Sequence record: OK272476.1 | From: Escherichia phage JLBYU24 | DNA length: 64,000 nt | Strand: one strand, 5' to 3' | Shown: positions 1-64,000 of the stretch, piece after piece | How the letters are laid out: each line of letters begins with the position of its first letter | Numbering within the stretch: the stretch's first letter is position 1 | Notes under the pieces: generated by a model | Told to the model about the DNA's origin: nothing | The model's database searches: none | Seen by the model: only the letters and a program-made list of their open reading frames with translations | Translations under genes and position numbers: made by a program

Positions 1-1654
1 TCTTCATTTGAAGATGCTGACCATATGCTTGTGGGTCATGGTCTCTATGCGAAATAACAAAAACATTAGTATTTTTTAAACTATCTAAAATAGTTGAAAT
101 AGCTTTTACACCTTCAACATCAGTTGCTGAATCAAAAACTTCATCGAGAATTAGTGTGTTTATTTTAACACCTGAAACTTTTTCAGCAATATCACGCCAA
201 GTAAATAAAAGAGCAATATCAATTCGTGCTTTTTCACCTTGACTAAATGAAGCATAACTAAAATCTTCACGACCACGGGATTTAATTGTCTCATTAAATT
301 CTTCATCTAATGTAAACACATAATCCGCTTCCATTATTTTAAGATAATGGTTAATTTGCTTATTAAATAATGGAATGTACTTTTTAATAATAGCACCTTT
401 AATACCAGAATCTTTGAGCATATCAGTCAAAATTCCTCGGTGGTATTTTTCCATTACTAAATTAGTTTTTGTCTTAACAATTTTATCAAGTTCTTCTTGA
501 AGCAGTGCTATTTCATCAGCATGGTCAATAAACTCAGAAGATGCTTTTTCTATAGCTGCTTTAACTTTTTTAGCTTTATCTACCGTCGTGATTAGAGATT
601 GCTTTTTATTGCGAATATCATTTGCCAACGACTGCTGGGTTTTAATATTATCTCGGTATTCATCAACAAGAACTTTTAAATTATCACGGTGCGTTGAAAG
701 CTGTTCAAATGAATGCGTACATTCAGAAACTTTATCTTTAATTTTAGAAACAACTTTATCGCCGGAACTTAATTGTGACAAACAGGTTGGACATAATCCA
801 CCTTCGTGATACATATTAATGACTTTATTATACGAGTCAATTTTTGATTTAATTAAAACTGCTTCTTGACCGATTTTATTAAATGCATCAGTCGGGTCTT
901 CATCCAAAACAATATTAACTAATCTTTCATTAGCTTCTTCTATTTCCGATTTTAGCGTTCTAGCTTCTTTTGCCAAATCATCATACATATTTTGTAGACG
1001 AGTAAGGTTGTCACCCGTTAATTTTTTCTGGCGTTCAACGTTATCATTATATATTTTAATTTGTTGGATAATACTATCTTTTTTAACATCAAGCACTTGG
1101 TTTTGTGAATTTAATTCACGTATTAGTGCTTTATTAAGCTTATCCATTTCAGCTAATGTTCCTACCTCAAGCAGGTCTTCCACAAGCTTTCTTCGCGCAG
1201 GGGTCGACAAACCCATGAAAGGGGTATACCCTGCTGTACCAAGGACAACAATCTGCTTGAAACTGGCATATGACATTCCGATAAGCTGTTCAAATTCTGC
1301 TTGGAAATCTTTACTGCTGGCAGATTCATTAAGACGTGTACCGTTAACGGTGATTTCGAAAACGTTTGGTTTTTGTCCTCTTTTGATATAGTACTTTTTC
1401 TCATCATATTCCATCCACAGTTCAACTAAAAGTTCTTTCTTATTTGTGCTGTTTATTAATTGACCTTTCTTTACATCACGAAATGGCTTGCCAAAAAGCC
1501 CAAACGTGATGGCTTCTAACATAGTAGACTTACCACCGCCATTTCGTCCAGTAATAAGAGTTTTTTGAACCTTATCTAATTGAATGTCAATAGGATTTCC
1601 ACCTACTGACATTATATTTTGATACCTAACTCGGTTTAGTTTAAAATTCTTCAC
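1..1654 (-). CDS. 46: Recombination endonuclease subunit gp46 (Rad50/SbcC-like ATPase); C-terminal end runs off the window
   Basis: Minus-strand ORF with Walker A GRNGGGKST, signature SFSQGEKAR, Walker B LILDEVFD, H-loop VISHR; upstream of gene 47 as in T4; likely GTG start at 1654 overlapping upstream stop (alternative ATG at 1612). Confidence 0.9.
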   Translation of the reverse strand, partial: MKNFKLNRVRYQNIMSVGGNPIDIQLDKVQKTLITGRNGGGKSTMLEAITFGLFGKPFRDVKKGQLINSTNKKELLVELWMEYDEKKYYIKRGQKPNVFEITVNGTRLNESASSKDFQAEFEQLIGMSYASFKQIVVLGTAGYTPFMGLSTPARRKLVEDLLEVGTLAEMDKLNKALIRELNSQNQVLDVKKDSIIQQIKIYNDNVERQKKLTGDNLTRLQNMYDDLAKEARTLKSEIEEANERLVNIVLDEDPTDAFNKIGQEAVLIKSKIDSYNKVINMYHEGGLCPTCLSQLSSGDKVVSKIKDKVSECTHSFEQLSTHRDNLKVLVDEYRDNIKTQQSLANDIRNKKQSLITTVDKAKKVKAAIEKASSEFIDHADEIALLQEELDKIVKTKTNLVMEKYHRGILTDMLKDSGIKGAIIKKYIPLFNKQINHYLKIMEADYVFTLDEEFNETIKSRGREDFSYASFSQGEKARIDIALLFTWRDIAEKVSGVKINTLILDEVFDSATDVEGVKAISTILDSLKNTNVFVISHRDHDPQAYGQHLQMK

Positions 1655-1914
1655 AAAAGATTCCTTTTAATGTATCTTTTAGACCATTCTATCATATCAT
1701 CATAATCTAAAAAGTATTCATCAAATTCAGCCACGCAAACAACACCTTGTGTTGTTTTTGATGTAATATAAATTATTCCAACATATCTAGAATCTTCTTC
1801 GGTATAATCAATATTTGCTATGAATTCATCATTAATGTCAAATGTCGAAAACTTCACAGTATGCATCCTTAATACAAGATACAGCCATATCTCGCAATGA
1901 TTTAGGTGTGTCAT
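1651..1914 (-). CDS. Hypothetical protein (T4 46.1-like position)
   Basis: ORF track, same strand as flanking genes; start uncertain (internal Met at 1866). Confidence 0.5.
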   Translation of the reverse strand: MTHLNHCEIWLYLVLRMHTVKFSTFDINDEFIANIDYTEEDSRYVGIIYITSKTTQGVVCVAEFDEYFLDYDDMIEWSKRYIKRNLL

Positions 1915-2101
1915 TATCTAAAATGTTGAAGTTAAAAGATACAGCCCAGTCAGTGCAGACTGTAACCTTTTTAATACAATTATCTTCAACCTCTAGCGGT
2001 TCAAACCAATATTCAATAATTTCTTTATGACCAATATCATCTTTTACTTCGCATTCAAAATGCTGACTCATCATAACATTTTTAAATTCATCAAAAGTCA
2101 T
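1838..2101 (-). CDS. Hypothetical protein (T4 46.2-like position)
   Basis: ORF track; start overlaps gene 47 stop (ATGA). Confidence 0.6.
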   Translation of the reverse strand: MTFDEFKNVMMSQHFECEVKDDIGHKEIIEYWFEPLEVEDNCIKKVTVCTDWAVSFNFNILDNDTPKSLRDMAVSCIKDAYCEVFDI

Positions 2102-3117
2102 TGTGTTGCCTCTACATATAACTGATTTGCATATTGAATAAGTGCTTCACGATCAGAATCAGTGATGTCTGGAATTGCATTAATGTATTCTTCCATCAAC
2201 GTCTGAAGAGATTGAACTTCAACTTCTTCACTGTCATCTGACTCGACAGAGTTATCAATCTTTGACACAACTCGTAATGAATGCACAACTTTTTCTAGTT
2301 CAGATTCGAACTTCGTCAGATTTTTGTCTACTTCAGTTACTATAACACGTACTGATAGATTTGTAAAATCTTTATAGTCAATTTTTCCTTTAAATGGATA
2401 ATGAATTCTACGGTGCCAGGTAGTATTGTTTGGAATAAATTCCATTCGTTCTGTTTCTGTATCAAACATCCAGAATCCACGAGGGTCATTCTCGTCACCT
2501 GCAGTTAGTGTCCATGGTGTCCCAATATATCTGACGTTAGCAGCCTCAGAGATAGTATGGAAGTGACCAGACCACACCTCTTTATAAGTCTTAAGGAAAT
2601 CAGGTTCAAGACCGTGAGATTTCATTCCTTTATAAAAATAAAATCCATTCAGCTCCCAGTGACCAACACAAAAAGAAGCAGATGAAGTTTTGATGTGTTC
2701 AAGAATTTCACCAGTATTTTCTTCGCACATCCAAGGAATCAAATCAATCAAACACCCGTCAAAATCTACTGTAGTAGGCTTATCATATACTTTAACATTA
2801 GGATATTTAGCCAAAAGCTCAGTAGAGGCATTTGGAGTTAAAGTATTTTTAAAGTGCATATCATGGTTTCCTACAACAGTATGTAGGGTAATACCAGCAT
2901 CATCAAGCATTTGAACTATTTCACGAGCGAACTCCATAGTTTTATGTGTGATTGCTTTTCGCACATCAAAAATATCGCCGTATTGAATCCATGTAGTAAT
3001 TCCATTTTTCTTAGAATATTCTATTGCTTGTTTAATTCCATCCAACTGAATAGATTGAACCCACTCATCATCGGCTTTAACGCCTAAATGCCAATCACCT
3101 AAATTTAAAATTTTCAT
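2098..3117 (-). CDS. 47: Recombination endonuclease subunit gp47 (Mre11/SbcD-like phosphoesterase)
   Basis: 339 aa; calcineurin-like motifs LGDWHLG, GNHD, GHWE, GHFH; adjacent to 46. Confidence 0.93.
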   Translation of the reverse strand: MKILNLGDWHLGVKADDEWVQSIQLDGIKQAIEYSKKNGITTWIQYGDIFDVRKAITHKTMEFAREIVQMLDDAGITLHTVVGNHDMHFKNTLTPNASTELLAKYPNVKVYDKPTTVDFDGCLIDLIPWMCEENTGEILEHIKTSSASFCVGHWELNGFYFYKGMKSHGLEPDFLKTYKEVWSGHFHTISEAANVRYIGTPWTLTAGDENDPRGFWMFDTETERMEFIPNNTTWHRRIHYPFKGKIDYKDFTNLSVRVIVTEVDKNLTKFESELEKVVHSLRVVSKIDNSVESDDSEEVEVQSLQTLMEEYINAIPDITDSDREALIQYANQLYVEATQ

Positions 3118-3254
3118 ATATCAAGAACCGTCATTGAAATGCAAAATAAAATTATTGAAATAAATCCATCTGGAGTGCTAAAGAAACCAATCCAGCATGC
3201 TCTAGTGAATAGATAAAATGCAAGAAAAAGTATCACATATCCAAGAAATATCAT
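3114..3254 (-). CDS. Small hydrophobic protein (46 aa), below ORF-track cutoff
   Basis: Manual translation MIFLGYVILFLAFYLF...; stop overlaps gene 47 start (ATGA). Confidence 0.35.
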   Translation of the reverse strand: MIFLGYVILFLAFYLFTRACWIGFFSTPDGFISIILFCISMTVLDI

Positions 3255-3280
3255 TATATCAAACTCCGTATAAAGCTAAA

Positions 3281-3292
3281 GGGCCGAAGCCC
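3281..3292 (-). terminator. UUCG-tetraloop hairpin at a-gt stop
   Basis: gggccgaagccc; minus-strand RNA GGGC-UUCG-GCCC followed by U-rich tract. Confidence 0.45.
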
Positions 3293-3293
3293 T

Positions 3294-4496
3294 TTATTTT
3301 GTAATAATGTCAAACTGTTCTTTAAAGCAGAAGCTTGAATCTTGATGCTGATACAAAAATTCATATGCTTTTTCTCGCTCACGGTCATAAAGAGCTCGGT
3401 CAGATGACAGTTCTTTAATATGTTCAAATGTTGATTCCATGTCATTTTCATCAAACCAAATGATACCGCTATCATGCGAGGTCAAAGGATTATTATCAAC
3501 ACGGAATTTTAAATTTTCGCCAGTAGATTTCCAAAATACCGGAATTGTTCCACATGCACCAAGCTCGAGATGAGTATATTCTAAAGAACGTTGTAGATAT
3601 TTTTTATCCAACTTACTCAACTGATAACCAAAACCGGATTTACTCATGCGTTCAAGCATTTCGCTATTTACATAACGGTCAAGAATTTGCGTTGGCAAAT
3701 TAGGAGCAATTTTAATTTGGTCTACTTGATGAAGACGATAATACTCGTATGGAATTCCTTTTTCTTTAATAGGAATAAACGCTGGAGAACGTTCCAGACC
3801 TTCCATAATAGTACTTAGTCCTGCAGGTTTAAGATGTTTTTCATGAAAATCAAACATCTGATAAAAACCTTTCCATGTAGTAGTACGACCAATCCAACGG
3901 TTGATATTCATGTTAATTTCAGAAACATCTTTCCAGTAGGTTGATCGAACCTTCGCAATATCCATCGGAGGCTGAAAGTTATATACTGTCGGCGCTTCTT
4001 CAATATCATCAAACAGAGAAACTGTTTCAGGATACCACTCTTTCATCAGAACTTTATTAAAATCACCATTATCAGAATGGCTAAAAATAACATCAGCTCG
4101 ACGAACAGTTTCTTCTAATCCCAAATTTCGACGCAAAGAAAGAGAAGAATGGTCATGTTGATAAACTACAATACGAACAGAAGGTTTAATGTTATCAATA
4201 ATTTTTTTATAGTTATTAATCGTGTCTTCTTCAACCGAAGTAGCAGGAACCGAATTGATAATTAGAATATCACAATCATTTACCAGCTTAAGTGTTTTAT
4301 CATATTCTTTTGCCAATAAAACCGGAATTGAAAATGATTTATAATCATGCGCGCAATTACGAGTAAATGATTTATCTTTAGCATAAACCAAAGTTACTTC
4401 ATGACCATTTTTAATAAACCAATCACGTTGCTCGAGTGAGAATTTTGTTACACCACAACCTTCAAGACCTCGAGCCATAAAAATACATACTTTCAT
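3294..4496 (-). CDS. a-gt: DNA alpha-glucosyltransferase
   Basis: 400 aa, recalled near-identity to T4 alpha-gt, T4 position between 47 and 55. Confidence 0.9.
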   Translation of the reverse strand: MKVCIFMARGLEGCGVTKFSLEQRDWFIKNGHEVTLVYAKDKSFTRNCAHDYKSFSIPVLLAKEYDKTLKLVNDCDILIINSVPATSVEEDTINNYKKIIDNIKPSVRIVVYQHDHSSLSLRRNLGLEETVRRADVIFSHSDNGDFNKVLMKEWYPETVSLFDDIEEAPTVYNFQPPMDIAKVRSTYWKDVSEINMNINRWIGRTTTWKGFYQMFDFHEKHLKPAGLSTIMEGLERSPAFIPIKEKGIPYEYYRLHQVDQIKIAPNLPTQILDRYVNSEMLERMSKSGFGYQLSKLDKKYLQRSLEYTHLELGACGTIPVFWKSTGENLKFRVDNNPLTSHDSGIIWFDENDMESTFEHIKELSSDRALYDREREKAYEFLYQHQDSSFCFKEQFDIITK

Positions 4497-4520
4497 TTAA
4501 TATCCTCTTTGTTTTGGTTT

Positions 4521-4545
4521 ATTTTACCAAAAATTTATAAAGCAA
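4521..4545 (-). promoter_or_regulatory. Putative MotA-dependent middle promoter for a-gt
   Basis: Minus strand TTGCTTTA (MotA-box-like, 4538-4545) then 11 nt then TGgTAAAAT (-10 at 4521-4526), ~25 nt upstream of a-gt start. Confidence 0.4.
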
Positions 4546-4548
4546 TAT

Positions 4549-4564
4549 AGGAGCCGAAGCTCCT
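4549..4564 (-). terminator. UUCG-tetraloop hairpin
   Basis: aggagccgaagctcct, weak U tract. Confidence 0.35.
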
Positions 4565-4736
4565 ATCCGCATAATACGCCATACAGAGGCTCGTTAGAAC
4601 TTTTAAATTTTATGCGCTTATATTTTATAGTTCCTTCTGCTTTAGCTTTATCATGAGACTCTTTAAAGCGTCTCATCATTTCCTCTTTAGAGGAACGAAT
4701 TTTATTATAATCTATTTCAGAAGTCTGGATGTTCAT
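4563..4736 (-). CDS. Small hypothetical protein (57 aa), below ORF-track cutoff
   Basis: Manual translation MNIQTSEIDYNKIRSSKEEMMRRFKESH...; ends at hairpin. Confidence 0.35.
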   Translation of the reverse strand: MNIQTSEIDYNKIRSSKEEMMRRFKESHDKAKAEGTIKYKRIKFKSSNEPLYGVLCG

Positions 4737-4739
4737 CTT

Positions 4740-4946
4740 TCATAACTGCCACCATTTTTTGACTTGATAAGAATCAACCCACACTTTCATATTAGGGTCT
4801 GCTCTTACAATAGGAGGATTAACTTCTTTAATTGAACTATCATGGTATTCTTTTTCAGAAATTTTCACACAAAGATGACCATTCAAAGATTCAGTAAATC
4901 CTGCATTAATTTTAAGACGCTTGAATTTTACGTGTGTAAGCATCAA
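4740..4946 (-). CDS. Hypothetical protein
   Basis: ORF track, co-oriented tightly packed. Confidence 0.55.
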   Translation of the reverse strand: MMLTHVKFKRLKINAGFTESLNGHLCVKISEKEYHDSSIKEVNPPIVRADPNMKVWVDSYQVKKWWQL

Positions 4947-5229
4947 TCATATCCTCAATTTGCGATCTAGTAGTCTTCCAAAGAATACTGATGAGTTCAT
5001 CGTTATATGGCTGTTTTAGAATATCCCGACTTTTCTTGATAGCATATTCGTATTGAGCAAAATTATTGTTTTCAGCTGCGATCTGAGCGTGCTTATAAAG
5101 ACGATTCAGTTCGCGTTTGTTTTTAGACAATAACTTATTTGCTTTTCTTTCTGCTTCAAGACGGTTCTTTTCTTCAATAGAAGAAATAAGCTTTTCCACT
5201 TCATCATTAATTTCGGGTTTATCAGTCAT
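4912..5229 (-). CDS. Hypothetical protein
   Basis: ORF track, charged helical protein. Confidence 0.6.
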   Translation of the reverse strand: MTDKPEINDEVEKLISSIEEKNRLEAERKANKLLSKNKRELNRLYKHAQIAAENNNFAQYEYAIKKSRDILKQPYNDELISILWKTTRSQIEDMIDAYTRKIQAS

Positions 5230-5230
5230 A

Positions 5231-5449
5231 TTATTTCTCTAATATAAAATAAAAATCATCATCTGTTAAATGATACCTGTAATTTAATTCTACACCATTA
5301 GATTTAAAAGCGGTATCATACGGATTTTCTGGATCAATATCAATGTCAAGAGCTAAAACTTCCCTGAGATACATTTTAAGCAAATAGGGAATAGCTTCAA
5401 CTTCAGGTATTTCTTCCAAGAATCCGGAGAGGTTAATCGTTAGCCTCAT
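5231..5449 (-). CDS. Hypothetical protein
   Basis: ORF track. Confidence 0.6.
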
Positions 5450-5996
5450 ATAAAAAATCCAAACTAGGAGAATCGTCTACAACACTTTTCTTTTCAGCCC
5501 CCGGTGTTCTATAGGTTGATTCTTCGTAATGCGTCATTTTATCGTAGATGTCTTGAATAAAAGTTTCATCTACTAACGCAACCATATCGTCGTCACGACT
5601 GTCATAGACATTGTGAACGAAGTAACTATATTTCTTTGCAACTTCCTTACGTTCTTTTTTAATACGCTGGACGAATGCATTAAAACAAGCTTGAGTTATA
5701 TACGCATGTGGGTTTTTATATTTCGTTTCATCAAAATTGTGAAGCCCCTTAATAGAAGCTTCTATACCATCTGCAATCATTTCTTGTTTCCAAGACTGGG
5801 TGTATCCTGAAAAGTTGAAACGTTTAGATAAGCCTTCTGCAATAAGCATAATGGCTAATCCAATAGTATCATTTTGACGAACTACTTTATTTGGGTCTTT
5901 ATTATTTGCTAATTCTGTTTTCCAATCAATAATAGCTTGTAAAAGCTCTTTATTGTTTACGTAATTATATTTAGGCTTAGTTTCTGACATTTTCAC
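5433..5996 (-). CDS. 55: Late-transcription sigma factor gp55
   Basis: 187-aa ORF, (MK)[20 protein letters not shown]... recalled as T4 gp55 (185 aa); start may be at 5990. Confidence 0.9.
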
Positions 5997-6068
5997 CTCT
6001 TAGCTCAATTCATAGATCTATTATATCATAATATTTGAAGATCTATCTTAAAGCATAGAGGATATCAG

Positions 6069-6338
6069 TTATCTAAGTAAGCAGTATGCTTGGAACACTT
6101 TTTCCATCATCTTTTTAAATTCATGAATATCTATATAATGACTAGTTAAATCAGCATGATATAAAAAGTCTAAAAACTTTTCATGTGTGCTAGCATATTC
6201 GCTTTCATTTAATTCAGAAACATGGCTTTCCCAATATCCAACACCAGTCTTATTTGGGAAAAATGAAATTTTCATGTATTGGTCAACATAGAAAATTCCA
6301 TAATTTTCAATAGTAATAGAAATATTAATAAATTTCAT
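6069..6338 (-). CDS. Hypothetical protein
   Basis: ORF track. Confidence 0.6.
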   Translation of the reverse strand: MKFINISITIENYGIFYVDQYMKISFFPNKTGVGYWESHVSELNESEYASTHEKFLDFLYHADLTSHYIDIHEFKKMMEKVFQAYCLLR

Positions 6339-6550
6339 ACATTCATCAACTTAGCCGCTTCGAGAGCTGCATCTAGTGAATCAAATTGGTCGACGTATTC
6401 AATCAATTCGCCGTAATTAGCGTATAACCACCATTGGCTAAATTCATACTCAAGGATGAATCCATTTCCTTCAATTTGAGTTAAACCAATGCCATTTGTA
6501 TTTACTTCATATCCGGCAAGACGCAAATCGTTAATAAGAGCTTCGTTCAT
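6335..6550 (-). CDS. Hypothetical protein
   Basis: ORF track, ATGA overlap with neighbour. Confidence 0.6.
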   Translation of the reverse strand: MNEALINDLRLAGYEVNTNGIGLTQIEGNGFILEYEFSQWWLYANYGELIEYVDQFDSLDAALEAAKLMNV

Positions 6551-6552
6551 AA

Positions 6553-6879
6553 TTATACCTTAGTAATTTTCAGGTCAGCAAATTTTTTCTTGCGTTGATT
6601 TTTCATACGACGAATAGTTTTATCGGAAATTTCATGTTTTTGATAAGCTTTAGATTCTACGCCAAAAGCTTTAACATCAAATTCTGACAAGATATATTGA
6701 ACCAACAATTCGCGGATAGTGTTGCGTCCAATCTTCTGATCATTCTGTTTCATCGTCTGATGAAGCTCTTTTTCCCATTTATCCAAACTTTGAGGAGTTA
6801 CAATATCGCCTTTTTCTAGCAAAGAAACTACTTTATCATATGCATAAGAATTGATGGCGTTTTTAATTTGAATAGTCAT
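6553..6879 (-). CDS. Hypothetical protein
   Basis: ORF track. Confidence 0.65.
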   Translation of the reverse strand: MTIQIKNAINSYAYDKVVSLLEKGDIVTPQSLDKWEKELHQTMKQNDQKIGRNTIRELLVQYILSEFDVKAFGVESKAYQKHEISDKTIRRMKNQRKKKFADLKITKV

Positions 6880-6912
6880 ACATTATCCTCAATTGCGTTA
6901 AAATTTTATTAT

Positions 6913-6932
6913 CCAAAAAGGGCCGAAGCCCT
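6913..6932 (-). terminator. Rho-independent-type terminator (UUCG hairpin + U run)
   Basis: Minus RNA GGGCUUCGGCCC followed by UUUUUGG, just downstream of ORF 6932..7132. Confidence 0.55.
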
Positions 6933-7132
6933 TAGCTAAACTGTTTGGCACCCTTCCAGCCTTCGTACATCATTGCGGCTGATATTAATATTGCTCCTGA
7001 GCATTTTGAATATTTGTGATTCCAAAACCAGTTTAGAAAAACTTCGTCATCAATACCTTGGGCTATCATATTTTCAAAGAACTGACGACGAGCTTCAGCA
7101 ATTCGTTGCGATAATTTAGATTCAGGATTCAT
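6932..7132 (-). CDS. Hypothetical protein
   Basis: ORF track. Confidence 0.6.
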   Translation of the reverse strand: MNPESKLSQRIAEARRQFFENMIAQGIDDEVFLNWFWNHKYSKCSGAILISAAMMYEGWKGAKQFS

Positions 7133-7348
7133 TTAAATTTTCCAGTTACCATTTTCATCAATAAATTTAATCCAGTCATTTACTGACCACTTAGTTGTAT
7201 CGCCTTTTGGAGTAACATTTAAAGTGTATAACCCCTGCTTAAAAAGCATTCGTTTGATATTCATATTTTCCTCAGCTGTAACGATAACACTCGTTTGATT
7301 TGCGCTTAGCAACTCGTTGAGATGTATTGTAATCAAAATCATCGTCAA
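7133..7348 (-). CDS. Hypothetical protein (start uncertain, possibly 7267)
   Basis: ORF track; overlaps next ORF if first ATG used. Confidence 0.45.
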   Translation of the reverse strand: MTMILITIHLNELLSANQTSVIVTAEENMNIKRMLFKQGLYTLNVTPKGDTTKWSVNDWIKFIDENGNWKI

Positions 7349-7565
7349 TGTAAACTGATTTTTTCAACTTTCTTACTTCACCACGTAATTGACGATTTAG
7401 CTCATCTTTAACTTCTGAATCAATGCCTTTCATTCTACGCCATTTATCAGAGCGAAAAATGTTTTCAACCATATCTTTATGACTTACACCATCAGGAGCT
7501 TTACGCTTTCCGAAATAGTCATAATCACGAACTTTTAAGTCTTTACGACGATACGTTTTACCCAT
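7272..7565 (-). CDS. Hypothetical basic protein
   Basis: ORF 7272..7610 trimmed to Met at 7565 (MGKTYRRKD...) to remove overlap with upstream ORF. Confidence 0.55.
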   Translation of the reverse strand: MGKTYRRKDLKVRDYDYFGKRKAPDGVSHKDMVENIFRSDKWRRMKGIDSEVKDELNRQLRGEVRKLKKSVYIDDDFDYNTSQRVAKRKSNECYRYS

Positions 7566-7740
7566 GGAGTTTGATTTCCTTAGCAACTGAACTAAATACA
7601 GCACGGTCACAAATCATCTGTTTATGTAACTTGAGTATAAGATAATAAACTTCAAAACCGTTTACATAAGTAACACGAACAACATTACCATTAATAAAAT
7701 AATATTGTCCCTTTTTAATTTCTTTATCAACCACAACCAT
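7558..7740 (-). CDS. Hypothetical protein
   Basis: ORF track, downstream of early promoter. Confidence 0.55.
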   Translation of the reverse strand: MVVVDKEIKKGQYYFINGNVVRVTYVNGFEVYYLILKLHKQMICDRAVFSSVAKEIKLHG

Positions 7741-7770
7741 ATCAAATCCTCAAAGGCAATTCATATGTTA

Positions 7771-7800
7771 ATAATACCACGGTTTGAACTTGTTGTAAAC
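7771..7800 (-). promoter_or_regulatory. T4-type early promoter
   Basis: Minus strand GTTTAC (7795-7800), 18-nt spacer, TATTAT (7771-7776); AT-rich upstream. Confidence 0.5.
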
Positions 7801-7875
7801 AACTTTGTGAAAATTATTTTAGGGAATGATAAGAAGGGAACGATAGCTTAGAATGGTAATATACAGAATGTAAGA

Positions 7876-7895
7876 AAGAAAGGCCCAGAGGGCCC
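7876..7895 (-). terminator. Hairpin terminator downstream of nrdH
   Basis: Minus RNA GGGCC-loop-GGGCC then UUUCUUUC. Confidence 0.55.
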
Positions 7896-7898
7896 GTC

Positions 7899-8207
7899 TT
7901 AATCTTCTATGATATCTCTATCATATCCAAGTGAAATGAGAGTTTCTTTGAAGTGTTTAATGTTCTTTTGTCTAGAATCATTAATGAAAATGACTGGATA
8001 ACGAATGTTAAGAGATGTGAATCCAGCGCGTTTAGCAAGAGATACAATCAGCGGACGATCATACTCAATCTTACCATTATTTGTAAGAACTTTATAGAAA
8101 GTAAAAGGAGCATTGAGCTCCTTTAGAAGTTTTGTAACTGATTGACATCCAGGACAACGACCTACTTCATCTGGAATTCCATAGACTTCAATCTTGTTCT
8201 GTTTCAC
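7899..8207 (-). CDS. nrdH: Glutaredoxin-like protein NrdH
   Basis: 102 aa, CPGC redox motif, adjacent to nrdG/nrdD. Confidence 0.85.
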   Translation of the reverse strand: MKQNKIEVYGIPDEVGRCPGCQSVTKLLKELNAPFTFYKVLTNNGKIEYDRPLIVSLAKRAGFTSLNIRYPVIFINDSRQKNIKHFKETLISLGYDRDIIED

Positions 8208-8209
8208 AA

Positions 8210-8422
8210 CTATTCCTTACTAAGAGCAGCATTCAGCTTGTTAGTAATTTTATCCAGACGCTTATTGAACTCGCTAGAAGATAAGCCCTTTTCTGGAGAA
8301 ATTAAACTAATAACGAAAAATACAACAATAAAAGGAATAAGGAAAATAGCTCCAACTGCCATAAACAGAAAGAATGTTACAGTTGTAAGAAAATCAGCTA
8401 AACCTTTACGAAATTTATACAT
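8210..8422 (-). CDS. Small membrane protein
   Basis: 70 aa with central hydrophobic span FFLFMAVGAIFLIPFIVVFFVISLI. Confidence 0.6.
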   Translation of the reverse strand: MYKFRKGLADFLTTVTFFLFMAVGAIFLIPFIVVFFVISLISPEKGLSSSEFNKRLDKITNKLNAALSKE

Positions 8423-8537
8423 ATTTTACCCTTAATTGATTAACCAAGCATTGATAAGCACTAAACTATATTGCGAATAAAATTCTGGACCAAAATGAAA
8501 AATCATATCATTTATAGTATCCATAATGTAATTCAAT

Positions 8538-9008
8538 TTAATCATGTGTCCACACCCCATCGGTATTTGACCAAAGTCGCTGATTATCTGATCCTCGCCA
8601 CAGCTTTTTGGTCGGAAGATTTTTCTCATACTTCCCATCAATAATAACATCAACATATTTAAGCATTTCTAGTTGTTTAATATCTTCAAACTTATATCCT
8701 GTCCACAACCAAATGCTTTTATTGGGATAAAGATTTTTTACTGTTTGAACAATGCAATGAATCACATCTCTGTTATCAGGATAAAGAGGGTCACCCCCAG
8801 TTATAGTTAATCCTTCTATATAATCATTATTCAAACATTCAATTAATTGCTCTAGTGTCTCTCCAGTGAATGGAATACCATTTCTAGCATTCCATGTTGA
8901 TTTATTATAACACCCTTCGCATTTATGCAAACAACCTGTAACGAAAAGAACGACCCTGCAACCAGGGCCATTCACAAAATCGCAAGGATAAAATCTATCA
9001 TAATTCAT
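8538..9008 (-). CDS. nrdG: Anaerobic ribonucleotide reductase activating protein (radical SAM)
   Basis: 156 aa, CxxxCxxC-type cluster GCLHKCEGC, start overlaps nrdD stop. Confidence 0.9.
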   Translation of the reverse strand: MNYDRFYPCDFVNGPGCRVVLFVTGCLHKCEGCYNKSTWNARNGIPFTGETLEQLIECLNNDYIEGLTITGGDPLYPDNRDVIHCIVQTVKNLYPNKSIWLWTGYKFEDIKQLEMLKYVDVIIDGKYEKNLPTKKLWRGSDNQRLWSNTDGVWTHD

Positions 9009-10822
9009 TGGTGTTTAACCCTATGCATGATTTCTTTATTTTTACCGAGATTAAATCCGCGCTCGTTCGGATTTCCCAAATAACCACATGTTCTTCTTAT
9101 GGTATTCATCTTTTTAGGATCAGTTTCTCCACAAATAGAACAAACAAATCCGTTTTCAGTAGGAGTCATTTCATGAGTACTTCCACACGTAAAACATTTA
9201 TCTACTGGCATATTAACACCAAAATAATCTAAATGTTGTGCAGCATAATCCCACACGGCCTCAAGACCTTTTAAGTTATTTTTCATATCAGGAAGTTCAA
9301 CATAAGAAATGTGACCACCTGTCGCAATGAAATGATATGGCGCTTCACGAGAAATCTTTTCAAACGGAGTAATATTTTCTTCTACTGAAACATGGAAACT
9401 GTTAGTGTACCAGCCTTTATCAGTAACATCCTTTACACTTCCATATTTCTCAGTATCAAGTTTACAGAAGCGATAACAAAGGTTTTCAGCAGGTGTAGAA
9501 TACAAGCTAAAAGCAAAACCAGTTCTTTCAGTCCACTGCTTAAGACGAGCATTCATTTTAGTTAAAATTTCCTGTCCAATATCACGACCGACAAGAATAT
9601 TCAATTCGTGAATACCAATGTATCCTAAGGACACTGAACTTCTACCGTTTTTAAATAACTCAATTATGTCGTCATCAGGTTTAAGACGGACCCCGAATGC
9701 ACCTTCTTGGTAAAGAATAGGAGCAACAGTCGCTTTAACTCCTTTTAATGAACTAATTCTACACATCAATGCTTCAAAACACAAATCCATTCGTTCATTG
9801 AACAATTCGGCAAATTTCTGTTCATTGAACTGTGTTCCAATATAAGAATCTAATGCAATACGAGGAAGATTCAGTGTTACAACGCCAAGATTATTACGTC
9901 CATCAAGAATTTCATTACCAGTCGAATCTTTCCATACGCTCAAGAAACTGCGGCAACCCATTGGAGAAACAGGAATAGATGAACCTGTGATAGCTTTATT
10001 GTTCTTAGCTGAAATAATATCAGGATACATTCTTTTGCTTGCACACTCTAGAGCAAGCTGTTTAATATCATAGTTCGGATCGTCTTTGTAAAGATTAACA
10101 CCTTCTTCAACGAACATAACAAGCTTAGGGAAAATAGGAGTTATCCCATCACGACCGAGACCTTTAATACGATTTTTCAGAATTGCTTTCTGAATCATTC
10201 GTTCAGTCCAGTCAGTTCCCGTGCCAAATGTAATTGTTACAAAAGGCGTTTGTCCATTTGAACTAAAGAGAGTATTTACTTCATATTCATAAGCTTGGAA
10301 CGCATCGTATACGTCTTTTTCTGTTTTAGATTGGGCATAATTCAACGCATCAGCGATTTGCCATTTTTCTGCATCCTCAATATGTTTTGCATAGGTGCGT
10401 TTAACATAAGGAGAAAGGACTTTGTCTACATTTGCAAAAGTCGTTCCACCGTATTGATGGGAAGCAACCTGTGCAGTAATTTGTGCCATAATTGCAGTAG
10501 CAACACCGATTGATTTAGGAGTTTCAATCTGTGCATTACCGAGCTTAAATCCGTTCTCAAGCATTCCTTTTAAATCTACTAAACAGCAATTAGTAAATGG
10601 AAGAGCAGGGGAATAATCAATATCATGGAAATGAATAATTCCGCTTTCATGCGCTTTCATAATAAAAGACGGGACCATATTTTTGGCAATGTGTTTAGAC
10701 ACAATACCAGCCATAAGGTCCCGTTGAGTTGGAAAAACACGAGAATCTTTATTAGCATTCTCGTTCAAAAGGTCTTTATTAGTTTTATGAATCAATCCTT
10801 CAATTTCTTTTTCAATTGTCAT
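9005..10822 (-). CDS. nrdD: Anaerobic ribonucleoside-triphosphate reductase (class III), uninterrupted
   Basis: 605 aa, C-terminal glycyl-radical motif RRTCGY and Zn-ribbon cysteines CFTCGS...CSIC. Confidence 0.95.
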   Translation of the reverse strand: MTIEKEIEGLIHKTNKDLLNENANKDSRVFPTQRDLMAGIVSKHIAKNMVPSFIMKAHESGIIHFHDIDYSPALPFTNCCLVDLKGMLENGFKLGNAQIETPKSIGVATAIMAQITAQVASHQYGGTTFANVDKVLSPYVKRTYAKHIEDAEKWQIADALNYAQSKTEKDVYDAFQAYEYEVNTLFSSNGQTPFVTITFGTGTDWTERMIQKAILKNRIKGLGRDGITPIFPKLVMFVEEGVNLYKDDPNYDIKQLALECASKRMYPDIISAKNNKAITGSSIPVSPMGCRSFLSVWKDSTGNEILDGRNNLGVVTLNLPRIALDSYIGTQFNEQKFAELFNERMDLCFEALMCRISSLKGVKATVAPILYQEGAFGVRLKPDDDIIELFKNGRSSVSLGYIGIHELNILVGRDIGQEILTKMNARLKQWTERTGFAFSLYSTPAENLCYRFCKLDTEKYGSVKDVTDKGWYTNSFHVSVEENITPFEKISREAPYHFIATGGHISYVELPDMKNNLKGLEAVWDYAAQHLDYFGVNMPVDKCFTCGSTHEMTPTENGFVCSICGETDPKKMNTIRRTCGYLGNPNERGFNLGKNKEIMHRVKHQ

Positions 10823-11292
10823 TTTAAACTCTTTCTAAGCTGCTTCTTAAATGAAGCTATTAATTGTGTTTTAGTGTCAGATTCATTATATTCAAATCCT
10901 CTTTGAAGCATCTCAGCCATCATTTCCTCTTTTCCTAAACGAGAAAATTCCTTTGATTTATCTCCAACGAAGTTAGGGTGAATATTATTTTGGGTGTAAT
11001 CGGATTTTAAATAAGTAAGTAAATTTTCTAACCATTCAAGATAATCAACACCTTGTCCCTTTAAGCCAGAACGATTAAATTTATGCTTCATTTGACCTTC
11101 CGCAGCATTGCAGAGATTACAGAGCAATCCACGTACCTTTCCTGCTTTTGGTCCATTTAATTCATGGTCATGGTCGAGGTGATTAGCTTGAACATCAGGA
11201 TTTAGTTCTCGTTGGCAAATTAAACATTTACCATTTTGTGCATCATAAAATTTCTGTTTTTCTTCTTTATATAATTTGCCAGTCAATAACAT
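10819..11292 (-). CDS. 49: Endonuclease VII (Holliday junction resolvase)
   Basis: 157 aa, His-Cys box HLDHDHELNGPKAGKVRGLLCNLCN. Confidence 0.92.
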   Translation of the reverse strand: MLLTGKLYKEEKQKFYDAQNGKCLICQRELNPDVQANHLDHDHELNGPKAGKVRGLLCNLCNAAEGQMKHKFNRSGLKGQGVDYLEWLENLLTYLKSDYTQNNIHPNFVGDKSKEFSRLGKEEMMAEMLQRGFEYNESDTKTQLIASFKKQLRKSLK

Positions 11293-11333
11293 AATAAACC
11301 CTTACCTTAAATAGATAAGGGTATTTATTATTT

Positions 11334-11510
11334 TCAAGTATTGTAAAACATTCGATGCAATCGCTTATATTGTCGAATCATCTTTTTAGTAGGACGAGAA
11401 TAAGTTCCTATACAAGTGGTCATATTAGGGTCAGTAGGACTTCCTTTAATAAAAAGTTTCCAAACCTTACCACCATTTAACTTTTCAGTATAAATTAATT
11501 CGGTTTTCAT
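11334..11510 (-). CDS. Small hypothetical protein (58 aa), below ORF-track cutoff
   Basis: Manual translation MKTELIYTEKLNGGKVWKLF...; TAATG overlap with upstream ORF. Confidence 0.4.
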   Translation of the reverse strand: MKTELIYTEKLNGGKVWKLFIKGSPTDPNMTTCIGTYSRPTKKMIRQYKRLHRMFYNT

Positions 11511-11974
11511 TAAAACGCTCGGTCAGAAAAAGAAATTTGAGTTTCAAGCCATTCAATATATTCTGCCGCGGCTTGCATTAAATTTCCTTCGTAATCATCA
11601 ATATCTTTTTTCAACGCCGATTTAGATAATGCATATGAAATGCGTTCACCCTGAAATCCAGCTTTAGGTTTATGAAGAACTTGATCAATTCGTTCTACAA
11701 CTTCTTCAATTTCGCCATTTTCTGCGGATTCAGTATTCCACAAGCACCAATACGTAATTGGCTTATCGTAGATGTTAATAATCTTTCCATCAGAAAGTTC
11801 AATTTCAATAATTCCAGTATCAGGTTCTATATCATCTTCGCATTCTTTTGCAAGTTCACGAACTTTAAAGACAGTACCTGCACTAAGTTCCGGCCAGTAA
11901 TTACACAGCCCTTTATCAGCACGATTAATTCTAAACCACTTATCTACTGCAATCATACCCCATCTCCATATCAA
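11510..11974 (-). CDS. Hypothetical protein (154 aa)
   Basis: ORF track; position between 49 and nrdC. Confidence 0.65.
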   Translation of the reverse strand: MIWRWGMIAVDKWFRINRADKGLCNYWPELSAGTVFKVRELAKECEDDIEPDTGIIEIELSDGKIINIYDKPITYWCLWNTESAENGEIEEVVERIDQVLHKPKAGFQGERISYALSKSALKKDIDDYEGNLMQAAAEYIEWLETQISFSDRAF

Positions 11975-12079
11975 TTAAGTCATTTATCGTCGGTTCATTA
12001 TATACTGTTTCTTCATCAGTGTAAACCGGTTCTTCCGGCTCTGGCTCTACTGTTTCCCATCTAGCCGCCCACCAAGGTT

Positions 12080-12400
12080 TTATAGCGTAATCCATTCTCG
12101 TACTGTCTGAGTTACTACACGTTCACGGGGCTCGACTAGTTCAACAGTCGGAACTGCATAATACCAGTCAGAATGATAAGAACCTGACCGAGATTCATTT
12201 ACAGCCACATGTACATTATGTTTTGGACTAAAGTAAACACACTGACGATATTGACATTTACCATCTTGCACCCAGTCTTCTATTTCGACAGGTTTAAGAT
12301 AATCGGAAAAATCGAAATCATAGTTTTCCGAAAATGCATCATGGTCTTCAATGATTTCGCTCAGAACTGCATCAACATCTAATTTATTTTCAATAGTCAT
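12080..12400 (-). CDS. Hypothetical acidic protein
   Basis: ORF track. Confidence 0.65.
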   Translation of the reverse strand: MTIENKLDVDAVLSEIIEDHDAFSENYDFDFSDYLKPVEIEDWVQDGKCQYRQCVYFSPKHNVHVAVNESRSGSYHSDWYYAVPTVELVEPRERVVTQTVREWITL

Positions 12401-12583
12401 TTTTCACCAATTAATTTCGCAATTTATTAAGTTCTTCATCATCAATCCAGGATTCTAGTCCTGATGGCAGGTCACATTCAATTTCCCAAAGAAGTTCTTC
12501 AATTTTCTGAAGACGATCTAGTTCTTCGGCTGGAATAGTAACCATTGACGGAGCTCGTGATACATTAATATCGTAAATCATAT

Positions 12584-12799
12584 TTACCCCAGTTTAACCA
12601 TACAATCGCCATATTTCCACTTAGAAATAGACTTTTCGCCATTAGAATAATAAACTTCAAGTTTAGCACGGTTATTTTTAATTTGAATAACCTTGGCTGT
12701 CATCAAAGTTCCATACCCATAATAAACTGCAACTTCATCACCTACATATACCGCGCTTCCGCGGTAATCATGAATATAGTCAGTTCCTTCGAGCATCAT
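12584..12799 (-). CDS. Hypothetical protein
   Basis: ORF track, ATGA overlap with nrdC. Confidence 0.6.
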   Translation of the reverse strand: MMLEGTDYIHDYRGSAVYVGDEVAVYYGYGTLMTAKVIQIKNNRAKLEVYYSNGEKSISKWKYGDCMVKLG

Positions 12800-13059
12800 T
12801 TAAAATATTCTCGCAGTTGGTCAAATCCACCAATATGACTTCCATCAGGAGCAAATACCTGGGGCATTGTCAAGCCGATTTGAGTATCACGACCTAGTTT
12901 AGTCAGAAGCTCAGCGATTTTCTCATCATCAAAAACACCTTTTTCCGGCATAATGTTGATAAATTCAAACGGTTGTTTCTTCACTGTCAAAAGACGTTTT
13001 GCATTATCGCAATACACACATTTGTGGATGTTGCTATCATAACCATATACTTTAAACAT
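12796..13059 (-). CDS. nrdC: Thioredoxin/glutaredoxin (T4 NrdC)
   Basis: 87 aa, CVYC active site, recalled identity to T4 thioredoxin. Confidence 0.92.
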   Translation of the reverse strand: MFKVYGYDSNIHKCVYCDNAKRLLTVKKQPFEFINIMPEKGVFDDEKIAELLTKLGRDTQIGLTMPQVFAPDGSHIGGFDQLREYFK

Positions 13060-13060
13060 A

Positions 13061-13339
13061 TTATTCCTTAATTCCTAGTACTTGTTTAAAAGTCTCGTCG
13101 TAATCAAGACTTTGGCCCGTTTGTTCTTTATGTTTGTATATAATATCACTTACTTCTGATAGCATATTTTTGTATGAACGAGTTAAAGCAGATTTAAGCA
13201 CGCTGTATCTATCAGGAAATTTACCATGTTCATTATAATAAGCTATTGCTAATTCACGGACTGCCTTTTCAGCAGCCTCCATATATTCTTTACGCTTGGT
13301 CATTTTAATCCAAAATATTATTAGGCATTGGTTGAACAC
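13061..13339 (-). CDS. Hypothetical protein (start possibly Met at 13303)
   Basis: ORF track. Confidence 0.6.
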
Positions 13340-13694
13340 TCACAAGTTCTTTAAAGAACTCAGTAGAGTCAGGCAATTTAACCATTTCCGGAGCATGCTT
13401 ACTGAATTTATGTTTACATTGACGGCATTTATATTCAAGCTCTGGTTTACGCCAGTTAATCAATTGAACTTGTTCAGCACCGCATTCAGGGCAATTAGGA
13501 ACGTTTTTAGAAGCTCTTTCACGTCGTTCAACCATAGCCATAATAGCATCCCATGCTGGAGGTTTAAAATCTAAATCGTCGCAGCCATGAATCTTTCCAC
13601 GCATTTCCATATCATCTTCCTCACCAGCCATAATAATTTTAATTAAACTGGAATTACTTGAAGCTGCAATGTCTTCTAATAAACGCTTTTTCAT
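13305..13694 (-). CDS. Zinc-ribbon protein
   Basis: 129 aa, CPECG...CRQCKHKF four-Cys motif. Confidence 0.65.
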
Positions 13695-14620
13695 TTCAAT
13701 ACCTCAATAGCATTACGTAAACCATTTGCTTTTGCATTAAGAGCTTTTAACAATTTGGTGTGTTCGGCAATCTGGGCTTCAACTTCAATCAAACGAGCAT
13801 TGAGATATTCGCGTTCTTCGCTCAGATTATCAACCTTTTCTACTTTAGGCTCTTTTACAACTGTCTTATATGTATTAGGGTTCTTCAGTTTAATTAGAAT
13901 GCGTGAACTATATAACATTGAACCGTTATCTTCGGTTTCGTCATACATTTCTACTACGTCCATGATTTTTAACATCATGCGAAGTTTATAAGACAACGAA
14001 CGAATAGTTTTGTTGTGCTTATTAATTTCTTTAGCTGTCATGGTGCCGAGATTACGTGAGTAATAATAAGGAACCTGGATATTAATTAATACTGATGAAC
14101 CACCTGGCTTGTGTGTTACTTCATCAGCAATAACCCAGTCCTTAACGTGAACTGTATTTGTACGGTCATCGCCCGCGGTAAATAGTTTGCGAGCATGCTT
14201 AAAAAGCATATTCACTTGGTCATTGAATTGACAAGCAAATTTATCAGCAAAGTTAGTTTCAGGAATGGTAGATAACCAATCAGCCAAATGGGTCTTTTTA
14301 ACATCGTTAACAATAGTAAATTCAACCAAATCGGTTATAGATGTCTCAGATTTAATAAAGCTCGGCTTCATAAAGTTTTTAATGTTCTCACGAGCTACAG
14401 TAGAAGATAACATACGAGAACGTTTAAACCATTCAAGCAAATTGCCTAACGAATGAGAATAAGCGTTTTGAGTATCTTTACAGATATGATTTTCCTGACC
14501 AACATATTGAAGGAAATCACGAAGAATATTATTGATTACTGCTCTGTGCCCGATCTGATAATTACGGTGTTTAGTAATAAGACTGTCAAAATAATCAATA
14601 TAATGTTTACGAGTTTTCAT
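13691..14620 (-). CDS. Hypothetical protein with C-terminal coiled-coil tail (309 aa)
   Basis: ORF track; C-terminal heptad-like segment [42 protein letters not shown]. Confidence 0.7.
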   Translation of the reverse strand: MKTRKHYIDYFDSLITKHRNYQIGHRAVINNILRDFLQYVGQENHICKDTQNAYSHSLGNLLEWFKRSRMLSSTVARENIKNFMKPSFIKSETSITDLVEFTIVNDVKKTHLADWLSTIPETNFADKFACQFNDQVNMLFKHARKLFTAGDDRTNTVHVKDWVIADEVTHKPGGSSVLINIQVPYYYSRNLGTMTAKEINKHNKTIRSLSYKLRMMLKIMDVVEMYDETEDNGSMLYSSRILIKLKNPNTYKTVVKEPKVEKVDNLSEEREYLNARLIEVEAQIAEHTKLLKALNAKANGLRNAIEVLK

Positions 14621-14672
14621 ATTCTTCTCACTTGGTTAATGGTTTATACTCCGAGCCATCCTTGGCTTTAAA

Positions 14673-15674
14673 TTACTTAATTAACTGTAAAGCTTGTTCA
14701 AGACGATCAAGACGATTAACGGATTCTTCCCAAATCTTTTTAGCCTGCTCATATTCTTTCTGCGCTTTATTAGAAATTTCTAGAACTTCTTTATAAGCTT
14801 TTTCTAGTGCAATAACTTCTGGACGAATTTCTACCGGTTCAGGTGAATCGTCAAGATTATCCATTAGTTCCTCAAGGGTAGTTTCTTCTTTAGGAGTATT
14901 CACAATTTCCTCACATTTTTGTTGATAAATTTCTTTATCAGTAGGTGAATAAGCACATTTCACTTCACGAAGACTAATTACAATTTTATATCCTTCCCAT
15001 CCGCATATATTCTTAAAAGGATATGTATGAATATTTTCTACTGTTTCCATACAAAGTAATGCAGTCTCTAACTGACGAGTTATAGTGCTAGCAATTGAGA
15101 AAAATTTATTAATATTCTTTTGGTTAGTTTCTGGTGTAAAAAATCCATAATTCACAAAAATAGCTACTTTATTTTTATCAAGCTCATATTCTTTTACGAT
15201 AATCATATCAGAAGCCAAAGGATGAATTTGACGATAATCGCCATAACATAATTTAGAAGCTGATTTTAGAATTTGTCCTTTGAAAAGTCTGAAATTACTA
15301 ATCCAACGACGAGTAAAAATATTCTCAGGGTCTTCTTTATTATTAAGATGATAAGAATTAACATCACCGAACCAATTATATCCTACTACATCTTTAGTTC
15401 GTTTAATTTCTTTCCCAAAATTACCAAGAATATCCCGATTAACCAAATATGAAAGAAGACGAGACTCTTTAAAAGTTTTTTTGATAACATCTTTATCTAC
15501 ACGGCTAGAAATTTTACGAATTTCATGAATAAATTTAGTAGAAGAAACAATACTTGCATCAACACTATTGAGCCATTGATTGATAATAGAAAGAACGATA
15601 TTTTGACCAAACATCGGTATAGCTTTATCATCAATAACGCTATTGAATGATTTGATATATTCGTTACGAGTCAT
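14673..15674 (-). CDS. Hypothetical protein with C-terminal coiled-coil tail
   Basis: ORF 14673..15704 trimmed to Met at 15674 (MTRNEYIKSF, RBS GAGGAG) because the first 10 codons overlie a promoter; C-terminal coiled coil. Confidence 0.7.
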   Translation of the reverse strand: MTRNEYIKSFNSVIDDKAIPMFGQNIVLSIINQWLNSVDASIVSSTKFIHEIRKISSRVDKDVIKKTFKESRLLSYLVNRDILGNFGKEIKRTKDVVGYNWFGDVNSYHLNNKEDPENIFTRRWISNFRLFKGQILKSASKLCYGDYRQIHPLASDMIIVKEYELDKNKVAIFVNYGFFTPETNQKNINKFFSIASTITRQLETALLCMETVENIHTYPFKNICGWEGYKIVISLREVKCAYSPTDKEIYQQKCEEIVNTPKEETTLEELMDNLDDSPEPVEIRPEVIALEKAYKEVLEISNKAQKEYEQAKKIWEESVNRLDRLEQALQLIK

Positions 15675-15702
15675 ATTAATCTCCTCAGTAGAAAGTAAGA
15701 AC

Positions 15703-15732
15703 ATTATACCACATCCTTGTGGCGAAGTAAAC
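15703..15732 (-). promoter_or_regulatory. T4-type early promoter
   Basis: Minus strand GTTTAC (15727-15732), 18-nt spacer, tgTGgTATAAT (-10 at 15703-15708). Confidence 0.5.
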
Positions 15733-16736
15733 TAGTTTAGTGCATTTAGTGCGTTGTTCAATTTAGAACGTTGCTTCGTGAGATTTTTTACTTTTTCTTG
15801 AGCTTTTTCTAGCATCTTTTCAGCTTCTAACACTTCATTAGTTGCTTTAACGAGTTCATCATCTACTGCCTTGATAGACTTCTCAATCGCATCCGCGTGC
15901 CATTTTTCAACAGGTTTAAGACTCGGATTTTCAACAGGAAGAAAATTCACTTTATTGAATTTCCATGCATCATTATTACCTGAACTATACATCCAAAATT
16001 TAGGATCGTTTGATGAGTAATTAGTTTGGGGTTCAGGTTTTTTCTCTTGTGTAACTTCGTCCTTTCTCAAAAAATCATATTTAAATGAAACGATCATATC
16101 AAGTTCATATGTTGTCGTATCTAATTTAAATCGTTCGAAATGCTGCGAAATCTTAGACTGAACAGCAGAAACAACATCCATATACTTAAATGCTTCTGTC
16201 AGCTGTGATTTAAGACATTCACAAATTGAAAGAGAATTTTTAGTACTAGGTTTAAAGCTAATTCGTGCAGTTCTATTATTTTCTTTTAATGGTCTTACTT
16301 CCATCTGAAGAGTATAACCATCAAATTTCAGATTCTTTAAGTTAATATCAGAGCCCTTTAATCGACTAGCAGTAGACAAAATTTGCTTTAATTGTTTACG
16401 AAATAGAGCAATAAATCTCCATTCAATACGATAATGATTTGGATTAAAAAATCCTGTTGATAAATCAACCTTACTCTGACCAACGCCTTGAACAAATAGA
16501 GGATTTTTATAATCAATAGTTTTACAGAAATCGGTGAGCTGCTCACGAGCAGTCATTTGAGTAATATACCCTGCTTCATTAAAATGACGTAACCATTCAC
16601 TGCTATTCATATACTTAAAGTGAATATCACGATTAACTTTATCAGGGTCTAAATTATTTTGGCACAAAAATGTCATAACATTACGGGTATAGCTGGCATT
16701 ACGAACCATATCTTCAATTTGAGAACGAGTTTTCAT
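15732..16736 (-). CDS. Hypothetical protein with C-terminal coiled-coil tail (334 aa)
   Basis: ORF track; C-terminal LVKATNEVLEAEKMLEKAQEKVKNLTKQRSKLNNALNALN. Confidence 0.7.
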   Translation of the reverse strand: MKTRSQIEDMVRNASYTRNVMTFLCQNNLDPDKVNRDIHFKYMNSSEWLRHFNEAGYITQMTAREQLTDFCKTIDYKNPLFVQGVGQSKVDLSTGFFNPNHYRIEWRFIALFRKQLKQILSTASRLKGSDINLKNLKFDGYTLQMEVRPLKENNRTARISFKPSTKNSLSICECLKSQLTEAFKYMDVVSAVQSKISQHFERFKLDTTTYELDMIVSFKYDFLRKDEVTQEKKPEPQTNYSSNDPKFWMYSSGNNDAWKFNKVNFLPVENPSLKPVEKWHADAIEKSIKAVDDELVKATNEVLEAEKMLEKAQEKVKNLTKQRSKLNNALNALN

Positions 16737-16744
16737 AGTGTTCC

Positions 16745-17653
16745 TTAAGATTTAAGTAAATCAACAATTTTAATTAATTTTTCACGCTCAGATTTAGCTT
16801 TACTACTCAATCCAGATAGTCTGAAAATTTCATCGTCATACTGTTGAATAGAAATATTCAGCTCTTCAATTTGCTTATTAAAATAATCAATTTGCTCAGA
16901 ATGTTTTTCATTACTGCGAACTGGTACAGGTTTTGTAGGCAATTTAGTTAAACTGGATTCATCCGGGCGATAAATTAAAATACAACTTGAACCAATCGGG
17001 CATTTAGCACCAGACACATATTCTAATGTTCCGGCTTCTTTTAAAACTTCAAAAGCTAAACAGAGATGATGCCCCATATTAACATAATCTGTAGAGCGAG
17101 CTCTAATATAATAATCATCACCGCGAATACTAAATTTAAAGCATTTAAGGTCTTCTGTATTATTGGTCTTAAAAATCATTTGTTTATCTAGACCTTTAGC
17201 TAATCGAGCGCCTAATGCTAATAATCGTCGTTGATTTTCCCACAAATCCGCAATCATTTGGTCAAATGATAATTTCGGCATTAGTCGACCATAAAGGTCG
17301 TATCCTTTATTATAATTGCGAAGGATTTCACTCGCGTTAATACGAGACAATGCTCCAATTTTATTAAGGGCTTTCATAATGCGATTAGATAAACCCATTC
17401 CAGACCCGTTTGTTCGTTGTAAATGTTTATCTAATCCAAATCCAATATCAACTTTAAACTTATCTAAAATTTCTGCATGAACATCTCTGTCAATAACATT
17501 CAAATCCAAAGTTGGGTTAAATCTATGAAAAAATTTATCTGGCTCTCCACGACGAAGTACAGTCCATTCATTCAATTTTTTATTAACTAAAGATTTAATT
17601 ACTGCATTGACATTATTAATTACTACTGACATATTTTCCTCACTCAATTTCAA
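16745..17653 (-). CDS. Hypothetical protein with C-terminal coiled-coil tail (302 aa)
   Basis: ORF track; C-terminal QIDYFNKQIEELNISIQQYDDEIFRLSG...EREKLIKIVDLLKS. Confidence 0.7.
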   Translation of the reverse strand: MKLSEENMSVVINNVNAVIKSLVNKKLNEWTVLRRGEPDKFFHRFNPTLDLNVIDRDVHAEILDKFKVDIGFGLDKHLQRTNGSGMGLSNRIMKALNKIGALSRINASEILRNYNKGYDLYGRLMPKLSFDQMIADLWENQRRLLALGARLAKGLDKQMIFKTNNTEDLKCFKFSIRGDDYYIRARSTDYVNMGHHLCLAFEVLKEAGTLEYVSGAKCPIGSSCILIYRPDESSLTKLPTKPVPVRSNEKHSEQIDYFNKQIEELNISIQQYDDEIFRLSGLSSKAKSEREKLIKIVDLLKS

Positions 17654-18047
17654 TTTTACTAAATACGCAGAATATGATGGAAAAGACTATATAAGCACCG
17701 CATATAGATTGAACTAATACCATTCCAAAGAACCAAACAATATTATCAAACAATGTCTGTTTTACGTCGAAAGGACGTAAACTTACAGTAATATTATCAC
17801 CTTTTTCTATTGAAGAATACATCTCTGGAGAAATATATTCGCTAAATCTATAACCATCATTCAGCTCATATACAGCAATAAACGATAAACTAGACCCCTT
17901 TCCTTGTGTTCCTGTAAAGGTATTAACTACAGTAACATCATAATCTTTATAATGCATATAATCATTAATAGCATAATAACCATATGCAACTACTACGCAT
18001 AAACAACATATCAATAAATTCAATCTTTTAATTATCAACTGTTTCAT
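17640..18047 (-). CDS. Membrane protein (two predicted TM segments)
   Basis: 135 aa, hydrophobic N- and C-terminal spans. Confidence 0.65.
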   Translation of the reverse strand: MKQLIIKRLNLLICCLCVVVAYGYYAINDYMHYKDYDVTVVNTFTGTQGKGSSLSFIAVYELNDGYRFSEYISPEMYSSIEKGDNITVSLRPFDVKQTLFDNIVWFFGMVLVQSICGAYIVFSIIFCVFSKIEIE

Positions 18048-18102
18048 AATAATCTCAATTAAAAGGGCTTAGAACCATTATACCATCCTTGGTATAAAGC
18101 GG

Positions 18103-18630
18103 TTATGCGAGTACCGTCTTTAACCGTTCTTCAAACTTCCGAAGAGTATTTTGGCGTTCAGCTCTTTGCTTTTTGTAAGTTTCAATACGCTCTGAAATGA
18201 GAGTGTATCGTTCATTTACTGATTCTTTCATAAAATCAGGAATTTCACGAGAAGCTTTAATCTCGTCAAATTTATCAATAACAGCTTGCTCTTCAGCAAT
18301 TAAGTTATCATACATCAAAATATCTTTCTTGATGAACTCAATATCTTCTTGAGTTACACGAGATAATTTAGATGCTTTATCCTTTTTGTACTGTTCGTTA
18401 GTATCACGAGACCAGTGTAATGTACGATTTTTATTCGTATTCTTGTAAATTTCTACAATACCAATCTCATCAATAATAACGATCCAATTCCAACGGGATT
18501 TGTAAATTTGTCCTCCATCAACAGTGATTTCACCTCCAATTGAGATGTCATTAAAGAACTTGCTTTGTGCTTCTGATTTAAATTTACCATCGTTGTAATT
18601 TACCAGGTTGAAAATATCTTTAGCGTTCAT
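18103..18630 (-). CDS. Hypothetical protein (175 aa)
   Basis: ORF 18103..18690 trimmed to Met at 18630 (MNAKDIF, RBS GGAGG); upstream 20 codons overlie a promoter. Confidence 0.65.
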   Translation of the reverse strand: MNAKDIFNLVNYNDGKFKSEAQSKFFNDISIGGEITVDGGQIYKSRWNWIVIIDEIGIVEIYKNTNKNRTLHWSRDTNEQYKKDKASKLSRVTQEDIEFIKKDILMYDNLIAEEQAVIDKFDEIKASREIPDFMKESVNERYTLISERIETYKKQRAERQNTLRKFEERLKTVLA

Positions 18631-18658
18631 TTTCTGTTCCTCCGTAGTTGATAGTTGT

Positions 18659-18688
18659 ATAGTACCATGGAGGAACAGTCTTGTAAAC
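18659..18688 (-). promoter_or_regulatory. T4-type early promoter
   Basis: GTTTAC (18683-18688), 18-nt spacer, TACTAT (18659-18664); shares motif gttgatagttgtatagtaccatgg with 20351 and 35427. Confidence 0.55.
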
Positions 18689-18690
18689 AA

Positions 18691-19005
18691 CTAAAAGAAA
18701 CTTCTTTCACAATTTTTTCCACTGAACCACGCGCTCACTGCTTTCTTAGTCTCAGGAGCAGTGTTATCCATAAACCATTCAAAGGCAGCCTTTTTATGAT
18801 TCTGGAGGGCTTCTCGGGCTTTAATCTGCTCACGGTCTATTAACACTAACATATGAGCCTTTCTTGTCACCAAGGGCTTCTTATGATTCTTGGAGTATTC
18901 CCAATCATTTGTCCATCGCATCGTTGTTGCGAACTGAAATACTGCTTCTTTAATTTTAGTTTCGTAAATTTCACGAGCCTTTGAGTATAACATCACTACC
19001 TCCAT
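18691..19005 (-). CDS. Hypothetical protein
   Basis: ORF track. Confidence 0.6.
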   Translation of the reverse strand: MEVVMLYSKAREIYETKIKEAVFQFATTMRWTNDWEYSKNHKKPLVTRKAHMLVLIDREQIKAREALQNHKKAAFEWFMDNTAPETKKAVSAWFSGKNCERSFF

Positions 19006-19094
19006 TTACCAGTTTAATTCTAGTCATCTTTTTAATGGCAGTCCATATAATCTATTTCTGAACTGCCTTTTTGTCATAGAAGGCCTCTTATGAA

Positions 19095-20063
19095 TTATTT
19101 CAGAAGAGTAACCTCAGCAATTTCTTCCCAACCATTTTTGTCGGTCATAATAAAGTCAGCAAGATAAAGAGCAGTACGCAGTGAAACATTGCGTAAACGA
19201 TTAACATTGACTTTCATCCATGATAATGCTTTATAAGTTTCTTCATCAGAAAGACCACGCTTTTGCATCATGTCGGTTGAAAGAATAACATCTTCAACCC
19301 TGACCATAATTTCTTCATTAGTGTGAACACCCAAATCTAAATAAACCGAGCGGGAAACTAATGCTTGCAAATGTGGAGCAAGTTTAGTACCACGGTCTAA
19401 TTCGCGGTCAATGTCAACGTTTGTGATAAAAACAATCGTTCCTTTAAATTCAAACTCACGCTCAATGCCTTTTTCTTCTAAGTAAGAAGATGCAGTGCTC
19501 CAGCAGACTTTACGGGTCTCTCCAGTGTCCAGAGCAGCTTTCAAAAGATTAAGAATGTCCATATCAGAGAAAACATCCACATCATCAATCAAAAGGACAG
19601 AATTCTCTTCACGATTATTCCAGAGCTGTTCATAAAGACCGATACCAGAGATTTTACCGTTAATGCTTTTATATTCAATGTATCCAATATCATTTGCTTT
19701 ATTTAAAGCTTTATCTAAAGAATACGTTTTACCAATGCCTGCCGCACCAGAGATAATTAATGAACGAATGTTTCCGTTAATAATACCATTCGTCATCATT
19801 CCCATAACATTAAATCTTTTATTAATGCGGGTTTTCATATCTTCATATGATTCTTTAACTTCTTCAACTTTTACACCATCATATGAAATGTCTGATTTGT
19901 AAACCCAAACACCGCGACGCTTACCGTCAATTTCAACAAAAACTTTACCATCTCCTTGTGCATCTACCGGAGCATTATCTGGGAACCATTCGCCTAAGAG
20001 CTCAAAAGTTCCAGAGATTTCTTTACCGAAGTAGATACCCTTATTGATAGTTACAGTTTTCAT
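19095..20063 (-). CDS. P-loop ATPase (AAA-like)
   Basis: 322 aa, Walker A SGAAGIGKT, Walker B VLLIDDVD, ~100-aa N-terminal domain. Confidence 0.75.
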   Translation of the reverse strand: MKTVTINKGIYFGKEISGTFELLGEWFPDNAPVDAQGDGKVFVEIDGKRRGVWVYKSDISYDGVKVEEVKESYEDMKTRINKRFNVMGMMTNGIINGNIRSLIISGAAGIGKTYSLDKALNKANDIGYIEYKSINGKISGIGLYEQLWNNREENSVLLIDDVDVFSDMDILNLLKAALDTGETRKVCWSTASSYLEEKGIEREFEFKGTIVFITNVDIDRELDRGTKLAPHLQALVSRSVYLDLGVHTNEEIMVRVEDVILSTDMMQKRGLSDEETYKALSWMKVNVNRLRNVSLRTALYLADFIMTDKNGWEEIAEVTLLK

Positions 20064-20120
20064 TTTATTCTCCTTTGATTTGATAGGACTACTATAACAT
20101 AGTCCTATCAGTTTGTATAC

Positions 20121-20321
20121 TTATTTTGACATTTCTTCGATGGCACGACGATACCCGTCACGAACTTCACGAAGAGCTTCAAGGCCACACATAGGCTCGA
20201 TACCAGTAATGTGAACTTGATTAATCTGATACTCTACATCTTCTAACTGAGCGAAAACATAACGACGTTCAGCTGCACACCCAGATTTAGCTTTACCGAA
20301 ACGTTTATTCAAAGTAGTCAT
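20121..20321 (-). CDS. Hypothetical small protein
   Basis: ORF track, directly downstream of an early promoter. Confidence 0.55.
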   Translation of the reverse strand: MTTLNKRFGKAKSGCAAERRYVFAQLEDVEYQINQVHITGIEPMCGLEALREVRDGYRRAIEEMSK

Positions 20322-20359
20322 TTTGTATCTCCAATTTACTCATTTGTTTTGATAGTTGT

Positions 20360-20389
20360 ATAGTACCATAAAGCTTTATGCTTGTAAAC
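20360..20389 (-). promoter_or_regulatory. T4-type early promoter
   Basis: GTTTAC (20384-20389), 18-nt spacer, TACTAT (20360-20365). Confidence 0.55.
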
Positions 20390-20413
20390 AGTTTTGTGAA
20401 AAATTTTTGAAAT

Positions 20414-20437
20414 AAAAAAGGGAGCCCGAAGGCTCCC
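20414..20437 (-). terminator. Rho-independent-type terminator
   Basis: Minus RNA GGGAGCC-UUCG-GGCUCCC followed by UUUUUUAUU, immediately after the stop of ORF 20440..21453. Confidence 0.6.
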
Positions 20438-20439
20438 TA

Positions 20440-21453
20440 TCATTTATAATAACTTCGGTGGTTTTCAAGATAGACCTTCTCAAGGAAGTCATCCCAGAAA
20501 CTCATGTCTACTGTTTTAGGCATACCGTTCTTAGAAGCTTCAGTAGATGCTGCTTCTACTTGATCGACCACATCTTCCAAAAACTCTTGAACTGTTTTAA
20601 ATGGATGTTTACCCAACTTCACGTCGAGAATAAATGGAGCATCTTGAAGTGGATAGACTAAGTCACCAGTTTTGTAAATTTCCAATAGTTGGAGTCCACC
20701 ACGACAAGCATGACTTAGTGCTTTCCAATCAATGCCTTCATTGGCTTCGGCCTTACGAGCACGTTCACCGTATTCAGCATCTAATTTGTTCAGTGACTGC
20801 TTAAGCTCAATAAGAGAAAGCGTTGTCTGATATTTACGACCCAACACGGTGTAGAACGTTTGTGGGCCTGTTTTCTCATGATTATGGAACACCCATTCAC
20901 AGAATTCGTTTTCTGGAAGACGATGCTTAATATCTTCAACTTTAGTGCGACGCTGCTTAATAGAACCATCTTCTTGGTAATCAATCCACTGCTCAGGGAT
21001 TTGATTAACTACTTTCAATACATCACGTAATGCAGCCAAACGAGAACCTTTAACACCGTATTTAGAAGCTTGCTTGCGGACATATCCTAAATATGATTTC
21101 ATGTTAGTCGTATAAAAACGAGAACGGTTGTCTTGAATAAACTTCCACACATCAGGCAAATCAGATTTAACTACTAGTTCAGGTGGAGTGTGGAGCATAT
21201 CCAATGCTACAGTTTCACCATCTGCTGCTAATTTAAAGAAATATTTAAGACTGTATAGTTCATGGTCAATATCATCTTTAGTGTTTTTAGATGATGTGTT
21301 GTTAGTGTTTTTGCTCATATGCTCTTTAACGTTTCCGATAAGAATATCACGAGCAGGAGGAACAAAGATTTCTTTAAAATCTACATCAGATTCTGGGGTA
21401 GAAGTTCCATAAAGATGACTACCAAAATAGCTTTTCATTACTGTTTTCATCAT
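20440..21453 (-). CDS. Predicted Pol-beta-superfamily nucleotidyltransferase
   Basis: 337 aa; N-terminal G-S-x9-D-x-D motif (YFGSHLYGTSTPESDVDF); start overlaps upstream membrane-protein stop (ATGA). Confidence 0.7.
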   Translation of the reverse strand: MMKTVMKSYFGSHLYGTSTPESDVDFKEIFVPPARDILIGNVKEHMSKNTNNTSSKNTKDDIDHELYSLKYFFKLAADGETVALDMLHTPPELVVKSDLPDVWKFIQDNRSRFYTTNMKSYLGYVRKQASKYGVKGSRLAALRDVLKVVNQIPEQWIDYQEDGSIKQRRTKVEDIKHRLPENEFCEWVFHNHEKTGPQTFYTVLGRKYQTTLSLIELKQSLNKLDAEYGERARKAEANEGIDWKALSHACRGGLQLLEIYKTGDLVYPLQDAPFILDVKLGKHPFKTVQEFLEDVVDQVEAASTEASKNGMPKTVDMSFWDDFLEKVYLENHRSYYK

Positions 21454-21923
21454 TCAGCCTTATATTCAATAACAGGACATACTTTAGCTTTACGAGCTTT
21501 TAAAAATTCAACGATAATCGATTTCTTGGGTTGAATAGGCTCAAGTCCATTTTTGATTCGTTCTTCGTTTTGTATAATGAGTTCAATTTCTTTATTGAGC
21601 TTTCGGTCGTTATATTTGTCTAACAACCAGGAAGGACCAATTACCGCCGCGACTGCAATAAGAACCATTATTGATATTGTTAAAATACCTATACCAATTG
21701 AAGCCGGAACTAATGTCCATAGACTACTAAAGACAAAGAATTTAATTAAAATTTCTTGGCCAATGATTGCGGCACCTGCTAAAGTTGCAAATCCAACAAT
21801 TGAAACAGCTAATACCGGGAGAAACGTTTTCCAAAAATAAGCACATAACGTTTTTGGACGATTCCATGTGCTGTTAAATGCCGAGTAAATTTTAAAGTGC
21901 CAAGAGTTTTCATTAATAATCAT
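21450..21923 (-). CDS. Membrane protein (about three predicted TM helices)
   Basis: 157 aa, hydrophobic spans FLPVLAVSIVGFATLAGAAIIG and LVPASIGIGILTISIMVLIAVAAVIG. Confidence 0.65.
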   Translation of the reverse strand: MIINENSWHFKIYSAFNSTWNRPKTLCAYFWKTFLPVLAVSIVGFATLAGAAIIGQEILIKFFVFSSLWTLVPASIGIGILTISIMVLIAVAAVIGPSWLLDKYNDRKLNKEIELIIQNEERIKNGLEPIQPKKSIIVEFLKARKAKVCPVIEYKAE

Positions 21924-21925
21924 AA

Positions 21926-22447
21926 TTATCCTTTCATTGAAGGCGTAACGGTTGTTAAATACTTAATCATCGCTTCAGCTTCTGATTTTGATAATGAAAT
22001 TTCTTCATTGTTTTGACGAATAGAAATAAAATCCGGATGACGGTCACCACCAGCTTTTAAAACACATATATAAGTATCAGTTTCATCTTCAATATTTGAA
22101 ATGATTGAAGCAGTTCCACATGAATGCGGTTTTTGATAAATCAATACAGCTTTTCTTCCGCCATTTGACTGTTCATAAACTTTTAATACATCAAACAAAT
22201 CACTTCTTTTATCAATAGCTAAAATGTTATTTTCATCTTCAATGTTAAATCCTTCGGATACTTCATAAAGTGTTACCCATAAATCACCGATGTCAATAAC
22301 AGCATTTACTTTTCCACGGCTTTCAAGAGTATGACAAATTTTCTTGATTTCGTCATAACTCATTTTAATAATATCATCTCCTTGACTAAGAAAGATGTCA
22401 TTTTTAAATTCAACACGAATTAAACCGCTTTCACTTGAAATAAACAT
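21926..22447 (-). CDS. Hypothetical protein, tandem paralog 1
   Basis: 173 aa; shares FNIE-D/S-E, and C-terminal K-YL--V-P-M with ORF 22454..22999. Confidence 0.65.
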   Translation of the reverse strand: MFISSESGLIRVEFKNDIFLSQGDDIIKMSYDEIKKICHTLESRGKVNAVIDIGDLWVTLYEVSEGFNIEDENNILAIDKRSDLFDVLKVYEQSNGGRKAVLIYQKPHSCGTASIISNIEDETDTYICVLKAGGDRHPDFISIRQNNEEISLSKSEAEAMIKYLTTVTPSMKG

Positions 22448-22453
22448 ATTTCC

Positions 22454-22999
22454 TCACTTTGAAATCATAGTTGGAATAACAGAATCAAGATAAGTCTTTA
22501 GTGCAATAGCTTCGTCTTTGGTAAATGTGACAATATGCGATCGAAAATCATCAATTTGACGAATAGTTAAGACATCTCCATCTTCATAACATTTTGATAC
22601 GTTTAAAACAGTTTCATCATTCTGATTGCAAGCGTTAGTAATAATAGCATTGCAATTTTTAAACCATTTTAAACTATGTTTTCTTTCATTAGAATAATAA
22701 AAATATTTAATCTTAGTTATAAAATTATCCCAATTATTAATTGATAAGCATATTGACTCGCTTTCAATATTAAATCCTGGGCATAAAGAATAGAAATGAA
22801 TTTTATGCTCATCATTAATGCTTACAATTTTATCAGTATAAGAATTTTCAATTTGGGTTAAACGAACAATTTCGTTAGGCGTAAAATATAGCATATCGTC
22901 TTCTTGTGTCAAACGATACATATTATTTACTTTTTCTATAGCCAATTCACCAAAAAGTGAACTAACTTCTAATACTAATCGTTTCGCCTCACTCATCAT
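22454..22999 (-). CDS. Hypothetical protein, tandem paralog 2
   Basis: 181 aa; see paralog 1. Confidence 0.65.
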   Translation of the reverse strand: MMSEAKRLVLEVSSLFGELAIEKVNNMYRLTQEDDMLYFTPNEIVRLTQIENSYTDKIVSINDEHKIHFYSLCPGFNIESESICLSINNWDNFITKIKYFYYSNERKHSLKWFKNCNAIITNACNQNDETVLNVSKCYEDGDVLTIRQIDDFRSHIVTFTKDEAIALKTYLDSVIPTMISK

Positions 23000-23131
23000 T
23001 GTATACTCCTCTGAATCATATCAATAATGTTGTTCACCAGATTATAAGTAAACATTGGGTAATTATATTGAATCATCACATACACAACAAACAAAATTTT
23101 CATTCTCTTCTCCTTGACAGTTGACAAGATT

Positions 23132-23161
23132 ACTATACCATAACCTTGCCAACTTGTAAAC
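23132..23161 (-). promoter_or_regulatory. Putative T4-type early promoter
   Basis: GTTTAC (23156-23161), 18-nt spacer, TATAGT (23132-23137). Confidence 0.45.
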
Positions 23162-23326
23162 CATTAAATGACGTTTTCAATAAAATTCTGAAGCTTTGTG
23201 TGAGCATCAACCATGATTTTCATTTCTTCCTTTGCGAAAGCCGTACCTCTTTCCCGAGCAGAATACTCATAGTCAGAAACTGCATTAGCATATTCTTCAA
23301 TTAGCTTCATTAAAAACATCTGCTTT

Positions 23327-23521
23327 TCAGTTTTCATTATTCCACCTAATCATTTCAAGATATTGAACTAATTTAGCTTTAGATTTGTCCAAATCCTTTT
23401 TAGCTGCTTCTATACCATCATATGAATATCCTTCACAATGTTCAACTGCCAATTGGTATGAATCTATTTCAATATCACGTGCTAATTTAATGATTTTTTC
23501 AAACTGTTCACGTGTTAGCAT
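23327..23521 (-). CDS. Hypothetical protein
   Basis: ORF track. Confidence 0.55.
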   Translation of the reverse strand: MLTREQFEKIIKLARDIEIDSYQLAVEHCEGYSYDGIEAAKKDLDKSKAKLVQYLEMIRWNNEN

Positions 23522-23523
23522 AC

Positions 23524-23763
23524 TTAAACTCTCGTATTATGATCGATAATTTCATCAAGAAACATATCTAACGCTTCTAAAGCATTATCAACTTTAGCTT
23601 CAAGTTCATCAATACCTTTATTTGCAATGCCTGACGAAAACCAAGCAAAGTCACTAAGTTCCTCGTCTGCTTTACGAATTAAAGCTACTAATTCCTTAAT
23701 TTTATCTGCTTGTTCGATACTAATCATTATTCCACCACATATGAAAGAGAGAATATTGCACAC
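23524..23763 (-). CDS. Hypothetical protein
   Basis: ORF track. Confidence 0.55.
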
Positions 23764-23915
23764 GCCATGTGAGTTGCAACTTCATCACACATATTATAAC
23801 GTTTCTTAAGAAGTTCTACAAGTTCTTCACTAGTAACTTCATCCATGTCGACGAAAAAATCACCATTAATGATGACGTAGATATTTCCTTCTTGATTGAG
23901 TGCTTCAATTTTCAT
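23727..23915 (-). CDS. Hypothetical protein (62 aa)
   Basis: ORF 23727..23960 trimmed to Met at 23915 ([17 protein letters not shown]); upstream part overlies a promoter. Confidence 0.5.
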
Positions 23916-23943
23916 GATGTTCTCCTCTTTATCCGATGGTTGT

Positions 23944-23973
23944 ATAGTATCACAGCTCAAATGGAAAGTAAAC
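23944..23973 (-). promoter_or_regulatory. T4-type early promoter
   Basis: GTTTAC (23968-23973), 18-nt spacer, TACTAT (23944-23949). Confidence 0.5.
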
Positions 23974-23984
23974 CGGTAAAATGA

Positions 23985-24005
23985 AAAAAGTCTCCCGAAG
24001 GAGAC
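23985..24005 (-). terminator. Rho-independent-type terminator
   Basis: Minus RNA GUCUCC-UUCG-GGAGAC followed by UUUUUUC, just after ORF 24011..24397. Confidence 0.6.
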
Positions 24006-24010
24006 TAACG

Positions 24011-24397
24011 TTATTCGAGGGAAAGAAGATATTTACTCTGGTAAAACATTCCAGTAATATCATCTATCGTGCTTTGAATGGCTGGAGGCATTTCTTTATA
24101 AATGCTGTTAGATTGGTCTAGTATGCGATCAATCATTTTAATTGTGTCGGTAGGAAGTTTACTGGCATCTGGAATTGAAGGCGTGTATTTTCTACCAGAA
24201 TACCCCAAATATTGCTCACCAAATTTATCAATCAAATCTGGCAACTCGGAGAAAATAAAATCGTATGCTTTGTGTCTAGCATAACTTTTAGTTTCAAAAT
24301 GTGCAGAATGAAAATAAGCTTGTGCAGCCATTAATAAACCTAAGTATTCATCTGCCTTTGAAGGTTTTCCACTTTGTGAAAAGTCGCTGAATTTCAT
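24011..24397 (-). CDS. Hypothetical protein at T4 rI.-1 position
   Basis: 128 aa, overlaps rI start. Confidence 0.65.
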
Positions 24398-24687
24398 TCA
24401 GTCTCCAATTTAATGTTCATAATTCTAGCGTATGATTGTGCCATCTCCGCGCCTCGCTCTATACATTCAAAATCAGAAGAGCACGGGTCATTTTTATAGG
24501 TCGTTCTCATAAAACTATAGAATTGTTCAGACGATTCTACGCTTTTATTTTCAAAAAGCATATAAACGTGCCTAATACCAGATTCCATAAATTTATCAAA
24601 ATGAGGATCGACATTCGCTTCAATCGATGGAGATAAAACAAATGACAATCCTAGCATGGCAAAAAGTGCCGTTGCTTTTAAGGCCAT
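24394..24687 (-). CDS. rI: Lysis-inhibition regulator RI (membrane-anchored periplasmic protein)
   Basis: 97 aa, N-terminal signal-anchor LKATALFAMLGLSFVLSPSIEA, recalled identity to T4 RI. Confidence 0.8.
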   Translation of the reverse strand: MALKATALFAMLGLSFVLSPSIEANVDPHFDKFMESGIRHVYMLFENKSVESSEQFYSFMRTTYKNDPCSSDFECIERGAEMAQSYARIMNIKLETE

Positions 24688-24699
24688 AAAGGCCTCCTA

Positions 24700-24912
24700 T
24701 CATTTTTGTCCTGTATTTACTTTATGCCGATGCACGGCCTTAACTTTATCAAGGTATTTTTCAAAATTTCGCAATCTAGTATAGTCTGCCGGAGATTGGT
24801 TGAGTGATACTTCTCGACGCAAAGCTGAAATGATATTTCCAACTTCCCTACGAATTTCATCTAATTGAAGAACAGTAAGATTGCGAAGTTGCTTTTCAGT
24901 TAATTGTAGCAT
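24700..24912 (-). CDS. Hypothetical protein
   Basis: ORF track. Confidence 0.55.
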
Positions 24913-24955
24913 ATAATACCCCTTTAGTTAGATAAACCTATTTATAACTTTTGCA

Positions 24956-25537
24956 CTAACCGAGCTTTTTAGTTAATTCATTCCAATGTTTTCTGCACAA
25001 AGAAACATAAATTTCATCACCAATACAGATTTGATTACCTTCTTTAACTGGTGTTCCATCTTCCATTAATCGAGCTGTCATAATCGCTTTTTTGCCGCAA
25101 TGACAAACTGCCTTTAGTTCAATAAGTTTATCTGCAATCGCTAAAAGTTCTTTAGAACCTTCAAACAATTTTCCAGCGAAATCAGTCCTTAATCCATAAG
25201 CCATAACAGGAACATTATATGTATCAACAATTCGGCTTAATTGGTGCACCTGTTCAGTTTTTAAAAACTGAGCTTCATCTACAAATACGCAATGAATATC
25301 TTTTTGTGCTTCAGCCCATTTATAGAACTCGAAAATATCCATATCATCTGTAATAATATTCGCTTCCTGTTTAATTCCAATGCGAGAAACAACTTCACAG
25401 ACAGAATCGCGAGTATCAATAGCAGGCTTAAGAACTAATACACTCATTCCACGTTCTTTATAATTATGTGCAGCAGTCAAAAGAGAAGCAGATTTTCCAG
25501 CATTCATTGCTGCATAAGTAAAAATTAAACTCGCCAT
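24956..25537 (-). CDS. tk: Thymidine kinase
   Basis: 193 aa, P-loop YAAMNAGKS, C-terminal zinc cysteines CHCGKK...C..C. Confidence 0.93.
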   Translation of the reverse strand: MASLIFTYAAMNAGKSASLLTAAHNYKERGMSVLVLKPAIDTRDSVCEVVSRIGIKQEANIITDDMDIFEFYKWAEAQKDIHCVFVDEAQFLKTEQVHQLSRIVDTYNVPVMAYGLRTDFAGKLFEGSKELLAIADKLIELKAVCHCGKKAIMTARLMEDGTPVKEGNQICIGDEIYVSLCRKHWNELTKKLG

Positions 25538-25546
25538 ATCACCTTC

Positions 25547-25732
25547 TTAAAGCGTATTCACATAAGCTATTAATTCATTTTCTTTCTTATCAAACCGGTC
25601 AGCAAATTCTTCTTGTTGTTCGGGAGATAGCGGGCCGTATTCATCATAAAAGGTGTTTGCTTCTGTATGCTCATCTAGAAGTTCATGGATAAGCTCAAAC
25701 AATTTATCTTTTTGTTCTTTACTTAGACTCAT
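25547..25732 (-). CDS. Hypothetical acidic protein
   Basis: ORF track. Confidence 0.55.
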   Translation of the reverse strand: MSLSKEQKDKLFELIHELLDEHTEANTFYDEYGPLSPEQQEEFADRFDKKENELIAYVNTL

Positions 25733-25898
25733 ATATTAATTTCCAGGAGTTTTAAAATAATTCGCTTTTGCTTAAATATTTCCATAGTTAAATGACCAGT
25801 ATCTTTTTGACCGATTCCAATGGCAAAACCTTTATTAACAGCGAGTTCAATTAAATTATCAAGCTCACGTAACACTTCGTATTGTAACTCAAAACTAT

Positions 25899-26126
25899 TC
25901 ATTTTGGTTTACCTTCTTTAACGAAATCAGGATAAGGATAAAATCCTGAATAAAATCCTTCACCTTTATGATTGATGCATCCTTTATTAGAACAATAGCA
26001 CCAATAATCGAAATCACAAGCCATTTCATCGTTGCATAAAGCAAAAACAACAGGCCACTTACACTTTTCACAGTGGGCATTTTTAAGAATACTAGTTTGG
26101 CTCATAACCATGTAACCTTTAAGCAA
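25899..26126 (-). CDS. Cys-rich small protein (start possibly 26105)
   Basis: Multiple Cys pairs CEKC...C..C...C.C...C; ATGA coupling with upstream ORF if Met at 26105. Confidence 0.45.
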   Translation of the reverse strand: MLKGYMVMSQTSILKNAHCEKCKWPVVFALCNDEMACDFDYWCYCSNKGCINHKGEGFYSGFYPYPDFVKEGKPK

Positions 26127-26314
26127 TATTCTTCTACATGTTGTTTACGACCTTTCTTATCAATAAAGGTATATTCAACGAATGTTCCAATGTAGTCTTT
26201 ATCTACATCATGTGGACTATTAATTGGACATTTAGTACGGCAAATGCGTTCCCATTGACGAATAATTACTGCTTTGTTTTTAGGATCAAACGGATGCGGG
26301 TAATGTACTTTCAT
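26102..26314 (-). CDS. Hypothetical protein
   Basis: ORF track. Confidence 0.55.
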   Translation of the reverse strand: MKVHYPHPFDPKNKAVIIRQWERICRTKCPINSPHDVDKDYIGTFVEYTFIDKKGRKQHVEEYCLKVTWL

Positions 26315-26765
26315 AATCCACCACTATTAAATCAATATCAGGAGTAAACATGTCGATTAATTTAGAAACCTTATCCCAATCGCCGCCAGCAATACCACAA
26401 CCTATGCGTGGAATGTAAATTACCGGTTTAAACAAAAGGGTTTCTGCCTGTAGATTTAATTCTATCATGCAGTTTACTAAAGCACCATAATCAAGATTAG
26501 GACCTGGTTCGTATTGCGTATACAAGTTATAACATATGCCAAAACCATTAGGTTTATGTTTAAAAACAATAGACATATCGCCTAATTTATCACGAGAACC
26601 GTACTCAGTAGTGGTTTTATCTATTTCTAAAATTTTGGGATAGGCTCTTGCTAATTGACCAGCTACACCACTGCCCATTGTATGAAAACAGTTACACCCA
26701 TGCGCAATAATATTACCTTCAAGAAAGAGGGCGACAATATCGCCCTTGATATATTTTACAATCAT
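26286..26765 (-). CDS. Macro-domain protein (ADP-ribose binding/processing fold)
   Basis: 159 aa; HGCNCFHTMGSGVAGQL and IPRIGCGIAGGDW resemble macro-domain motifs. Confidence 0.65.
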   Translation of the reverse strand: MIVKYIKGDIVALFLEGNIIAHGCNCFHTMGSGVAGQLARAYPKILEIDKTTTEYGSRDKLGDMSIVFKHKPNGFGICYNLYTQYEPGPNLDYGALVNCMIELNLQAETLLFKPVIYIPRIGCGIAGGDWDKVSKLIDMFTPDIDLIVVDYESTLPASV

Positions 26766-27103
26766 CTAGTACTCAATCCTCGATTATAAGAATCTACCAA
26801 ACGGTCAACCATTGAATGACAAGCGGCTTTATCTTTTTCCTCCGCAACTGAACATTCTAAGGTATTCCACTTTTTAGCATATCGTTTTAACAATGTATCG
26901 TTTTTGTATCTGCTTGATTTATCTCTTTCTCCGTCTTTATATGCATATATTAATTTCTGCGCAAATTCAGCTTGGCATGCTTTATTTTTCCCGCAATAAT
27001 CCGCTGCAGTACGGTTTACATACTCTCTAATTTCAGTATATGATGTATCTGCTAACGCAGAAAATGAAATTAATCCTATACATAAAACCAAAATTTTAGT
27101 CAT
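26762..27103 (-). CDS. Secreted/periplasmic protein
   Basis: N-terminal signal peptide MTKILVLCIGLISFSALA, 4 Cys in mature part. Confidence 0.6.
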   Translation of the reverse strand: MTKILVLCIGLISFSALADTSYTEIREYVNRTAADYCGKNKACQAEFAQKLIYAYKDGERDKSSRYKNDTLLKRYAKKWNTLECSVAEEKDKAACHSMVDRLVDSYNRGLSTR

Positions 27104-27641
27104 TTACTATTTCCAAAAGTTTATTATTTTTAAGGTAATTAGCCTTTTCTAGGACTTCAGAAGCATATTTAGAACCTGCTTTAACATTCCATCCCGAATT
27201 ATAAGAGGATATTGCTTTTCTTATATCGCCCTTATGTATATTTAACCAATAAGAAAGTTCAATGTACGCCCAGGAAGCTGAATTGGACCGTTTATTCAAC
27301 ATTCTTTTTATTTCAGCATCGGTCATATTATAACCAAGTTCCTTAACTCTTGCTCGCATAGTAGGCAAATAATTTTGGAACATTCCATAAGCGTGATGCT
27401 TTGGTTTAGATTTTAAATTAACTCCGCCAGAGCTTTCTTGCCATAAAATAGCAGCCATTATATGACCTAATCCGCTCTTGTGGATATTTTTGTGTGTTTT
27501 ATATTTTCCATCCTTAGAAAACTGTTCCCCGAATTGATACGCGTAACGCATGTTATCGAGTTGGACATTACTGAAAGTATGCTCGGAGCTATGTGCCATC
27601 ATTGAAATGGCCAATAGACCAGCGAGTAGTGCTTTTCTCAT
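27096..27641 (-). CDS. Secreted lytic-transglycosylase-like (SLT domain) protein
   Basis: Signal peptide MRKALLAGLLAISMMAHS; AAILWQESSGG and MFQ motifs typical of SLT catalytic region. Confidence 0.65.
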   Translation of the reverse strand: MRKALLAGLLAISMMAHSSEHTFSNVQLDNMRYAYQFGEQFSKDGKYKTHKNIHKSGLGHIMAAILWQESSGGVNLKSKPKHHAYGMFQNYLPTMRARVKELGYNMTDAEIKRMLNKRSNSASWAYIELSYWLNIHKGDIRKAISSYNSGWNVKAGSKYASEVLEKANYLKNNKLLEIVND

Positions 27642-27648
27642 GCTTACC

Positions 27649-28110
27649 TCATTGAGTTTTAATTACTGCTTTAGAAGCCTTTCCTGGTAAACGACGACTG
27701 TTAATAATTGCCATCCTGCATTGAAGCGACGGGTCTTTGAACTTCGCATTAGGTTTACAAACTGTAAACCCAAGCCAAAGATTTCCATCTGTGATTTCTA
27801 AACGTCCAGGACGATATTCAACCCCATCAATAAAATCCTCGTCAATGTCAGGACGCGGAGGCATACTCAGGAATTCATTAACTTCTAAAACATGGTCTTT
27901 TATTTTGTGGAATAATTCAAAAACATATGTCTCATCAATCTCCCGTTGAATTGCACGATCAAGAAGATGCTGAGAATATTTTAGATGAAACGATGAGACC
28001 CCTGCTGCTTTTGATGCCTCACGAATCTCATTGTTAATTTGACGAAACTCCGACTCAAAATGACGACGAAGCTTATTTCGACGGATAAAAACTTCTGTAT
28101 TGATAGTCAT
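27649..28110 (-). CDS. regB: Endoribonuclease RegB
   Basis: 153 aa, MTINTEVFIRRNKLRRHFE... recalled as T4 RegB. Confidence 0.85.
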   Translation of the reverse strand: MTINTEVFIRRNKLRRHFESEFRQINNEIREASKAAGVSSFHLKYSQHLLDRAIQREIDETYVFELFHKIKDHVLEVNEFLSMPPRPDIDEDFIDGVEYRPGRLEITDGNLWLGFTVCKPNAKFKDPSLQCRMAIINSRRLPGKASKAVIKTQ

Positions 28111-28137
28111 GTTATTCTCCTCTTAACTGATAGAAAA

Positions 28138-28167
28138 ATTATACCACAGTCAAGAGGAAAAGTAAAC
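28138..28167 (-). promoter_or_regulatory. T4-type early promoter upstream of regB
   Basis: GTTTAC (28162-28167), 18-nt spacer, gTGgTATAAT (28138-28143). Confidence 0.55.
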
Positions 28168-28169
28168 AG

Positions 28170-28490
28170 TTATTCTTTAAATCTAATCAATTTATTCATA
28201 GACTTTGAAACTTCTGCACGAACCTCATGTAAGTTTTTAAGCTGTTCAAGACGCTGCTCATAGTAAGCAATTTCATCTTCTTCGAGACAGTCCTGTGAAT
28301 CTTCTTTAAGATAACGTGCATAGTCCTGAAAAGCTTTACGGACTACTTCCTGGAAGTCATCAAGACTTTGAATTTTCTTAGGAGCGGCAGATACACGACG
28401 AGGTGCAGTATAATACTCATAACCAAACCCTGCACTTAATTGAGCCATTAGTATTTTTCCTCTGGTTGGAACACAGCACGGCAAGCCCAC
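28170..28490 (-). CDS. Hypothetical protein
   Basis: ORF track. Confidence 0.6.
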
Positions 28491-28750
28491 ATACTTGCTT
28501 CTTTGAGTTTCGTTTTAGCAATAGTTAACTGATCGAGGCTTTCGGCGTAATTCTTCGCGAGTTCATCATCTTCACAGCTATCAAATGCTTCCCAAAATTC
28601 ATCGTATAAAGCATCAAAGATAAGTCCTAAACGAACTTCAGCGTCTTTAATAGCATTTACTTTACCGATTTTTTCGTCGGTATGCGGCTTATAACCTTTA
28701 ATGTCTTCAATCATATTTGACTTCCTCACCAGTACATAAATCATATTCAA
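28448..28750 (-). CDS. Hypothetical protein (start uncertain)
   Basis: ORF track; overlaps neighbours if first ATG used. Confidence 0.5.
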
Positions 28751-28928
28751 CTAAACGAATAGGTTCATGAATGCCATATCCCTGAACAGAAATTTCTGTC
28801 GTAGGATAAATTCCATCAATATCACCCATATTCCACGCTTCGTTAAATTGCTGTTCGCCTGAATTACTAAACCACTCGGCGAAAGCATTTAGCACATCTT
28901 TAGAACCTTCAATAATTATCTTTGCCAT
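28707..28928 (-). CDS. Hypothetical protein
   Basis: ORF track. Confidence 0.55.
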   Translation of the reverse strand: MAKIIIEGSKDVLNAFAEWFSNSGEQQFNEAWNMGDIDGIYPTTEISVQGYGIHEPIRLVEYDLCTGEEVKYD

Positions 28929-29290
28929 TATAAGCTCTCAGTAAAGGTACGAGCAATAACGTCGCGCTGCTGTTCCGGAGTCAGAGAATTAAAGCGAACT
29001 GCATAACCTGATACACGGATGGTCAGCTGCGGATATTTTTCCGGATGCTTAACTGCATCTTCCAGAGTTTCACGACGCAGAACGTTAACGTTCAGGTGTT
29101 GACCACCTTCAATTTTAACTGTAGGCTGTGGCTCAATTTCAATTTCACGGGCATGCAAACCGTAGAAAATTTCTGGGTCTACAAAAGAGTCCTCTTTAAA
29201 GGTTTTAGAGACAATAATTCGTGCTTGAATACCATCTTCAAAATAAATAGTACCTTTATGTGTGCCTTCAAGAATTTGATATGCTTTCAT
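28928..29290 (-). CDS. Autonomous glycyl-radical cofactor protein (GrcA/YfiD-like; T4 Y06I-type)
   Basis: 120 aa; C-terminal [60 protein letters not shown] is a glycyl-radical domain (RVSGY) closely resembling E. coli GrcA from memory. Confidence 0.85.
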
Positions 29291-29297
29291 ATAAACC

Positions 29298-29678
29298 TCA
29301 ATTAGAAAATAAATTTATCCAAGATTGTTCTTTAATTAAAAATGGCTCAGAATCATATGCCATTAAACTTTGGGTGATTAGTCCTTTAAAAGGCCCATCA
29401 ATAAATTCCATGGTAAAATATGGAATTTTATTCATTAGCCGTGCATTAGGAGCAGTGCACAAAACTCTGCATCCTTTGAATACGCCTTTTTGTAATTTGT
29501 ATTGCTTGGGATAAAATTCGCTTAAAATGTTATTATTTGCCAAAATTTCAAAATGATTTACCAATTTATTTTTAATAGTTTTTGGCGAAAAATAGAGATA
29601 TTCGAAAAGCTGTGTGTCTGTCATCATTGCATTCCGATTACGAAAAACTGTGGACGAGTAATACCACCAATGCAACAT
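29298..29678 (-). CDS. Hypothetical protein (start possibly 29624)
   Basis: ORF track; TAATG coupling if Met at 29624. Confidence 0.55.
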
Positions 29679-30214
29679 TTACTATTACAGCAGTAGTGTA
29701 CAGTGTCAATATGGACGCTATAAATCTTATCCATATCAGGAGATTTGACAGGCTCATCAATTATATACAAAATTCGCGAAAGCGATAAACCTCTGAACTT
29801 ACTTCCTTTATTACCAATAAAACTGCGCACAGAATCAGTAAATAAACGAAAACGTATATCATCATTAGAATAACGTGAAAATTCCTTTTTAATGTTATTT
29901 GCAGAAATTTTAGCGTAAGCTGAAGTATTAGAAAGAACAATAACTGTTCCGCCATCATACAGCCAATTAGCAGCAAAGTTAGTCACAGCAATTGATTTAC
30001 CGGATTGACGTCCACCATCTAGTCGAAGTGTACAATATTCTTTAAATAAATGCGACGAATCAGGTACATAAAATCCACTATTACAAATTTCTTCTACTCT
30101 AGCATCAGAATGGTGTGTAAAAGCATTCATCAGGGATAGATAAGGACCAGTTAAAAATGTTCTCATTTTATTCTCTCTAAATTTGGGCCATTCCGTGGCG
30201 CATGAATTGTCCAT
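29624..30214 (-). CDS. Small P-loop NTPase-like protein
   Basis: 196 aa; Walker A-like GGRQSGKS, Walker B-like ILYIIDEP, C-terminal Cys cluster CCNSKCC. Confidence 0.6.
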   Translation of the reverse strand: MDNSCATEWPKFRENKMRTFLTGPYLSLMNAFTHHSDARVEEICNSGFYVPDSSHLFKEYCTLRLDGGRQSGKSIAVTNFAANWLYDGGTVIVLSNTSAYAKISANNIKKEFSRYSNDDIRFRLFTDSVRSFIGNKGSKFRGLSLSRILYIIDEPVKSPDMDKIYSVHIDTVHYCCNSKCCIGGITRPQFFVIGMQ

Positions 30215-30307
30215 TTCTGTATTTACCCATTACCGCACTCAGGCTCGACCTTATCACAGGTTGGCGGGAATCCCTCACAGAATCATGAGGTCCAGCTTGT
30301 TCCCATA

Positions 30308-30781
30308 TTATTTGAACGATTTAACGTACTGAATAGAACCTTTACTATTCACAAAGGCAATTTTACCATTTTTATTATACATGGTAGCAGTACGTTGATA
30401 ACCATAAGTTTGTTTACCAGATTGATAACCAACTAATGCGAAATTATCTTCGCCCATTTTATTCTGTTTAGCGCGAATGCGTTCATGACCATGTGCCATA
30501 AGAACCTTAGCATCACCAGTTGCAATGGATCGACGAGTTTTTTCATCTTCAACTGTATTAACAAAGTCGTCAAATGAATCAAATTTAGCATGAGATTTAT
30601 TATACAATTTTCCATCTACTGCATAATTATATCCCTGTACATCCATCTCAACTTCTGTACCATCATCCAATACAGCAGTGATTTTTTGACCTTTTTTAAA
30701 TTTCAAAAGATCAGTAAAAGATTCAGCAATAATTTGAGAATTAATAGCTGCTTCAGTGATAAATTCTTGATATGTTTTCAT
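30308..30781 (-). CDS. Internal-protein-like (capsid-targeted) protein
   Basis: 157 aa; N-terminus MKTYQEFITEA matches the T4 internal-protein capsid targeting sequence; located beside denV/e as ipII/ipIII in T4. Confidence 0.7.
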   Translation of the reverse strand: MKTYQEFITEAAINSQIIAESFTDLLKFKKGQKITAVLDDGTEVEMDVQGYNYAVDGKLYNKSHAKFDSFDDFVNTVEDEKTRRSIATGDAKVLMAHGHERIRAKQNKMGEDNFALVGYQSGKQTYGYQRTATMYNKNGKIAFVNSKGSIQYVKSFK

Positions 30782-30790
30782 ATGTTTCCT

Positions 30791-31207
30791 TTAAATGTAA
30801 ATATTTTTACCGTAATACTTATACCAATGTGGTTTCATTAAAATTTTTTCATCAAGTCGTTGTTGACTCAATTTAATAGCTGATTTGCATGGATTATAAT
30901 CATTTTTCCATTCTACTGGAATATCGCTGATGTCAGGAACTTCAGTATCTTTTATACTGAACCCGCGTTTTAAGCATTCCGTTATAATGTCTAATTGACG
31001 CTTTCGCAAAAATTCTAACTTATCGTAAAAGAACGTAACATGACCAGAACCTAAAATAAACTCGGAAGATATTTTAAAATCTTTAACGCGCTTACCGTTT
31101 GCCACATGCTTACGAACTATACCAAAAACACGCGGCAATTCACGGTATTCTGCGATTAAATGTTGATCAGCAAGTTCAGATACTAAAGTCAAATTAATAC
31201 GAGTCAT
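30791..31207 (-). CDS. denV: Endonuclease V (pyrimidine-dimer DNA glycosylase)
   Basis: 138 aa, [17 protein letters not shown]...WYKYYGK recalled as T4 endo V. Confidence 0.9.
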
Positions 31208-31232
31208 TTTATCCCTCCAATTAACTGTGAAT

Positions 31233-31262
31233 ATACTATCACAATTCTAGGAGAAAGTAAAC
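31233..31262 (-). promoter_or_regulatory. Putative T4-type early promoter
   Basis: GTTTAC (31257-31262), 18-nt spacer, TAGTAT. Confidence 0.4.
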
Positions 31263-31266
31263 AACT

Positions 31267-32235
<969 letters not shown>

Positions 32236-32254
<19 letters not shown>

Positions 32255-32724
32255 TCAGTGATAAAGTTATTTAAATTTTGAGTGTATTTCTTTTCATCAA
32301 AAATCTTTTGCTGTCTGCGTAGCCGCCATGGCATTTCAATGAACACGCACCATATCCCAGATAATATTGCTGCTGTAAAAATATTAACAAGTATGGTTAA
32401 AAGAATCCAATCTCCTATTCTGTCCATTGGATTTTTTATAAAAAAGTAAAATACGAATGATGTCACAGGAAGACTAATAATATACCACAGAATCATAATT
32501 TTATCTGTGAACCAATCAGCGTTCGTTAACTTAGCACGACCATTATGAATACACACGAATTTATCATCTGTTATAATAGATGGCTTAGCTGCTTGATATC
32601 CCATTCTAAACTCCCTAATCAACAAATTTTTCATATCTTCGGAACAACCATTCCAGTCAACTCTATCAACTGAAATGCCATCATCCCCATCATCTAAATC
32701 ATACCAGCGAGTTTTTAAAATCAT
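32236..32724 (-). CDS. Membrane protein
   Basis: 162 aa, two hydrophobic helices. Confidence 0.6.
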
Positions 32725-33083
32725 TTAATTTTCCTACAATCACTCACAAACTCTTCCATTGATTCTTTTTCAATATAAGACATGTAGCTATTATATTCCT
32801 TTAATTGTATTTTGTAATCCTTTTTTCTTTGCCAATTTATTTTAAAATTATCATAATGAAAATATAACATTGTACCAAAGAATGAAAATAATGAAATAAT
32901 TTTAGTATAGTGAAGTTCACTCCAAACTTCTATTATATTTACTGTGCCGTCAATGTTTAAAATAAGACAGTCAATTAACAATCCAAAAAGACTACCCGCA
33001 AGAGCTGCAGCCAACGCTACAGCAAAAATTAAAAATGACTCAGGAAGAGAATATTTGACTTTATTTAGTTTTGGCTTTTGCAT
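32721..33083 (-). CDS. Membrane protein
   Basis: 120 aa, hydrophobic spans. Confidence 0.6.
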   Translation of the reverse strand: MQKPKLNKVKYSLPESFLIFAVALAAALAGSLFGLLIDCLILNIDGTVNIIEVWSELHYTKIISLFSFFGTMLYFHYDNFKINWQRKKDYKIQLKEYNSYMSYIEKESMEEFVSDCRKIK

Positions 33084-33478
33084 CGTGATTCCTTAACAAA
33101 TTTCATAATTTCATCAAATTCATGCGCAGCAAGTTTAAGCTGATGTTCCTTTTTAATCTTTTTACACTGAGCTTTCCAATCACGTACACGTTTACGATAG
33201 TGTCTTCCTTGATACCAATATCCTATCCAATTTATAGGTACTAATAAAAGCGGAACTACCAATGGAAGAATTAGTGTTGCTCCAAATATTGCACCAGATT
33301 CAATATCAGTCATAACGTCTATAACTATTCCAGCAATCAGCAGAATCATAAATGATACGGCTACCACAGGACCTATTAATACATCAGTAGAAATTATCTG
33401 ACGCTTTAATTCATACTTTAAGGGTTTACTTGGAAGATACATTGATGGCTTTGACATATTCTCTACATTCCTTAACAA
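33065..33478 (-). CDS. Membrane protein
   Basis: 137 aa, hydrophobic spans. Confidence 0.6.
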   Translation of the reverse strand: MLRNVENMSKPSMYLPSKPLKYELKRQIISTDVLIGPVVAVSFMILLIAGIVIDVMTDIESGAIFGATLILPLVVPLLLVPINWIGYWYQGRHYRKRVRDWKAQCKKIKKEHQLKLAAHEFDEIMKFVKESRCKSQN

Positions 33479-34031
33479 ATTTTTCTAATAATAAATCGCT
33501 TTCAAAATTAGGATTTTCTACGAATTTATCAAAAAGATCATCAACAATAGTTAAGATATTCTTTTTACTAAGAATACGTTTATTTTCATATTTTGTTTCA
33601 GAGTCAACTATAAGAGTAAAGAAATATTTCTTTCCCTGAAATTTTACCGTAGTATCAATATAGAACAAATTTGACTTTTGTAAATTACGTTTAAACCATG
33701 CGTCACTTAAACTGTAAACGCCAAGATAATCATAATCGTCATTTAAATAACAAACTGTCCATTCAGGAGAAATGAAATCAGTAAATTCAACATCAAAATC
33801 ACACGTCAATGAATGAATTGATTCAATACTTTTAATGAGTATTCCAGGACGTATTAAAGACTTTTTACCTTTATAAAATCCAGAAAGACTTTCATCAGTT
33901 TCATATGAAGAACCCCAATAATAATTACGTCCTTCTGCCATACGTTTAAGAGCATTTAATAATTGGTCTGGAACATCAACCTGTCTTTGGAACTCTTCAA
34001 ACATTGAATTGAAATCACTTTGCATTTTCAT
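33426..34031 (-). CDS. Hypothetical protein (201 aa)
   Basis: ORF track. Confidence 0.6.
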   Translation of the reverse strand: MKMQSDFNSMFEEFQRQVDVPDQLLNALKRMAEGRNYYWGSSYETDESLSGFYKGKKSLIRPGILIKSIESIHSLTCDFDVEFTDFISPEWTVCYLNDDYDYLGVYSLSDAWFKRNLQKSNLFYIDTTVKFQGKKYFFTLIVDSETKYENKRILSKKNILTIVDDLFDKFVENPNFESDLLLEKFVKECREYVKAINVSSK

Positions 34032-34051
34032 TCCTACTTACTCCAAGTAAT

Positions 34052-34067
34052 AGGGGCCGAAGCCCCT
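34052..34067 (-). terminator. UUCG-tetraloop hairpin
   Basis: aggggccgaagcccct; weak U tract. Confidence 0.4.
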
Positions 34068-34072
34068 TATCA

Positions 34073-34666
34073 TTATTTCAGAGAATTAATATATTCCTGG
34101 ACATCGGCAGAGGTAGTTTCAACCCCAGAAATATTGCCATTAAAGGTTTCAACTCGGGCAAGAGTATCTTCAATATCAACCTTAGTCAGCGCTGCAATTT
34201 CAACTACATCATCAGCAGTACTAATTCCAAGTGCATTTGCGGCGCGAGTTTCACGGATATATTCCAATTTAACCGCAAGTTCTTGACGAGCATCATCCAA
34301 TTCAACTACTTTCTTGGCGATTTCAATTCGCATTTCAGCATAACCATCAGCTTTAGTAGTCAACTGTTCAGCTGTTCGACGATATAGCAAGCCGAGTTTA
34401 GCATGCATTGTTACATCTTGACCTTCAGAAAGAAGCTTGCGAATTTCACGCTCTTTTGATTCGGCCTGCTTATTCTTTTCGACAATAAGTTCACGAATAC
34501 GCTTTTCTTCATTAATAGATTTAACAGAAGCAGTTTTTAGATCTTTAATCTTATCAAGTAGTTTTGCTGCCGCAGCAGTATACTGTTCTTCAACAGATAG
34601 ATTTTTAGCCATAGCAGAACCAAGTTTAGTGCGAATAAACTCAACAATTTTCTTCAGCATGTTCAT
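34073..34666 (-). CDS. Coiled-coil protein (PspA-like, low confidence)
   Basis: 197 aa, almost entirely helical/charged heptad-like sequence. Confidence 0.6.
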
Positions 34667-34710
34667 AGCATTTCCTTTAGTTAATTAAGGGTTTTATAAT
34701 CCGTGGGAGT

Positions 34711-34740
34711 ATTATACTCTACTCCCAAGAGTTTGTAAAC
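34711..34740 (-). promoter_or_regulatory. T4-type early promoter
   Basis: GTTTAC (34735-34740), 18-nt spacer, TATAAT (34711-34716). Confidence 0.55.
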
Positions 34741-35073
34741 TTATTCTTCGTCCAATTCATCAATAAATTTATCGATACTACTATTAATAGACTCATCGAT
34801 GATTAACAAAGCATCATCATCTATAATATTAATATTTTCTAAAGCATCAATATAAGCTTGATTGACTATAGACCATGCCCTTTGAAAATATGGGGCTTCA
34901 TCATCAGGACTGAACCAACGTACACCTTCAAAGATACGTTTAGCATAATCCAACACCCATTGTACAGGCATGTTTTGAGAGCGTTCATTAAACTCTTCAA
35001 AGTCCTTAGATTCAAAAAGCTCTTCAGGATAATAATTTCTATTACAAAAAGCTTTACTAAAGTTACGTTTCAT
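34741..35073 (-). CDS. Hypothetical acidic protein
   Basis: ORF track. Confidence 0.6.
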   Translation of the reverse strand: MKRNFSKAFCNRNYYPEELFESKDFEEFNERSQNMPVQWVLDYAKRIFEGVRWFSPDDEAPYFQRAWSIVNQAYIDALENINIIDDDALLIIDESINSSIDKFIDELDEE

Positions 35074-35099
35074 AATGTTCTCCTCAAAGTTATAGGCTC

Positions 35100-35129
35100 A
35101 TAATATCTCAATCATGAGCCTGTGTAAAC
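35100..35129 (-). promoter_or_regulatory. T4-type early promoter
   Basis: GTTTAC (35124-35129), 18-nt spacer, TATTAT. Confidence 0.5.
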
Positions 35130-35393
35130 TTATTTCATATTATTGAAATATTCTTCAGCAATTTCATCATTATCATGATAAACTTTAGAAGACAGTTTAA
35201 CATAACTTTCAGCAGTGAACATGTTAATCACAACCTTTACAGTATACCACTGACCATCTTCATTACCCATTACTGCGTAAGTTTCAAACAACGGATGATC
35301 AGGACCGATAACTTTAATATCATTCACTGTACGACCGAAATCTTCTGAAACACATTTCATAAAGAAGTTGAACAGCTCACCGTAATTATCCAT
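35130..35393 (-). CDS. Hypothetical protein (87 aa)
   Basis: ORF 35130..35456 trimmed to Met at 35393 (MDNYGELF, RBS GGAGA); upstream codons overlie a promoter. Confidence 0.6.
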   Translation of the reverse strand: MDNYGELFNFFMKCVSEDFGRTVNDIKVIGPDHPLFETYAVMGNEDGQWYTVKVVINMFTAESYVKLSSKVYHDNDEIAEEYFNNMK

Positions 35394-35436
35394 TTCATTC
35401 TCCAAGTTGTTTTCTGTATCAGTAGTTGATAGTTGT

Positions 35437-35466
35437 ATAGTACCATGGAAGGACAAGGATGTAAAC
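35437..35466 (-). promoter_or_regulatory. T4-type early promoter
   Basis: GTTTAC (35461-35466), 18-nt spacer, TACTAT. Confidence 0.5.
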
Positions 35467-35600
35467 CGTTTTGTGAAAAAATTTTTAAAAAGTTTTGGGG
35501 AATTCTAGGGCAGGGAGGGGAAATCAAAGGATAGGATAATATATTATAAAGGGTAGAAACTAAATGATGTCTAGAGAGGCCTGGAAAGGCCTAGATACCA

Positions 35601-35630
35601 AAAAGCCCCAACCTTTCGGCTAGGGCTAAG
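35601..35630 (-). terminator. GAAA-tetraloop terminator (copy 1 of a 30-nt repeat)
   Basis: Minus RNA AGCCCUAGCC-GAAA-GGUUGGGGCU then UUUUU, immediately downstream of ORF 35635..36108. Confidence 0.6.
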
Positions 35631-35634
35631 AATG

Positions 35635-36108
35635 TTATTTGATTTGTTTAGCAGACCAAATGCGGTCTTTAATAATTTTTTGGATGTCTTCAACATATTC
35701 AAGAGAGTGAACATGTGGGTTATCTTTGAAACTATAAGCACGAGCTAGCTTTTGGCCTTCAGTTTTAATTACTAAAAGCTCTTTAAGGATAGCTTCATAT
35801 TTGGAGATAATTCCTTTAACAATATTTTTCTCTTGTGCGACTTTAGGATCTGCTTTAGGAGCAGGTTTACCTGAAGCCTTTGCAAAAGCAGCTCCAGTAG
35901 CAACTAAACTTTTCCAGGCCATACTAACTGCATTTCCCGTAAATCCTTCCGCTTTCATATCGCGAGCAAATTGGAATCGTGACTCATCGGAAGCATCTTT
36001 ATAGGAATATTTACCCGCGGCAATGGCAGCTTTTGCAACAGCTTGAATTTCAGTGCTAGATGCTTCATTTAACACCGCTTCATTTAAAAATTGAGCATAT
36101 GATTTCAT
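35635..36108 (-). CDS. Internal-protein-like (capsid-targeted) protein
   Basis: 157 aa; N-terminus MKSYAQFLNEA resembles the IP capsid-targeting sequence; Ala/Lys-rich. Confidence 0.6.
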   Translation of the reverse strand: MKSYAQFLNEAVLNEASSTEIQAVAKAAIAAGKYSYKDASDESRFQFARDMKAEGFTGNAVSMAWKSLVATGAAFAKASGKPAPKADPKVAQEKNIVKGIISKYEAILKELLVIKTEGQKLARAYSFKDNPHVHSLEYVEDIQKIIKDRIWSAKQIK

Positions 36109-36154
36109 CTTATTTCCTGTTTTAATTTGTAGATTTAATATACTTATTTATACT

Positions 36155-36185
36155 AAAAAGCCCCAACCTTTCGGTCGGGGCTAAG
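36155..36185 (-). terminator. GAAA-tetraloop terminator (copy 2), end of tRNA/small-RNA transcription unit
   Basis: Minus RNA AGCCCCGACC-GAAA-GGUUGGGGCU (10-bp stem) then UUUUU. Confidence 0.65.
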
Positions 36186-36189
36186 CCTT

Positions 36190-36498
36190 GCGGCAACCTT
36201 GTCGGGGTTCCACCTGCTAAGGCAAGTGTTTGTACGAAACGCCGGGATTCGAACCCGGTTATTAAGTAGTTGACGCTACTCAATATTTTTAAAAGGCCAT
36301 ATCTCGACCATATCCGAACGTTCCGTCAAAAACGCTACTCGGCTTACGGCAAAGATATTTCCTCGAATCGATAATTCGGTGCGCCGTTTCTGCTGTGATG
36401 TAAGGGGGCATTAACCGATCGTAAAGATTTGTTAATGCCAGTCCTTACCCAGGGAACATCAGTCCGACGACTTACCGGTAGCGACCCGGTTTCTTGTT
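36190..36498 (-). ncRNA. Structured small-RNA region downstream of tRNA-Arg (candidate T4 species-1/species-2-type stable RNAs), including a tRNA-like element at about 36234..36325
   Basis: No ORF; canonical T-arm CCGGG-TTCGAAT-CCCGG with 7-bp acceptor pairing CGGAACG/CGTTTCG but a non-canonical 60-nt interior; 9-bp inverted repeat GGCATTAAC/GTTAATGCC. Confidence 0.45.
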
Positions 36499-36574
36499 TG
36501 GTCGAGGCAGTAGGGATCGAACCTACGACCTAGGACTTAGAAGGTCCTTGCTCTTCCTTCTGAGCTATGCCTCG
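36499..36574 (-). tRNA. tRNA-Arg (anticodon UCU), CCA encoded
   Basis: Manual fold: acceptor CGAGGCA/TGCCTCG, anticodon stem AGGAC/GTCCT, loop CTTCTAA, T-loop TTCGATC. Confidence 0.85.
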
Positions 36575-36578
36575 GATT

Positions 36579-36653
36579 TGGCGGACGTGATAGGATTCGA
36601 ACCTATAACCAATCGCTTAACAGGCGATCGCTCTGCCATTGAGCTACACATCC
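36579..36653 (-). tRNA. tRNA-Asn (anticodon GUU), CCA encoded
   Basis: Manual fold: all stems canonical; anticodon loop CTGTTAA. Confidence 0.8.
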
Positions 36654-36657
36654 AAAT

Positions 36658-36744
36658 TGGTGGGGAGTGATGGAGTCGAACCACCCGAGTCGCAATGACA
36701 ATGGATTTACAGTCCACACCGCTACCTCTACGGGATAACTCCCC
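36658..36744 (-). tRNA. tRNA-Tyr (anticodon GUA), long variable arm, CCA encoded
   Basis: Manual fold: acceptor GGGGAGT/ACTCCCC, anticodon loop CTGTAAA, long variable arm. Confidence 0.7.
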
Positions 36745-36756
36745 TAATTCATAATT

Positions 36757-36831
36757 TGGTGGCCCTGGGTGGAATTGAACCACCATCTGGCGATTATGAG
36801 TCGCTTGCTTGAACCTTCCAGCTACAGGGCC
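36757..36831 (-). tRNA. tRNA with CAU anticodon (Ile-lysidine type as in T4, or Met), CCA encoded
   Basis: Manual fold: acceptor GGCCCTG/CAGGGCC, anticodon loop CTCATAA. Confidence 0.75.
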
Positions 36832-36832
36832 T

Positions 36833-36908
36833 TGGTGCTGATTGACGGAATCGAACCGCCGACCTTCTCATTACAAGTGAGTTGCTCTACCTACTGAGCT
36901 AAATCAGC
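36833..36908 (-). tRNA. tRNA-Thr (anticodon UGU), CCA encoded
   Basis: Manual fold: acceptor GCTGATT/AATCAGC, D-stem GCTC/GAGC, anticodon loop CTTGTAA. Confidence 0.8.
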
Positions 36909-36913
36909 AAAAC

Positions 36914-37003
36914 TGGCGGAGGCGATAGGATTTGAACCTATGAGTCGCCGGAGCGACTGCCGGTTTTCAAGACCGGTGCATTAAACCACTCTGCCACGCC
37001 TCC
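36914..37003 (-). tRNA. tRNA-Ser (anticodon UGA), long variable arm, CCA encoded
   Basis: Manual fold: acceptor GGAGGCG/CGCCTCC, anticodon stem CCGGT/ACCGG, loop CTTGAAA. Confidence 0.8.
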
Positions 37004-37009
37004 AAATAT

Positions 37010-37660
37010 TTATATATTGTTAATTTGATTTAGAATTCTTTTTGCTTGAGTATGACTTACGCCAATATGCTTAGCATATTTAGACAATTCGCCACGTTTA
37101 GAAAAATCATATAATTTAGAAATTTCTATTCTTCTTTTTCTTTCATCCGCAGAAACTTTTGCTTCGTTTGCTTTTGCTATTTTACGTTTAGCTTCTTGAG
37201 AATGAGTTTTACCAGCAAAGCCATTCTTCATTAATCCATTTGAAGACCATCCTTTTAATTTTCCGTTAGAATGTGCCTTTTTAACACCCAATGAAATTAA
37301 TTCGCGTTGCTGATCTGTCATAGGATAATTATTTATATGGTCCCATCCACCTTCACCTCCAAGTTTTAAATTATACACATCTGGTCTATTTAAAAACTCT
37401 TCTGTGACAATATTTTTCTCGGCTTCAAGCATAGATTCTTTATCGTCAAAATACTCTAATATTTCTTTAGAAAAATTTTCTATACCATATTTATCTTGGG
37501 CTCTTTTTAATAATTTACCAGAACCCATATATCCATCATCTAAATTTTCGGTAGAATGCACACCAATATAAATTTTATTATTAATTTTATTTGTTATTTT
37601 ATAAAGATAAAAATGCATATCAGTCCCTAATAAAGAACTGAGCGTCTCACGACGAGTCAT
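37010..37660 (-). CDS. GIY-YIG homing endonuclease (Seg-like) inserted between the tRNA subclusters
   Basis: 216 aa; GIY-YIG motifs FYLYKITN...KIYIGVH, conserved R/E/N positions, basic C-terminal DNA-binding region; start may be Met at 37618. Confidence 0.8.
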   Translation of the reverse strand: MTRRETLSSLLGTDMHFYLYKITNKINNKIYIGVHSTENLDDGYMGSGKLLKRAQDKYGIENFSKEILEYFDDKESMLEAEKNIVTEEFLNRPDVYNLKLGGEGGWDHINNYPMTDQQRELISLGVKKAHSNGKLKGWSSNGLMKNGFAGKTHSQEAKRKIAKANEAKVSADERKRRIEISKLYDFSKRGELSKYAKHIGVSHTQAKRILNQINNI

Positions 37661-37664
37661 AAAT

Positions 37665-37738
<74 letters not shown>

Positions 37739-37743
37739 AAATT

Positions 37744-37832
37744 TGGTGCGAGAAGTGGGACTCGAACCCACAAGGAAATCATTCCGCAGCATTTTAAGTG
37801 CTGTGCCTTTACCAATTTGACCATTCTCGCGC
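37744..37832 (-). tRNA. tRNA-Leu (anticodon UAA), long variable arm, CCA encoded
   Basis: Manual fold: acceptor GCGCGAG/CTCGCGC, anticodon loop CTTAAAA. Confidence 0.8.
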
Positions 37833-37904
37833 TGGGAATAAAGGACTCGAACCTTTGCATCCTGGAATCAAAATCCAGTGCCTTACCAACTTGGCTAATT
37901 CCCA
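37833..37904 (-). tRNA. tRNA-Gln (anticodon UUG), 3' end abuts tRNA-Leu, CCA not encoded
   Basis: Manual fold: U1-A72 acceptor TGGGAAT/ATTCCCA, anticodon stem CTGGA/TCCAG, loop TTTTGAT. Confidence 0.75.
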
Positions 37905-37990
37905 ATTATTAACAAAGGCTCTTAAGCAAGAACCCTTGATGATAGAGGGTATTAATCAGTGCGGTATGAGTTAATAATAACAAATAATTC

Positions 37991-38506
37991 TTAAAGCAAA
38001 TTAAACATTTTAACAGTCGGCAAAACAATTTCTTTTTCTATATAAGAGTATTTAACACTCTCAACTACGCGCAGAAAATCATAATCATAATATTCAGAAG
38101 CACTGCCTAAAATATTAATAAGTCCTTCAAGCACTTTATTACCATTCACAAAGAATAAGTCAAATACACGTTCTTCGTCTTCTTCGGATTTATTACCAAG
38201 GTCAACTTCTATGTCAAAGACCTTTTTAATGAATTCTGGATAAAGTTGTTCTGAGAACAGTCCTTCAACCAAGTATTCATAAATAAAAAGCGATTGCTCG
38301 CTGAACAAGCCATTACCACAATAACGTTCAGCTTTAGTACTAGAATGTCTGCTTTTAAACTTCTTTAAAAGATATTGGAATTGTAAGATTTCATGCTCTT
38401 CTACGCCAAACAGTGTTTTAGTTTTATAGTTGTCACCATCATTTTCCCAGGTAGTGACATCAATTACGTAACCCTGTGGAATTGTAGTACCTAAACAAAT
38501 ATTCAT
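37991..38506 (-). CDS. Hypothetical protein (171 aa)
   Basis: ORF track. Confidence 0.65.
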   Translation of the reverse strand: MNICLGTTIPQGYVIDVTTWENDGDNYKTKTLFGVEEHEILQFQYLLKKFKSRHSSTKAERYCGNGLFSEQSLFIYEYLVEGLFSEQLYPEFIKKVFDIEVDLGNKSEEDEERVFDLFFVNGNKVLEGLINILGSASEYYDYDFLRVVESVKYSYIEKEIVLPTVKMFNLL

Positions 38507-38796
38507 TTGCTCACCATATTAATGTAAGTATATTCAATACATTCAAGACCCAAAGGATTCTTGAAAATATCATATTCAAGAGGACCTTTTTCCGTTTCAA
38601 TAAAGAAATCAAAATTTACTGTATTAAATTTACGGTCTTCCTTCACTAATTTAACTTGAGAAGATGAACGGTCAACATAAACCTTTTCAACTTCAAAACA
38701 TGTTAAAACACCATAATCATCAATCAAGGCTTTAGCCGCGTCTTGATCATATTTATATCCATTTTCAATTGATGATACTTTAGCATAAAGAATCAT
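38503..38796 (-). CDS. Hypothetical protein (97 aa)
   Basis: ORF track, ATGA coupling. Confidence 0.65.
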   Translation of the reverse strand: MILYAKVSSIENGYKYDQDAAKALIDDYGVLTCFEVEKVYVDRSSSQVKLVKEDRKFNTVNFDFFIETEKGPLEYDIFKNPLGLECIEYTYINMVSK

Positions 38797-38799
38797 TAT

Positions 38800-39189
38800 T
38801 TACCCTTCATCAACAATAGTATGAGTGTGGGCATTTACAATTTGCCACCAATCAAAGCGATTAGAACCATACATTGGTTTGTTCTCATTTTCTTTGATAA
38901 TGTCACGGAGTTCATCTTCGGTAGCGGCTTTCGCGATTAAATCAGCATATCCACCACGAGGATAATAATTATCACCTGCAAAAAGTAAAAAGTTTGGTTT
39001 AATATTATTAAACTCTTCAAGAGTAATAACTGTTCCGCCAGGTTGAACAATATCTACATAACTATATCCTAATTTTTGAGCAGCATCTACTGCTTCAAGC
39101 AGGGTATCATGAGCCCATCCAATTTGGCAATCTGGCTTTTCAGATGGATTAGCCTGATAATCCGCGTACACTTTATACATTCTATTCAC
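38800..39189 (-). CDS. Hypothetical protein (129 aa)
   Basis: ORF track. Confidence 0.65.
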   Translation of the reverse strand: MNRMYKVYADYQANPSEKPDCQIGWAHDTLLEAVDAAQKLGYSYVDIVQPGGTVITLEEFNNIKPNFLLFAGDNYYPRGGYADLIAKAATEDELRDIIKENENKPMYGSNRFDWWQIVNAHTHTIVDEG

Positions 39190-39367
39190 CTTTAGAAATT
39201 TTATCCATAACGATAGCGATTAAACCAATTAAAAATGCTACTACAAGTGAAAACACATTTTCTGCTGTAGTCAATAATCCGCATATAAATCCAACAAACA
39301 TTGAAAAACTAAAAGCAGAAGCAGAAATTGCAATAGCAACATTTCGAATTAATTCACAACGTTTCAT
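39182..39367 (-). CDS. Small membrane protein
   Basis: 61 aa, two hydrophobic helices. Confidence 0.6.
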   Translation of the reverse strand: MKRCELIRNVAIAISASAFSFSMFVGFICGLLTTAENVFSLVVAFLIGLIAIVMDKISKGE

Positions 39368-39395
39368 TTTATTCTCCTCGGTAGTTGATAGGGTA

Positions 39396-39425
39396 ATAGT
39401 ATCACTACCCTATCTAAAAGTAAAC
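39396..39425 (-). promoter_or_regulatory. T4-type early promoter
   Basis: GTTTAC (39420-39425), 18-nt spacer, TACTAT; spacer contains palindrome GGGTAATAGTATCACTACCC. Confidence 0.5.
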
Positions 39426-39659
39426 TTATTTTTTACGAAAAATTGATTTATTTTCTGCTGCCCATTTTTCAATAACTGCAGCAGGACCAGTAACAACAAT
39501 TTTATCACCGTAATCTTCTGCGGCGAGTTGACCGAAATTATCTAATGCATCACGAAGAACTCCATGAGGCATTTCACCCATTTTATCTTTCTTGCCGGTG
39601 TAAATAAACTCAACTTTTACATCAGAAGATTCAGCGATAAACTCTTTGAAAGTTTTCAT
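39426..39659 (-). CDS. Internal-protein-like small protein (77 aa)
   Basis: Starts MKTFKEFIAE (IP capsid-targeting-sequence-like); ORF-track entry 39426..39725 trimmed because upstream codons overlie the promoter. Confidence 0.7.
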   Translation of the reverse strand: MKTFKEFIAESSDVKVEFIYTGKKDKMGEMPHGVLRDALDNFGQLAAEDYGDKIVVTGPAAVIEKWAAENKSIFRKK

Positions 39660-39693
39660 TTTGATTTCCATTTGGTTTTGTTTTGATAGAGTA

Positions 39694-39723
39694 ATAGTAT
39701 CACTACTAAAACCCTGTGTAAAC
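39694..39723 (-). promoter_or_regulatory. T4-type early promoter
   Basis: GTTTAC (39718-39723), 18-nt spacer, TACTAT; ~65-nt region near-duplicated at 40004-40070. Confidence 0.5.
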
Positions 39724-39735
39724 AACTTTGTGAAA

Positions 39736-39993
39736 TTATTTTAAATCTTCTAATCGTTTCTTCATCTTAGAACCATTTTTAGCAATTTCTCCTGCATCTG
39801 AGCATAATGCTAAAAGCGCTTTAACTTTAGTTTGGTCTCCTTTAAAAGATGAAGGATCGACTGCAGCAGCAAGTTCTTTAATACGAGAGAAAAGACGCTC
39901 AGCTTCAGCTAAAGCCATTCCAAGCTTTACTTCCATACCGTGGGAAGATTCGGTGATAGTAGTTTTTGTAGCAAACTCTTTGAAAGTTTTCAT
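39736..39993 (-). CDS. Internal-protein-like small protein (85 aa)
   Basis: Starts MKTFKEFATK (IP capsid-targeting-sequence-like). Confidence 0.7.
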   Translation of the reverse strand: MKTFKEFATKTTITESSHGMEVKLGMALAEAERLFSRIKELAAAVDPSSFKGDQTKVKALLALCSDAGEIAKNGSKMKKRLEDLK

Positions 39994-40003
39994 TTTATTT
40001 TCC

Positions 40004-40033
40004 TAATTAATTTTGATGAGATAATAGTATCAC
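40004..40033 (-). promoter_or_regulatory. T4-type early promoter
   Basis: GTTTAC (40028-40033), 18-nt spacer, TACTAT. Confidence 0.5.
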
Positions 40034-40065
40034 TACCTCATCAACGTGTAAACAACTTTGTGAAA

Positions 40066-40762
<697 letters not shown>

Positions 40763-40763
<1 letters not shown>

Positions 40764-41476
40764 TATAGTACCTTTAGTGTATTTTTAATTTTAGAAAAAA
40801 GTTCTTCAAGAGAACCATCGTTTGTAATTACTAAATCGCCATCACGAATTGGCAATCCAGCTTCTGTAATATGAGTATCATTGGATTTTTGACCAGGACG
40901 AACTACATGAATTACTGTAGCACCCATCGCCCTAGCCGCATCCATTTCATGATCTTGACGAGTATCAGGAACGATATAATAATCATAACCTGAGTTAAAT
41001 TTATCAAGATAATCTAAAGCAAATAATTTTACCCAATACATGCGGTCGAAGTTATTAACAATCAAATCCGTACCTAGGGCTTGCATCAGACGACGGACTG
41101 ACCATTGATCTTCAATATTATTTATAACGTCAGCAATCTTGTTAAATGCTACGAAATTAACTGCGTCATCAAAAACAAACACACCTTTAATTGGGCTTTT
41201 ACTATTAAGATAGCAAAATGCTTGTTCCATAATCGTAATTACTTCTAATTTAGTCAGATTTAAATTAGTTTCACGATCATAGTCAATTCCTTCAAACTCT
41301 TTACGAGTTAAACAAGGATAGTCAGTGTTTGCTGCAAATACACCCCATGCATAAGCCAATGCATCTTTAATAGGACCAGCAAGTTGATATTTAACTGCAG
41401 AATAATTATTCATGATAAAATCTGCAGTAGTATCTTTTCCACTACGCTTTACACCACTTAAAAAGATTAGTTTCAT
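40763..41476 (-). CDS. 1: Deoxynucleoside monophosphate kinase
   Basis: 237 aa; P-loop LSGVKRSGKDT; T4 gene order. Confidence 0.92.
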
Positions 41477-41525
41477 ATGTTTCTCCTCAAATTTAGTTAA
41501 GATTATAACACATGAAACTGAAGCA

Positions 41526-42056
41526 TTAAACTTCTGCTATAATTTTACCATCTTTTTCTACTTGAAAATACGTATAAGGAATCGTTGCTGTACATACTAA
41601 AGCCGGGTCTGAATCTTCCGTGTAGCTAAATTCTACTTCAGACAGGTCAGAAACCCAAGGCTTATAAAAATTTATTGACATCACGATTTCAGTTTTACTA
41701 TTATCTAAAATGTAAAGCGTAATGTATTCAGGACCTGTTTTTTGGGCAGTATTTTCGCCTGTAAGATAGTTACTAGTTCCTAACATCCATTCATACATTC
41801 CTATCCACGACTTAAGCTCTTCATCAACTATAAATCTCACGATGAGTGGGTCGTACTCAAATGTAACTCCTGGACGTTGTGCTCTGCCCAGTCCAAACGG
41901 CCCAGTCACGGTATCAGTAACAGGTATCCTAATTCCTGGAATAGGAACTGACTGAGCATTTAAAGTAAAAGCAGATGTAGTATTACTATGCGGTATTGAT
42001 ACTACAAAGTTAGTTGTATTTGCTTGGTTAAAAATTTGTTGTAGTGCTTGCGACAT
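41526..42056 (-). CDS. 3: Tail completion protein gp3
   Basis: ORF 41526..42137 trimmed to Met at 42056 (RBS GAGGA), giving 176 aa as recalled for T4 gp3. Confidence 0.8.
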   Translation of the reverse strand: MSQALQQIFNQANTTNFVVSIPHSNTTSAFTLNAQSVPIPGIRIPVTDTVTGPFGLGRAQRPGVTFEYDPLIVRFIVDEELKSWIGMYEWMLGTSNYLTGENTAQKTGPEYITLYILDNSKTEIVMSINFYKPWVSDLSEVEFSYTEDSDPALVCTATIPYTYFQVEKDGKIIAEV

Positions 42057-42162
42057 ATATTCCTCATAATGCTTTATAAGTGTTGGTGGTATAATGGGTC
42101 TAAGTCCCTTCCATTCAATTCCAATTAGAACAAACAATAGAAAAGAATGGAAGATAATAGAA

Positions 42163-42987
42163 TTAGATATTTGACCAGACTTTGTTTGCAGAGAAACGTT
42201 TTCCTTTTGAAACGAACTGCTGAAGTGGCATTAACACAACGTTCGCCCAGTCTTTCGGGGCGATTTCAACGAGGCTACCCATAATATTACCAGGTATATA
42301 TGCCTTAATCATTTGGTCTGCACCCCTAAATCCTTTCACTTGACTCCAATCAATTTTTAATTTCGTTTTATTAGTAATAGTAGGTGTATTTGCATATTGC
42401 TTTAGAAGCTCTTCTAGGAATTGCTGACGAGCTTTAGGTGGAATATAGTGCAAGTTTAATCCGTACATTAAATTATGTTTACCTAAACCGAGGTAAATTA
42501 TCAAAGGAAATTTATCCCAATAAGGAAGAGTTTCTTTGTGTTTAGCATCGTAAGCAAAAGCATATATTCGTCCCGGCTGCGGGCGAACAACTTTATGTCC
42601 TTTTACCTGCTTAATAGTTTCAGCAAACCACTTTCTGGTTTTATTATTAATTGCTGCACCTTCATTACGAATTTTATCACGCAATGTTTGCCTGAATGAA
42701 TTTATCATAAGCAGTTGTCTTTCTTGCTTATTGAGTTTATTCATTGGTTTTGATTCAAGCTTTTGAATCTTTTCAGCCGTTTTAATTCCTGAAGCATATT
42801 TTGACATTGCCGAAGTAAACGTAGAGTATTTGATTCCTCTTTCTTCAGCAAATTGCTTTCCTGTCATTCCTTTTGCTTTGGCCTTTCTGTATTCAAGACC
42901 TATCTGAATCCATTTCTTTTCGTTTAATGATTGCTTAACCTTTGGAACTTGGGGAGTGCTTTCATTAATTATTTGAAAAATAGCCAT
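42163..42987 (-). CDS. 2: DNA end protector protein gp2
   Basis: 274 aa, T4 gene order and length. Confidence 0.85.
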
Positions 42988-43439
42988 TATGCCCCCTTAA
43001 AGCCAAGAGCTCGTAATCCATCTTCTGTTAGAATTCTAAATTTTATTCCACGCTTTTCAGCTAAAGATTGTGCTGCTTTCCATTTGTCAGTATTAACAGA
43101 ATATGTATAAATTTCATTCATAAATCTTTTCTTCGCTGCGGTTGTTAGATGTGCTGGTTTAACTGGTGGTTGTGTTTCTTTTTTAGGTTTTATTTCAATA
43201 AAAAATTCTTGTCCAGAAGAATCTTTCATCCAAATATCCATGAAGTATCTACGTTTTTTCCCTTCTGCATTACAAAAATAAGGAATTACTGCTGTTTCAC
43301 TACCCCATGCAATAATTTCTGGATTTTTATCTAACCATTCAAAAAAGAATTTTTCCCAATTTGATCTATACGTAATTTTTTTAGGGTCACCTCTATATTT
43401 TGATATATTTTTAGGAACCCATTTTCCAGAATATGCCAT
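42987..43439 (-). CDS. 4: Head completion protein gp4
   Basis: 150 aa, T4 gene order and length, ATGA coupling with gp2. Confidence 0.85.
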
Positions 43440-43450
43440 TGGATTCTCCT

Positions 43451-43458
43451 TATAAATA
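43451..43458 (+). promoter_or_regulatory. Late promoter (TATAAATA) for gene 53
   Basis: Exact TATAAATA 29 nt upstream of gene 53 start. Confidence 0.6.
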
Positions 43459-43465
43459 GATAATA

Positions 43466-43473
43466 TATTTATA
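43466..43473 (-). promoter_or_regulatory. Late promoter (TATAAATA) for gene 4-2-3, divergent from the gene 53 promoter
   Basis: Minus-strand TATAAATA ~27 nt upstream of gene 4 start. Confidence 0.6.
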
Positions 43474-43486
43474 AACAGGAGGGCCC

Positions 43487-44077
43487 ATGCTCTTTACATT
43501 TTTTGATCCGATTGAATATGCGGCCAAAACGGTGAATAAAAACGCGCCGACTATTCCTATGACAGATATTTTTAGAAACTATAAAGACTATTTCAAACGC
43601 GCTCTTGCGGGATATCGCTTACGCACTTACTATATCAAAGGTTCACCACGCCCGGAAGAATTAGCAAATGCTATATATGGAAATCCGCAGTTGTATTGGG
43701 TTTTATTGATGTGTAATGATAATTATGACCCGTATTATGGATGGATTACTTCACAAGAAGCTGCTTATCAAGCATCTATACAAAAATACAAAAACGTAGG
43801 TGGAGACCAAATAGTATATCATGTGAATGAAAACGGTGAAAAATTTTATAATTTAGTATCATACGATGATAATCCATATGTTTGGTATGATAAAGGCGAT
43901 AAAGCTAAAAAATATCCTCAATATGAAGGAGCGCTTGCTGCGGTCGATACGTATGAAGCTGCTGTTCTTGAAAATGAAAAACTTCGTCAAATAAAAATAA
44001 TAGCAAAATCAGACATCAATTCATTTATGAACGACCTTATACGTATAATGGAGAAATCTTATGGAAATGATAAGTAA
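43487..44077 (+). CDS. 53: Baseplate wedge protein gp53
   Basis: 196 aa, T4 order and length. Confidence 0.85.
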   Translation: MLFTFFDPIEYAAKTVNKNAPTIPMTDIFRNYKDYFKRALAGYRLRTYYIKGSPRPEELANAIYGNPQLYWVLLMCNDNYDPYYGWITSQEAAYQASIQKYKNVGGDQIVYHVNENGEKFYNLVSYDDNPYVWYDKGDKAKKYPQYEGALAAVDTYEAAVLENEKLRQIKIIAKSDINSFMNDLIRIMEKSYGNDK

Positions 44078-45788
44078 TAACCTCAATTGGTTTGTTGGTG
44101 TTGTTGAAGATAGAATGGACCCATTAAAATTAGGTCGTGTTCGTGTTCGTGTTGTTGGTCTGCATCCACCTCAAAGAGCACAAGGTGATGTAATGGGTAT
44201 TCCAACTGAAAAATTACCATGGATGTCAGTTATTCAACCTATAACTTCTGCAGCAATGTCAGGAATTGGAGGCTCCGTTACTGGTCCGGTAGAAGGAACT
44301 AGAGTTTATGGTCATTTTTTAGACAAATGGAAAACTAACGGAATTGTCCTTGGCACGTATGGTGGAATAGTTCGCGAAAAACCGAATAGACTTGAAGGAT
44401 TTTCTGACCCAACTGGGCAGTATCCTAGACGTTTAGGAAATGATACGAACGTATTAAACCAAGGCGGAGAAGTAGGATATGATTCGTCTTCTAATATTAT
44501 CCAAGATAGCAATCTAGATACTGCGATAAATCCCGATGATAGACCGCTATCAGAAATTCCAACTGATGATAATCCAAATATGTCAATGGCTGAAATGCTT
44601 CGCCGTGATGAAGGATTAAGACTAAAAGTTTATTGGGATACTGAAGGATATCCGACAATTGGTATTGGTCATCTTATCATGAAGCAGCCAGTTCGTGATA
44701 TGACTCAAATTAATAAAGTTTTATCAAAACAAGTTGGTCGTGAAATTACCGGAAATCCAGGTTCTATTACAATGGAAGAAGCGGTAGCTTTATTTGAACG
44801 TGATTTGGCTGATATGCAACGTGACATTAAATCACATTCTAAAGTTGGCCCAGTTTGGCAAGCAGTTAATCGTTCTCGTCAAATGGCATTAGAAAATATG
44901 GCATTTCAGATGGGTGTTGGCGGTGTAGCTAAATTTAACACAATGTTAACTGCTATGTTAGCCGGAGATTGGGAAAAGGCATATAAAGCTGGTCGTGATT
45001 CATTGTGGTATCAACAAACAAAAGGCCGTGCATCCCGTGTTACCATGATTATTCTTACGGGAAATTTAGAATCATATGGCGTTGAAGTGAAAACCCCAGC
45101 TAGGTCTCTATCAGCAATGGCTGCTACTGTAGCTAAATCTTCTGACCCTGCTGACCCTCCTATTCCAAATGACTCGAGAATTTTATTCAAAGAACCAGTT
45201 TCTTCATATAAAGGTGAATATCCTTATGTGCATACAATGGAAACTGAAAGTGGACATATTCAGGAATTTGATGATACCCCTGGGCAAGAACGATATAGAT
45301 TAGTTCATCCAACTGGGACTTATGAAGAAGTATCACCGTCAGGGAGAAGAACAAGAAAAACTGTTGATAATTTGTATGATATAACCAACGCTGATGGTAA
45401 TTTTTTGGTAGCTGGCGATAAAAAGACTAACGTCGGTGGGTCAGAAATTTATTACAACATGGATAATCGTCTCCACCAAATAGATGGAAGCAATACAATA
45501 TTTGTGCGTGGCGATGAAACTAAGACGGTTGAAGGTAATGGAACTATCCTAGTTAAAGGTAATGTTACTATTGTAGTTGAAGGTAATGCTGACATTACAG
45601 TTAAAGGAGATGCTACCACTTTAGTTGAAGGAAATCAGACTAATACAGTAAATGGAAATCTTTCTTGGAAAGTTGCTGGGACAGTTGATTGGGACGTTGG
45701 TGGTGATTGGACAGAAAAAATGGCATCTATGAGTTCTATTTCATCTGGTCAATACACAATTGATGGATCGAGGATTGACATTGGCTAA
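44061..45788 (+). CDS. 5: Baseplate hub/cell-puncturing protein gp5 with lysozyme domain
   Basis: 575 aa; internal lysozyme domain MAEMLRRDEGLRLKVYWDTEGYPTIGIGHL similar to gene e; C-terminal VEGN/VKGN beta-helix repeats. Confidence 0.95.
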   Translation: MEMISNNLNWFVGVVEDRMDPLKLGRVRVRVVGLHPPQRAQGDVMGIPTEKLPWMSVIQPITSAAMSGIGGSVTGPVEGTRVYGHFLDKWKTNGIVLGTYGGIVREKPNRLEGFSDPTGQYPRRLGNDTNVLNQGGEVGYDSSSNIIQDSNLDTAINPDDRPLSEIPTDDNPNMSMAEMLRRDEGLRLKVYWDTEGYPTIGIGHLIMKQPVRDMTQINKVLSKQVGREITGNPGSITMEEAVALFERDLADMQRDIKSHSKVGPVWQAVNRSRQMALENMAFQMGVGGVAKFNTMLTAMLAGDWEKAYKAGRDSLWYQQTKGRASRVTMIILTGNLESYGVEVKTPARSLSAMAATVAKSSDPADPPIPNDSRILFKEPVSSYKGEYPYVHTMETESGHIQEFDDTPGQERYRLVHPTGTYEEVSPSGRRTRKTVDNLYDITNADGNFLVAGDKKTNVGGSEIYYNMDNRLHQIDGSNTIFVRGDETKTVEGNGTILVKGNVTIVVEGNADITVKGDATTLVEGNQTNTVNGNLSWKVAGTVDWDVGGDWTEKMASMSSISSGQYTIDGSRIDIG

Positions 45789-45798
45789 TATACTTCCA

Positions 45799-46317
45799 AT
45801 GAGCGCTGATTTAGGAGAATCCATGGAAGGTTCTTCTATCGACGTCACCTTTACCGCTCAATTAGAAACAGGTGAAACGTTAGTATCTATAAATATAACT
45901 AGTTACGAAGAAACTCCTGGGGTTTTAGTAGAAGAAAATCGCTTATACGGAACGTATGAATCTGTATTTGGTTTTGGAAATGACGCGTTGAAATATCGTT
46001 TAGGTGATGAATTTAAAACTGCTGCTTCATGGGAAGAACTTCCTACTGATTCTGACACTCAGTTGTATTTGTGGAAAGCTCCTCAAAATCTCCAGAAGAC
46101 ATTCACTTACGAAGTAACATTAATATATGACTACCAAGAACAAAGTGAATCTGGAGGTTCTGGCAGTAATTCTAGGTCATCTTCTGATACTACTGAACCG
46201 ACGGATCCTCCTGCTCCAGTAAGAAAAACTCTAGTTAAAAATTACACAAAAACTATAGTTGGAAATTGGAGTCGTTGGGCTAATAAATTGAGAAGCTATG
46301 TGTATGAGAGGCCATAA
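45799..46317 (+). CDS. Hypothetical protein gp5.1-like
   Basis: ORF 45760..46317 trimmed to first ATG after gp5 stop. Confidence 0.65.
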
Positions 46318-46611
46318 ATGTCAGGATTAAGTTATGATAAGTGTGTTACTGCCGGCCATGAAGCATGGCCTCCAACAGTTGTGAATGCTACGCAAAGTAA
46401 AGTATTCACTGGAGGAATTGCTGTTCTCGTAGCAGGTGATCCAATTACAGAACATACAGAAATTAAAAAGCCATATGAAACACATGGCGGAGTGACACAA
46501 CCTAGAACTTCTAAGGTATATGTCACTGGAAAGAAAGCTGTTCAAATGGCTGATCCAATATCATGCGGTGATACTGTGGCTCAGGCATCATCTAAAGTAT
46601 TCATTAAATAG
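46318..46611 (+). CDS. 5.4: PAAR-repeat spike-tip protein gp5.4
   Basis: 97 aa, T4 length and position after gene 5. Confidence 0.8.
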
Positions 46612-46619
46612 GATTTAAA

Positions 46620-48602
46620 ATGGCAAATACCCCTGTAAATTATCAATTAACAAGAACAGCAAATGCTATTCCCGAGATATTCGTCGGGGGTACGTTTGCT
46701 GAAATAAAACAAAACCTCATTGAATGGCTTAATGGCCAAAATGAATTTTTGGATTATGATTTTGAAGGCTCAAGATTAAACGTTCTGTGTGACCTTTTGG
46801 CTTATAATACGCTGTACATTCAACAGTTTGGTAATGCTGCTGTGTATGAAAGCTTTATGCGTACTGCTAACTTACGAAGTTCAGTTGTTCAAGCTGCACA
46901 AGATAACGGATATTTACCTACTTCAAAATCCGCTGCACAGACCGAAATTATGTTAACATGCACCGACGCATTGAATAGGAATTACATTACAATTCCTCGC
47001 GGAACTCGCTTTTTAGCATATGCAAAAGATACTTCTGTTAATCCATATAACTTCGTTTCTACCGAAGACGTTATTGCTATTCGTGATAAAAATAACCAAT
47101 ATTTTCCGCGTTTAAAATTGGCCCAGGGACGTATAGTAAGAACTGAAATCATTTATGATAAATTAACACCTATTATCATTTATGATAAAAATATTGATAG
47201 AAACCAGGTTAAATTATATGTTGATGGAGCGGAATGGATTAACTGGACGAGAAAGTCAATGGTTCATGCTGGTTCAACATCAACGATTTACTATATGCGT
47301 GAAACTATTGATGGAAACACTGAATTCTATTTTGGTGAAGGTGAAATTTCTGTTAATGCTTCTGAAGGAGCTTTGACCGCTAATTATATCGGAGGTCTTA
47401 AACCTACTCAGAACTCTACGATTGTCATTGAGTACATCAGTACTAATGGCGCTGACGCAAACGGAGCAGTCGGATTTTCATACGCAGATACATTAACAAA
47501 TATAACTGTCATCAATATTAATGAAAATCCAAACGATGACCCAGATTTTGTTGGAGCAGATGGTGGCGGTGATCCAGAAGATATTGAGCGTATTCGCGAA
47601 TTGGGTACTATTAAACGCGAAACCCAGCAACGATGCGTAACTGCGACAGATTATGATACATTTGTCTCAGAAAGATTTGGTTCTATTATTCAAGCCGTTC
47701 AGACTTTCACTGATTCTACTAAACCTGGTTATGCATTTATTGCTGCTAAACCTAAATCAGGATTGTATTTAACTACTGTGCAGCGTGAAGATATTAAAAA
47801 TTATCTCAAAGATTATAATTTAGCACCTATTACACCATCAATTATTTCTCCTAATTATCTTTTTATTAAGACTAATTTAAAAGTCACATATGCTTTAAAT
47901 AAGCTGCAAGAATCTGAACAGTGGCTTGAAGGTCAAATAATTGATAAAATTGATCGTTATTATACCGAAGACGTAGAAATTTTTAACTCATCTTTCGCTA
48001 AATCTAAGATGTTGACATATGTAGATGATGCAGATCATTCTGTCATTGGTTCATCAGCGACTATTCAAATGGTTCGTGAAGTACAAAACTTCTATAAAAC
48101 GCCTGAAGCGGGTATTAAATACAATAATCAAATAAAAGATCGTTCTATGGAATCTAATACGTTTTCATTTAATTCTGGACGAAAGGTTGTAAATCCTGAT
48201 ACTGGTTTAGAAGAAGATGTATTATATGACGTTCGTATAGTATCAACAGACCGAGATTCTAAAGGAATTGGTAAAGTTATTATTGGTCCATTTGCTTCTG
48301 GCGATGTTACAGAAAATGAAAACATTCAGCCGTATACAGGCAATGATTTTAATAAATTAGCAAATTCTGATGGACGTGACAAATATTATGTTATCGGTGA
48401 AATAAATTATCCAGCTGACATGATTTATTGGAATATCGCTAAAATTAATTTAACATCTGAAAAATTTGAAGTTCAGACTATTGAATTATATTCTGACCCA
48501 ACCGATGATGTTATCTTTACTCGCGATGGTTCACTGATTGTATTTGAAAATGACTTACGTCCACAATACTTAACTATCGATTTGGAGCCTATATCACAAT
48601 GA
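46620..48602 (+). CDS. 6: Baseplate wedge protein gp6
   Basis: 660 aa, T4 order and length. Confidence 0.9.
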   Translation: MANTPVNYQLTRTANAIPEIFVGGTFAEIKQNLIEWLNGQNEFLDYDFEGSRLNVLCDLLAYNTLYIQQFGNAAVYESFMRTANLRSSVVQAAQDNGYLPTSKSAAQTEIMLTCTDALNRNYITIPRGTRFLAYAKDTSVNPYNFVSTEDVIAIRDKNNQYFPRLKLAQGRIVRTEIIYDKLTPIIIYDKNIDRNQVKLYVDGAEWINWTRKSMVHAGSTSTIYYMRETIDGNTEFYFGEGEISVNASEGALTANYIGGLKPTQNSTIVIEYISTNGADANGAVGFSYADTLTNITVININENPNDDPDFVGADGGGDPEDIERIRELGTIKRETQQRCVTATDYDTFVSERFGSIIQAVQTFTDSTKPGYAFIAAKPKSGLYLTTVQREDIKNYLKDYNLAPITPSIISPNYLFIKTNLKVTYALNKLQESEQWLEGQIIDKIDRYYTEDVEIFNSSFAKSKMLTYVDDADHSVIGSSATIQMVREVQNFYKTPEAGIKYNNQIKDRSMESNTFSFNSGRKVVNPDTGLEEDVLYDVRIVSTDRDSKGIGKVIIGPFASGDVTENENIQPYTGNDFNKLANSDGRDKYYVIGEINYPADMIYWNIAKINLTSEKFEVQTIELYSDPTDDVIFTRDGSLIVFENDLRPQYLTIDLEPISQ

Positions 48603-51600
48603 CAGTAAAAGCACCTTCAGTCACTAGTCTCAGAATTTCCAAGTTATCCGCAAATCAGGTGCAAGTACGCTGGGATGACGTTGGTGCTAATTTCTACTAT
48701 TTTGTAGAAATCGCTGAGACAAAAACAAACTCGGGGGAAAATCTCCCGAGTAATCAATACAGATGGATTAACTTAGGATATACTGCAAATAACAGCTTCT
48801 TTTTTGATGATGCTGACCCATTGACATCATACATTATCAGAGTAGCTACAGCTGCACAAGATTTTGAGCAGTCTGATTGGATTTATACCGAAGAGTTTGA
48901 AACTTTTGCTACAAATGCTTATACATTTCAAAACATGATTGAAATGCAATTAGCTAATAAATTCATTCAGGAAAAATTTACTCTTAATAATTCTAACTAT
49001 GTTAATTTTAATAATGACACTATAATGGCTGCATTGATGAATGAATCGTTCCAATTCAGCCCATCATATGTTGACGTTTCATCAATAAGTAATTTTATTA
49101 TTGGTGAAAATGAATATCATGAAATACAAGGTTCTATTCAGCAAGTATGTAAGGATATTAACCGAGTTTATTTGATGGAATCAGAAGGGATTTTATACCT
49201 TTTTGAGCGTTATCAACCTGTAGTTAAAGTATCCAATGATAAAGGACAAACTTGGAAAGCTGTAAAGCTCTTCAATGACCGCGTAGGATATCCTTTATCT
49301 AAGACAGTATATTACCAATCTGCGAACACAACATACGTTCTAGGATACGACAAGATTTTCTATGGCCGCAAATCGACTGATGTTAGATGGTCAGCTGACG
49401 ATGTCAGATTTAGTTCTCAGGATATAACATTCGCTAAACTTGGCGACCAGTTACATTTAGGATTTGATGTAGAAATTTTTGCCACTTACGCGACTTTGCC
49501 AGCGAATGTATACCGCATTGCAGAAGCTATTACTTGCACCGATGATTACATTTACGTTGTCGCCAGAGACAAAGTTAGATACATAAAAACGAGTAATGCA
49601 CCTATAGATTCTGATCCATTATCTCCAACATATTCGGAAAGACTTTTTGAACCTGATACCATGACTATAACCGGAAATCCTAAAGCAGTATGTTATAAAA
49701 TGGATTCTATCGGTGATAAAGTTTTTGCTCTTATTATTGGTGAAGTTGAAACATTAAATGCTAATCCTAGAACATCAAAAATAATTGATTCCGCTGATAA
49801 AGGAATATATGTTTTAAATCATGACGAAAAAACATGGAAAAGAGTTTTCGGTAATACCGAAGAAGAAAGAAGACGTATTCAACCCGGATATGCGAATATG
49901 TCAACTGATGGTAAATTAGTTTCTCTGTCTTCGAGTAATTTTAAATTTTTAAGTGATAACGTTGTTAATGACCCTGAAACTGCTGTAAAATACCAGTTAA
50001 TCGGTGCTGTTAAATACGAATTTCCTCGCGAATGGTTAGCTGATAAACATTATCATATGATGGCGTTTATAGCGGATGAAAAATCTGATTGGGAGACTTT
50101 TACTCCTCAACCGATGAAATACTACGCAGAACCGTTCTTTAATTGGTCTAAAAAATCTAACACTCGTTGTTGGATAAACAACTCTGATAAAGCTGTTGTA
50201 GTTTATGCAGATTTGAAATACACCAAAGTTATTGAAAATATTCCAGAAACGTCACCAGATAGATTAGTGCATGAATACTGGGATGATGGCGATTGCACTA
50301 TAGTAATGCCAAATGTTAAATTCACTGGATTTAAAAAATATGCATCTGGGATGCTTTTCTATAAAGCCTCTGGTGAAATAATTTCTTACTATGATTTTAA
50401 CTATCGCGTGAGAGATACAGTAGAAATTATTTGGAAGCCAACTGAAGTATTTTTAAAAGCATTTTTACAAAACCAAGAGCATGAAACTCCTTGGTCGCCT
50501 GAAGAAGAGCGTGGATTGGCTGACCCTGATTTAAGACCATTGATTGGCACAATGATGCCTGATTCTTATTTGTTGCAGGATTCGAATTTTGAGGCATTTT
50601 GCGAAGCATATATTCAGTATCTTTCTGATGGATATGGAACTCAGTATAACAATTTACGAAATTTAATTCGTAACAAATATCCACGAGAAGAGCATGCATG
50701 GGAATATTTGTGGTCAGAGATATATAAAAGAAACATTTATTTAAATGCTGACAAACGTGATGCTGTTGCAAGATTTTTCGAATCACGTAGCTATGATTTT
50801 TATTCTACTAAAGGAATTGAAGCATCATACAAATTTCTTTTTAAAGTTCTTTATAATGAAGAGGTTGAAATTGAAATTGAATCTGGGGCTGGTACTGAAT
50901 ATGATATAATCGTTCAATCTGATTCTTTGACTGAAGACTTAGTAGGACAAACGATTTATACAGCTACAGGAAGATGTAATGTTACTTATATAGAAAGAAG
51001 CTATTCTAATGGTAAATTGCAATGGACCGTAACTATTCATAATCTTTTGGGACGATTAATTGCTGGCCAAGAAGTTAAAGCAGAAAGACTTCCTAGTTTT
51101 GAAGGCGAAATTATTCGTGGAGTTAAAGGAAAGGATTTGCTTCAAAATAATATAGACTATATTAATAGAAGTCGATCATATTATGTAATGAAAATTAAAT
51201 CCAATTTACCTTCTTCTCGTTGGAAATCTGACGTTATTCGTTTTGTTCATCCAGTAGGGTTTGGATTTATAGCAATTACCCTTTTAACGATGTTTATTAA
51301 TGTTGGTTTAACTCTTAAACACACAGAGACTATAATTAATAAATACAAAAACTATAAATGGGATTCTGGATTGCCTACTGAATATGCTGATAGAGTAGCT
51401 AAATTGACTCCAACTGGTGAAATTGAGCATGATTCGGTAACAGGCGAAGCAATTTATGAGCCTGGCCCAATGGCTGGTGTAAAATATCCTCTTCCTGATG
51501 ACTATAATGCTGAAAATAACAATTCAATATTTCAAGGTCAATTGCCGTCTGAACGACGTAAATTAATGAGTCCTCTATTTGACGCATCTGGAACAACATT

Positions 51601-51697
51601 TGCGCAATTTAGAGATTTAGTTAATAAACGTCTAAAAGATAATATAGGAAATCCAAGAGACCCTGAAAATCCAACACAGGTTAAAATAGATGAATGA
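48599..51697 (+). CDS. 7: Baseplate wedge protein gp7
   Basis: 1032 aa, T4 order and length. Confidence 0.9.
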   Translation: MTVKAPSVTSLRISKLSANQVQVRWDDVGANFYYFVEIAETKTNSGENLPSNQYRWINLGYTANNSFFFDDADPLTSYIIRVATAAQDFEQSDWIYTEEFETFATNAYTFQNMIEMQLANKFIQEKFTLNNSNYVNFNNDTIMAALMNESFQFSPSYVDVSSISNFIIGENEYHEIQGSIQQVCKDINRVYLMESEGILYLFERYQPVVKVSNDKGQTWKAVKLFNDRVGYPLSKTVYYQSANTTYVLGYDKIFYGRKSTDVRWSADDVRFSSQDITFAKLGDQLHLGFDVEIFATYATLPANVYRIAEAITCTDDYIYVVARDKVRYIKTSNAPIDSDPLSPTYSERLFEPDTMTITGNPKAVCYKMDSIGDKVFALIIGEVETLNANPRTSKIIDSADKGIYVLNHDEKTWKRVFGNTEEERRRIQPGYANMSTDGKLVSLSSSNFKFLSDNVVNDPETAVKYQLIGAVKYEFPREWLADKHYHMMAFIADEKSDWETFTPQPMKYYAEPFFNWSKKSNTRCWINNSDKAVVVYADLKYTKVIENIPETSPDRLVHEYWDDGDCTIVMPNVKFTGFKKYASGMLFYKASGEIISYYDFNYRVRDTVEIIWKPTEVFLKAFLQNQEHETPWSPEEERGLADPDLRPLIGTMMPDSYLLQDSNFEAFCEAYIQYLSDGYGTQYNNLRNLIRNKYPREEHAWEYLWSEIYKRNIYLNADKRDAVARFFESRSYDFYSTKGIEASYKFLFKVLYNEEVEIEIESGAGTEYDIIVQSDSLTEDLVGQTIYTATGRCNVTYIERSYSNGKLQWTVTIHNLLGRLIAGQEVKAERLPSFEGEIIRGVKGKDLLQNNIDYINRSRSYYVMKIKSNLPSSRWKSDVIRFVHPVGFGFIAITLLTMFINVGLTLKHTETIINKYKNYKWDSGLPTEYADRVAKLTPTGEIEHDSVTGEAIYEPGPMAGVKYPLPDDYNAENNNSIFQGQLPSERRKLMSPLFDASGTTFAQFRDLVNKRLKDNIGNPRDPENPTQVKIDE

Positions 51698-52694
51698 TTC
51701 AAGTGTTATCTATCGTGCGATAGTTACTTCAAAATTTAGAACAGAAAAAATGTTGAATTTTTATAATTCAATTGGAAGTGGTCCGGATAAAAACACTATC
51801 TTTATCACATTTGGAAGATCAGAACCGTGGTCATCAAATGAAAATGAGGTGGGCTTTGCCCCACCTTATCCAACCGATTCTGTATTAGGCGTAACTGACA
51901 TGTGGACGCATATGATGGGAACAGTAAAGGTTCTTCCATCAATGCTTGATGCTGTTATTCCTCGCAGAGATTGGGGAGATACTAGATATCCGGATCCATA
52001 CACATTTAGAATTAACGATATTGTAGTGTGTAACTCAGCTCCTTACAACGCTACTGAATCAGGCGCGGGTTGGTTAGTGTATCGTTGTTTAGATGTTCCT
52101 GATACCGGAATGTGTTCAATAGCATCTTTAACTGATAAGGATGAATGTCTCAAATTAGGTGGAAAATGGACTCCTTCTGCTAGGTCAATGACTCCTCCTG
52201 AAGGTCGAGGAGACGCGGAAGGAACAATCGAACCCGGCGACGGATATGTTTGGGAATATCTTTTTGAGATTCCGCCTGATGTATCTATAAATAGATGCAC
52301 GAATGAATATATCGTGGTTCCTTGGCCTGAGGAATTAAAAGAAGACCCGGCTAGATGGGGGTATGAAGATAATCTCACTTGGCAGCAAGATGATTTTGGA
52401 TTAATTTACCGTGTTAAGGCAAATACTATCCGTTTTAAAGCATATTTAGATTCAGTTTATTTTCCTGAAGCTGCATTGCCAGGAAATAAAGGATTTAGAC
52501 AAATATCAATAATCACGAATCCTCTTGAAGCTAAAGCTCATCCAAATGACCCAAATGTTAAAGCTGAAAAGGATTATTATGATCCGGAAGATTTAATGAG
52601 GCATTCGGGCGAAATGATTTATATGGAAAATAGGCCACCTATTATTATGGCAATGGATCAGACAGAAGAAATCAATATTCTGTTTACATTTTAA
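51690..52694 (+). CDS. 8: Baseplate wedge protein gp8
   Basis: 334 aa, T4 order and length. Confidence 0.9.
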   Translation: MNDSSVIYRAIVTSKFRTEKMLNFYNSIGSGPDKNTIFITFGRSEPWSSNENEVGFAPPYPTDSVLGVTDMWTHMMGTVKVLPSMLDAVIPRRDWGDTRYPDPYTFRINDIVVCNSAPYNATESGAGWLVYRCLDVPDTGMCSIASLTDKDECLKLGGKWTPSARSMTPPEGRGDAEGTIEPGDGYVWEYLFEIPPDVSINRCTNEYIVVPWPEELKEDPARWGYEDNLTWQQDDFGLIYRVKANTIRFKAYLDSVYFPEAALPGNKGFRQISIITNPLEAKAHPNDPNVKAEKDYYDPEDLMRHSGEMIYMENRPPIIMAMDQTEEINILFTF

Positions 52695-52698
52695 ATTA

Positions 52699-52723
52699 AG
52701 GGAGCCCATGGGCTCCCTTTTTC
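52699..52723 (+). terminator. Hairpin terminator after gene 8
   Basis: GGGAGCC-CAUG-GGCUCCC followed by UUUUUC. Confidence 0.55.
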
Positions 52724-52725
52724 TT

Positions 52726-52733
52726 TATAAATA
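52726..52733 (+). promoter_or_regulatory. Late promoter (TATAAATA) for gene 9
   Basis: Exact TATAAATA 25 nt upstream of gene 9 start. Confidence 0.65.
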
Positions 52734-52757
52734 CTATAAACTCATAAGGAAACCGCT

Positions 52758-53624
52758 ATGTTCATTCAAGAACCAAAGAAATTGATTGATACCGGCGAAA
52801 TTGGTAACGCTTCTACTGGTGATATCTTATTCGACGGTGGTAATAAAATTAATAGTGATTTTAACGCAATTTATAATGCGTTTGGCGATCAACGTAAAAT
52901 GGCAGTAGCAAATGGCACCGGAGCAGATGGTCAAATTATCCATGCTACTGGATATTATCAAAAACACTCTATTGCAGAGTATGCAACTCCAGTAAAAGTT
53001 GGCACTAGGCATGACATTGATACCTCTACTGTAGGTGTTAAAGTTATCATTGAAAGAGGCGAACTCGGCGATTGTGTCGAATTCATTAACTCTAATGGAT
53101 CAATATCAGTTACTAATCCTTTGACAATTCAAGCTATTGATTCAATTAAAGGTGTTTCAGGTAATTTAGTAGTAACTAGTCCATATAGTAAAGTAACTTT
53201 ACGCTGTATTTCATCTGATAATTCTACATCGGTTTGGAATTATTCTATTGAAAGTATGTTTGGACAAAAGGAATCACCAGCTGAAGGTACATGGAATATT
53301 TCTACATCTGGATCAGTTGACATTCCATTATTTCATCGCACTGAATACAATATGGCTAAATTGCTAGTTACATGCCAATCGGTAGATGGAAGAAAAATTA
53401 AAACAGCAGAAATAAATATTCTTGTGGATACTGTTAATTCAGAGGTCATTTCTTCTGAATATGCTGTCATGCGAGTTGGGAATGAAACCGAAGAAGACGA
53501 AATCGCTAATATTGCATTTAGTATTAAAGAAAATTACGTAACGGCGACTATAAGTTCTTCAACTGTCGGTATGAGAGCAGCAGTTAAAGTTATCGCTACG
53601 CAGAAAATCGGGGTGGCTCAATAA
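52758..53624 (+). CDS. 9: Baseplate protein gp9 (long tail fiber socket)
   Basis: 288 aa, T4 order and length. Confidence 0.9.
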   Translation: MFIQEPKKLIDTGEIGNASTGDILFDGGNKINSDFNAIYNAFGDQRKMAVANGTGADGQIIHATGYYQKHSIAEYATPVKVGTRHDIDTSTVGVKVIIERGELGDCVEFINSNGSISVTNPLTIQAIDSIKGVSGNLVVTSPYSKVTLRCISSDNSTSVWNYSIESMFGQKESPAEGTWNISTSGSVDIPLFHRTEYNMAKLLVTCQSVDGRKIKTAEINILVDTVNSEVISSEYAVMRVGNETEEDEIANIAFSIKENYVTATISSSTVGMRAAVKVIATQKIGVAQ

Positions 53625-55432
53625 TGAAACAAAATATTAATATCGGTAATGTTGTTGATGATGGTACCGGTGACTACCTGCGTAAAGGTGGTATAAAAAT
53701 AAATGAAAACTTTGATGAGCTTTATTATGAACTCGGTGATGGTGATGTTCCATATTCAGCCGGTGCCTGGAAAACTTATAATGCTTCATCAGGACAAACA
53801 TTAACAGCAGAATGGGGAAAATCATACGCTATTAATACATCTTCTGGAAGAGTGACTATAAATCTTCCAAAGGGTACAGTTAATGATTACAACAAGGTAA
53901 TTAGAGCTAGAGACGTATTTGCTACGTGGAACGTCAACCCAGTTACACTAGTAGCTGCTTCCGGCGATACGATTAAAGGGTCTGCAGTACCAGTTGAAAT
54001 TAATGTTCAATTCAGCGATTTAGAACTAGTGTATTGTGCCCCAGGACGTTGGGAATATGTCAAAAATAAACAAATTGACAAAATTACCAGTTCAGACATT
54101 AGTAATGTAGCTCGTAAAGAATTTTTAGTTGAAGTTCAAGGACAAACGGACTTTTTAGATGTTTTCCGTGGAACTAGTTATAATGTAAATAACATCAGAG
54201 TAAAACATCGTGGTAACGAATTATATTACGGCGATGTGTTTAGCGAAAACAGTGATTTTGGCTCTCCAGGCGAAAATGAAGGAGAACTGGTTCCTCTTGA
54301 TGGATTTAATATTCGATTAAGACAGCCTTGTAATATTGGTGACACTGTTCAAATTGAAACATTTATGGATGGTGTATCGCAGTGGAGAAGTTCATATACA
54401 AGACGTCAAATTAGATTGTTAGATTCAAAATTAACGTCAAAAACTTCTCTAGAAGGAAGTATTTACGTTACTGATTTATCAACAATGAAATCAATTCCAT
54501 TTTCTGCTTTTGGATTAATTCCAGGAGAACCTATTAATCCTAACTCTCTTGAGGTTCGTTTTAATGGGATTTTGCAGGAATTGGCTGGCACAGTTGGAAT
54601 GCCATTATTTCATTGTGTTGGTGCCGATTCAGACGATGAAGTAGAATGCTCTGTTTTAGGTGGAACTTGGGAACAATCTCATACCGATTATTCAGTTGAA
54701 ACTGATGAAAACGGCATACCGGAAATTTTACATTTCGATAGAGTATTTGAGCATGGTGACATTATCAATATCACCTGGTTTAATAATGATTTGGGTACAT
54801 TATTAACAAAAGATGAGATTATTGATGAAACTGATAATCTCTATGTATCGCAAGGACCAGGGGTAGATATTTCCGGTGATGTAAATTTAACAGACTTCGA
54901 TAAAATTGGTTGGCCAAATGTAGAAGCAGTTCAATCTTATCAACGCGAATTTAATGCTGTTTCAAATATCTTTGATACGATTTATCCTATTGGAACTATA
55001 TATGAAAACGCTGTTAATCCAAACAACCCTGTTACATATATGGGATTCGGCTCATGGAAATTATTTGGGCAAGGAAAAGTTTTAGTTGGATGGAATGAAG
55101 ATATTTCGGATCCGAATTTTGCTCTAAATAACAACGATTTAGATTCTGGCGGAAATCCTTCGCATACTGCAGGTGGAACAGGTGGTTCTACTTCTGTTAC
55201 ATTGGAAAATGCTAATCTTCCTGCAACTGAAACAGATGAAGAAGTTCTAATAGTTGATGAAAATGGATCAGTCATTGTTGGTGGGTGTCAATACGATCCA
55301 GATGAATCCGGTCCAATTTACACTAAATACCGTGAAGCTAAAGCATCTACTAACTCTACTCACACTCCGCCAACATCAATAACTAACATTCAACCATATA
55401 TTACAGTTTATCGTTGGATAAGGATTGCATAA
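53624..55432 (+). CDS. 10: Baseplate wedge protein gp10
   Basis: 602 aa, T4 order and length. Confidence 0.9.
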
Positions 55433-56091
55433 TGAGTTTACTTAATAATAAAGCGGGAGTTATTTCCCGCTTAGCCGATTTTCTTGGTTTTAGACCTAAA
55501 GCTGGTAATATAGATGTAATGAATCGTCAATCAGTTGGGTCAGTGACAATTTCTCAATTAGCGAAAGGATTCTATGAACCAAACGTAGAATCAGCTATTA
55601 ATGATGTTCATAATTTTTCTATAAAAGACATTGGTACAATTATTACTAATAAAACTGGTGTTTCTCCTGAGGGTGTTTCTCAAACTGATTATTGGGCATT
55701 TTCTGGAACTGTAACAGACGATTCTCTTCCTCCGGGTTCTCCTGTCACAGTATTAGTATTTGGTCTTCCAGTTTCAGCAACTACTGGAATGACGGCAATT
55801 GAGTTTGTTGCAAAAGTTCGTGTTGCCCTTCAAGAAGCTATTGCGTCATTTACTGCTATCAACTCATATAAAGACCATCCGACAGATGGTAGTAAATTAG
55901 AAGTTACTTATTTAGATAATCAAAAACATGTATTAAGCACATATTCTACATATGGAATAACTATTTCACAGGAAATTATTTCTGAGTCTAAACCTGGCTA
56001 CGGTACATGGAATTTATTAGGCGCACAAACTGTAACTTTAGATAATCAGCAGACTCCTACAGTACTTTATCATTTTGAGAGAACAGCATGA
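55432..56091 (+). CDS. 11: Baseplate wedge protein gp11 (short tail fiber attachment)
   Basis: 219 aa from ATG overlapping gp10 stop (TAATG). Confidence 0.88.
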
Positions 56092-57671
56092 GTAATAATA
56101 CATATCAACACGTTTCTAATGAATCTCGTTATGTAAAATTTGATCCAACTGGTACAAATTTTCCGGAAGAGATTACTGATGTTCAGGCTGCTATAGCAGC
56201 CATTTCTCCTGCTGGCGTAAATGGAGTTCCTGATGCATCGTCAACAACAAAGGGAATTTTATTTCTTGCCACTGAACAGGAAGTTATAGATGGAACTAAT
56301 AATACCAAAGCAGTTACACCGGCAACGTTGGCAACAAGATTATCATATCCAAATGCTACCGAAGAAGTTTATGGACTTACACGTTATTCAACAGACGATG
56401 AAGCTGTAGCTGGTGTTAATAATGAATCATCTATAACTCCGGCTAAATTTACTACAGCAATTAATCACATTTTTGATACACGAATTTCTTCTGAAAGTTC
56501 ACTTGGCGTTATTAAGTTATCATCTCTACCGCAAGCATTAGCTGGTGCAGATGATACTACTGCAATGACTCCATTAAAAACGCAGCAGTTAGCTATTAAA
56601 TTAATTGCGCAAATTGCTCCTTCTGAAACCACAGCTACCGAATCGGACCAAGGTGTTGTTCAATTAGCAACAGTAGCGCAGGTTCGTCAGGGAACTTTAA
56701 GAGAAGGTTATGCGATTTCTCCTTATACGTTTATGAATTCATCTGCTACTGAAGAATATAAAGGCGTAATTAAATTAGGAACACAGTCAGAAGTTAACTC
56801 GAATAATGCTTCTGTTGCGGTTACTGGCGCAACTCTGAATGGTCGTGGTTCTACGACGTCAATGAGAGGCGTAGTTAAATTAACTACAACCGCCGGTTCA
56901 CAGAGTGGAGGCGATGCTTCATCAGCCTTAGCTTGGAATGCTGATGTTATCCATCAAAGAGGCGGTCAAACTATTAATGGAACACTCCGCATTAATAACA
57001 CGCTTACAATAGCTTCAGGTGGAGCAAATATTACCGGAACAGTTAACATGACCGGTGGTTATATTCAAGGTAAGCGTGTCGTAACACAAAATGAAATTGA
57101 TAGAACTATTCCTGTCGGAGCTATTATGATGTGGGCCGCTGATAGTCTTCCTAGTGATGCTTGGCGTTTTTGCCACGGTGGAACTGTTTCAGCATCAGAT
57201 TGTCCATTATATGCTTCTAGAATTGGAACAAGATACGGCGGAAGTTCATCAAATCCTGGATTACCTGATATGCGTGGTCTTTTTGTTCGCGGCTCTGGTC
57301 GTGGCTCTCACTTAACAAATCCAAATGTTAATGGTAATGACCAGTTTGGTAAGCCTAGATTAGGTGTAGGTTGTACTGGTGGATATGTTGGTGAAGTACA
57401 GAAACAACAGATGTCTTATCATAAACATGCTGGCGGATTTGGTGAGCATGATGATTCTGGAGCATTCGGTAATACCCGTAGATCAAATTTTGTTGGTACA
57501 CGTAAAGGACTTGACTGGGATAACCGTTCATACTTCACCAATGACGGATATGAAATTGACCCGGCATCACAACGAAATTCCAAATATACATTAAATCGTC
57601 CTGAATTAATTGGAAATGAAACACGTCCATGGAACATTTCTTTAAACTACATAATTAAGGTAAAAGAATGA
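56088..57671 (+). CDS. 12: Short tail fiber protein gp12
   Basis: 527 aa, T4 order and length, ATGA coupling. Confidence 0.9.
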
Positions 57672-59131
57672 CAGATATTGTACTGAATGACTTACCATTC
57701 GTTGACGGCCCTCCTGCGGAGGGCCAGAGCCGCATTTCCTGGATTAAAAACGGCGAAGAAATATTAGGAGCTGACACACAGTATGGAAGCGAAGGTTCAA
57801 TGAATAGACCTACAGTTTCTGTACTAAGAAATGTTGAAGTTCTTGATAAAAACATTGGAATACTTAAAACATCTTTAGAAACCGCAAATAGTGATATTAA
57901 AACCATCCAGGGCATCTTAGATGTATCTGGTGATATTGAAGCTTTGGCTCAAATAAGTATCAATAAAAAGGATATTTCTGACCTTAAAACGCTAACCAGT
58001 GAACATACAGAAATATTAAATGGAACTAATAGTACGGTTGACAGCATTCTTGCTGATATTGGTCCATTTAACTCTGAGGCCAACTCTGTATATAGAACGA
58101 TCAGAAATGATTTACTTTGGATTAAACGTGAATTAGGTCAATATACAGGTCAAGATATTAATGGTCTTCCTGTTGTAGGAAATCCTAGCACTGGAATGAA
58201 GCATCGCATTATTAATAATACTGATGTCATTACTTCACAGGGAATACGTTTAAGCGAATTAGAAACAAAATTTATTGAATCTGATGTAGGTTCTTTGACT
58301 ATTGAAGTTGGCAATCTTCGTGAAGAGCTTGGACCGAAACCGCCGTCATTTTCCCAAACTGTTTATAGTCGTTTAAATGAAATTGACACTAAACAGACAA
58401 CAGTTGAGTCTGACATTAGTGCTATTAAGACCTCAATAGGATATCCGGGAAATAATTCGATTATCACGAGTGTTAATACAAACACTGATAATATTGCATC
58501 TATTAATTTAGAGCTAAATCAAAGTGGAGGTATTAAACAGCGTTTAACCGTTATTGAAACTTCTATTGGTTCAGACGATATTCCTTCGAGTATTAAAGGA
58601 CAAATCAAAGATAATACAACTTCAATCGAAGCTCTAAACGGAATTGTGGGTGAAAACACTTCATCCGGTTTAAGAGCGAATGTTTCGTGGTTAAACCAAA
58701 TTGTTGGAACTGATTCTAGCGGTGGACAACCGTCTCCTCCTGGGTCTCTTTTAAACCGAGTTTCTACAATTGAAACTTCTGTTTCAGGCTTGAATAACGA
58801 TGTTCAAAACCTACAGGTAGAAATTGGTAATAACAGCACAGGAATTAAAGGGCAAGTTGTAGCGTTAAATACTTTAGTAAATGGAACTAACCCAAATGGT
58901 TCAACTGTCGAAGAACGCGGATTAACCAATTCAATAAAAGCTAACGAAACCAACATTGCATCAGTTACACAAGAAGTGAATACCGCTAAAGGTAGTATAT
59001 CTTCTCTGCAAGGTGATGTTCAAGCTCTCCAAGAAGCAGGTTATATTCCTGAAGCTCCAAAAGATGGCCAAGCTTACGTTCGTAAAGACGGCGAATGGGT
59101 ATTACTTTCTACCTTTTTATCACCAGCATAA
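57668..59131 (+). CDS. wac: Fibritin (whisker antigen control)
   Basis: 487 aa, extended coiled-coil repeats, C-terminal foldon-like [27 protein letters not shown]. Confidence 0.9.
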
Positions 59132-59134
59132 CAT

Positions 59135-59150
59135 GGGGCCGCAAGGCCCC
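59135..59150 (+). terminator. GNRA-tetraloop hairpin after wac
   Basis: GGGGCC-GCAA-GGCCCC; U tract displaced. Confidence 0.45.
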
Positions 59151-59163
59151 AAAGGATTTTTAA

Positions 59164-60865
<1,702 letters not shown>

Positions 60866-60906
60866 TAAATATTATAAACTAATTAAAGCCCAGATTAGGA
60901 GAAATC

Positions 60907-64000
<3,094 letters not shown>

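What the first reader, a model, noticed from the sequence alone, without database searches (positions are those of the whole stretch)
28928..29290. Host-like autonomous glycyl-radical cofactor gene carried by the phage
The C-terminal ~60 residues, including the RVSGY glycyl-radical motif, look essentially host-like (E. coli GrcA/YfiD from memory), while the N-terminal half is different. The phage also encodes class III RNR (NrdD/NrdG), whose glycyl radical is oxygen-sensitive, so a spare radical domain may rescue oxygen-cleaved NrdD or host PFL. A T4 homolog (Y06I) has been described; the near-host identity suggests a recent or recombinant acquisition.
Basis: partly seen in the sequence, partly recalled or inferred. 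Interest (0 to 1): 0.5.

Follow-up and report, generated by a model that had tools for sequence, protein, structure and literature searches.

The report
T4 vs.6: phage GrcA with host-derived tail
This is the already characterised T4-type "spare part" glycyl-radical protein (Vs.6/Y06I, a GrcA homologue) that repairs the host's oxygen-damaged pyruvate formate-lyase; its last 185 bases come from the E. coli grcA gene, and Klebsiella T4-like phages carry a K. pneumoniae tract joined at the same place.

Summary
Window 28928-29290 (-) is a 120-aa ORF, the orthologue of T4 vs.6/Y06I (119/120 aa). It is 100% identical to genes in three GenBank Tequatrovirus genomes.

Residues 61-120, including RVSGY with Gly95, are identical to E. 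coli GrcA. At DNA level, gene nt 179-363 are 97.3% identical to grcA, with a 124-nt perfect run. The same peptide in the phage's own codons would give 77% (maximum 87%).

The N-terminal half is phage-lineage but still a distant GrcA homologue (hhalign E 5e-11). The gene is therefore a mosaic: an old phage grcA homologue whose 3' half was replaced by Escherichia sequence. At least 106 phage records, mostly Klebsiella T4-like phages, carry a K. pneumoniae tract (95-98%) with the same junction, so replacement happened at least twice.

Function is known from the literature. Y06I receives a radical from host PFL activase and restores oxygen-cleaved PflB. Rescue of NrdD is not supported, because the two share no specific similarity. 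An indirect link is plausible, since PFL makes formate, the reductant of T4 NrdD.

Verdict: already known gene and mechanism. Interest is modest.

The parts
28928..29290 (-). vs.6 / Y06I orthologue: 120-aa autonomous glycyl-radical cofactor (GrcA-like) CDS, stop codon included
   Evidence: ORF. 100% nt identity to annotated 'autonomous glycyl radical cofactor' genes of phages JLBYU31 and KMB22. 9 nt and 1 aa differences from T4 vs.6 NP_049730. Full-length match to phrog_1209.
28928..29112 (-). Host-derived tract (gene nt 179-363; residues 61-120, the structured glycyl-radical domain). Window 28989-29112 is a 124-nt run 100% identical to E. coli grcA.
   Evidence: 180/185 nt identical to grcA in 5426/5426 E. 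coli genomes. GC is 46.5% against 34.8% in the 5' half and 35.1% in the window, with a local GC peak of 0.50. It is the best E. coli match within window 20001-45000.
29113..29290 (-). Phage-lineage 5' half (residues 1-60): diverged homologue of the disordered, cPFL-binding N-terminal half of GrcA
   Evidence: No DNA similarity to grcA. Conserved among T4-like phages (alignment A1). The profile-profile match to host GrcA N-termini has probability 97% and E 4.8e-11.
29003..29017 (-). RVSGY glycyl-radical motif; Gly95 corresponds to Gly102 of E. coli GrcA and Gly734 of PflB
   Evidence: Read directly from the sequence and from the alignments to 6OWR and PflB 1CM5.
29296..29299 (-). GAGG Shine-Dalgarno, 7 nt upstream of the ATG
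   Evidence: Read directly from the sequence.
28707..28928 (-). vs.5 orthologue. Its ATG overlaps the vs.6 stop (TAATG). The last ~10 nt of vs.6, which depart from the host sequence (GAGAGCTTA), carry its likely ribosome-binding site.
   Evidence: ORF; phrog_1986. Mexia's record annotates an RBS at the equivalent position. The 3'-end states are shared among phages.
9005..10822 (-). nrdD, class III ribonucleotide reductase. Context only: it consumes formate, the product of PFL.
   Evidence: Pfam NRDD E 1.8e-171 plus Gly_radical. T4 NrdD uses formate as electron donor (PMC4390871).
8538..9008 (-). nrdG, the NrdD activase (context only)
   Evidence: Pfam Fer4_12 and Radical_SAM.

Best explanation
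The ORF is the Tequatrovirus vs.6 (Y06I) gene, a stand-alone 'spare part' glycyl-radical protein.

Mechanism, reported for T4 Y06I and E. coli YfiD/GrcA: the host PFL-activating enzyme (PflA) installs a radical on the conserved glycine (here Gly95). The C-terminal 60-residue domain then docks into host pyruvate formate-lyase whose own radical domain has been cut off by oxygen at Gly734. [quoted passage not shown]

Inferred benefit: during microaerobic or fluctuating-oxygen infections the phage keeps host fermentative energy supply running. It also keeps up the supply of formate, the reductant of its own anaerobic ribonucleotide reductase NrdD.

Evolution, shown here: the gene is a mosaic. An old phage homologue of grcA had its 3' half (gene nt 179 to about 353) replaced by Escherichia grcA sequence, presumably by homologous recombination. 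The phage-specific N-terminal half and the last ~10 nt, which serve the downstream gene, were kept. The same replacement, with K. pneumoniae as donor and the same junction, occurred in Klebsiella T4-like phages (PKO111, the one classified example, is a Jiaodavirus).
For: Identity:
- 119/120 aa to T4 Vs.6, in the same gene order regB-vs.3-vs.4-vs.5-vs.6-vs.7-vs.8-denV.

Domain:
- Pfam Gly_radical.
- 60/60 aa identical to GrcA and about 78% to PflB residues 697-759.

Function:
- PMC8683613 reports that YfiD and T4 Y06I are activated by PFL-AE and restore O2-cleaved PFL (Wagner 2001).
- The same paper reports that YfiD 61-127 duplicates the PFL C-terminus, and that residues 1-60 are disordered but needed for binding cPFL.

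Mosaic:
- There is a sharp identity step at nt 178/179.
- dS to E. coli is 0.047 in the 3' half, against no detectable DNA similarity to grcA in the 5' half.
- The codon-usage simulation gives a maximum of 86.7% against 97.2% observed.
- The 3' tract clusters with Escherichia in 294/300 bootstraps. Phage monophyly is recovered in 0/300.
- The N-termini are homologous.

Parallel event:
- Mexia nt 181-281 are 100% identical to K. pneumoniae grcA, and 95.4% overall, against 86% to E. coli.
- At least 106 phage records are 95-98% identical to K. pneumoniae grcA, starting at host nt 199-202 in the rows listed.

Formate link:
- T4 NrdD uses formate (PMC4390871).
- NrdD and NrdG are in the window. 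NrdD is also found in T5-like and other phage groups, some of which carry grcA-like genes.
Against: - No experiment on this particular phage protein exists. The in vivo role of vs.6 in infection has not been demonstrated in anything I could read.
- The protein scores 153 bits on NCBIfam TIGR04365 (GrcA equivalog), below the 170-bit cutoff, because of its N-terminus. Its N-terminal half could therefore confer a different partner preference or kinetics.
- The formate/NrdD benefit is pure inference.
- The recombination mechanism (homologous gene conversion against illegitimate capture plus selection) is inferred from the pattern only.
- The tract follows phage genus rather than isolation host. 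Yersinia-isolated Tequatroviruses carry the E. coli tract, and a Salmonella-isolated phage carries the K. pneumoniae tract. Replacement is therefore occasional, not continuous.
Confidence: 0.85

Rival explanations
1. A single ancient capture of a whole host grcA gene without later recombination. The N-terminal half then drifted quickly, while purifying selection froze the C-terminal half.
For: The C-terminal peptide is strongly conserved in all GrcA/PflB proteins. The N-terminal halves are homologous.
Against: - Selection on the protein cannot hold synonymous sites. dS to E. coli is 0.047, whereas E. coli against Citrobacter, Klebsiella and Salmonella gives 0.41-1.07 for the same codons.
- The codon simulation gives a maximum of 86.7%.
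- Sister T4-like lineages with the same 5' half have ordinary diverged 3' halves (L098 group, 82% identity) or a K. pneumoniae-type tract.
- Phage 3' tracts are never monophyletic (0/300).
Confidence: 0.03
2. Spare radical domain for the phage's own NrdD: Vs.6 replaces the oxygen-cleaved C-terminus of class III RNR.
For: NrdD and NrdG are encoded about 19 kb away. NrdD is also oxygen-cleaved at its glycyl radical (established knowledge). PMC8683613 speculates that GrcA-like proteins might repair other glycyl radical enzymes.
Against: - There is no specific similarity between Vs.6 and the window's NrdD (BLASTP best E 2.6, and not at the radical loop).
- No NrdD chain appears among the PDB hits at E <= 1e-3, although PDB holds T4 NrdD (entry 1HK8, cited in PMC4390871). 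The PflB C-terminus matches at E 5e-26.
- The tract is copied from grcA, whose reported partner is PflB.
Confidence: 0.04
3. Decoy or hijacker: the phage protein uses a perfect host radical domain to compete with host GrcA/PflB for PflA or for cleaved PflB. Its divergent N-terminus would alter the outcome, for example shutting down or re-timing host fermentation rather than repairing it.
For: The N-terminal half, which in YfiD mediates cPFL binding and efficient activation, is only about 27% identical at profile level. It is conserved within phages as a distinct type. The protein falls below the GrcA equivalog cutoff.
Against: Y06I is reported to reconstitute PFL activity in vitro just as YfiD does. 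Motifs shared between host and phage N-termini (IQI; ARxxV[AS]K; ED; RE) are retained.
Confidence: 0.06
4. Artefact: host reads or chimeric assembly inserted grcA sequence into the phage contig.
For: None beyond the unusual host identity and the GC step.
Against: The same mosaic, with the same junction, is present in more than 630 independent phage records. These include the 1980s Sanger sequence X04567 and the T4 reference. The reading frame is intact and coupled to vs.5.
Confidence: 0.01

Closest known systems
Bacteriophage T4 Vs.6 / Y06I (NP_049730.1; T4 63557-63919)
   Same: Orthologue: 120 aa, 119/120 identical, 354/363 nt, and the same neighbours (vs.5, vs.7, vs.8, regB, denV). It has the same host-derived tract and junction. 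Reported to be activated by PFL-AE and to restore O2-cleaved PFL.
   Different: R73 here (as in the host) against H73 in the T4 reference. The two phages differ from E. coli at different synonymous sites, sharing only nt 358.
E. coli GrcA / YfiD (P68066; PDB 6OWR)
   Same: The C-terminal 60 residues are identical, and 180/185 nt are identical. Gly95 corresponds to Gly102. The N-terminal half is homologous at profile level.
   Different: It is 7 residues shorter. The N-terminal half has about 27% profile identity and no DNA similarity. It scores 153 bits on TIGR04365 against a 170-bit cutoff, where E. coli GrcA scores 234. It is encoded by a lytic phage inside an early-region operon.
C-terminal glycyl-radical domain of pyruvate formate-lyase PflB (residues 697-759; PDB 1CM5/2PFL)
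   Same: About 78% identity over 63 residues, with the same RVSGYAV loop. This is the element that Vs.6/GrcA substitutes for.
   Different: There is no catalytic barrel and no Cys418/Cys419. 'Pyruvate formate-lyase' labels on phage records are over-annotations.
GrcA-like genes of Klebsiella T4-like phages (KPV15, KP17, Mexia, Roth series; relative PKO111 is classified as Jiaodavirus)
   Same: Same length, a homologous phage-type 5' half (74% nt identity for Mexia), the same junction (nt ~179-181) and the same phage-type last ~10 nt.
   Different: The donor of the 3' tract is K. pneumoniae grcA (95-98%; 86% to E. coli). This indicates an independent replacement.
GrcA-like ORFs of T5-like, Slopekvirus, Pseudotevenvirus, Krischvirus and jumbo phages
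   Same: Small proteins with a variable N-terminus and a conserved [10 protein letters not shown]...RVSGYAVRF domain. Members of some of these groups also encode NrdD.
   Different: Their 3' halves are ordinary diverged sequences (70-84% to any sampled host grcA) that form phage-only clades.

Membership tests
Autonomous glycyl radical cofactor (GrcA/YfiD; NCBIfam TIGR04365, InterPro IPR011140) | Small stand-alone protein (~120-130 aa) consisting of little more than a glycyl-radical domain | tested here: met
   120-aa ORF. Its only Pfam domain is Gly_radical, at residues 61-101.
Autonomous glycyl radical cofactor (GrcA/YfiD; NCBIfam TIGR04365, InterPro IPR011140) | C-terminal domain duplicating PflB residues ~693-759, with the RVSGYAV radical loop | tested here: met
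   60/60 aa identical to GrcA 68-127 and about 78% to PflB 697-759. RVSGY lies at residues 92-96.
Autonomous glycyl radical cofactor (GrcA/YfiD; NCBIfam TIGR04365, InterPro IPR011140) | Score above the curated equivalog cutoff over the full length | tested here: not met
   153.3 bits against a 170-bit cutoff, matching profile positions 25-126 only. E. coli GrcA scores 234. The shortfall comes from the diverged N-terminal half.
Autonomous glycyl radical cofactor (GrcA/YfiD; NCBIfam TIGR04365, InterPro IPR011140) | N-terminal half homologous to the GrcA N-terminal (cPFL-binding) region | tested here: met
   hhalign of phage N-termini (A1) against host N-termini (A2): probability 97%, E 4.8e-11, 60 aligned columns.
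Autonomous glycyl radical cofactor (GrcA/YfiD; NCBIfam TIGR04365, InterPro IPR011140) | Radical installed by PFL-AE (PflA), and restoration of activity to O2-cleaved PflB | not testable with these tools
   Reported for T4 Y06I, which is 119/120 identical (Wagner et al. 2001, as summarised in PMC8683613). Not tested for this allele.
Pyruvate formate-lyase / formate C-acetyltransferase (TIGR01255), as some phage records label it | ~760-aa ten-stranded barrel with catalytic Cys418/Cys419 | tested here: not met
   Only profile positions 680-744 of 744 are matched, at 88.9 bits against a 994-bit cutoff. The protein has 120 aa.
Class III RNR (NrdD) radical domain or a spare part for it | Specific similarity to the NrdD C-terminal glycyl-radical region | tested here: not met
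   BLASTP against the window's NrdD gives best E 2.6, and the match is not at the radical loop. No NrdD chain appears among the PDB hits.

The most novel reading that the evidence does not exclude
The radical domain of the T4-like phage GrcA is a site of repeated host-to-phage replacement. At least twice (Escherichia into Tequatrovirus/Mosigvirus, K. pneumoniae into Klebsiella T4-like phages) the 3' ~170 nt of an old phage grcA homologue was overwritten by the contemporary host's grcA. The junction was the same each time, and the phage-specific N-terminal half was kept.

The lower synonymous divergence of the tract than of the 5' half between Tequatrovirus and Mosigvirus (dS 0.07-0.15 against 0.46) hints at further events or at phage-to-phage spread.

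If this pattern is selected rather than just permitted by homology, it would mean that exact matching to the host's PflB/PflA interface matters for a strictly lytic phage. In that case vs.6 would record past host association.

I found no description of this in the papers I could search.
Probability: 0.6. Interest if true: 0.5.

Novelty: already known. Interest (0 to 1): 0.3.

Why it matters
The gene and its biochemical activity have been known since 2001, so the window adds no new kind of system.

What this analysis adds is a clean, quantified case of host DNA entering a strictly lytic, host-DNA-degrading phage by replacement within an existing homologue. It occurs twice, with different donors and the same junction. 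That is useful as a natural marker of host-phage recombination. It also argues that the phage needs a radical domain matched to its host's PFL/PFL-activase.

The analysis also sharpens the physiological hypothesis. The likely target is host PFL, and through formate the phage's own anaerobic RNR, rather than NrdD itself. This is directly testable with vs.6 deletion phages under oxygen shifts.

Tried and rejected
- **NrdD spare-part idea.** Tested by BLASTP against the window's NrdD and by the PDB search. There is no specific similarity, so I rejected it as the primary role.
- **'N-terminal half is unrelated'.** Rejected by the profile-profile comparison. The IMG/VR phages L110-L115 have N-termini intermediate between host and T4 types.
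- **Codon-usage convergence as the cause of DNA identity.** Rejected by simulation and by host-host comparisons.
- **Ongoing, per-infection homogenisation.** Not supported. No phage is 100% identical to E. coli grcA (best 98.9%). The tract follows phage genus rather than isolation host.
- **A phage carrying a full-length host grcA.** None was found in 752 and 662 matching records. The one 'viral' contig with a full host-type gene (L120, 19 kb, 91% to Yersinia) looks like host DNA.
- **Promoter and terminator scan.** Counts equal the shuffled expectation (14 against 13.9), so nothing can be said about transcription signals.
- **Literature.** Neither the T4 genome review (PMC150520) nor the YfiD NMR paper (PMC6754787) is held. 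Wagner 2001 could be used only through later papers' summaries. Searches for any description of the mosaic found nothing.
- **Host sampling.** I recovered it from chromosomes mislabelled as plasmids. Other host-matched tracts in other phage genera therefore cannot be excluded.
- **Not run.** I did not run AlphaFold or the large protein-database searches. The C-terminal domain is identical to a solved structure, and the result would not change the verdict.

Full report
**1. What is there**

Window 28928-29290 on the minus strand is an uninterrupted ATG-TAA ORF of 120 aa. A GAGG ribosome-binding site lies 7 nt upstream, and the stop codon overlaps the start of the next gene (TAATG).

The window is a Tequatrovirus, a close relative of T4:
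- The ORF is 100% identical at DNA level to genes in phages TH09, JLBYU31 and vB-Eco-KMB22, and at least 95% identical in about 480 phage records. Many of these annotate it as 'autonomous glycyl radical cofactor'.
- The neighbours are regB, vs.3-vs.8, denV, e and tk, as in T4.
- Against T4 vs.6 (Y06I, NP_049730) it differs at 9 of 363 nt and one residue, R73 here against H73.

**2.

- Pfam finds one domain, Gly_radical, at residues 61-101 (E 2.8e-18).
- Residues 61-120 are identical to residues 68-127 of E. coli GrcA/YfiD (PDB 6OWR, E 8.6e-42). They are about 78% identical to the C-terminus of PflB.
- RVSGY is residues 92-96, and Gly95 corresponds to GrcA Gly102.
- NrdD (605 aa, 9005-10822) and NrdG (8538-9008) are in the window.

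**3. The identity extends to the DNA and has a sharp edge**

- Gene nt 179-363 (window 29112-28928) match grcA in all 5426 complete E. coli genomes at 97.3% (180/185). Nothing upstream matches.
- The first 124 nt of the tract are a perfect match. All five differences are synonymous, and three lie in the last 10 nt.
- The tract has 46.5% GC, against 34.8% in the 5' half and 35.1% for the window.
- In a megablast of window 20001-45000, the grcA tract is the best E. coli match in every chromosome row listed.
- Chance and codon bias cannot explain this. Re-encoding the same 60 residues with this phage's codon usage gives 76.8 +/- 2.3% identity, with a maximum of 86.7% in 20,000 draws. Bacteria with the identical peptide are only 84-93% identical to E. 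coli outside Escherichia.

**4. The N-terminal half is divergent, not foreign**

T4-like phages share a conserved N-terminal pattern, [28 protein letters not shown]...RE..IE.QP.VK (alignment A1). A profile of these N-termini aligns end to end with a profile of bacterial GrcA N-termini (hhalign probability 97%, E 4.8e-11, 27% identity). Some IMG/VR phages have intermediate sequences.

The ancestral phage gene was therefore a complete grcA homologue. The present gene is a mosaic of an old phage 5' half and a young host 3' half.

**5. Donor, timing and a parallel case**

I compared the 3' tract with grcA from 81 bacterial species plus K. pneumoniae.

*Donor.* The tract of Tequatrovirus and Mosigvirus is closest to E. 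coli (96-98.9%). The nearest non-Escherichia species, Citrobacter, is at about 90%. A neighbour-joining tree puts these phage tracts inside an Escherichia clade in 294/300 bootstraps.

*Timing.*
- Synonymous divergence from E. coli is 0.02-0.10. That is similar to E. coli against a cryptic Escherichia lineage (0.047).
- It is far below E. coli against Citrobacter, Klebsiella or Salmonella (0.41-1.07).

*Junction.* In every row listed from the 752 phage records that match E. coli grcA, the match starts at host nt 200. None covers the 5' half, and none is 100% identical.

*Parallel case.*
- Klebsiella T4-like phages share the phage-type 5' half (74% nt identity to the window for phage Mexia) and the same junction. 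PKO111, the one classified example, is a Jiaodavirus.
- Their tract is K. pneumoniae grcA. Mexia nt 181-281 are 100% identical and the overall figure is 95.4%, against 86% to E. coli.
- At least 106 phage records are 95-98% identical to K. pneumoniae grcA from host nt 199-202 in the rows listed.
- Phage tracts from the E. coli phages and the Klebsiella phages were never monophyletic (0/300).
- So at least two independent host-to-phage replacements occurred at the same place.

*Other phage lineages.* The L098 group, Slopekvirus, Pseudotevenvirus, Krischvirus, T5-like and jumbo phages have ordinary diverged 3' halves, 70-84% to any sampled host.

*Tequatrovirus against Mosigvirus.*
- The tract is the best-conserved stretch of the locus, at 97% against 37-90% around it.
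- Its dS is 0.07-0.15, against 0.46 in the 5' half. Fisher p is 0.004 for T4 and 0.06 for the window.
- This hints at separate events or phage-to-phage spread, but the counts are small.

*Not continuous.* The tract follows phage genus rather than isolation host. Yersinia-isolated Tequatroviruses carry the E. coli tract, and a Salmonella-isolated phage carries the K. pneumoniae tract. Replacement is therefore occasional.

*Last ~10 nt.* These are phage-type in all lineages. They overlap the ribosome-binding site and start of vs.5.

**6. How it works**

*Reported in the literature.*
- E. coli YfiD and T4 Y06I are 'spare part' proteins. PFL-activating enzyme installs the glycyl radical on them. 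They then complex with PFL that oxygen has cleaved at Gly734 and restore its activity (PMC8683613, citing Wagner et al. 2001).
- YfiD residues 61-127 duplicate the PFL C-terminus. Residues 1-60 are disordered but needed for cPFL binding and efficient activation.
- The junction found here lies seven residues into the structured half (YfiD residue 67/68), close to that domain boundary.

*Inferred.*
- This allele, 119/120 identical to Y06I, does the same.
- The benefit is maintenance of PFL flux in oxygen-perturbed anaerobic infections. This includes formate, which is the electron donor of T4 NrdD (PMC4390871).
- NrdD also occurs in T5-like and other phage groups, some of which carry grcA-like genes.

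*Not supported.* Direct repair of NrdD is not supported by sequence.

**7. Membership**

The protein meets the architectural and domain criteria of GrcA, and its N-terminus is homologous. It nevertheless falls below the NCBIfam equivalog cutoff (153 against 170 bits). It is best described as the phage (Vs.6) subtype of GrcA. It is not a pyruvate formate-lyase, although many phage records label it so.

**8. Verdict**

This analysis adds:
- the exact breakpoint;
- the demonstration that the 5' half is an old homologue;
- the Escherichia donor;
- an independent K. pneumoniae-derived twin in Klebsiella phages.

I found no description of this mosaic in the searchable literature.

**Limits**

- Host sampling was 82 species.
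- The tract is short (185 nt).
- No experimental data exist for this allele.
- Transcription signals could not be assessed.

Noticed in passing
window 30308-30781 (-): A 157-aa ORF matches Pfam DUF7412 and phrog_3155 'internal virion protein'. It begins MKTYQEFITEA, like the capsid-targeting sequence of T4 IPII/IPIII (from memory). It lies between denV (30791-31207) and vs.8, whereas T4 has ipII/ipIII between denV and e. This looks like an alternative internal-protein cassette, possibly anti-restriction cargo.
   Followed up: partly
window 9005-10822 (-): nrdD is a single uninterrupted 605-aa ORF, so the group I intron of T4 nrdD (from memory) is absent. Some close relatives show nrdD split in two pieces with a homing endonuclease between them (H161 and H163).
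   Followed up: no
L004 (Klebsiella phage Mexia) 581-681; at least 106 phage records: Klebsiella T4-like phages carry a grcA-like gene whose 3' tract is 95-98% identical to K. pneumoniae grcA, with a 100-nt perfect run in Mexia. The junction is the same as that of the E. coli tract in Tequatrovirus, so this is an independent host-to-phage replacement.
   Followed up: yes
window 36499-37904 (-): A cluster of 9 tRNA genes (Arg, Asn, Tyr, Met, Thr, Ser, Gly, Leu, Gln). The tRNA-Tyr segment matches an E. coli plasmid record at 91.5% (H207).
   Followed up: no
L172 (CP125156.1), L173, and H134-H137: Several multi-megabase 'plasmid' records in PLSDB (for example a 5.37-Mb K. pneumoniae 'plasmid unnamed2') are evidently chromosomes labelled as plasmids. 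That mislabelling is the only reason K. pneumoniae grcA could be retrieved.
   Followed up: no
L034 (NZ_CP170105.1, Klebsiella sp. WOUb02 plasmid unnamed4, 275 kb): A full-length grcA lies on a 275-kb replicon labelled as a plasmid. It may be a chromid or a mislabelled chromosome fragment.
   Followed up: no
L009 (phage T5) 420-788: The annotated T5 GrcA-like CDS overlaps an annotated tRNA-Met (399-474) by 55 nt. The longer upstream start chosen in some records may be wrong, because the conserved MKAYQ start lies further downstream in relatives.
   Followed up: no
phage records: The same 120-aa gene is variously annotated as 'pyruvate formate-lyase', 'formate C-acetyltransferase', 'hypothetical protein' or 'GrcA'. 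The first two are over-annotations, since only the 60-aa radical domain is present.
   Followed up: yes

Follow-up and report, generated by a model that had tools for sequence, protein, structure and literature searches.

The stable small RNAs classically described in phage T4 are the tRNAs together with rnaC and rnaD, which argues against an abundant free form, in T4, of the leader RNA reported here. GOLLD and ROOL are further structured phage RNAs that lie near tRNA genes. Theta ribozymes, which are HDV-like and self-cleaving, are phage elements adjoining tRNAs, and ribozymes of this type are recognized by a catalytic cytosine that opens J4/2 (PMC10879173). When the literature was searched for the motif sequence of our element and for RNAs of phage tRNA clusters, this theta-ribozyme paper was the only relevant one. 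Searchable literature yielded no experiment on the leader RNA, and none on Vs.8, the protein encoded behind it, which in T4 is a conserved hypothetical protein of the early region.

The RNA that we describe resembles rnaC, rnaD, GOLLD and ROOL in being a structured phage non-coding RNA found with tRNA clusters. Unlike these, its copy in T4-like phages leads a protein gene and lies ~6 kb from the cluster. GOLLD and ROOL are also far larger than the element, which measures 85-150 nt. Identity with T4 rnaC or rnaD was rejected: their sequences differ from the element, and our covariance model R1 found no match in the T4 tRNA region (locus L092). With theta ribozymes (PMC10879173) it shares a phage-borne, tRNA-associated occurrence and the same strand order in a nested double pseudoknot, but it has a different conserved core, does not sit at a tRNA 3' end and gives no covariance-model match.

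We analysed a 64-kb stretch of Escherichia phage JLBYU24 (OK272476.1), referred to below as the window. Our results indicate that the locus is very probably a native vs.8-vs.7 module of Tequatrovirus with a structured leader RNA in front (Table 1). The 1.7-kb region is 99.9% identical to that of phage JLBYU31 and is matched by 810 phage records. The T4 ortholog of Vs.8 has the same RNA upstream and the same vs.7 and vs.6 downstream, in the gene order denV-vs.8-vs.7-vs.6. The 5' neighbour of the element is variable, being denV in T4, an ipIV-like gene located between denV and the element in JLBYU24, and other ip genes elsewhere. Within the denV-regB early region vs.8 keeps its place ahead of vs.7 and vs.6, and a vs.7 homolog lies immediately 3' of vs.8 in 30 of 39 loci. 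Since the start of vs.7 overlaps the stop of vs.8, Vs.7 is likely a functional partner of Vs.8; its own predicted model, built from a four-sequence input, has a pLDDT of 50.7. The same region of T4 also contains the anti-defence gene vs.4 (Acb2).

Table 1. Features of the vs.8-vs.7 locus of JLBYU24, with positions in the 64-kb window
Feature	Position	Strand	Remarks
vs.7	29298..29627	(-)	named from T4 annotation; start overlaps vs.8 stop (ATGA)
vs.8 CDS as most likely translated	29624..30166	(-)	180 aa, start MRTFLTGPYL...
CCNSKCC cluster	29672..29692	(-)	lineage-specific, probably disordered loop
Walker B and next Glu, ILYIIDEP	29750..29773	(-)	hhxII[DE]EP in 30/30; E and P invariant
Walker A / P-loop, GGRQSGKS	29993..30016	(-)	GGRQ[ST]GK[ST] in 30/30 aligned members
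16-codon N-terminal extension of 196-aa ORF	30167..30214	(-)	overlaps 3' part of leader RNA and ribosome-binding region
Structured leader RNA, full covariance-model match	30184..30308	(-)	starts at stop codon of ipIV-like gene
Hairpin D2, GCCA-CGGAA-UGGC	30187..30199	(-)	21 nt before vs.8 start codon; T4-like phages only
RNA core, common to unrelated phages	30217..30304	(-)	all listed pairs canonical in window copy
P1	30300-30304 with 30266-30270	(-)	RNA core helix
Inner hairpin P1b	30285-30290 with 30273-30278	(-)	RNA core helix
Pseudoknot PK	30293-30295 with 30217-30219	(-)	RNA core
P2	30262-30264 with 30227-30229	(-)	RNA core helix
P3	30258-30261 with 30248-30251	(-)	RNA core helix
P4	30243-30244 with 30235-30236	(-)	RNA core helix
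Conserved junction of RNA core			CGAGCC..AGUGCGGUAAUG

A preliminary description of this DNA had treated the stretch upstream of the gene as an intergenic region. We found instead a conserved structured element that reaches position 30184, inside the 196-aa open reading frame. Judged by comparison of sequences, the GC-rich stretch is a ~125-nt structured RNA on the gene strand, and this strand is fixed because G-U pairs occur within the helices. Model R1 matched the leader with 86.8 bits (E 8e-23), the sole match in the window. The leader is ~95% identical to that of T4 (T4 coordinates ~64,760-64,885) despite the different upstream gene, and conservation of the RNA extends from T4 to phages in which identity of Vs.8 has dropped to ~40%. 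The supported fold begins with P1, continues with a pseudoknot in which a loop pairs with the 3' tail, and then forms a three-way junction of P2, P3 and P4, whose junction bases are nearly invariant.

This fold was examined by covariation. Among 60 distinct instances, 93.4% of the cells pair, 14 of the 23 pairs (173 cells) are altered on both sides, and every pair of P1 and P2 covaries; the covariation score was reached by none of 500 shuffles. A mixed MAFFT alignment of short- and long-type copies misaligned the 5' half, and a long-type alignment with the covariance model was used instead. In a MAFFT alignment 90.6% of cells pair, compared with 22-45% when the partners were slid, and nine pairs changed on both sides. 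For the large alignment (A8), its fitting to the model and its many closely related sequences both inflate the covariation statistics. RNAalifold recovered P1b, P3, P4, D2 and pseudoknot pairs unaided. In three loci (L023, L038 and L041) a C-G pair of P1b has been lost by compensatory deletion. For the pseudoknot, a partner-permutation test gave a dG of -6.64 for cognate partners against -4.67 for permuted ones, with 0 of 2000 permutations as low; a per-sequence search for the best helix did not separate real from shuffled sequence, and in the short T4-type variant the pseudoknot has just 3-4 bp. Folded on its own, the window copy does not exceed shuffled sequence in stability (z 0.35), and for this copy the comparative nested model (-21.2) is less favourable than the minimum-free-energy fold (-31.5).

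In 37 of 39 loci the hairpin D2 precedes the vs.8 ATG by 14-28 nt (median 18), and this spacing is kept even where an inserted ip gene parts the core RNA from vs.8. Its stem covaries as well (GCCA/UGGC, GGCA/UGCC and GACA/UGUC). In JLBYU24 the element would be a cis-acting 5' leader for vs.8-vs.7, where D2 would influence ribosome loading or mRNA stability. The conserved core would be a self-contained module recognized by a conserved partner, perhaps a host factor, because unrelated phages have the same core within or next to their tRNA clusters. As had been noticed at the outset, the promoter motif is absent upstream: neither a sigma-70-like promoter nor a terminator consensus was matched on the coding strand of the leader.

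Beyond T4-like phages, the core is present in rV5-like, Klebsiella-phage-like, Pseudomonas KIL4 and Ivi contexts. At most placed non-T4 loci it is on the same strand as the nearby tRNA cluster. The element lies between two tRNA genes in KIL4 and in locus L155; in non-T4 loci where it is outside the cluster, 43 to ~1,100 nt separate it from the nearest tRNA. Some phages have tandem copies. More than 1,000 sequenced phage genomes, T4 included, carry the RNA, and its junction, CGAGCC-NN-AG-Y-GCGGUAAUG, shows ~90% identity between unrelated virulent phages that infect Escherichia, Klebsiella and Pseudomonas. From such cross-lineage conservation one would expect either a specific molecular partner, itself conserved, or catalysis by the RNA.

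The element overlaps the open reading frame as it was originally called, and this bears on where vs.8 starts. The 196-aa frame (29624-30214) is indeed present on the minus strand, but its first 16 codons are probably not translated. The methionine equivalent to Met17 is the start in ~24 of 30 homologs, the PHROG profile begins there, and the segment upstream of it lacks conservation. In the upstream RNA, the ATG at 30214 forms the AUG of a conserved AUGGAY box. We considered it very unlikely that the GC-rich region is protein-coding as an N-terminal extension of Vs.8, even though the T4 reference record lists a 219-aa Vs.8 whose CDS begins within the RNA element, 117 nt (39 codons) upstream of the MRTFL methionine. 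A single frame is open across the element in T4 and in the window alike, so that ORF structure by itself would allow coding in this short T4-type variant, and some predicted distant homologs carry short 'MRHG...' extensions. However, the frame of the extension differs between T4 and JLBYU24 because of an 8-nt indel, after which the window frame hits a TAG, and in long-type copies each of the three frames on the RNA strand is interrupted by stops. Moreover, the substitutions in the helices are compensatory and lack 3-nt periodicity, the same sequence stands free between tRNA genes of other phages, and the downstream methionine serves as start in most homologs and in the profile.

The high GC content had also been taken as a hint of foreign origin. 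The upstream region (30215-30307) is indeed GC-richer, at 0.495 against 0.351 for the window, and the 125-nt leader RNA (GC 0.504) falls in the top 0.8% of 125-nt windows. Together with the variable gene content 5' of the element, this would favour recent foreign acquisition of the gene and its leader, a reading that we regard as extremely improbable. Measured against the 66 ORFs of the window, the composition of the gene is native-like and within 1 sd throughout (GC 0.346, z -0.06; GC3 z -0.75; codon-usage z -0.65). Single-copy vs.8 orthologs are present in 1,009 phage records (T4-like), including T4, T2, RB69 and JS98. The neighbourhoods inspected, those of T4, JLBYU31 and 39 IMG/VR loci, were syntenic, and for 309 records synteny follows from a match to the 1.7-kb DNA. 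The leader sequence itself is conserved across T4-like phages. The RNA element was not found in 5,426 E. coli genomes, and a scan of bacterial species genomes (185,579 representatives) with the junction pattern returned 52 matches, about the chance number, all in GC-rich coding-like sequence and none with an adjacent ACCUG...AAGG stem-loop. Base-paired RNA structure, conserved across phages including T4, accounts for the high GC of the leader, and recent import is not needed. Native-like composition and conserved syntenic orthologs are what the preliminary description had named as refuting foreign origin; by that standard recent transfer is refuted, and phage lineages are likely to have exchanged the RNA core long ago.

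Known families did not account for the RNA. Searches with Rfam 15 found nothing on the element in the window at E up to 10, and nothing overlapping it in 20 T4-like loci at gathering scores, in a locus with tandem copies (L013) at E up to 10 or in eight non-T4 loci at E up to 1. We also considered mimicry of the 16S rRNA 530-loop, with which the element has the 8-mer GCGGUAAU in common; this match was within chance expectation, and the idea was dropped. Another reading is a metabolite-sensing riboswitch, with the core as aptamer and D2 plus the ribosome-binding site as expression platform for vs.8 translation. A pseudoknot and a junction with near-invariant unpaired bases are typical of aptamers, the element has a 5'-UTR position with fixed spacing from D2 to the AUG, tandem copies exist, and in long-type copies an alternative hairpin (GUAAA/UUUAC) vies with P2. 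In the non-T4 lineages examined, however, the core has no adjacent regulated ORF, being in or beside tRNA clusters or followed by a promoter; D2 is absent there, and the gene context suggests no ligand. We regard a riboswitch as unlikely. We rated somewhat lower still an HDV-like (theta) self-cleaving ribozyme that processes polycistronic transcripts of the tRNA region. The strand order (P1 5', PK 5', inner hairpin, P1 3', enclosed stem domain, PK 3') is HDV-like, and theta ribozymes likewise adjoin tRNAs. However, in 45 unique sequences the enclosed domain is followed by U or G and never by C, and the element lies 43 nt to ~6 kb from a tRNA, never within 5 nt, whereas the cleavage site should be within ~5 nt of a tRNA end. 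Conservation is centred on the enclosed domain, a part that HDV-like ribozymes can do without, and no Rfam ribozyme model matched even at E up to 10. On the defining features, the catalytic cytosine and the distance to the tRNA, a ribozyme of this type was rejected.

Turning to the protein, we found 88% identity to T4 Vs.8 (NP_049732; PHROG 1488), and residues 19-196 matched phrog_1488 with E 3.5e-78, which places it in the Vs.8 family. The preliminary description had seen Walker A-like and Walker B-like motifs in an unusually compact P-loop NTPase. Both motifs are family-wide: all 30 representatives carry the ASCE P-loop combination of Walker A (GxxxxGK[ST]) and Walker B (hhhhD[DE]), both invariant or near-invariant. 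The invariant residues include the Walker A lysine, the Ser/Thr after it, the P-loop arginine and, in Walker B, the glutamate that follows the aspartate. The predicted model (pLDDT 83.5) has a RecA-like fold with a central parallel beta-sheet. These observations bear out the NTPase reading; however, 180 aa is normal for a single RecA-like or P-loop domain, and therefore Vs.8 is not unusually compact. According to the model, Vs.8 is one stand-alone RecA-like (ASCE) P-loop domain, which would bind and hydrolyse ATP. When a RecA-like domain stands alone, its active site is normally completed by another subunit, and Vs.8 would therefore most likely work as an oligomer or with Vs.7, probably on a nucleic-acid substrate. 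The proposal of Vs.7 as partner is based on its translational coupling to vs.8 and its co-conservation.

The Walker A motif of the T4 terminase gp17 is SRQLGKT. Vs.8 resembles the N-terminal domain of gp17 (PDB 2o0h) in its P-loop arginine (GRQxGK[ST]) and in the glutamate right after Walker B. The terminase profile phrog_2 matched the window protein with E 2e-5, and distant Vs.8 members also match terminase PHROGs. These profile matches are weak but recur, and ATPase domains of terminase large subunits are the nearest sequence relatives outside the Vs.8 family. Some Vs.8 homologs bear the label 'terminase' from their depositors. Identification as a terminase large subunit was rejected, since PF03237 (Terminase_6N) reached 12.5 bits against a Pfam cut-off of 22, and the chain stops at residue 180, behind the fifth strand, without the C-terminal RNase H-like nuclease domain. 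Unlike gp17, Vs.8 has 180 aa and neither a nuclease nor a translocation domain, and its gene lies in the early region, not in a packaging module.

RecA1 domains of SF1/SF2 helicases fit the Vs.8 fold as well as terminase does. Their DEAD-box/SF2 members share 13-16% sequence identity with it, and no helicase family profile matched. An SF2/DEAD-box helicase requires two tandem RecA-like domains, and this identification was rejected since the Vs.8 model has a single one, the RecA2 partner seen in DDX20 (PDB 2oxc) being missing. Foldseek matches were generic for RecA-like domains (best E 1e-3, TM <=0.53). Among KAP/AAA families, which had been proposed for comparison, AAA_14 (E 0.028) and AAA_30 (E 0.34) both stayed under the cut-off. 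A sequence search of the PDB with Vs.8 gave no significant match to solved structures, NCBIfam gave no match, and the sole PADLOC match, HerA (E 0.018), was not significant.

The cluster CCNSKCC near the C-terminus, also pointed out at the outset, is present but is not a motif of the family. All four cysteines are found in 3 of 30 representatives, 19 have zero or one of them, and the segment has a pLDDT below 50 in the predicted model. By this alignment, the cluster is specific to one lineage, the close relatives of T4. Four cysteines within seven residues, and a weak Pfam match to the conotoxin family Toxin_19 (E 0.003), might suggest that Vs.8 is metal-binding or disulfide-rich and toxin-like. 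The Toxin_19 match, however, scored 18.1 bits, under the Pfam cut-off of 23.2, and the segment is a low-confidence loop of variable length. In the absence of a conserved cysteine pattern (3 of 30) such a domain was rejected, and we hold this reading to be highly improbable.

Our analysis defines Vs.8 as a minimal terminase- or helicase-like predicted ATPase paired with Vs.7, removes the misleading database labels 'endoribonuclease', 'toxin' and 'terminase', and corrects the likely vs.8 start codon. It also reveals that T4, among the best-studied genomes, has an RNA element annotated as coding sequence. The RNA result outweighs that on the protein, which is mostly housekeeping. We see roughly even chances that the GC-rich region represents an undescribed class of phage non-coding RNA, with a pseudoknot and a three-way junction, that is linked to tRNA clusters and present in more than 1,000 phage genomes. 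Candidate partners of the RNA are host RNA polymerase, RNase P and the ribosome; in a bolder version, Vs.8-Vs.7 would be its ATP-driven partner in T4-like phages. Its small size makes the RNA amenable to direct probing, to mutagenesis and to determination of its structure. If true, a structured RNA that unrelated lytic phages have in common almost base for base, and that is tied to their tRNA clusters, would be a new testable handle on how phages manage untranslated transcripts or engage the host RNA machinery.

We found that the window is a segment of a Tequatrovirus genome. The 1.7 kb around the flagged ORF, a 196-aa minus-strand reading frame (29624-30214), shared 99.9% identity with Escherichia phage JLBYU31 and matched 810 phage records. 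The minus-strand order is e, denV, an ipIV-like DUF7412 gene, the flagged ORF, a 109-aa gene and a GrcA-like gene; the corresponding T4 reference stretch is denV, vs.8, vs.7, vs.6. This gene order, with 88% identity to T4 Vs.8, indicates that the ORF is the vs.8 ortholog, an unremarkable T4-family gene that had already been catalogued. The preliminary description had hinted at foreign origin and had named ordinary composition and orthologs across T4-like phages as the outcome refuting it, and this is what we obtained. GC (0.346, z -0.06), GC3 (z -0.75) and codon-usage score (z -0.65) lay within 1 sd of the 66 window ORFs, and tblastn detected a single vs.8 copy per record in 1,009 phage records, all from T4-like phages of enterobacteria, at identities from 100% down to ~39%. 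Foreign origin of vs.8 was therefore rejected. Another gene of the locus, vs.6, looks host-derived; its local GC of up to 0.50 is the sole other nearby GC peak, and it was found in just some related loci.

The GC-rich region that had been noticed upstream of the ORF (30215-30307, GC 0.495 versus 0.351 for the window) belongs to a conserved, base-paired RNA on the vs.8 transcript strand. The complete 125-nt element has a GC of 0.504, a value that puts it among the top 0.8% of windows of that length. The GC-rich stretch was ~95% identical between the window and T4 despite a differing upstream gene, and in 39 IMG/VR loci the 125-190 nt 5' of the vs.8 start were conserved at the nucleotide level even at ~40% Vs.8 protein identity. 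Longer variants of the RNA contain stops in all three frames. The usual promoter had been reported missing, and a consensus scan of the leader coding strand likewise gave no sigma-70-like promoter. In T4, denV directly adjoins the element, with ipII and ipIII located between denV and e. The ip genes vary at the slot 5' of the leader, which the ipIV-like gene fills in the window.

Comparative analysis resolved the helices listed in the table, joined by near-invariant unpaired junction bases (CGAGCC-NN-AG-Y-GCGGUAAUG). The most conserved 8-mer lies in this junction (GCGGUAAU, window 30227-30236, minus strand); it is identical to part of the 16S rRNA 530 loop (..GCCGCGGUAAUAC..), a kind of rRNA match that is expected by chance and was given no weight.

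Features of the vs.8 locus, of compared loci (L-numbers; L001 is T4) and of the RNA element
Feature	Position	Strand	Remarks
e	31267-31761	-	gene order around flagged ORF
denV	30791-31207	-	gene order around flagged ORF
ipIV-like DUF7412 gene, phrog_3155	30308-30781	-	between denV and leader RNA
vs.6, GrcA/YfiD-like autonomous glycyl-radical cofactor	28928-29290	-	Pfam Gly_radical, E 2.8e-18
tRNA cluster, nine genes (Arg, Asn, Tyr, Met, Thr, Ser, Gly, Leu, Gln)	36499-37904	-	
T4 copy of RNA element	L001:4319-4443 (NC_000866, about 64,818-64,942)		counterpart of window 30184-30308
Inserted ip-like gene (MKTYKEFITEA...)	L017:2013-2567, L020:1932-2507, L028:1980-2546		between full RNA and vs.8
Tandem diverged RNA cores	L013:2224-2481, L022:2273-2530, L040:2241-2490, L012:2299-2500		upstream of vs.8
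P1			5-bp stem; comparative analysis
P1b			inner hairpin within P1 loop; comparative analysis
PK			pseudoknot, 5' side of P1 loop with segment after next domain; comparative analysis
P2			closes three-way junction; comparative analysis
P3			ACCU-GURRNA-AGGU, three-way junction; comparative analysis
P4			short helix, three-way junction; comparative analysis
AUGGAY box and hairpin D2			T4-like additions; comparative analysis
KIL4 helices			GGAG/CUCC, AUAGCA/UGCUAU, GAC/GUU, ACCA/UGGU
Ivi helices			GAGGG/CCCUC, CUCCGG/CCGGAG, GCG/CGC

When 21 long-type sequences were aligned with MAFFT, 90.6% of cells paired versus 22-45% with slid partners, both sides changed in nine pairs, and the covariation score was 0.174 versus 0.070 in shuffles, a value reached by 0 of 500. 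RNAalifold on this alignment recovered the pseudoknot pairs, P1b, P3, P4 and D2 unaided, and paired a conserved pyrimidine box, CCCUCUCC, with GAUGG, lengthening P1b by pairs of which one covaries from CG to AU. In three loci (L023, L038, L041) a C of P1b and its partner G were lost together. RNAalifold also proposed a hairpin, GUAAR-GGG-UUUAC (alignment A5 columns 96-109, for example L024:2475-2492), which competes with P2, is invariant in long-type copies and is absent in other lineages, and it may represent an alternative conformer. The covariance model derived from the 21 sequences recovered every T4-like copy and exactly one in the window (30184-30308, minus strand, 86.8 bits, E 8e-23). 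When 60 distinct instances were aligned to the model, an alignment biased toward it by construction, 93.4% of cells paired, both sides changed in 14 of 23 pairs (173 cells, including all P1 and P2 pairs), and 0 of 500 shuffles reached the covariation score. Pairing each 5' pseudoknot segment with its own or another sequence's 3' segment gave a cognate mean of -6.64 kcal/mol versus -4.67 +/- 0.26 for permuted partners (0/2000). G-U pairs within several helices place the RNA on the gene strand. The window copy alone was no more stable than shuffled sequence, and its minimum-free-energy fold differed from the comparative model; the pseudoknot of the short T4-type variant consists of CUG/CAG only.

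Hairpin D2 (GCCA-NGGAA-UGGC) keeps a fixed spacing to the start, lying 14-28 nt (median 18) upstream of the vs.8 ATG in 37 of 39 loci. Four loci with an inserted internal-protein gene carry the full RNA 5' of the insert and a D2-only copy 5' of vs.8; at L017, L020 and L028 this arrangement suggests insertion by recombination within D2. The spacing and the D2-only copy argue that D2 is part of the vs.8 translation-initiation region and that the core is a separable module. Where two cores occur in tandem, P4 of the second folds as a clean hairpin of 3-5 bp around a CGC loop. The RNA is missing from one vs.8 locus (L039), and other phages have the RNA without vs.8.

Using BLAST and pattern scans, we found the junction core in rV5-like Vequintavirus phages such as isim, in the 45-kb coliphage Ivi, in Pseudomonas phage KIL4 and further metagenomic contigs; it was also present in ~46-kb contigs resembling Klebsiella siphoviruses (KP591P1, BUCT541, ZCKP8). 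These non-T4 copies scored 28-46 bits (E 6e-6 down to 1e-10), and P1, PK, P2 and P3 keep their positions and differ in sequence, as the KIL4 and Ivi helices in the table show. At most non-T4 loci the RNA lies within or next to a same-strand tRNA cluster, and in most of these 200-600 nt upstream of it. It sits between tRNA genes in KIL4 and L155, 43 nt downstream of the cluster at one locus and 0.7-1.1 kb downstream at L075 and L150; an ARAGORN search of the Ivi and L088 stretches and of several short metagenomic loci gave no tRNA gene. The window's own tRNA cluster is on the leader strand, 6.2 kb upstream in the direction of transcription. In eight of the ~46-kb contigs (L073, L075, L081, L086, L146, L150, L155, L171), long-range complementary boxes (..CCGUUGUGAC.. 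and ..GUCACAACACACAACAGGUAAGAGCAUUG..) repeat around the RNA and adjacent tRNA or tRNA-like modules and could be processing stems. The element was not found in 5,426 complete E. coli genomes or 185,579 bacterial species representatives; 52 bacterial pattern matches in GC-rich coding sequence look like chance and were set aside. Rfam 15 gave no match even at permissive thresholds, and a full-text literature search did not find the motif sequence.

The preliminary description of the protein was accurate except for start codon, compactness and cysteine cluster: the 196-aa ORF, GGRQSGKS, ILYIIDEP and CCNSKCC were each found in place. In most homologs (173-181 aa), as in the PHROG 1488 profile, the sequence starts at the equivalent of Met17, and residues N-terminal to it are not conserved. 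The T4 reference Vs.8 has 219 aa, its first 39 codons traversing the RNA, and this start is probably a mis-annotation; JLBYU31 and other records use another spurious start, giving 196 aa, and an 8-nt indel between T4 and the window puts the annotated N-termini in different frames. From Met17 the protein has 180 aa, a normal size for a single RecA-like domain rather than an unusually compact one. The cysteine motif was rejected: just 3 of 30 representatives carry the full set of four cysteines and 19 carry at most one, CCNSKCC is the sole low-confidence loop of the structure model, and a Pfam conotoxin match was below threshold.

Vs.8 is a conserved ATPase-type protein. Walker A GGRQ[ST]GK[ST] and Walker B hhxII[DE]EP were present in 30/30 representatives. 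An R125-G126 pair (numbered on the 180-aa protein) and an LTxPYLxLMxAF helix at the N-terminus are likewise conserved. Its AlphaFold model (29-sequence alignment; pLDDT 83.5, pTM 0.84) shows a five-stranded sheet flanked by helices, to which Foldseek returned only weak, generic matches. Profile matches leaned weakly and repeatedly toward terminase large-subunit ATPases (phrog_2, E 2e-5), and distant family members likewise matched terminase PHROGs. A P-loop arginine is typical of terminase ATPases, as in gp17 SRQLGKT. Terminases, however, have a nuclease domain and helicases a second RecA domain; Vs.8 has neither, and with profile scores below cut-offs (Pfam Terminase_6N among them) membership of either family was rejected. 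Searching 1.84 billion representative proteins exhaustively by HMM yielded only 76 relatives at E <= 0.001, all small (66-259 aa). In a viral structure library, many large phages had small uncharacterised proteins resembling Vs.8, and NCBIfam, PADLOC and PDB sequence searches gave no significant match. Vs.8 is thus a predicted minimal, stand-alone ASCE ATPase domain in its own small family, related to terminase and helicase cores. Labels of vs.7/vs.8 homologs differ by record (GenBank matches H1, H4, H6, H163, H188, H195, H201) and include 'endoribonuclease', 'toxin', 'terminase large subunit' and 'terminase-6 domain protein'; we found no supporting evidence for the first three, and 'endoribonuclease' was probably carried over from regB, which lies nearby.

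The vs.7 gene is coupled to vs.8: stop and start overlap as ATGA, and a vs.7 homolog lies directly 3' of vs.8 in 30 of 39 related loci. The sole Pfam label of Vs.7 is the recent PF26834, and its structure prediction reached a pLDDT of just 50.7, too low for a usable model. Since a lone RecA-like domain normally needs an adjacent subunit for its active site, Vs.8 is most economically explained as an oligomer or a Vs.8-Vs.7 complex, and would hydrolyse ATP in that oligomer or together with Vs.7.

Our results connect the RNA and Vs.8 by adjacency only. In T4-like phages the leader may be cis-acting and affect the expression of vs.8-vs.7 or the stability of the mRNA, and the core would be recognised by a conserved partner. 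Among three explanations of the core, we rank a binding module for a host factor highest, and its position ahead of untranslated tRNA clusters would suit either antitermination of RNA polymerase or RNase P-type processing. A riboswitch comes after this and a new ribozyme last; membership of the HDV/theta ribozymes was rejected on defining features. What appeared as a GC-rich 'intergenic' stretch is a widespread structured RNA, without a match in Rfam or in the papers searched and annotated as protein-coding in the T4 reference, and this RNA is the part of the finding worth follow-up.

Follow-up and report, generated by a model that had tools for sequence, protein, structure and literature searches.

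The gene that the virulent phage JLBYU24 carries between its stable-RNA gene rnaC and the gene e.8 is bracketed by two near-identical copies of one transcription terminator. In close relatives, the same site is empty, holds a different gene or holds both genes in tandem, and every junction between these states lies in the terminator. We consider it likely, with a probability of about three in four, that the repeats serve both as cassette edges and as portable homology, and that recombination between terminator copies gives rise to four interconvertible states of the site. The cargo gene, which we term IPa, carries the signal motif of phage internal proteins at its N-terminus. Its product would be packaged into the phage head and injected into the host, probably as an anti-defense factor, and the empty site of T4 probably arose by deletion of the gene.

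Two terminator copies flank a gene between rnaC and e.8

We analyzed a stretch of 64,000 nucleotides from Escherichia phage JLBYU24 (OK272476.1), hereafter the window. It belongs to the Tequatrovirus (T4-like) phages, which are virulent and hence have no prophage state. Positions 34700-37700 are 98% identical to several Tequatrovirus phages, and positions 35130-36580 reach 99.9% identity to phage GiZh. All genes around the cassette lie on the minus strand. Mapping of the T4 genes, together with a tRNA scan, gave the minus-strand order trna.4, trna.3, trna.2, nine tRNAs, rnaD, rnaC, the upstream terminator copy (T1 copy), a late promoter, IPa, the downstream terminator copy (T2 copy), an early-type promoter and e.8 (Table 1). 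The nine-tRNA cluster is broken by a segB-like GIY-YIG gene, and rnaC and rnaD are also annotated in T4, RB6 and GiZh.

Table 1 Features of the cassette locus in the window, listed in minus-strand order
Feature	Position	Strand	Remarks
rnaD	36378-36494	-	End of the tRNA/stable-RNA cluster, upstream of the cassette; blastn against T4, 88%
rnaC	36233-36371	-	End of the tRNA/stable-RNA cluster, upstream of the cassette; blastn against T4, 99.3%
T1 copy (upstream repeat)	36150-36185	-	Terminator closing the rnaC unit; stem-loop 36182->36159, then TTTTT
Late promoter motif TATAAATA	36145-36152	-	T4-type; adjoins the T-run of the T1 copy and overlaps the repeat by TAT; ATG 36 nt downstream
IPa (cargo gene)	35635-36108	-	157 aa; preceded by Shine-Dalgarno-like AGGA
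T2 copy (downstream repeat)	35595-35630	-	Terminator of the cargo gene; stem-loop 35627->35604, then TTTTT
Early-type promoter of e.8	35437-35465	-	TTTACA, 17 nt, TACTAT, TG extension; flank kept in T4
e.8	35130-35393	-	Downstream neighbor of the cassette; 95.8% identity to T4 e.8

The initial annotation had described two 30-nt terminator hairpins, 555 bp apart and differing at two to three positions, on either side of the ORF that we now call IPa. The spacing, taken from start to start, was confirmed, as was the intervening minus-strand ORF of 157 aa. The right-hand copy lies at 36155-36185, as first described; the left-hand copy begins one base before the 35601 originally given and occupies 35600-35630. 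Each copy is 31 nt long rather than 30, and the mismatches number three, within the range first reported. The repeat can be extended to 36 nt at 89% identity (35595-35630 versus 36150-36185). No match to the 31-nt strings occurred in 100 dinucleotide-preserving shuffles of the window (maximum, 0), and the 64-kb window holds no third copy at up to three mismatches in 31 nt or up to four in 20 nt.

Judged by sequence and fold, both copies are intrinsic terminators on the minus strand, with a 10-bp stem, a GAAA loop and a TTTTT run, and they share the minus-strand form CTTAGCCC(CGA/TAG)CC-GAAA-GGTTGGGGC-TTTTT. They are the best two terminator-like sites within 30000-42000. RNA folding gave -24.9 kcal/mol for the T1 copy (z = -4.2) and -18.5 kcal/mol for the T2 copy (z = -2.6), and the GiZh record annotates the T1 copy as a terminator. 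Read directly, the plus strand has a stem with an A-C mismatch and no T-run after it, which indicates that the terminators would act for minus-strand transcription only. Three transitions alter the 5′ stem arm of the T2 copy, with pairing in the RNA maintained by G-U pairs. We also considered the T2 copy (GCCCTAGCC) as a hybrid of the terminator T and the T′ hairpin that follows a second cargo gene, IPb (described below), and dropped this idea, as the three transitions explain the sequence equally well. A search of positions 35000-38200 against Rfam at gathering thresholds returned the nine tRNAs only, with no family match for the hairpins.

The late promoter motif is not enriched in the window, where TATAAATA occurs 13 times against 10.9 expected. 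The weight we give it comes solely from its position after the terminator, which is kept in four genera: the terminator-TATAAATA pair precedes the cargo in Tequatrovirus, Mosigvirus mar005P1, Dhakavirus 005 and Jiaodavirus phiKp_22.

Relatives carry the site empty, with other cargo or in tandem

We compared the junction across related genomes, as the initial annotation had suggested, and found relatives that lack the gene and carry a single terminator. In T4, RB6, phage T2 and RB3, one terminator copy stands between identical flanks and the cargo gene is absent. The single copy lies at 4831-4860 in the T4 locus (L003) and at 971-1001 in the RB6 locus (L005). In both, it joins the e.8 side of the window (…GGCCTAGATACC) to the rnaC side (GCCTTGCGGCAACC…) with nothing between.

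Other relatives hold other cargo. In RB14 (L006), the order is rnaC-T-IPb-T′-e.8, with the same upstream terminator and a different gene. IPb encodes 187 aa, starts with MKTYAEFLTEA and ends in a distinct hairpin, T′, whose overlap is limited to GGGCTTTTTGGTATC with T and to GGGCTTTTTGGTATCTAGGCC with the other copies. Since T′ shares so little with T, some of the boundaries are not full repeats. Phage DalCa (L007) and two IMG/VR genomes (L013 and L015) carry both genes, in the order rnaC-T-IPa-T-IPb-T′-e.8, with a third terminator copy between the cargo genes. The middle copy of DalCa has the 5′ flank of the window's T2 copy (…ACATTCTTAGCCC) and the 3′ flank of the T1 copy of RB14 (TTTTTAGTTTGAATCAC), as expected of crossovers inside the terminator. 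In a further genome (L014), IPa lies between an upstream copy with GCCCCAGCC and a downstream copy with GCCCCGACC, which differ only in the central two bases of the 5′ stem arm.

Across the empty, single and tandem states, all junctions lie in the terminator, and homology to distant phages ends there as well (query positions 461 or 1012 onward; junction query positions 29-102). Relatives do not all share two copies around a conserved cargo; they include empty, IPb and tandem states. The proposal in the initial annotation that the duplicated terminators are cassette boundaries generated by recombination is supported by this range of contents and by the position of the junctions.

We estimated the abundance of each junction by a census in which queries of 101-102 nt were searched against 50,697 phage records and a record was counted if at least 80% of the query was covered. 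The counts are approximate, as redundant records are included and BLAST pieces were joined: 289 records for the junction IPa|T|e.8, at most 129 for IPa|T|IPb and 46 for rnaC|T|IPb. Empty sites number roughly 100, a sample-based estimate derived from 9 single-piece matches among 24 full-coverage rows sampled of 279 records, since half-matches at filled sites were joined for the 102-nt empty-site query. The whole e.8-IPa-rnaC arrangement was found in 387 records. We rejected an assembly artefact as the source of the arrangement, given its recurrence in hundreds of independent genomes.

The content of the site is out of step with the similarity of its flanks. Over the 300 nt upstream, the nearest phage to T4 (empty) is KIT03, which has IPa (98.3%), and the nearest to RB6 (also empty) is RB14, which has IPb (99.3%); T4 and RB6 themselves are 94.9% alike. 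This mismatch points to repeated events at the site. Existing states can also spread by ordinary crossovers in the long flanks.

A rearrangement of another kind is present in phage F26 (L008, OP870145). Here, gene-sense positions ~3404-4103 form a 350-bp perfect tandem duplication that covers the final 82 nt of IPb, the IPb terminator and a further 230 nt upstream of e.8, including the e.8 start. IPa is shortened to 111 aa in this phage. The duplication may be genuine or may have arisen during assembly.

Terminator function and the similarity of the hairpins

The changes seen among ten hairpin variants cluster on the 5′ side of the stem, and most of them are transitions after which the minus-sense RNA can still form G-U pairs. 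One compensatory pair occurs among the ten (C-G to G-C, in Dhakavirus), and covariation is weak and not significant, with 41 of 500 shuffles reaching the observed score. This pattern of stem variation fits selection for terminator function acting on the RNA. A 27-nt stretch of hairpin core plus T-run, with three degenerate positions, is also present in unrelated IMG/VR viral contigs, namely a family mostly of ~38 kb, a 251-kb contig and others. This indicates that convergence can produce hairpins with a GC stem, GAAA loop and U-tract, and part of the similarity between the hairpin copies could be convergent too.

Taken further, functional constraint could have made the hairpins alike throughout, with the presence and absence of the gene resulting from unrelated illegitimate events. 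We regard this as very unlikely. The occurrence of the same core and T-run in unrelated contigs agrees with it, but the shared sequence reaches past the functional core, taking in CTTA 5′ of it and R-GTAT 3′ of it, and both copies have the same wobble positions. Convergence would also leave unexplained that the junctions of empty, single and tandem sites all fall exactly in the terminator element, and that Dhakavirus carries its hairpin duplicated in its own lineage-specific form. It is on account of the shared flanks and of the comparative and junction data, rather than of the hairpin by itself, that we take the two copies to be homologous direct repeats.

The core found in the unrelated contigs reads GCCC(C/T)(A/G)(A/G)CCGAAAGGTTGGGGCTTTTT. 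It occurs in the IMG/VR contigs L022-L027, L030, L031, L036-L039 and L041, several of them ~38 kb long, and also in L033, L034 and L035. Thirteen core-bearing contigs share their context, with …TAGTGTGTTAGGTGTGAAATT before the core and CTTTTT…AAGTGTTAAAAAGTGTTAA after it. The presence of the core in these unrelated contigs could reflect convergence or the horizontal spread of a terminator.

The site in other genera and the direction of change

In every other genus sampled, the rnaC|e.8 site holds a gene of the PHROG 2280 family. In Mosigvirus moha, two diverged hairpin copies enclose an orthologue of IPa (~76% identical at the protein level, as in close relatives of moha), and Mosigvirus mar005P1 has a 208-aa product, IPc, encoded after a terminator and TATAAATA. 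In Dhakavirus 005, IPa and a 184-aa ORF lie between two identical copies of a lineage-specific hairpin variant, GGCCCTTCCGAAAGGTTGGGCC. Jiaodavirus phiKp_22 encodes a 177-aa product, IPd, after a terminator and TATAAATA, and its downstream hairpin is unrelated to the upstream one. Yersinia phage fHe-Yen9-01 (L021, 1922-3037) carries two PHROG-2280-type genes in tandem, 9 nt apart, with no terminator between them.

The occupied site looks ancestral. Because the sites of Mosigvirus, Dhakavirus, Jiaodavirus and the Yersinia phage are all occupied, we infer that the empty site of T4 is more likely a deletion between direct repeats than the window gene is an insertion. The initial annotation had raised the idea of a gene inserted into a terminator. 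Its recombination boundary stands, but the direction of the event, given the occupied sites in the other genera, was probably the reverse, with the gene deleted in T4.

Another possibility is that a unit of internal-protein gene and terminator underwent tandem duplication and divergence, so that the terminators are leftovers of duplication rather than sites of exchange. Several observations are in line with this: IPa and IPb are both full-length PHROG 2280 matches, IPa, IPb, IPc and IPd show weak pairwise similarity, fHe-Yen9-01 holds two family members only 9 nt apart, and the recent 350-bp tandem duplication of F26 includes a terminator. We nevertheless judge it unlikely. Duplication does not explain why the upstream copy is part of the rnaC unit and is kept alone in T4, nor does it account for the precise empty and IPb-only states or for site contents that do not follow flank similarity. 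The two ideas are compatible, as duplication could have given rise to the family and terminator recombination to the present polymorphism.

A model of recombination between terminator copies

In the model that we favor, recombination between terminator copies, the unit of tRNAs, rnaD and rnaC would end at the T1 copy and run straight into the late promoter and IPa, followed by the T2 copy before the early promoter of e.8. The direct repeats of 31-36 nt would offer the recombination machinery of the phage itself portable homology to act on. An exchange between the T1 and T2 copies within a genome would delete the cassette and leave a single-terminator site, as in T4. Where two co-infecting genomes carry different cargo, an unequal crossover joining the downstream copy of one to the upstream copy of the other would generate a tandem array, and the reciprocal product of such an exchange between (T-IPa-T) and (T-IPb-T′) would be an empty site. 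The population would thereby hold four interconvertible states (empty, IPa, IPb and IPa+IPb), and the outcome would be the shuffling of a family of injected proteins, probably anti-defense factors. We regard ordinary homologous recombination of the phage, acting on the 31-36-bp repeat, as the likeliest mechanism. In T4, fewer than 50 bp of homology are enough for recombination, and GGGC/GCCC motifs often mark the end-points of deletions in its hyperplastic regions.

Alternatively, the hairpin could be recognized by a dedicated factor, for example a nuclease of the structure-specific or homing type (a SegB-like protein being a candidate), with cassettes moving as circles in a manner resembling integron attC sites. 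Every cassette in the arrays is bounded by hairpins, and a GIY-YIG endonuclease gene lies ~0.8 kb away (37010-37660). Moreover, mini-circles of PeSL (promoter-early stem-loop) elements were found experimentally in phi1/RB49, and protein binding of their GGGG...CCCC stem was speculated (PMC2839356; PMC4122927). Despite these parallels, such specialized mobilization seems highly improbable to us: no recombinase is known or was found at the locus, ordinary T4 recombination on 31-36 bp of homology suffices, and the stem changes keep pairing in the RNA through G-U pairs and not in the DNA, which argues for selection for terminator function. A still bolder version is a long shot. It would make rnaC|e.8 a third internal-protein locus of the Tevenvirinae with attC-like hairpins, at which a phage factor, maybe linked to SegB, moves anti-defense cassettes as circles, forming an integrase-free array.

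The cargo gene probably encodes an internal protein

The initial annotation had labeled the cargo gene IP-like, and this label is justified by the sequence of its N-terminus, MKSYAQFLNE. Y4, F7, L8 and E10 occupy the key positions of the capsid-targeting signal, and an L-x-E cleavage motif is present. The protein at the ipIII locus of the window begins in the same way (MKTYQEFITE, with Y4, F7, I8 and E10). In IPIII, the first 10 residues suffice for head targeting, with residues 4 and 7 serving targeting and residues 8 and 10 serving processing, and gp21 cleaves after L/I-x-E. IPa is thus a probable head-packaged, injected internal protein. It resembles IPI, IPII and IPIII of T4 in its targeting-signal pattern with a gp21 L/I-x-E site, in its small size and in its variability between phages. 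Beyond the leader, no similarity of IPa could be detected to T4 IPI, from which it differs in this respect, or to the window's proteins at the two other loci. IPb and IPa share their first 11 residues alone (BLASTP with composition correction).

IPa was assigned to PHROG 2280, a family with no function attached, by a full-length match (E = 9e-61), and IPb matches the same family over its full length (E = 2e-53). Among the matches listed of 511 phage records, IPa is named 'hypothetical' throughout, and a search of a large protein collection with IPa returned 'hypothetical' names only. Neither IPa nor IPb has a Pfam match above cut-offs. The AlphaFold model of IPa is all-helical (mean pLDDT 73, pTM 0.41). 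Compared with BFVD and the PDB, it matched only its own homologues and gave no informative structural match, so no function can be drawn from the fold. These results indicate an annotation gap, in which PHROG 2280, 'hypothetical' among the matches listed, is probably a further family of packaged and injected proteins.

The gene lies outside both classical internal-protein loci (one next to 57B, the other next to e). Its position between rnaC and e.8 is ~3.3 kb from the gene at the ipI locus and ~4.9 kb from the gene at the ipIII locus.

The two family members of fHe-Yen9-01 are 189 aa (IPc-like) and 178 aa (IPd-like) long, and both begin with ML(Q/E)Y.EFLKE. In IPd-type proteins, the N-terminal half resembles IPa and the C-terminal half IPc, which suggests domain shuffling within the PHROG 2280 family.

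Relation to known variable cassettes

Morons of lambdoid phages, in the account given by Juhala and co-workers in 2000, are reportedly promoter-gene-terminator units inserted between genes. Their definition comes from temperate phages, whose prophages express them. Judging from its sequence motifs, the TATAAATA-ORF-hairpin unit that lies between rnaC and e.8 and is absent in T4 resembles a moron. It is unlike one in that the phage is virulent, the promoter is a late one and the boundaries are direct repeats of the neighboring unit's own terminator.

A closer parallel is offered by the internal-protein loci of the T-even phages. Repoila et al. 1994 (EMBO J 13:4181) reportedly described conserved blocks flanking variable internal-protein genes at two T-even loci and proposed that such blocks mediate shuffling between related phages. 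As at those loci, the variable genes at our site share only an N-terminal leader of ~11 residues, non-coding blocks bracket them, and ORF number, order and identity vary. The locations differ, with rnaC|e.8 here and, for the T-even loci, ipI next to 57B and ipII/ipIII next to e. The elements differ as well: those of 1994 are reported to consist of early promoters and weak AT-rich stem-loops, whereas here we find a strong GCCCC/GGGGC terminator and a late promoter. T-even internal-protein genes have been stated to be absent outside two loci, and Ip1-3 of T4 are placed in two loci.

Similarly, the PeSL cassettes of phi1/RB49 and other T4-like phages mediate insertions and deletions, and circles of them have been detected (Arbiol 2010, PMC2839356; Comeau 2014, PMC4122927). 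Like the element described here, PeSL is a short composite of terminator and promoter with a GGGG...CCCC stem, and it flanks genes that differ between close relatives. The mechanism proposed for it, homologous recombination on patches of less than 50 bp, possibly via circles, is of the same kind as the one we propose. The likeness is one of description, and the promoter sets the two apart, being early in PeSL and late here (TATAAATA), where it is found on the upstream copy only. No promoter adjoins the downstream copy, and the closest one of early type lies ~135 nt on. In contrast to the dispersed PeSL family, our element is present in two copies in the 64-kb window.

The shuffling principle is already published, for the T-even internal-protein loci in 1994 and for PeSL cassettes in 2010. 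What is new is the site outside the two classical internal-protein loci and the boundary of terminator plus late promoter; the mechanism is not new. A literature search by RB-phage ORF names, whose scope did not extend to the full text of Repoila 1994, found no paper mentioning the ORFs of the site.

Ip1-3 of T4 are injected with the DNA, and each disarms a different GmrSD-type restriction enzyme. Because internal proteins are injected and those of T4 disarm such enzymes, swapping of internal-protein genes matters for host range and for designing therapeutic phages. The locus offers a clean natural example of such swapping, with four states apparently linked by crossovers in an element of ~31 nt and represented in hundreds of sequenced genomes.

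Other variable features of the region

Additional differences from T4 were observed around the cassette. The SegB-like GIY-YIG homing endonuclease gene, on the minus strand, lies between tRNA-Gly and tRNA-Ser; segB of T4 is located elsewhere, between tRNA-Ile and tRNA-Arg. Only positions 378-652 of T4 segB match the window gene, at 99% identity. In GiZh, tRNA-Pro directly follows tRNA-Ser, where the fetched stretch ends, and the window has no tRNA-Pro. An ORF of 171 aa at 37991-38506 (minus strand), between tRNA-Gln and trna.2, has no T4 counterpart and is present in KIT03 and in Mosigvirus loci.

Internal-protein-like genes are found at three separate sites in JLBYU24. The gene at 30308-30781 (minus strand), the third with a targeting signal, lies at the ipII/ipIII locus and encodes 157 aa beginning with MKTYQEFITEA; its match to T4 ipIII is limited to the first ~32 nt. 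The gene at the ipI locus (39426-39659, minus strand) encodes 77 aa beginning with MKTFKEFIAE and is unrelated to T4 ipI past the leader. It is flanked by direct repeats of 24 nt, at 39385-39408 and 39683-39706, which are 96% identical and hold the -10 part of early-type promoters (GTTTAC…GATACTAT), the pattern published for internal-protein loci.

Finally, e.7 (34741-35073, minus strand) aligns to positions 100-336 of T4 e.7 only, at 88%, and positions 1-99 are not alignable. In RB6, RB14 and F26, an ORF of 58 aa replaces e.7, so that the site next but one to the cassette on its downstream side, beyond e.8, is variable too.

Follow-up and report, generated by a model that had tools for sequence, protein, structure and literature searches.

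The species 1 and species 2 RNAs of bacteriophage T4 have been known since the 1970s, are abundant late and, about fifty years on, are still without an assigned function (PMC12685909, PMC9697503, PMC3014915). Northern blots established both as stable late RNAs (PMC9697503, PMC3014915); for the species 1 RNA, a stable product of about 140 nt was shown in T4 (PMC9697503), and the corresponding locus in Escherichia phage JLBYU24 is described here from its sequence. In the T4 reference genome, rnaD (species 2, 119 nt) lies one base past tRNA-Arg, and rnaC (species 1, 139 nt) lies six bases beyond rnaD. Our literature search, which reached short of the 1970s–80s primary papers and the 2003 T4 genome review, found no assigned function or published structure for either RNA. 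Here we describe the JLBYU24 locus and a comparative analysis of the two RNAs that it carries.

The rnaD–rnaC segment of the JLBYU24 tRNA operon

The DNA analysed is a 64,000-nucleotide stretch from JLBYU24 (sequence record OK272476.1), referred to below as the window. A 501-nt query around the region of interest was 100% identical to Enterobacteria phage GiZh (Tequatrovirus) and matched 769 phage records; judged by these matches, the source of the window is a T4-like phage (Tequatrovirus). ARAGORN and Rfam placed nine tRNA genes in the window, with tRNA-Arg(UCU) last. Because all of these genes lie on the minus strand, the region has to be read on that strand, downstream of tRNA-Arg, and all features described below are minus-strand features.

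An earlier note on this DNA had described a strongly structured, ORF-free interval between tRNA-Arg and a terminator, and had likened its position to that of the T4 species 1 and 2 RNAs. Each of these observations held. The upstream operon neighbour is tRNA-Arg(UCU) at 36499–36574, with an encoded CCA (ARAGORN; Rfam RF00005, 68.1 bits), and the tRNA operon ends at an intrinsic terminator at 36154–36182, AGCCCCGACC-GAAA-GGUUGGGGCU followed by UUUUU (hairpin 36159–36182). The stretch between them contains no ORFs of 60 aa or more, only mechanical ORFs of 21–58 aa. Folding beats chance: the z-scores are −4.56 (rnaC), −3.10 (rnaD) and −6.95 (the complete 351 nt), and none of the shuffled sequences (200, 200 and 100, respectively) folded as well.

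Pairwise alignment showed that the window and T4 are collinear through tRNA-Arg, rnaD, rnaC, trailer and terminator, with a base-for-base alignment to T4 rnaD and rnaC. The rnaD homologue (T4 species 2 RNA) delimited in this way is 120 nt long and occupies 36378–36497. The spacer GAAUUA (36372–36377), recognised from the T4 alignment and from other genera, separates it from the 139-nt rnaC (T4 species 1 RNA) at 36233–36371, an assignment that draws on the T4 alignment, the GiZh annotation, a predicted fold in the shape of a tRNA-like four-way junction, and a covariance model. The GiZh record carries the entry 'rnaC, small stable RNA, species 1 RNA' at a position equal to window 36233–36371, and the mature ends of both RNAs in JLBYU24 were taken from the T4 and GiZh annotation. 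The rnaC sequence is identical to that of T4 at 138 of 139 positions, and a homology search matched 747 phage records. More diverged is rnaD, with approximately 88% identity to T4 rnaD and identical conserved ends; its homology search matched 734 phage records at 77–100% identity. Beyond rnaC, folding and comparison with relatives identified a trailer (36185–36228) of three small hairpins, at 36211–36228, 36195–36209 and 36185–36194 (the last with a GCAA loop), which are retained even where a phage lacks rnaC. On this alignment evidence we are almost certain that the region consists of orthologues of T4 rnaD and rnaC and is the last segment of the phage tRNA operon, transcribed from the minus strand up to the terminator. 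The species 1 and 2 RNAs themselves are already known, and in this respect the region is a rediscovery.

Both ends of rnaD are conserved, the 5′ one over ~40 nt and the 3′ one over ~25 nt, and the hairpin between them is variable. The 5′ block common to 14 variants consists of hairpin 1, ACCGG-GUCGCUA-CCGGU (5-bp stem, 7-nt loop; 36474–36490), followed by GUCGUCGGACUGA. Folding and the 14 variants define this hairpin, in which four of the five pairs are invariant and the remaining pair changes from A-U to G-U in one variant. The 3′ block, UCACAGC(A/U)GAAACGGCGCACC, is near-identical in the 14 variants. The 9-bp inverted repeat pointed out in the earlier note, GGCAUUAAC/GUUAAUGCC, is present at 36407–36439; inverted-repeat analysis places it in the apical hairpin of rnaD, an element that some variants have swapped wholesale for unrelated hairpins and that in JLBYU24 is altered relative to T4 rnaD by compensated changes. 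The consensus fold of the 14 variants (RNAalifold and pair counts) is closed by GUCGUCG/CGGCG(C)AC. One internal pair is U-A in 7 sequences and A-U in 6, four pairs of the variable stem are compensated, and the invariant helices give covariation evidence neither for nor against. Since G follows ...CACC where T4 has A, a CCA-like rnaD end is not encoded in JLBYU24. We regard rnaD as an independent module composed of a 5′ hairpin, a long stem and a freely replaceable apical hairpin. The hairpin-1 loop is also complementary to a GUAGCG motif in rnaC; we judged this match to be at chance level, and rnaC and rnaD occur independently.

Covariation and the fold of rnaC

The two computational follow-ups proposed in the earlier note, an Infernal/Rfam scan and a covariation analysis across T4-like genomes, were both carried out. 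At the gathering threshold and at E up to 10, no Rfam family covered rnaC or rnaD, and the sole related match for the two RNAs was a sub-threshold tRNA-Sec, which is the best related match to rnaC (17 bits against a gathering score of 47, E 1.3). The covariation analysis supports a tRNA-shaped fold of rnaC. It used 22 distinct sequences from about ten genera, in which arm 1 of the RNA occurs in two sequence types. For type I (12 sequences), an end-to-end model was 94.3% paired and had two-sided change at 15 pairs. For type II (10 sequences), RNAalifold independently gave the same four-way architecture with 16 compensated pairs, and pair counting put the paired fraction at 92.9% and the number of pairs with two-sided change at 17. 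In a joint alignment of all 22 sequences, the shared core was 92.7% paired and two-sided change was found in 22 of 36 pairs. None of 500 shuffles reached 22 of 36, a control that overstates significance because the 22 sequences are related, and slid controls were 34–46% paired. We consider it highly probable that rnaC folds, kissing loops included, into a tRNA-shaped four-way junction with an acceptor-like stem made from the RNA's own ends.

In this fold, the acceptor-like stem pairs nt 2–8 (CGAUUCG; 36364–36370) with nt 131–137 (CGUUUCG; 36235–36241). The pairing is supported by covariation in the joint alignment and also appears in the unconstrained MFE fold, in which the internal CGGAACG pairs locally within the long hairpin. 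The A4-U135 pair of Tequatrovirus becomes G-C elsewhere, and C2-G137 becomes A-U in Pectobacterium phage PM2. Two U·U mismatches are present in 20 of the 22 sequences; this tandem (nt 5–6 with 133–134) is U-A/C-G in Yersinia phage TG1 and U-A/U-A in PM2. The tRNA-like element that the earlier note had described is really there, but its anatomy was misread: the acceptor is formed by nt 2–8 with 131–137, not by the internal CGGAACG.

Arm 1 (nt 9–78; 36294–36363), defined by folding and covariation, comprises a 3-bp base helix and a long irregular hairpin, and has the same architecture in both sequence types across genera. It contains the unpaired G74 G75 (36297–36298), of which G75 is invariant and G74 is present in at least 90% of sequences. 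The A-rich junction linker UUUAAAAA (nt 79–86; 36286–36293), with A83, A84 and A86 invariant, leads into arm 2 (nt 87–112; 36260–36285), a 10-bp stem with a 6-nt loop in which nine of the ten pairs covary. The perfect T-arm reported in the earlier note, CCGGG-UUCGAAU-CCCGG (nt 114–130; 36242–36258), is present, 100% paired and has two covarying pairs. The 3′ tail is U-ACA-A (36230–36234). Its U138 is invariant; the next three bases vary, from ACA in JLBYU24 to UCA in TG1 and CCA in both PM2 and the Marfavirus group. A pairing of the rnaC 5′ end with the T-loop was rejected, as it is lost in PM2.

Among the unpaired segments of rnaC, two stand out as the most conserved: the apical loop of arm 1, with the sequence UUGACG (nt 43–48; 36324–36329), and the loop of arm 2, CGUCAA (nt 97–102; 36270–36275). 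These two loops are complementary at six of six positions. The arm 1 loop overlaps the strand that the earlier note had taken as the 5′ side of the acceptor. Across the 22 sequences the predicted kissing helix is 99.2% paired, and most of its positions never vary. In TG1 the loops read UUGAUG/CAUCAA, which changes C:G to U:A, and in the Marfavirus group (four phages, three of these in the joint alignment) they read UUGGCG/CGCCAA, which changes A:U to G:C; PM2 retains four kissing pairs. Because two independent double substitutions occur at different positions and both hairpin stems covary, we argue for a 6-bp loop–loop kissing helix that would close the rnaC body on itself, with the caveat that the covariation fits intramolecular and intermolecular pairing equally. 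We found no published report of this interaction in a search whose reach fell short of the early primary papers. Reading TTGACG/CGTCAA as DNA half-sites for a protein is less parsimonious, because both motifs fall exactly in the loops of covarying RNA hairpins.

Distribution, proposed maturation and possible roles of rnaC

Beyond Tequatrovirus, we found rnaC in Karam-, Kagamiyama-, Moon-, Kanagawa-, Teguna-, Gelderland-, Mosuguk- and Marfavirus, and in Citrobacter phage Ursula, which is without genus assignment. In most of these genera it lies inside the tRNA cluster, often preceded by a tRNA CCA and an AAUUA-type spacer and followed within a few bases by a tRNA; in Karam-, Kagamiyama-, Moon-, Gelderland- and Tegunavirus the spacers are 5–7 nt long, and in many cases rnaC comes directly behind a tRNA CCA. 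The genera beyond Tequatrovirus carry rnaC but not rnaD, and two Kanagawavirus loci contain rnaC with no tRNAs within 300 nt. As to INDEPENDENCE of rnaC/rnaD, there are several relatives that have tRNA-Arg, rnaD, the trailer and the terminator but precisely lack rnaC, reading ...GGCGCACCGAA|CACUUGCC... at this point. Since it is absent from close relatives and solitary in two Kanagawavirus loci, rnaC is dispensable in some backgrounds and is not always in a tRNA transcript. Both RNAs behave like independent gain/loss cassettes in phage tRNA clusters, and rnaC is the size of a tRNA gene.

A T4-inclusive family pattern, used as a single exact pattern on 185,579 bacterial and archaeal species genomes (one per species), gave no matches, and this one exact-pattern scan suggests that the rnaC family may be confined to phages. 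In metagenomes the T4-inclusive pattern returned 11 contigs: two chance matches and nine copies from Tequatrovirus that were nearly identical. With a loose IMG/VR pattern, TCAACT...GGYTCGAATCC, most of the matches were unrelated tRNAs; a stricter one returned 4 viral contigs only and 0 metagenome contigs. We also built a covariance model, R1, from the type I alignment. This model gave a single match in the window (166.5 bits) and, on ~0.9 Mb of viral loci, detected no distant homologues, only real tRNAs at 16–28 bits.

We propose that the tRNA maturation machinery releases and stabilises rnaC through its acceptor/T-arm half, a step to which we would give even odds. RNase P would cut on the 5′ side of rnaC and again at the tRNA that follows; the 3′ end would be trimmed and might have its CCA repaired. 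Because 20 of 22 sequences have two U·U mismatches in the acceptor, RNase P or the CCA-adding enzyme would not necessarily recognise it. More tentatively, rnaC may mimic a tRNA without decoding and occupy a factor, of the host or the phage, that recognises the tRNA elbow or the acceptor/T-arm half; its putative role would then be that of a decoy or cofactor, not an adaptor. A bolder extension, which we regard as unlikely, would make rnaC the founder of a phage-only family from about ten T4-like genera: class II tRNA-shaped, kissing-locked RNAs that are matured by the tRNA machinery, possibly CCA-tailed or charged, and that act on a host factor which binds tRNA, as its decoys or cofactors, counter-defence being one example; if true, this would give the T4 species 1 RNA a function. 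For identity, rnaC fold and mechanism taken together, we estimate a probability of roughly 0.62. The comparative analysis supplies a fold of rnaC backed by covariation, tRNA-like in its top half and locked in its body by the kissing loops, and it points to concrete mutants (loop swaps, acceptor changes and GG changes). The remaining interest of the locus lies in its long-unexplained function and in this testable structural model.

It is also conceivable, although improbable, that the region has no trans-acting product and is instead a cis-acting 3′ segment of the operon, with structured spacers that guide processing or shield the tRNAs from 3′ exonucleases. Such a segment would fit the location between the last tRNA and the terminator and the conserved trailer hairpins, but in other genera rnaC lies mid-cluster or alone, not at the operon end. 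The 3′ end of rnaD is complementary at 8 of 9 positions to the rnaC 3′ strand and could shape the precursor, and rnaC can be dispensed with in relatives, both of which suit a cis-acting element; against this, discrete stable RNAs accumulate in T4 (PMC9697503), and loop–loop pairing with a tRNA-like top half exceeds the needs of a protective hairpin.

A second explanation, that rnaC, rnaD or both are regulatory sRNAs that base-pair with host or phage mRNAs, appears doubtful to us on the conservation of rnaC itself, in which the most conserved loops pair with each other and show compensatory changes. Moreover, no trans-acting sRNAs have been characterised in T4 (PMC3014915). The explanation draws its support from the RNAs being abundant, late and non-coding (PMC9697503) and from rnaD, the ends of which are strongly conserved, unpaired stretches included. 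When a T4-like phage was evolved on one host, all of its lines convergently acquired a SNP in rnaD (PMC12685909); this host adaptation is a hint that the region affects fitness and would also be consistent with a regulatory RNA.

We find it very unlikely that the 94 nt at the 3′ end of rnaC constitute a long (pseudo-)tRNA of the class II type, with CGGAACG/CGUUUCG as acceptor, CUUUUAA as anticodon loop (Lys, UUU), arm 2 as variable arm and a 45-nt 5′ leader. The earlier note had proposed this 7-bp acceptor helix around a 60-nt interior. The complementarity (7–8 bp) between CGGAACG (36319–36325) and CGUUUCG (36235–36241) does exist, and exactly 60 nt separate the CGGAACG strand from the T-arm, but this is not the conserved pairing. 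Among the 22 homologues, only one pair of the helix shows two-sided change, three positions are unpaired in 6, 9 and 13 of 22 sequences, and the helix breaks in other genera. It also excludes the kissing loop and a hairpin stem that is 100% paired with five of five pairs covarying, and forcing it yields −36.9 versus −50.2, a cost of 13.3 kcal/mol. Tested on three alignments and by constrained folding, the helix was rejected as a functional pairing. It is the two ends of the 139-nt RNA that make the acceptor, which leaves no place for a 45-nt leader with a 93-nt 'long tRNA' behind it; the T4 RNA is likewise annotated as 139 nt, not ~94. In addition, the putative anticodon loop falls within the variable linker and its stem would have three of five pairs.

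The same helix also appears in detector output. The weak tRNA-Sec match in Rfam uses it, and exactly this pairing underlies a 94-nt 'tRNA-Lys(ttt)' given by ARAGORN and GenBank in phage G2133, the junction linker of which has one A fewer. ARAGORN made no tRNA-Lys calls of this kind on 18 other loci, and neither ARAGORN nor RF00005 called rnaC in the window; we read the G2133 call as an artefact of the detector. The further option offered in the earlier note, a degenerate or intron-containing tRNA (the latter taken as a cloverleaf with a self-splicing group I intron in its anticodon loop), gained no support either. The RNA is without an anticodon arm, there are no credible Rfam tRNA or intron matches at E up to 10, and the 60-nt 'interior' consists of conserved, covarying helices. 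A decaying pseudogene is disfavoured because rnaC shows compensatory substitutions that such a pseudogene would not keep.

That the stretch encodes small proteins is scarcely credible: mechanical ORFs of 21–58 aa overlap it and CDSs ('hypothetical protein') are annotated there in many GenBank records, but the substitutions are compensatory for RNA pairing, relatives differ by indels of 1–3 nt, a 40-aa ORF crosses the rnaD/rnaC boundary, a junction that relatives have deleted, and the curated T4 annotation has RNAs, not CDSs. The comparative analysis in this way explains the occasional 'tRNA-Lys' or 'hypothetical protein' annotations at the locus.

rnaC compared with tRNAs and other tRNA-like RNAs

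With its tRNA-like top half, rnaC is yet no tRNA. It has a 7-bp acceptor stem and a 5-bp T-arm with the T-loop consensus. It has no anticodon arm of 5 bp with a 7-nt loop; the loop of arm 2 has 6 nt and is predicted to pair with the loop of arm 1, and the linker 'CUUUUAA', which could pass for a Lys anticodon loop, is constant in neither sequence nor length. The counterpart of a D-arm is the 3-bp base helix with the conserved unpaired G74 G75. In Q7622, a single case, G74 is lost together with the canonical T-loop, and from this one co-loss it is possible that G74 G75 is the analogue of D-loop G18 G19 docking on the T-loop. Set beside the N73-CCA end of a tRNA, the JLBYU24 tail reads U-ACA, and that of PM2 and the Marfavirus group reads U-CCA; the annotated ends (U1...A139) would leave rnaC without CCA. 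The best non-family match of R1 was a class II tRNA-Ser. In the alignment the acceptors and the T-arms of the two RNAs correspond, the variable arm of the tRNA falls on arm 2 of rnaC, and its N73-CCA falls on U-ACA.

Several features link rnaC to class II tRNAs such as phage tRNA-Ser. Both have a 7-bp acceptor and a T-stem of 5 bp capped by a UUCGAAU loop; in both, a long extra arm lies immediately 5′ of the T-arm and an unpaired base precedes an xCA tail; and within tRNA clusters the spacing of rnaC is tRNA-like. In contrast to these tRNAs, rnaC has neither an anticodon arm nor an anticodon loop of 7 nt, a single arm of 70 nt stands in place of the D and anticodon arms, the arm tips are predicted to kiss, the acceptor holds the tandem U·U, and ARAGORN and RF00005 leave it undetected in the window.

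The tRNA-like domain of tmRNA resembles rnaC in that the acceptor is made from both RNA ends and adjoins the T-arm, with the rest replacing the anticodon side. We nevertheless dismiss the idea that rnaC is a small tmRNA-like molecule, charged and acting on ribosomes, since it lacks the conserved G3·U70, the alanine identity pair (the G·U at the third acceptor pair is missing in 21 of 22 sequences, which have G-C or A-U instead), a coding segment with a tag reading frame and the nested pseudoknots, is only 139 nt long, and is not called as tmRNA by ARAGORN, with Rfam giving only a 10-bit T-loop match.

YrlA RNAs, which are bacterial and phage Y RNA-like tRNA mimics, and viral tRNA-like structures differ from rnaC in domain order; rnaC has no Ro-binding stem, and none of the Rfam families of this type matched at E up to 10. 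What these RNAs have in common with our reading of rnaC is the concept: a non-decoding RNA that carries a tRNA-like module which can be handled by tRNA enzymes.

Absence of rnaC and variation at a possible tertiary contact

The rnaC cassette is precisely absent from IME281-like T4 relatives (loci L141, L145, L146, L147 and L149), in which the junction reads ...GGCGCACCGAA|CACTTGCC... These loci still carry rnaD, together with the trailer hairpins and the terminator. In Enterobacter phage Q7622 (L132, 426-568), rnaC is present with a non-canonical T-loop, UGCAUGC, and also lacks one residue of the unpaired, conserved GG dinucleotide found where arm 1, the long arm of the molecule, has its base. 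The two changes together may represent co-variation of a tertiary contact.

We also found that the 3' portions of the two RNAs, GAAACGGCG in rnaD (36382-36390) and CGGCGUUUC in rnaC (36236-36244), are complementary at eight of nine positions, and that they pair with each other in the minimum free energy fold of the whole 351-nt transcript. This predicted pairing could be relevant to processing of the precursor.

Annotation of rnaC and rnaD in other phages

In phage G2133 (MK327928; L161, 373-466), the 3' 94 nt of rnaC, whose A-rich junction linker has one A fewer, are designated 'tRNA-Lys(ttt)' both by ARAGORN and in the GenBank record, which is probably a false tRNA annotation. Many GenBank phage records overlay rnaC or rnaD with 'hypothetical protein' CDSs (for example, L134-L136, 316-453), some of them accompanied by annotated ribosome-binding sites; these CDSs are probably mis-annotated non-coding RNA genes.

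Genes flanking the two RNAs

The next gene downstream, a 157-aa ORF (35635-36108), is bracketed by two near-identical minus-strand intrinsic terminators with GAAA tetraloops (36159-36182 and 35604-35627), of the form AGCCCCGACC/AGCCCUAGCC-GAAA-GGUUGGGGCU.

Within the tRNA cluster, no tRNA-Pro homologue was found in the whole 64-kb window. The exact site that tRNA-Pro takes in T4 and in the Tequatrovirus GiZh is occupied here, between tRNA-Ser and tRNA-Gly, by a 655-nt segment (37005-37659) carrying a minus-strand GIY-YIG/NUMOD3 seg-like homing-endonuclease gene (ORF 37010-37660). A second difference from GiZh lies just upstream of the cluster, where approximately 526 nt (38011-38536) stand in place of approximately 20 nt. 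The minus-strand tRNA with a CAU anticodon (36757-36831) is labelled tRNA-Met by ARAGORN, whereas its orthologue is annotated as tRNA-Ile in GiZh and T4, presumably because the CAU anticodon carries a lysidine modification.

Follow-up and report, generated by a model that had tools for sequence, protein, structure and literature searches.

The tandem genes ip5 and ip6 of Escherichia phage JLBYU24 (record OK272476.1) lie in what is, by gene order and sequence, the hypervariable ipI locus of a T6/T2-like T-even phage (Tequatrovirus), between 57B and trna.4. The observations as a whole are best explained, with a probability that we put at roughly 0.88, by the known ip5 and ip6 genes at this locus being modular cassettes that encode injected inhibitors and are exchanged through their flanks. 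The window analysed here is a stretch of 64,000 nucleotides of the phage DNA. ip5 and ip6 are cassettes already annotated as ipV and ipVI, and this class of feature is known; publications from 1985 to 2014 described the repeated elements and a presumed role in host range, and a report from 2025 assigned a function to the Ip6 family.

Every gene listed in Table 1 lies on the minus strand, including two adjacent genes of 77 and 85 aa that, as the original prediction had it, both start with MKTFKEF. Their synteny places ip5 and ip6 in the slot of T4 ipI, at the 57B-trna.4 locus, one of two IP loci (the other is the e-denV region); in T4, ipI alone occupies the 57B-trna.4 interval. The upstream anchor is named gp57B in the GiZh, PST and T4 records and the 61-aa downstream gene tRNA.4 in GiZh, PST, RB32 and T4; no capsid-targeting leader was found in the trna.4 homologue. 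Nucleotide comparison of the 981-nt region gave 99.6–99.7% identity with TH09, GiZh and JLBYU31 and 97–98% with PST and T6, the value for T6 being 97.7% across the whole Ip5-Ip6 region. Coverage was 80% or more in 157 of 736 matching phage records.

Table 1. Genes, repeat copies and regulatory elements at the ip5-ip6 locus (positions in the window).
Feature	Position	Strand	Description
Gene 1	40763-41476	minus	dNMP kinase
57A	40521-40763	minus	
57B	40066-40521	minus	151 aa; conserved upstream anchor; Pfam Acb1 PF23474, E 2.6e-60
ip5 (ipV)	39736-39993	minus	85 aa; PHROG 3499 and GenBank names
ip6 (ipVI)	39426-39659	minus	77 aa; PHROG 8111 and GenBank names
trna.4 homologue	39182-39367	minus	61 aa; predicted membrane protein; downstream anchor; PHROG 1692
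ORF	38800-39189	minus	129 aa
Repeat copy A, before ip5	40011-40081	minus	repeat family D1
Repeat copy B, before ip6	39681-39751	minus	repeat family D1, reference copy
Repeat copy C, partial, before trna.4	39383-39453	minus	repeat family D1
Copy A promoter, -35	40047-40052		TTTACA; 17-nt spacer
Copy A promoter, -10	40024-40029		extended -10, TG-A-TACTAT
Copy A hairpin	40013-40044		14 bp; encloses the -10
Copy B promoter, -35	39717-39722		TTTACA (promoter scan)
Copy B promoter, -10	39694-39699		TACTAT, with upstream TG (promoter scan)
Copy B stem-loop	39678-39725		
Copy C, GTTTAC	39420-39425		directly after the ip6 stop
Copy C promoter, -10	39396-39401		TTTACT-17-TACTAT
Copy C hairpin	39387-39414		12 bp; encloses the -10
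Late-promoter-like TATAAATA	41119-41126		inside gene 1

Ip5 begins with the leader MKTFKEFATKTTITE, followed by SSHG, and has a predicted mature protein of 70 aa. It matched PHROG 3499 ('internal head protein') at 1.2e-49 and is 100% identical to Bas37_0261. The names ipV or Ip5 are used in GenBank for GiZh, PST and RB32, with 'Ip5' from RB70/T2 in UniRef, and the GenBank note of RB32 describes Ip5 as 'similar to RB15 T6 T2 RB70 Ip5 ... replaces ipI'. An AlphaFold2 model of Ip5 is a two-helix hairpin with a disordered leader (pLDDT 71), for which Foldseek returned generic helical hairpins and designed proteins and no match at E <= 0.001. Ip6 begins with MKTFKEFIAE, followed by SSDV, and has a predicted mature protein of 67 aa; it matched PHROG 8111 ('internal virion protein') at 3.3e-51, is called ipVI in GenBank for GiZh and PST and is listed as 'Ip6' from VR20 in UniRef. 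Its model is ferredoxin-like (beta-alpha-beta-beta-alpha-beta, pLDDT 81), again with a disordered leader. Pfam has no family for either protein, and a PDB sequence search with the profiles of the two families gave no credible match. Among 1.84 billion representative proteins, a profile search yielded only five real Ip6 relatives, and since those that contain the N-terminus share the leader, no bacterial or other source of the Ip6 cargo was found in this search. The start of ip6 is the ATG at 39659. A TTG at 39725, which would open a 99-aa ORF, was rejected: it precedes the predicted start of transcription, and the leader would be buried.

We compared nine internal proteins: Ip4, Ip5 and Ip6 from the window, IPI, IPII and IPIII from T4, Ip7 and Ip9 from RB32, and the product of a 75-codon gene (74 aa) of G4498. 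All nine carry a leader of the form M-K/E-T-F/Y-K/Q-E/K-F, together with an I-x-E that ends at residue 10, 15, 19 or 20. Pairwise BLASTP of the mature parts gave no significant match (best E 0.08). Mutagenesis of the IPIII leader assigned targeting to residues 4 and 7 and processing to residues 8 and 10 (PMC9026906); in Ip5 as in Ip6, position 4 is aromatic and position 7 is Phe, and the (I/L)-x-E motif of gp21 is present as IAE10 in Ip6 and as ITE15 in Ip5. I-T-E in the Ip5 family and I-A-E in the Ip6 family do not vary, distant members included, despite changes in leader length: an Ip5 relative with a shortened leader reads MQTYQTFITE followed by SSHG. Distant Ip6 relatives have the leaders MKTYQEFINE and MKTYQEFMAE. 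With a T4-type leader, the I-x-E motif and the position in the T4 ipI slot, the proposed membership of both proteins in the internal-protein class is supported. Ip4 is also encoded in the window, and Ip4, Ip5 and Ip6 together make up the T6/T2-type set; the GC-rich spacer after ip4 (30215–30307) is unremarkable.

Each of the two genes had been predicted to follow a near-identical block of about 65 nt. The block is real and spans about 70 nt, but it is present in three copies, not two. Copies A and B are 83% identical over 71 nt, and copy C is 61% identical. The 32-mer GATTTAAAATAATTTCACAAAGTTGTTTACAC occurs exactly twice in the 64 kb and was absent from 100 shuffles with up to three mismatches allowed, while the 15-mer GTAGTGATACTATTA occurs exactly three times in the 64 kb, always at the ip locus. 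A second repeat (D3) of 31 nt and 94% identity extends from the ribosome-binding site through the ATG into the first codons. The repeat is real, far beyond chance. It also extends further than had been proposed, running not to 40033 but about 48 nt beyond it, to about 40081, and starting inside the preceding CDS. The shared stretch GAT TTA AAA TAA (DLK-stop) is common to the ends of 57B and Ip5, the C-termini of which read DDLK-stop and EDLK-stop, respectively, with identical DNA.

From the upstream stop codon, the element continues with an A/T-rich stretch, GTTTAC(A/T), a 17-nt spacer, TG-A-TACTAT and a Shine-Dalgarno sequence just before the ATG, and it contains an inverted repeat with the -10 in its loop. 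The promoter of copy A scored 9/12 with the TG in a promoter scan and is followed by the ribosome-binding site AGGAAA. Its hairpin has a folding energy of -18.6 kcal/mol (81-nt piece) and a z of -3.5 against shuffled controls; on the same scale the stem-loop of copy B is weaker (-2.0) and that of copy C reaches -3.4. The promoters of all three copies fit the consensus TTTACW-N17-TAYWAT of PST/T4 PeSL elements (PMC4122927). Copy A is near-identical to the 57B-ipI spacer of T4, and copy C is the counterpart of the T4 ipI-trna.4 spacer; in the T4 record X03016 from the 1980s, the equivalent of copy A is labelled as the putative early promoter PE2 and 'pot. stem-loop structure', and that of copy C as the putative early promoter PE1 and 'pot. 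IpI terminator'. Judged by these consensus matches and the old annotation, the blocks are predicted T4-type early promoters, each with a predicted hairpin. A scan of the region for consensus intrinsic terminators gave none, and a terminator function is doubtful since the hairpins have no U-run. The promoters directly upstream of ip5 and ip6 are of the early type only. A late-promoter-like sequence lies within gene 1 (Table 1), and T4 has the same sequence at the same offset. Prohead assembly being late, the proteins could be supplied at that time by persisting early protein or by read-through, for example from TATAAATA.

The same elements bracket every ip gene in the 57B-trna.4 interval of six phages, among which we observed five cassette sets: Ip5-Ip6 in this window and in PST, IpI in T4, IpI-Ip6 in ECML-134, Ip5-Ip9-Ip7 in RB32, and Ip9-Ip7 plus the 75-codon gene (leader METYQKFIVE) in G4498. 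Between these close relatives, the element forms the boundary of ORF insertions, deletions and replacements, and the GenBank notes of RB32 report a '43 bp direct repeat' flanking Ip7 and Ip9. Copy B is a mosaic, the 5′ half of which corresponds to copy A, while its spacer AGGGTTTTAG is that of the T4 ipI-trna.4 copy. When ip6 was compared with its counterpart in phage Bas37, 6 of the first 36 nt differed, as against 1 of the remaining 198 (Fisher P-value 5.7e-5), and five of the six changes in the leader match the adjacent ip5 leader. The ip6 leader thus appears to be a conversion tract, toward the Ip5 type, and we infer recombination at the repeats from these mosaic patterns. A cassette would consist of the regulatory element (upstream stop, early promoter, inverted repeat around the -10, Shine-Dalgarno sequence) and an ORF opening with a capsid-targeting sequence of 10–15 residues that ends in I-x-E. 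The near-identical flanks, promoter/hairpin upstream and leader codons downstream, would provide portable homology, at which T-even recombination could insert, delete or swap unrelated cargos. Portable homology of this kind would explain both the differing cassette sets of the relatives and the homogenisation of the leader seen here.

The likeness of the blocks might instead reflect a long T4 early-promoter consensus, that is, functional convergence and not descent or recombination, with no role in exchange. The upstream half, TTTTCACAAAGTTGTTTACA, does recur with a 19/20 match at 7794–7813, 32 kb away and before an unrelated gene, and AAAGTTGTTTAC also precedes denV (31257–31268). However, the exact 32-mer takes in the coding 3′-end of the upstream gene with its stop, GATTTAAAATAA, which is no promoter element, and mosaic relationships link the copies to each other and to those of T4. 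Convergence would also have to accommodate the conversion tract in the ip6 leader and the fact that cassettes present in one phage and absent from another are delimited by the blocks. We consider it very unlikely.

The original prediction saw in the two cassettes a duplication followed by divergence of the cargo. That a promoter-ip cassette was duplicated in tandem in this lineage, its cargo diverging until no similarity was left, would agree with the adjacency of the cassettes, with the 83% identity over the 71-nt block and with the 94% over 31 nt at the start codon; had the event been ancient, selection on promoter and leader could have kept the flanks. Alignment of the cassettes, which had been proposed as a check, did reveal likeness in the block and the leader, but none in the mature parts: similarity between Ip5 and Ip6 ends abruptly past the leader (alignment there at 11/17 residues), the mature proteins have no BLASTP match to each other, and the predicted folds differ, a helical hairpin in Ip5 and a ferredoxin-like alpha/beta structure in Ip6. 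Moreover, each of the two genes is found without the other and beside different partners (RB32, ECML-134, G4498), and the unrelated IpI of T4 is bracketed by the same flanks. Such a duplication is therefore highly improbable. Modular cassette exchange fits the data, whereas local duplication with divergence does not, and an ancient common origin of the promoter and leader module is implied.

The elements resemble the PeSLs described earlier (Arbiol 2010; Comeau 2014), which likewise combine a stop codon, an A/T-rich stretch, a promoter, a stem-loop and a Shine-Dalgarno sequence, lie between small variable ORFs and mark indel boundaries among close relatives. Comeau 2014 (PMC4122927) analysed PST, the ip locus of which is 98% identical to that of the window. 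T-even IP elements differ from the PeSLs of RB49/phi1 in being analogues and not homologues of them (Arbiol, PMC2839356); they have T4 early promoters and weaker, AT-rich stems, and may cause IP shuffling (PMC2839356). A further difference is that the repeated homology here reaches into the coding leader. Both PeSL papers trace the IP-locus elements to Repoila 1994 (PMC2839356, PMC4122927), and, to go by their account of that work, recombination at flanks that moves unrelated cargos is the 1994 model, later elaborated as PeSL shuffling.

In T4, the 10-residue leader is enough to have foreign proteins packaged, and a head contains IPI-III at about 360 copies (PMC9026906). From their leaders and the analogy with T4 IPI-III, we infer that Ip5 and Ip6 are packaged, processed by gp21 and injected; a literature search for virion proteomics on the two proteins found nothing. 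By the same analogy, the leader would bring Ip5 and Ip6 into the prohead scaffolding core, where the gp21 prohead protease would cut after the leader Glu, and a few hundred mature copies would be injected with the DNA and at once neutralise nucleases attacking modified DNA. That they are instead unpackaged early cytoplasmic anti-defence proteins, with MKTFKEF as a relic or a translation-initiation feature, is extremely unlikely: the promoters directly upstream are indeed all of the early type, and the HIDEN-SEQ preprint likewise derives packaging from the leader alone (bioRxiv 10.1101/2025.11.20.689424), but the leader and I-x-E persist, as the rest diverges, in nine proteins with no other relationship and in distant relatives of Ip6, the leader that packages foreign proteins in T4 is homologous, and a nuclease acting on entering DNA is best met by a pre-made, co-injected inhibitor.

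T4 Ip1, Ip2 and Ip3 each inhibit a different GmrSD type IV enzyme, without cross-protection (Silas et al. 2025, PMC12373910), and the same authors proposed that all proteins of both Ip loci target variants of such enzymes (PMC12373910). This published work on T4 Ip1-3 agrees with the suggestion in the original prediction that diversified IP cassettes are anti-restriction and host-range determinants (PMC12373910). Neither in sequence nor in structure are Ip5 and Ip6 homologous to IPI*, Ip2 or Ip3, the inhibitors characterised so far.

For Ip6, functional evidence comes from Bas37 (phage KarlGJung, MZ501089), in which two genes replace ipI (bioRxiv 10.1101/2025.11.20.689424). Disruption of bas37_0260 caused a strong defect on K-12 BW25113 and none in the absence of McrA, McrBC and Mrr, and its clean deletion made the phage sensitive to McrBC specifically (preprint, bioRxiv 10.1101/2025.11.20.689424). 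The gene is a 234-nt ORF of 77 aa at 145553–145786 of MZ501089, on which GenBank and the table of the preprint agree. Bas37_0260 is the ortholog of Ip6, at the same position and 95% identical overall. The two differ at residues 4, 5, 11 and 12, the leader and first mature residues being MKTYQEFIAE-TA in Bas37_0260 and MKTFKEFIAE-SS in Ip6. Since this ortholog, needed against McrBC, is 100% identical to Ip6 at residues 13–77, Ip6 is very probably an inhibitor of McrBC. About a quarter of the hydroxymethylcytosines of T2 and T6 are unglucosylated, whereas T4 glucosylates all of them. Incomplete glucosylation would account for a need of T6-type phages, not shared by T4, to be protected from McrBC. 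The expectation of protection against a GmrSD-like type IV system was thus right as to type IV restriction, but the enzyme indicated by the Ip6 ortholog is McrBC and not GmrSD-like.

The target of Ip5 is probably another type IV or entry-stage defence. When CFT073 was compared with K-12, insertions in bas37_0261 were depleted about 4-fold (log2FC -2.09, with an adjusted p listed as 0), and insertions in the upstream 57B had a log2FC of -1.56 (both HIDEN-SEQ Extended Data Table 7). No effect was seen on CFE299 (HIDEN-SEQ supplementary data). Because 57B/Acb1 mutants are depleted too, the depletion for bas37_0261 may possibly be a polar or an independent 57B effect. Uropathogenic E. coli CFT073 has a GmrSD homologue, c5421 (PMC4437046). 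One might combine these observations into a joint reading, in which Ip5 would be an injected inhibitor of a CFT073 defence, with c5421 as one candidate, and the promoter/hairpin-leader module a dedicated enzyme-free exchange scaffold with active leader conversion; this is tentative, and we hold it to be possible but not probable. T2 and T6 are restricted by the GmrSD enzymes of UTI89, ECOR21 and ECOR17, and T2 also by that of CT596 (PMC12373910, PMC4437046). As T2 carries Ip5 and the T6 record matches the Ip5-Ip6 region, neither protein blocks these enzymes.

The closest known systems include T4 IPI, with which the present genes share the 57B-trna.4 slot, the flanking promoter/hairpin element and the small size of the mature proteins. 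The Ip5 leader MKTFKEFATKTTITE is a shorter form of the IPI leader MKTFKEFTSTTTPVSTITE. The role of IPI is directed against type IV restriction, its mature form IPI* (76 aa) inhibiting the CT596-type GmrSD. Unlike IPI, Ip5 and Ip6 come as two cassettes in place of one, with mature sequences that have no detectable similarity to it, and T2, which has Ip5 and no IPI, is restricted by the CT596 enzyme. T4 IPII and IPIII have the 10-residue leader MKTYQEFIAE, matching that of Ip6 at 8 of 10 positions, early promoter/inverted-repeat spacers of the same design and the same logic of injected target-specific inhibitors, but they are encoded at the e-denV locus and their mature sequences are unrelated. 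They act on the GmrSD enzymes of ECOR21 and ECOR17, by which T2 and T6 are restricted (PMC12373910).

The locus leaves the current understanding unchanged. It is a textbook hotspot of phage counter-defence, at which a single packaging leader and a single promoter module serve small inhibitors that are unrelated to each other. Phages can therefore swap inhibitors and so change which restriction systems they survive, and knowing the ip cassettes of a T-even phage is useful for phage therapy and for the prediction of host range.

Besides Ip5 and Ip6, the product of a third gene in the window, ip4, starts with a capsid-targeting leader: its N-terminus reads MKTYQEFITE/AAINSQIIAE/S..., where the slashes follow two I-x-E motifs of the type recognized by the prohead protease. 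The same 157-aa gene is annotated as ipIV/Ip4 in GiZh and JK1. The order of genes at this second internal-protein locus is e - denV - ip4, whereas in T4 it is e - ipIII - ipII - denV. Thus, the window encodes three leader-bearing internal proteins (Ip4, Ip5 and Ip6), none of which is IPI, IPII or IPIII of T4.

Features at and around the internal-protein loci (window coordinates unless stated)
Feature	Coordinates	Strand	Description
ip4	30308-30781	-	157 aa, third gene with leader; PHROG 3155
57B	40066-40521	-	immediately upstream of ip cassettes
Late-promoter-like motif TATAAATA	41119-41126	-	within gene 1
tRNA cluster	36502-37904	-	nine Rfam tRNA matches
GIY-YIG-like ORF	37010-37660	-	216 aa; splits tRNA cluster; position of homing endonuclease segB
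GC-rich spacer	30215-30307	-	95 nt, between ip4 and next ORF
bas37_0261	L010 (Bas37 DNA) 3364-3621		Ip5 ortholog with identical product

When ip6 was compared with its Bas37 ortholog, 6 of the first 36 nt (39624-39659, minus strand) were found to differ against 1 of the remaining 198 (P-value 5.7e-5). Five of the six changes in the leader match the leader of adjacent ip5, a pattern that suggests gene conversion between the neighbouring cassettes.

Each ip cassette is preceded by a copy of the repeat, the early-promoter/hairpin block. At a distance of 32 kb, ahead of a gene with no relation to the cassettes, the upstream half of this block recurs with 19/20 identity at 7794-7813 (minus strand; TTTTCACAAAGTTGTTTACA, preceded by TAAAATAA). 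On the same strand, AAAGTTGTTTAC is located at 31257-31268, after the lysozyme stop codon and ahead of denV. These copies illustrate how far the early-promoter consensus of T-even phages extends. Late transcripts that read through into 57A, 57B and the ip genes could possibly arise from the late-promoter-like motif TATAAATA within gene 1, a motif whose offset from the gene end is equal in the window and in T4 (L003, 9006-9013).

The tRNA cluster with a GIY-YIG-like ORF in the segB position is ordinary among T-even phages. The spacer following ip4 has no Rfam match at the gathering threshold, its folding energy is not better than that of shuffled sequences (z +0.4), and it is kept at 100% identity in close relatives; none of these checks revealed anything notable.

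Functional data on Bas37 come from sheet S3 of Extended Data Table 7 in a preprint (10.1101/2025.11.20.689424). Mutants with insertions in bas37_0261 showed ~4-fold depletion on CFT073, a uropathogenic E. coli, relative to K-12 (log2FC -2.09, adjusted P-value 0). Mutants of 57B were depleted as well (-1.56). No such effect was seen on CFE299. The main-text passages of the preprint that were examined contain no mention of bas37_0261 depletion on CFT073. The 57B product, which several public records still label as 'RNA ligase' or hypothetical, has a match in Pfam to the anti-CBASS family Acb1 (PF23474, E-value 2.6e-60), and the ip locus therefore adjoins another counter-defence gene.
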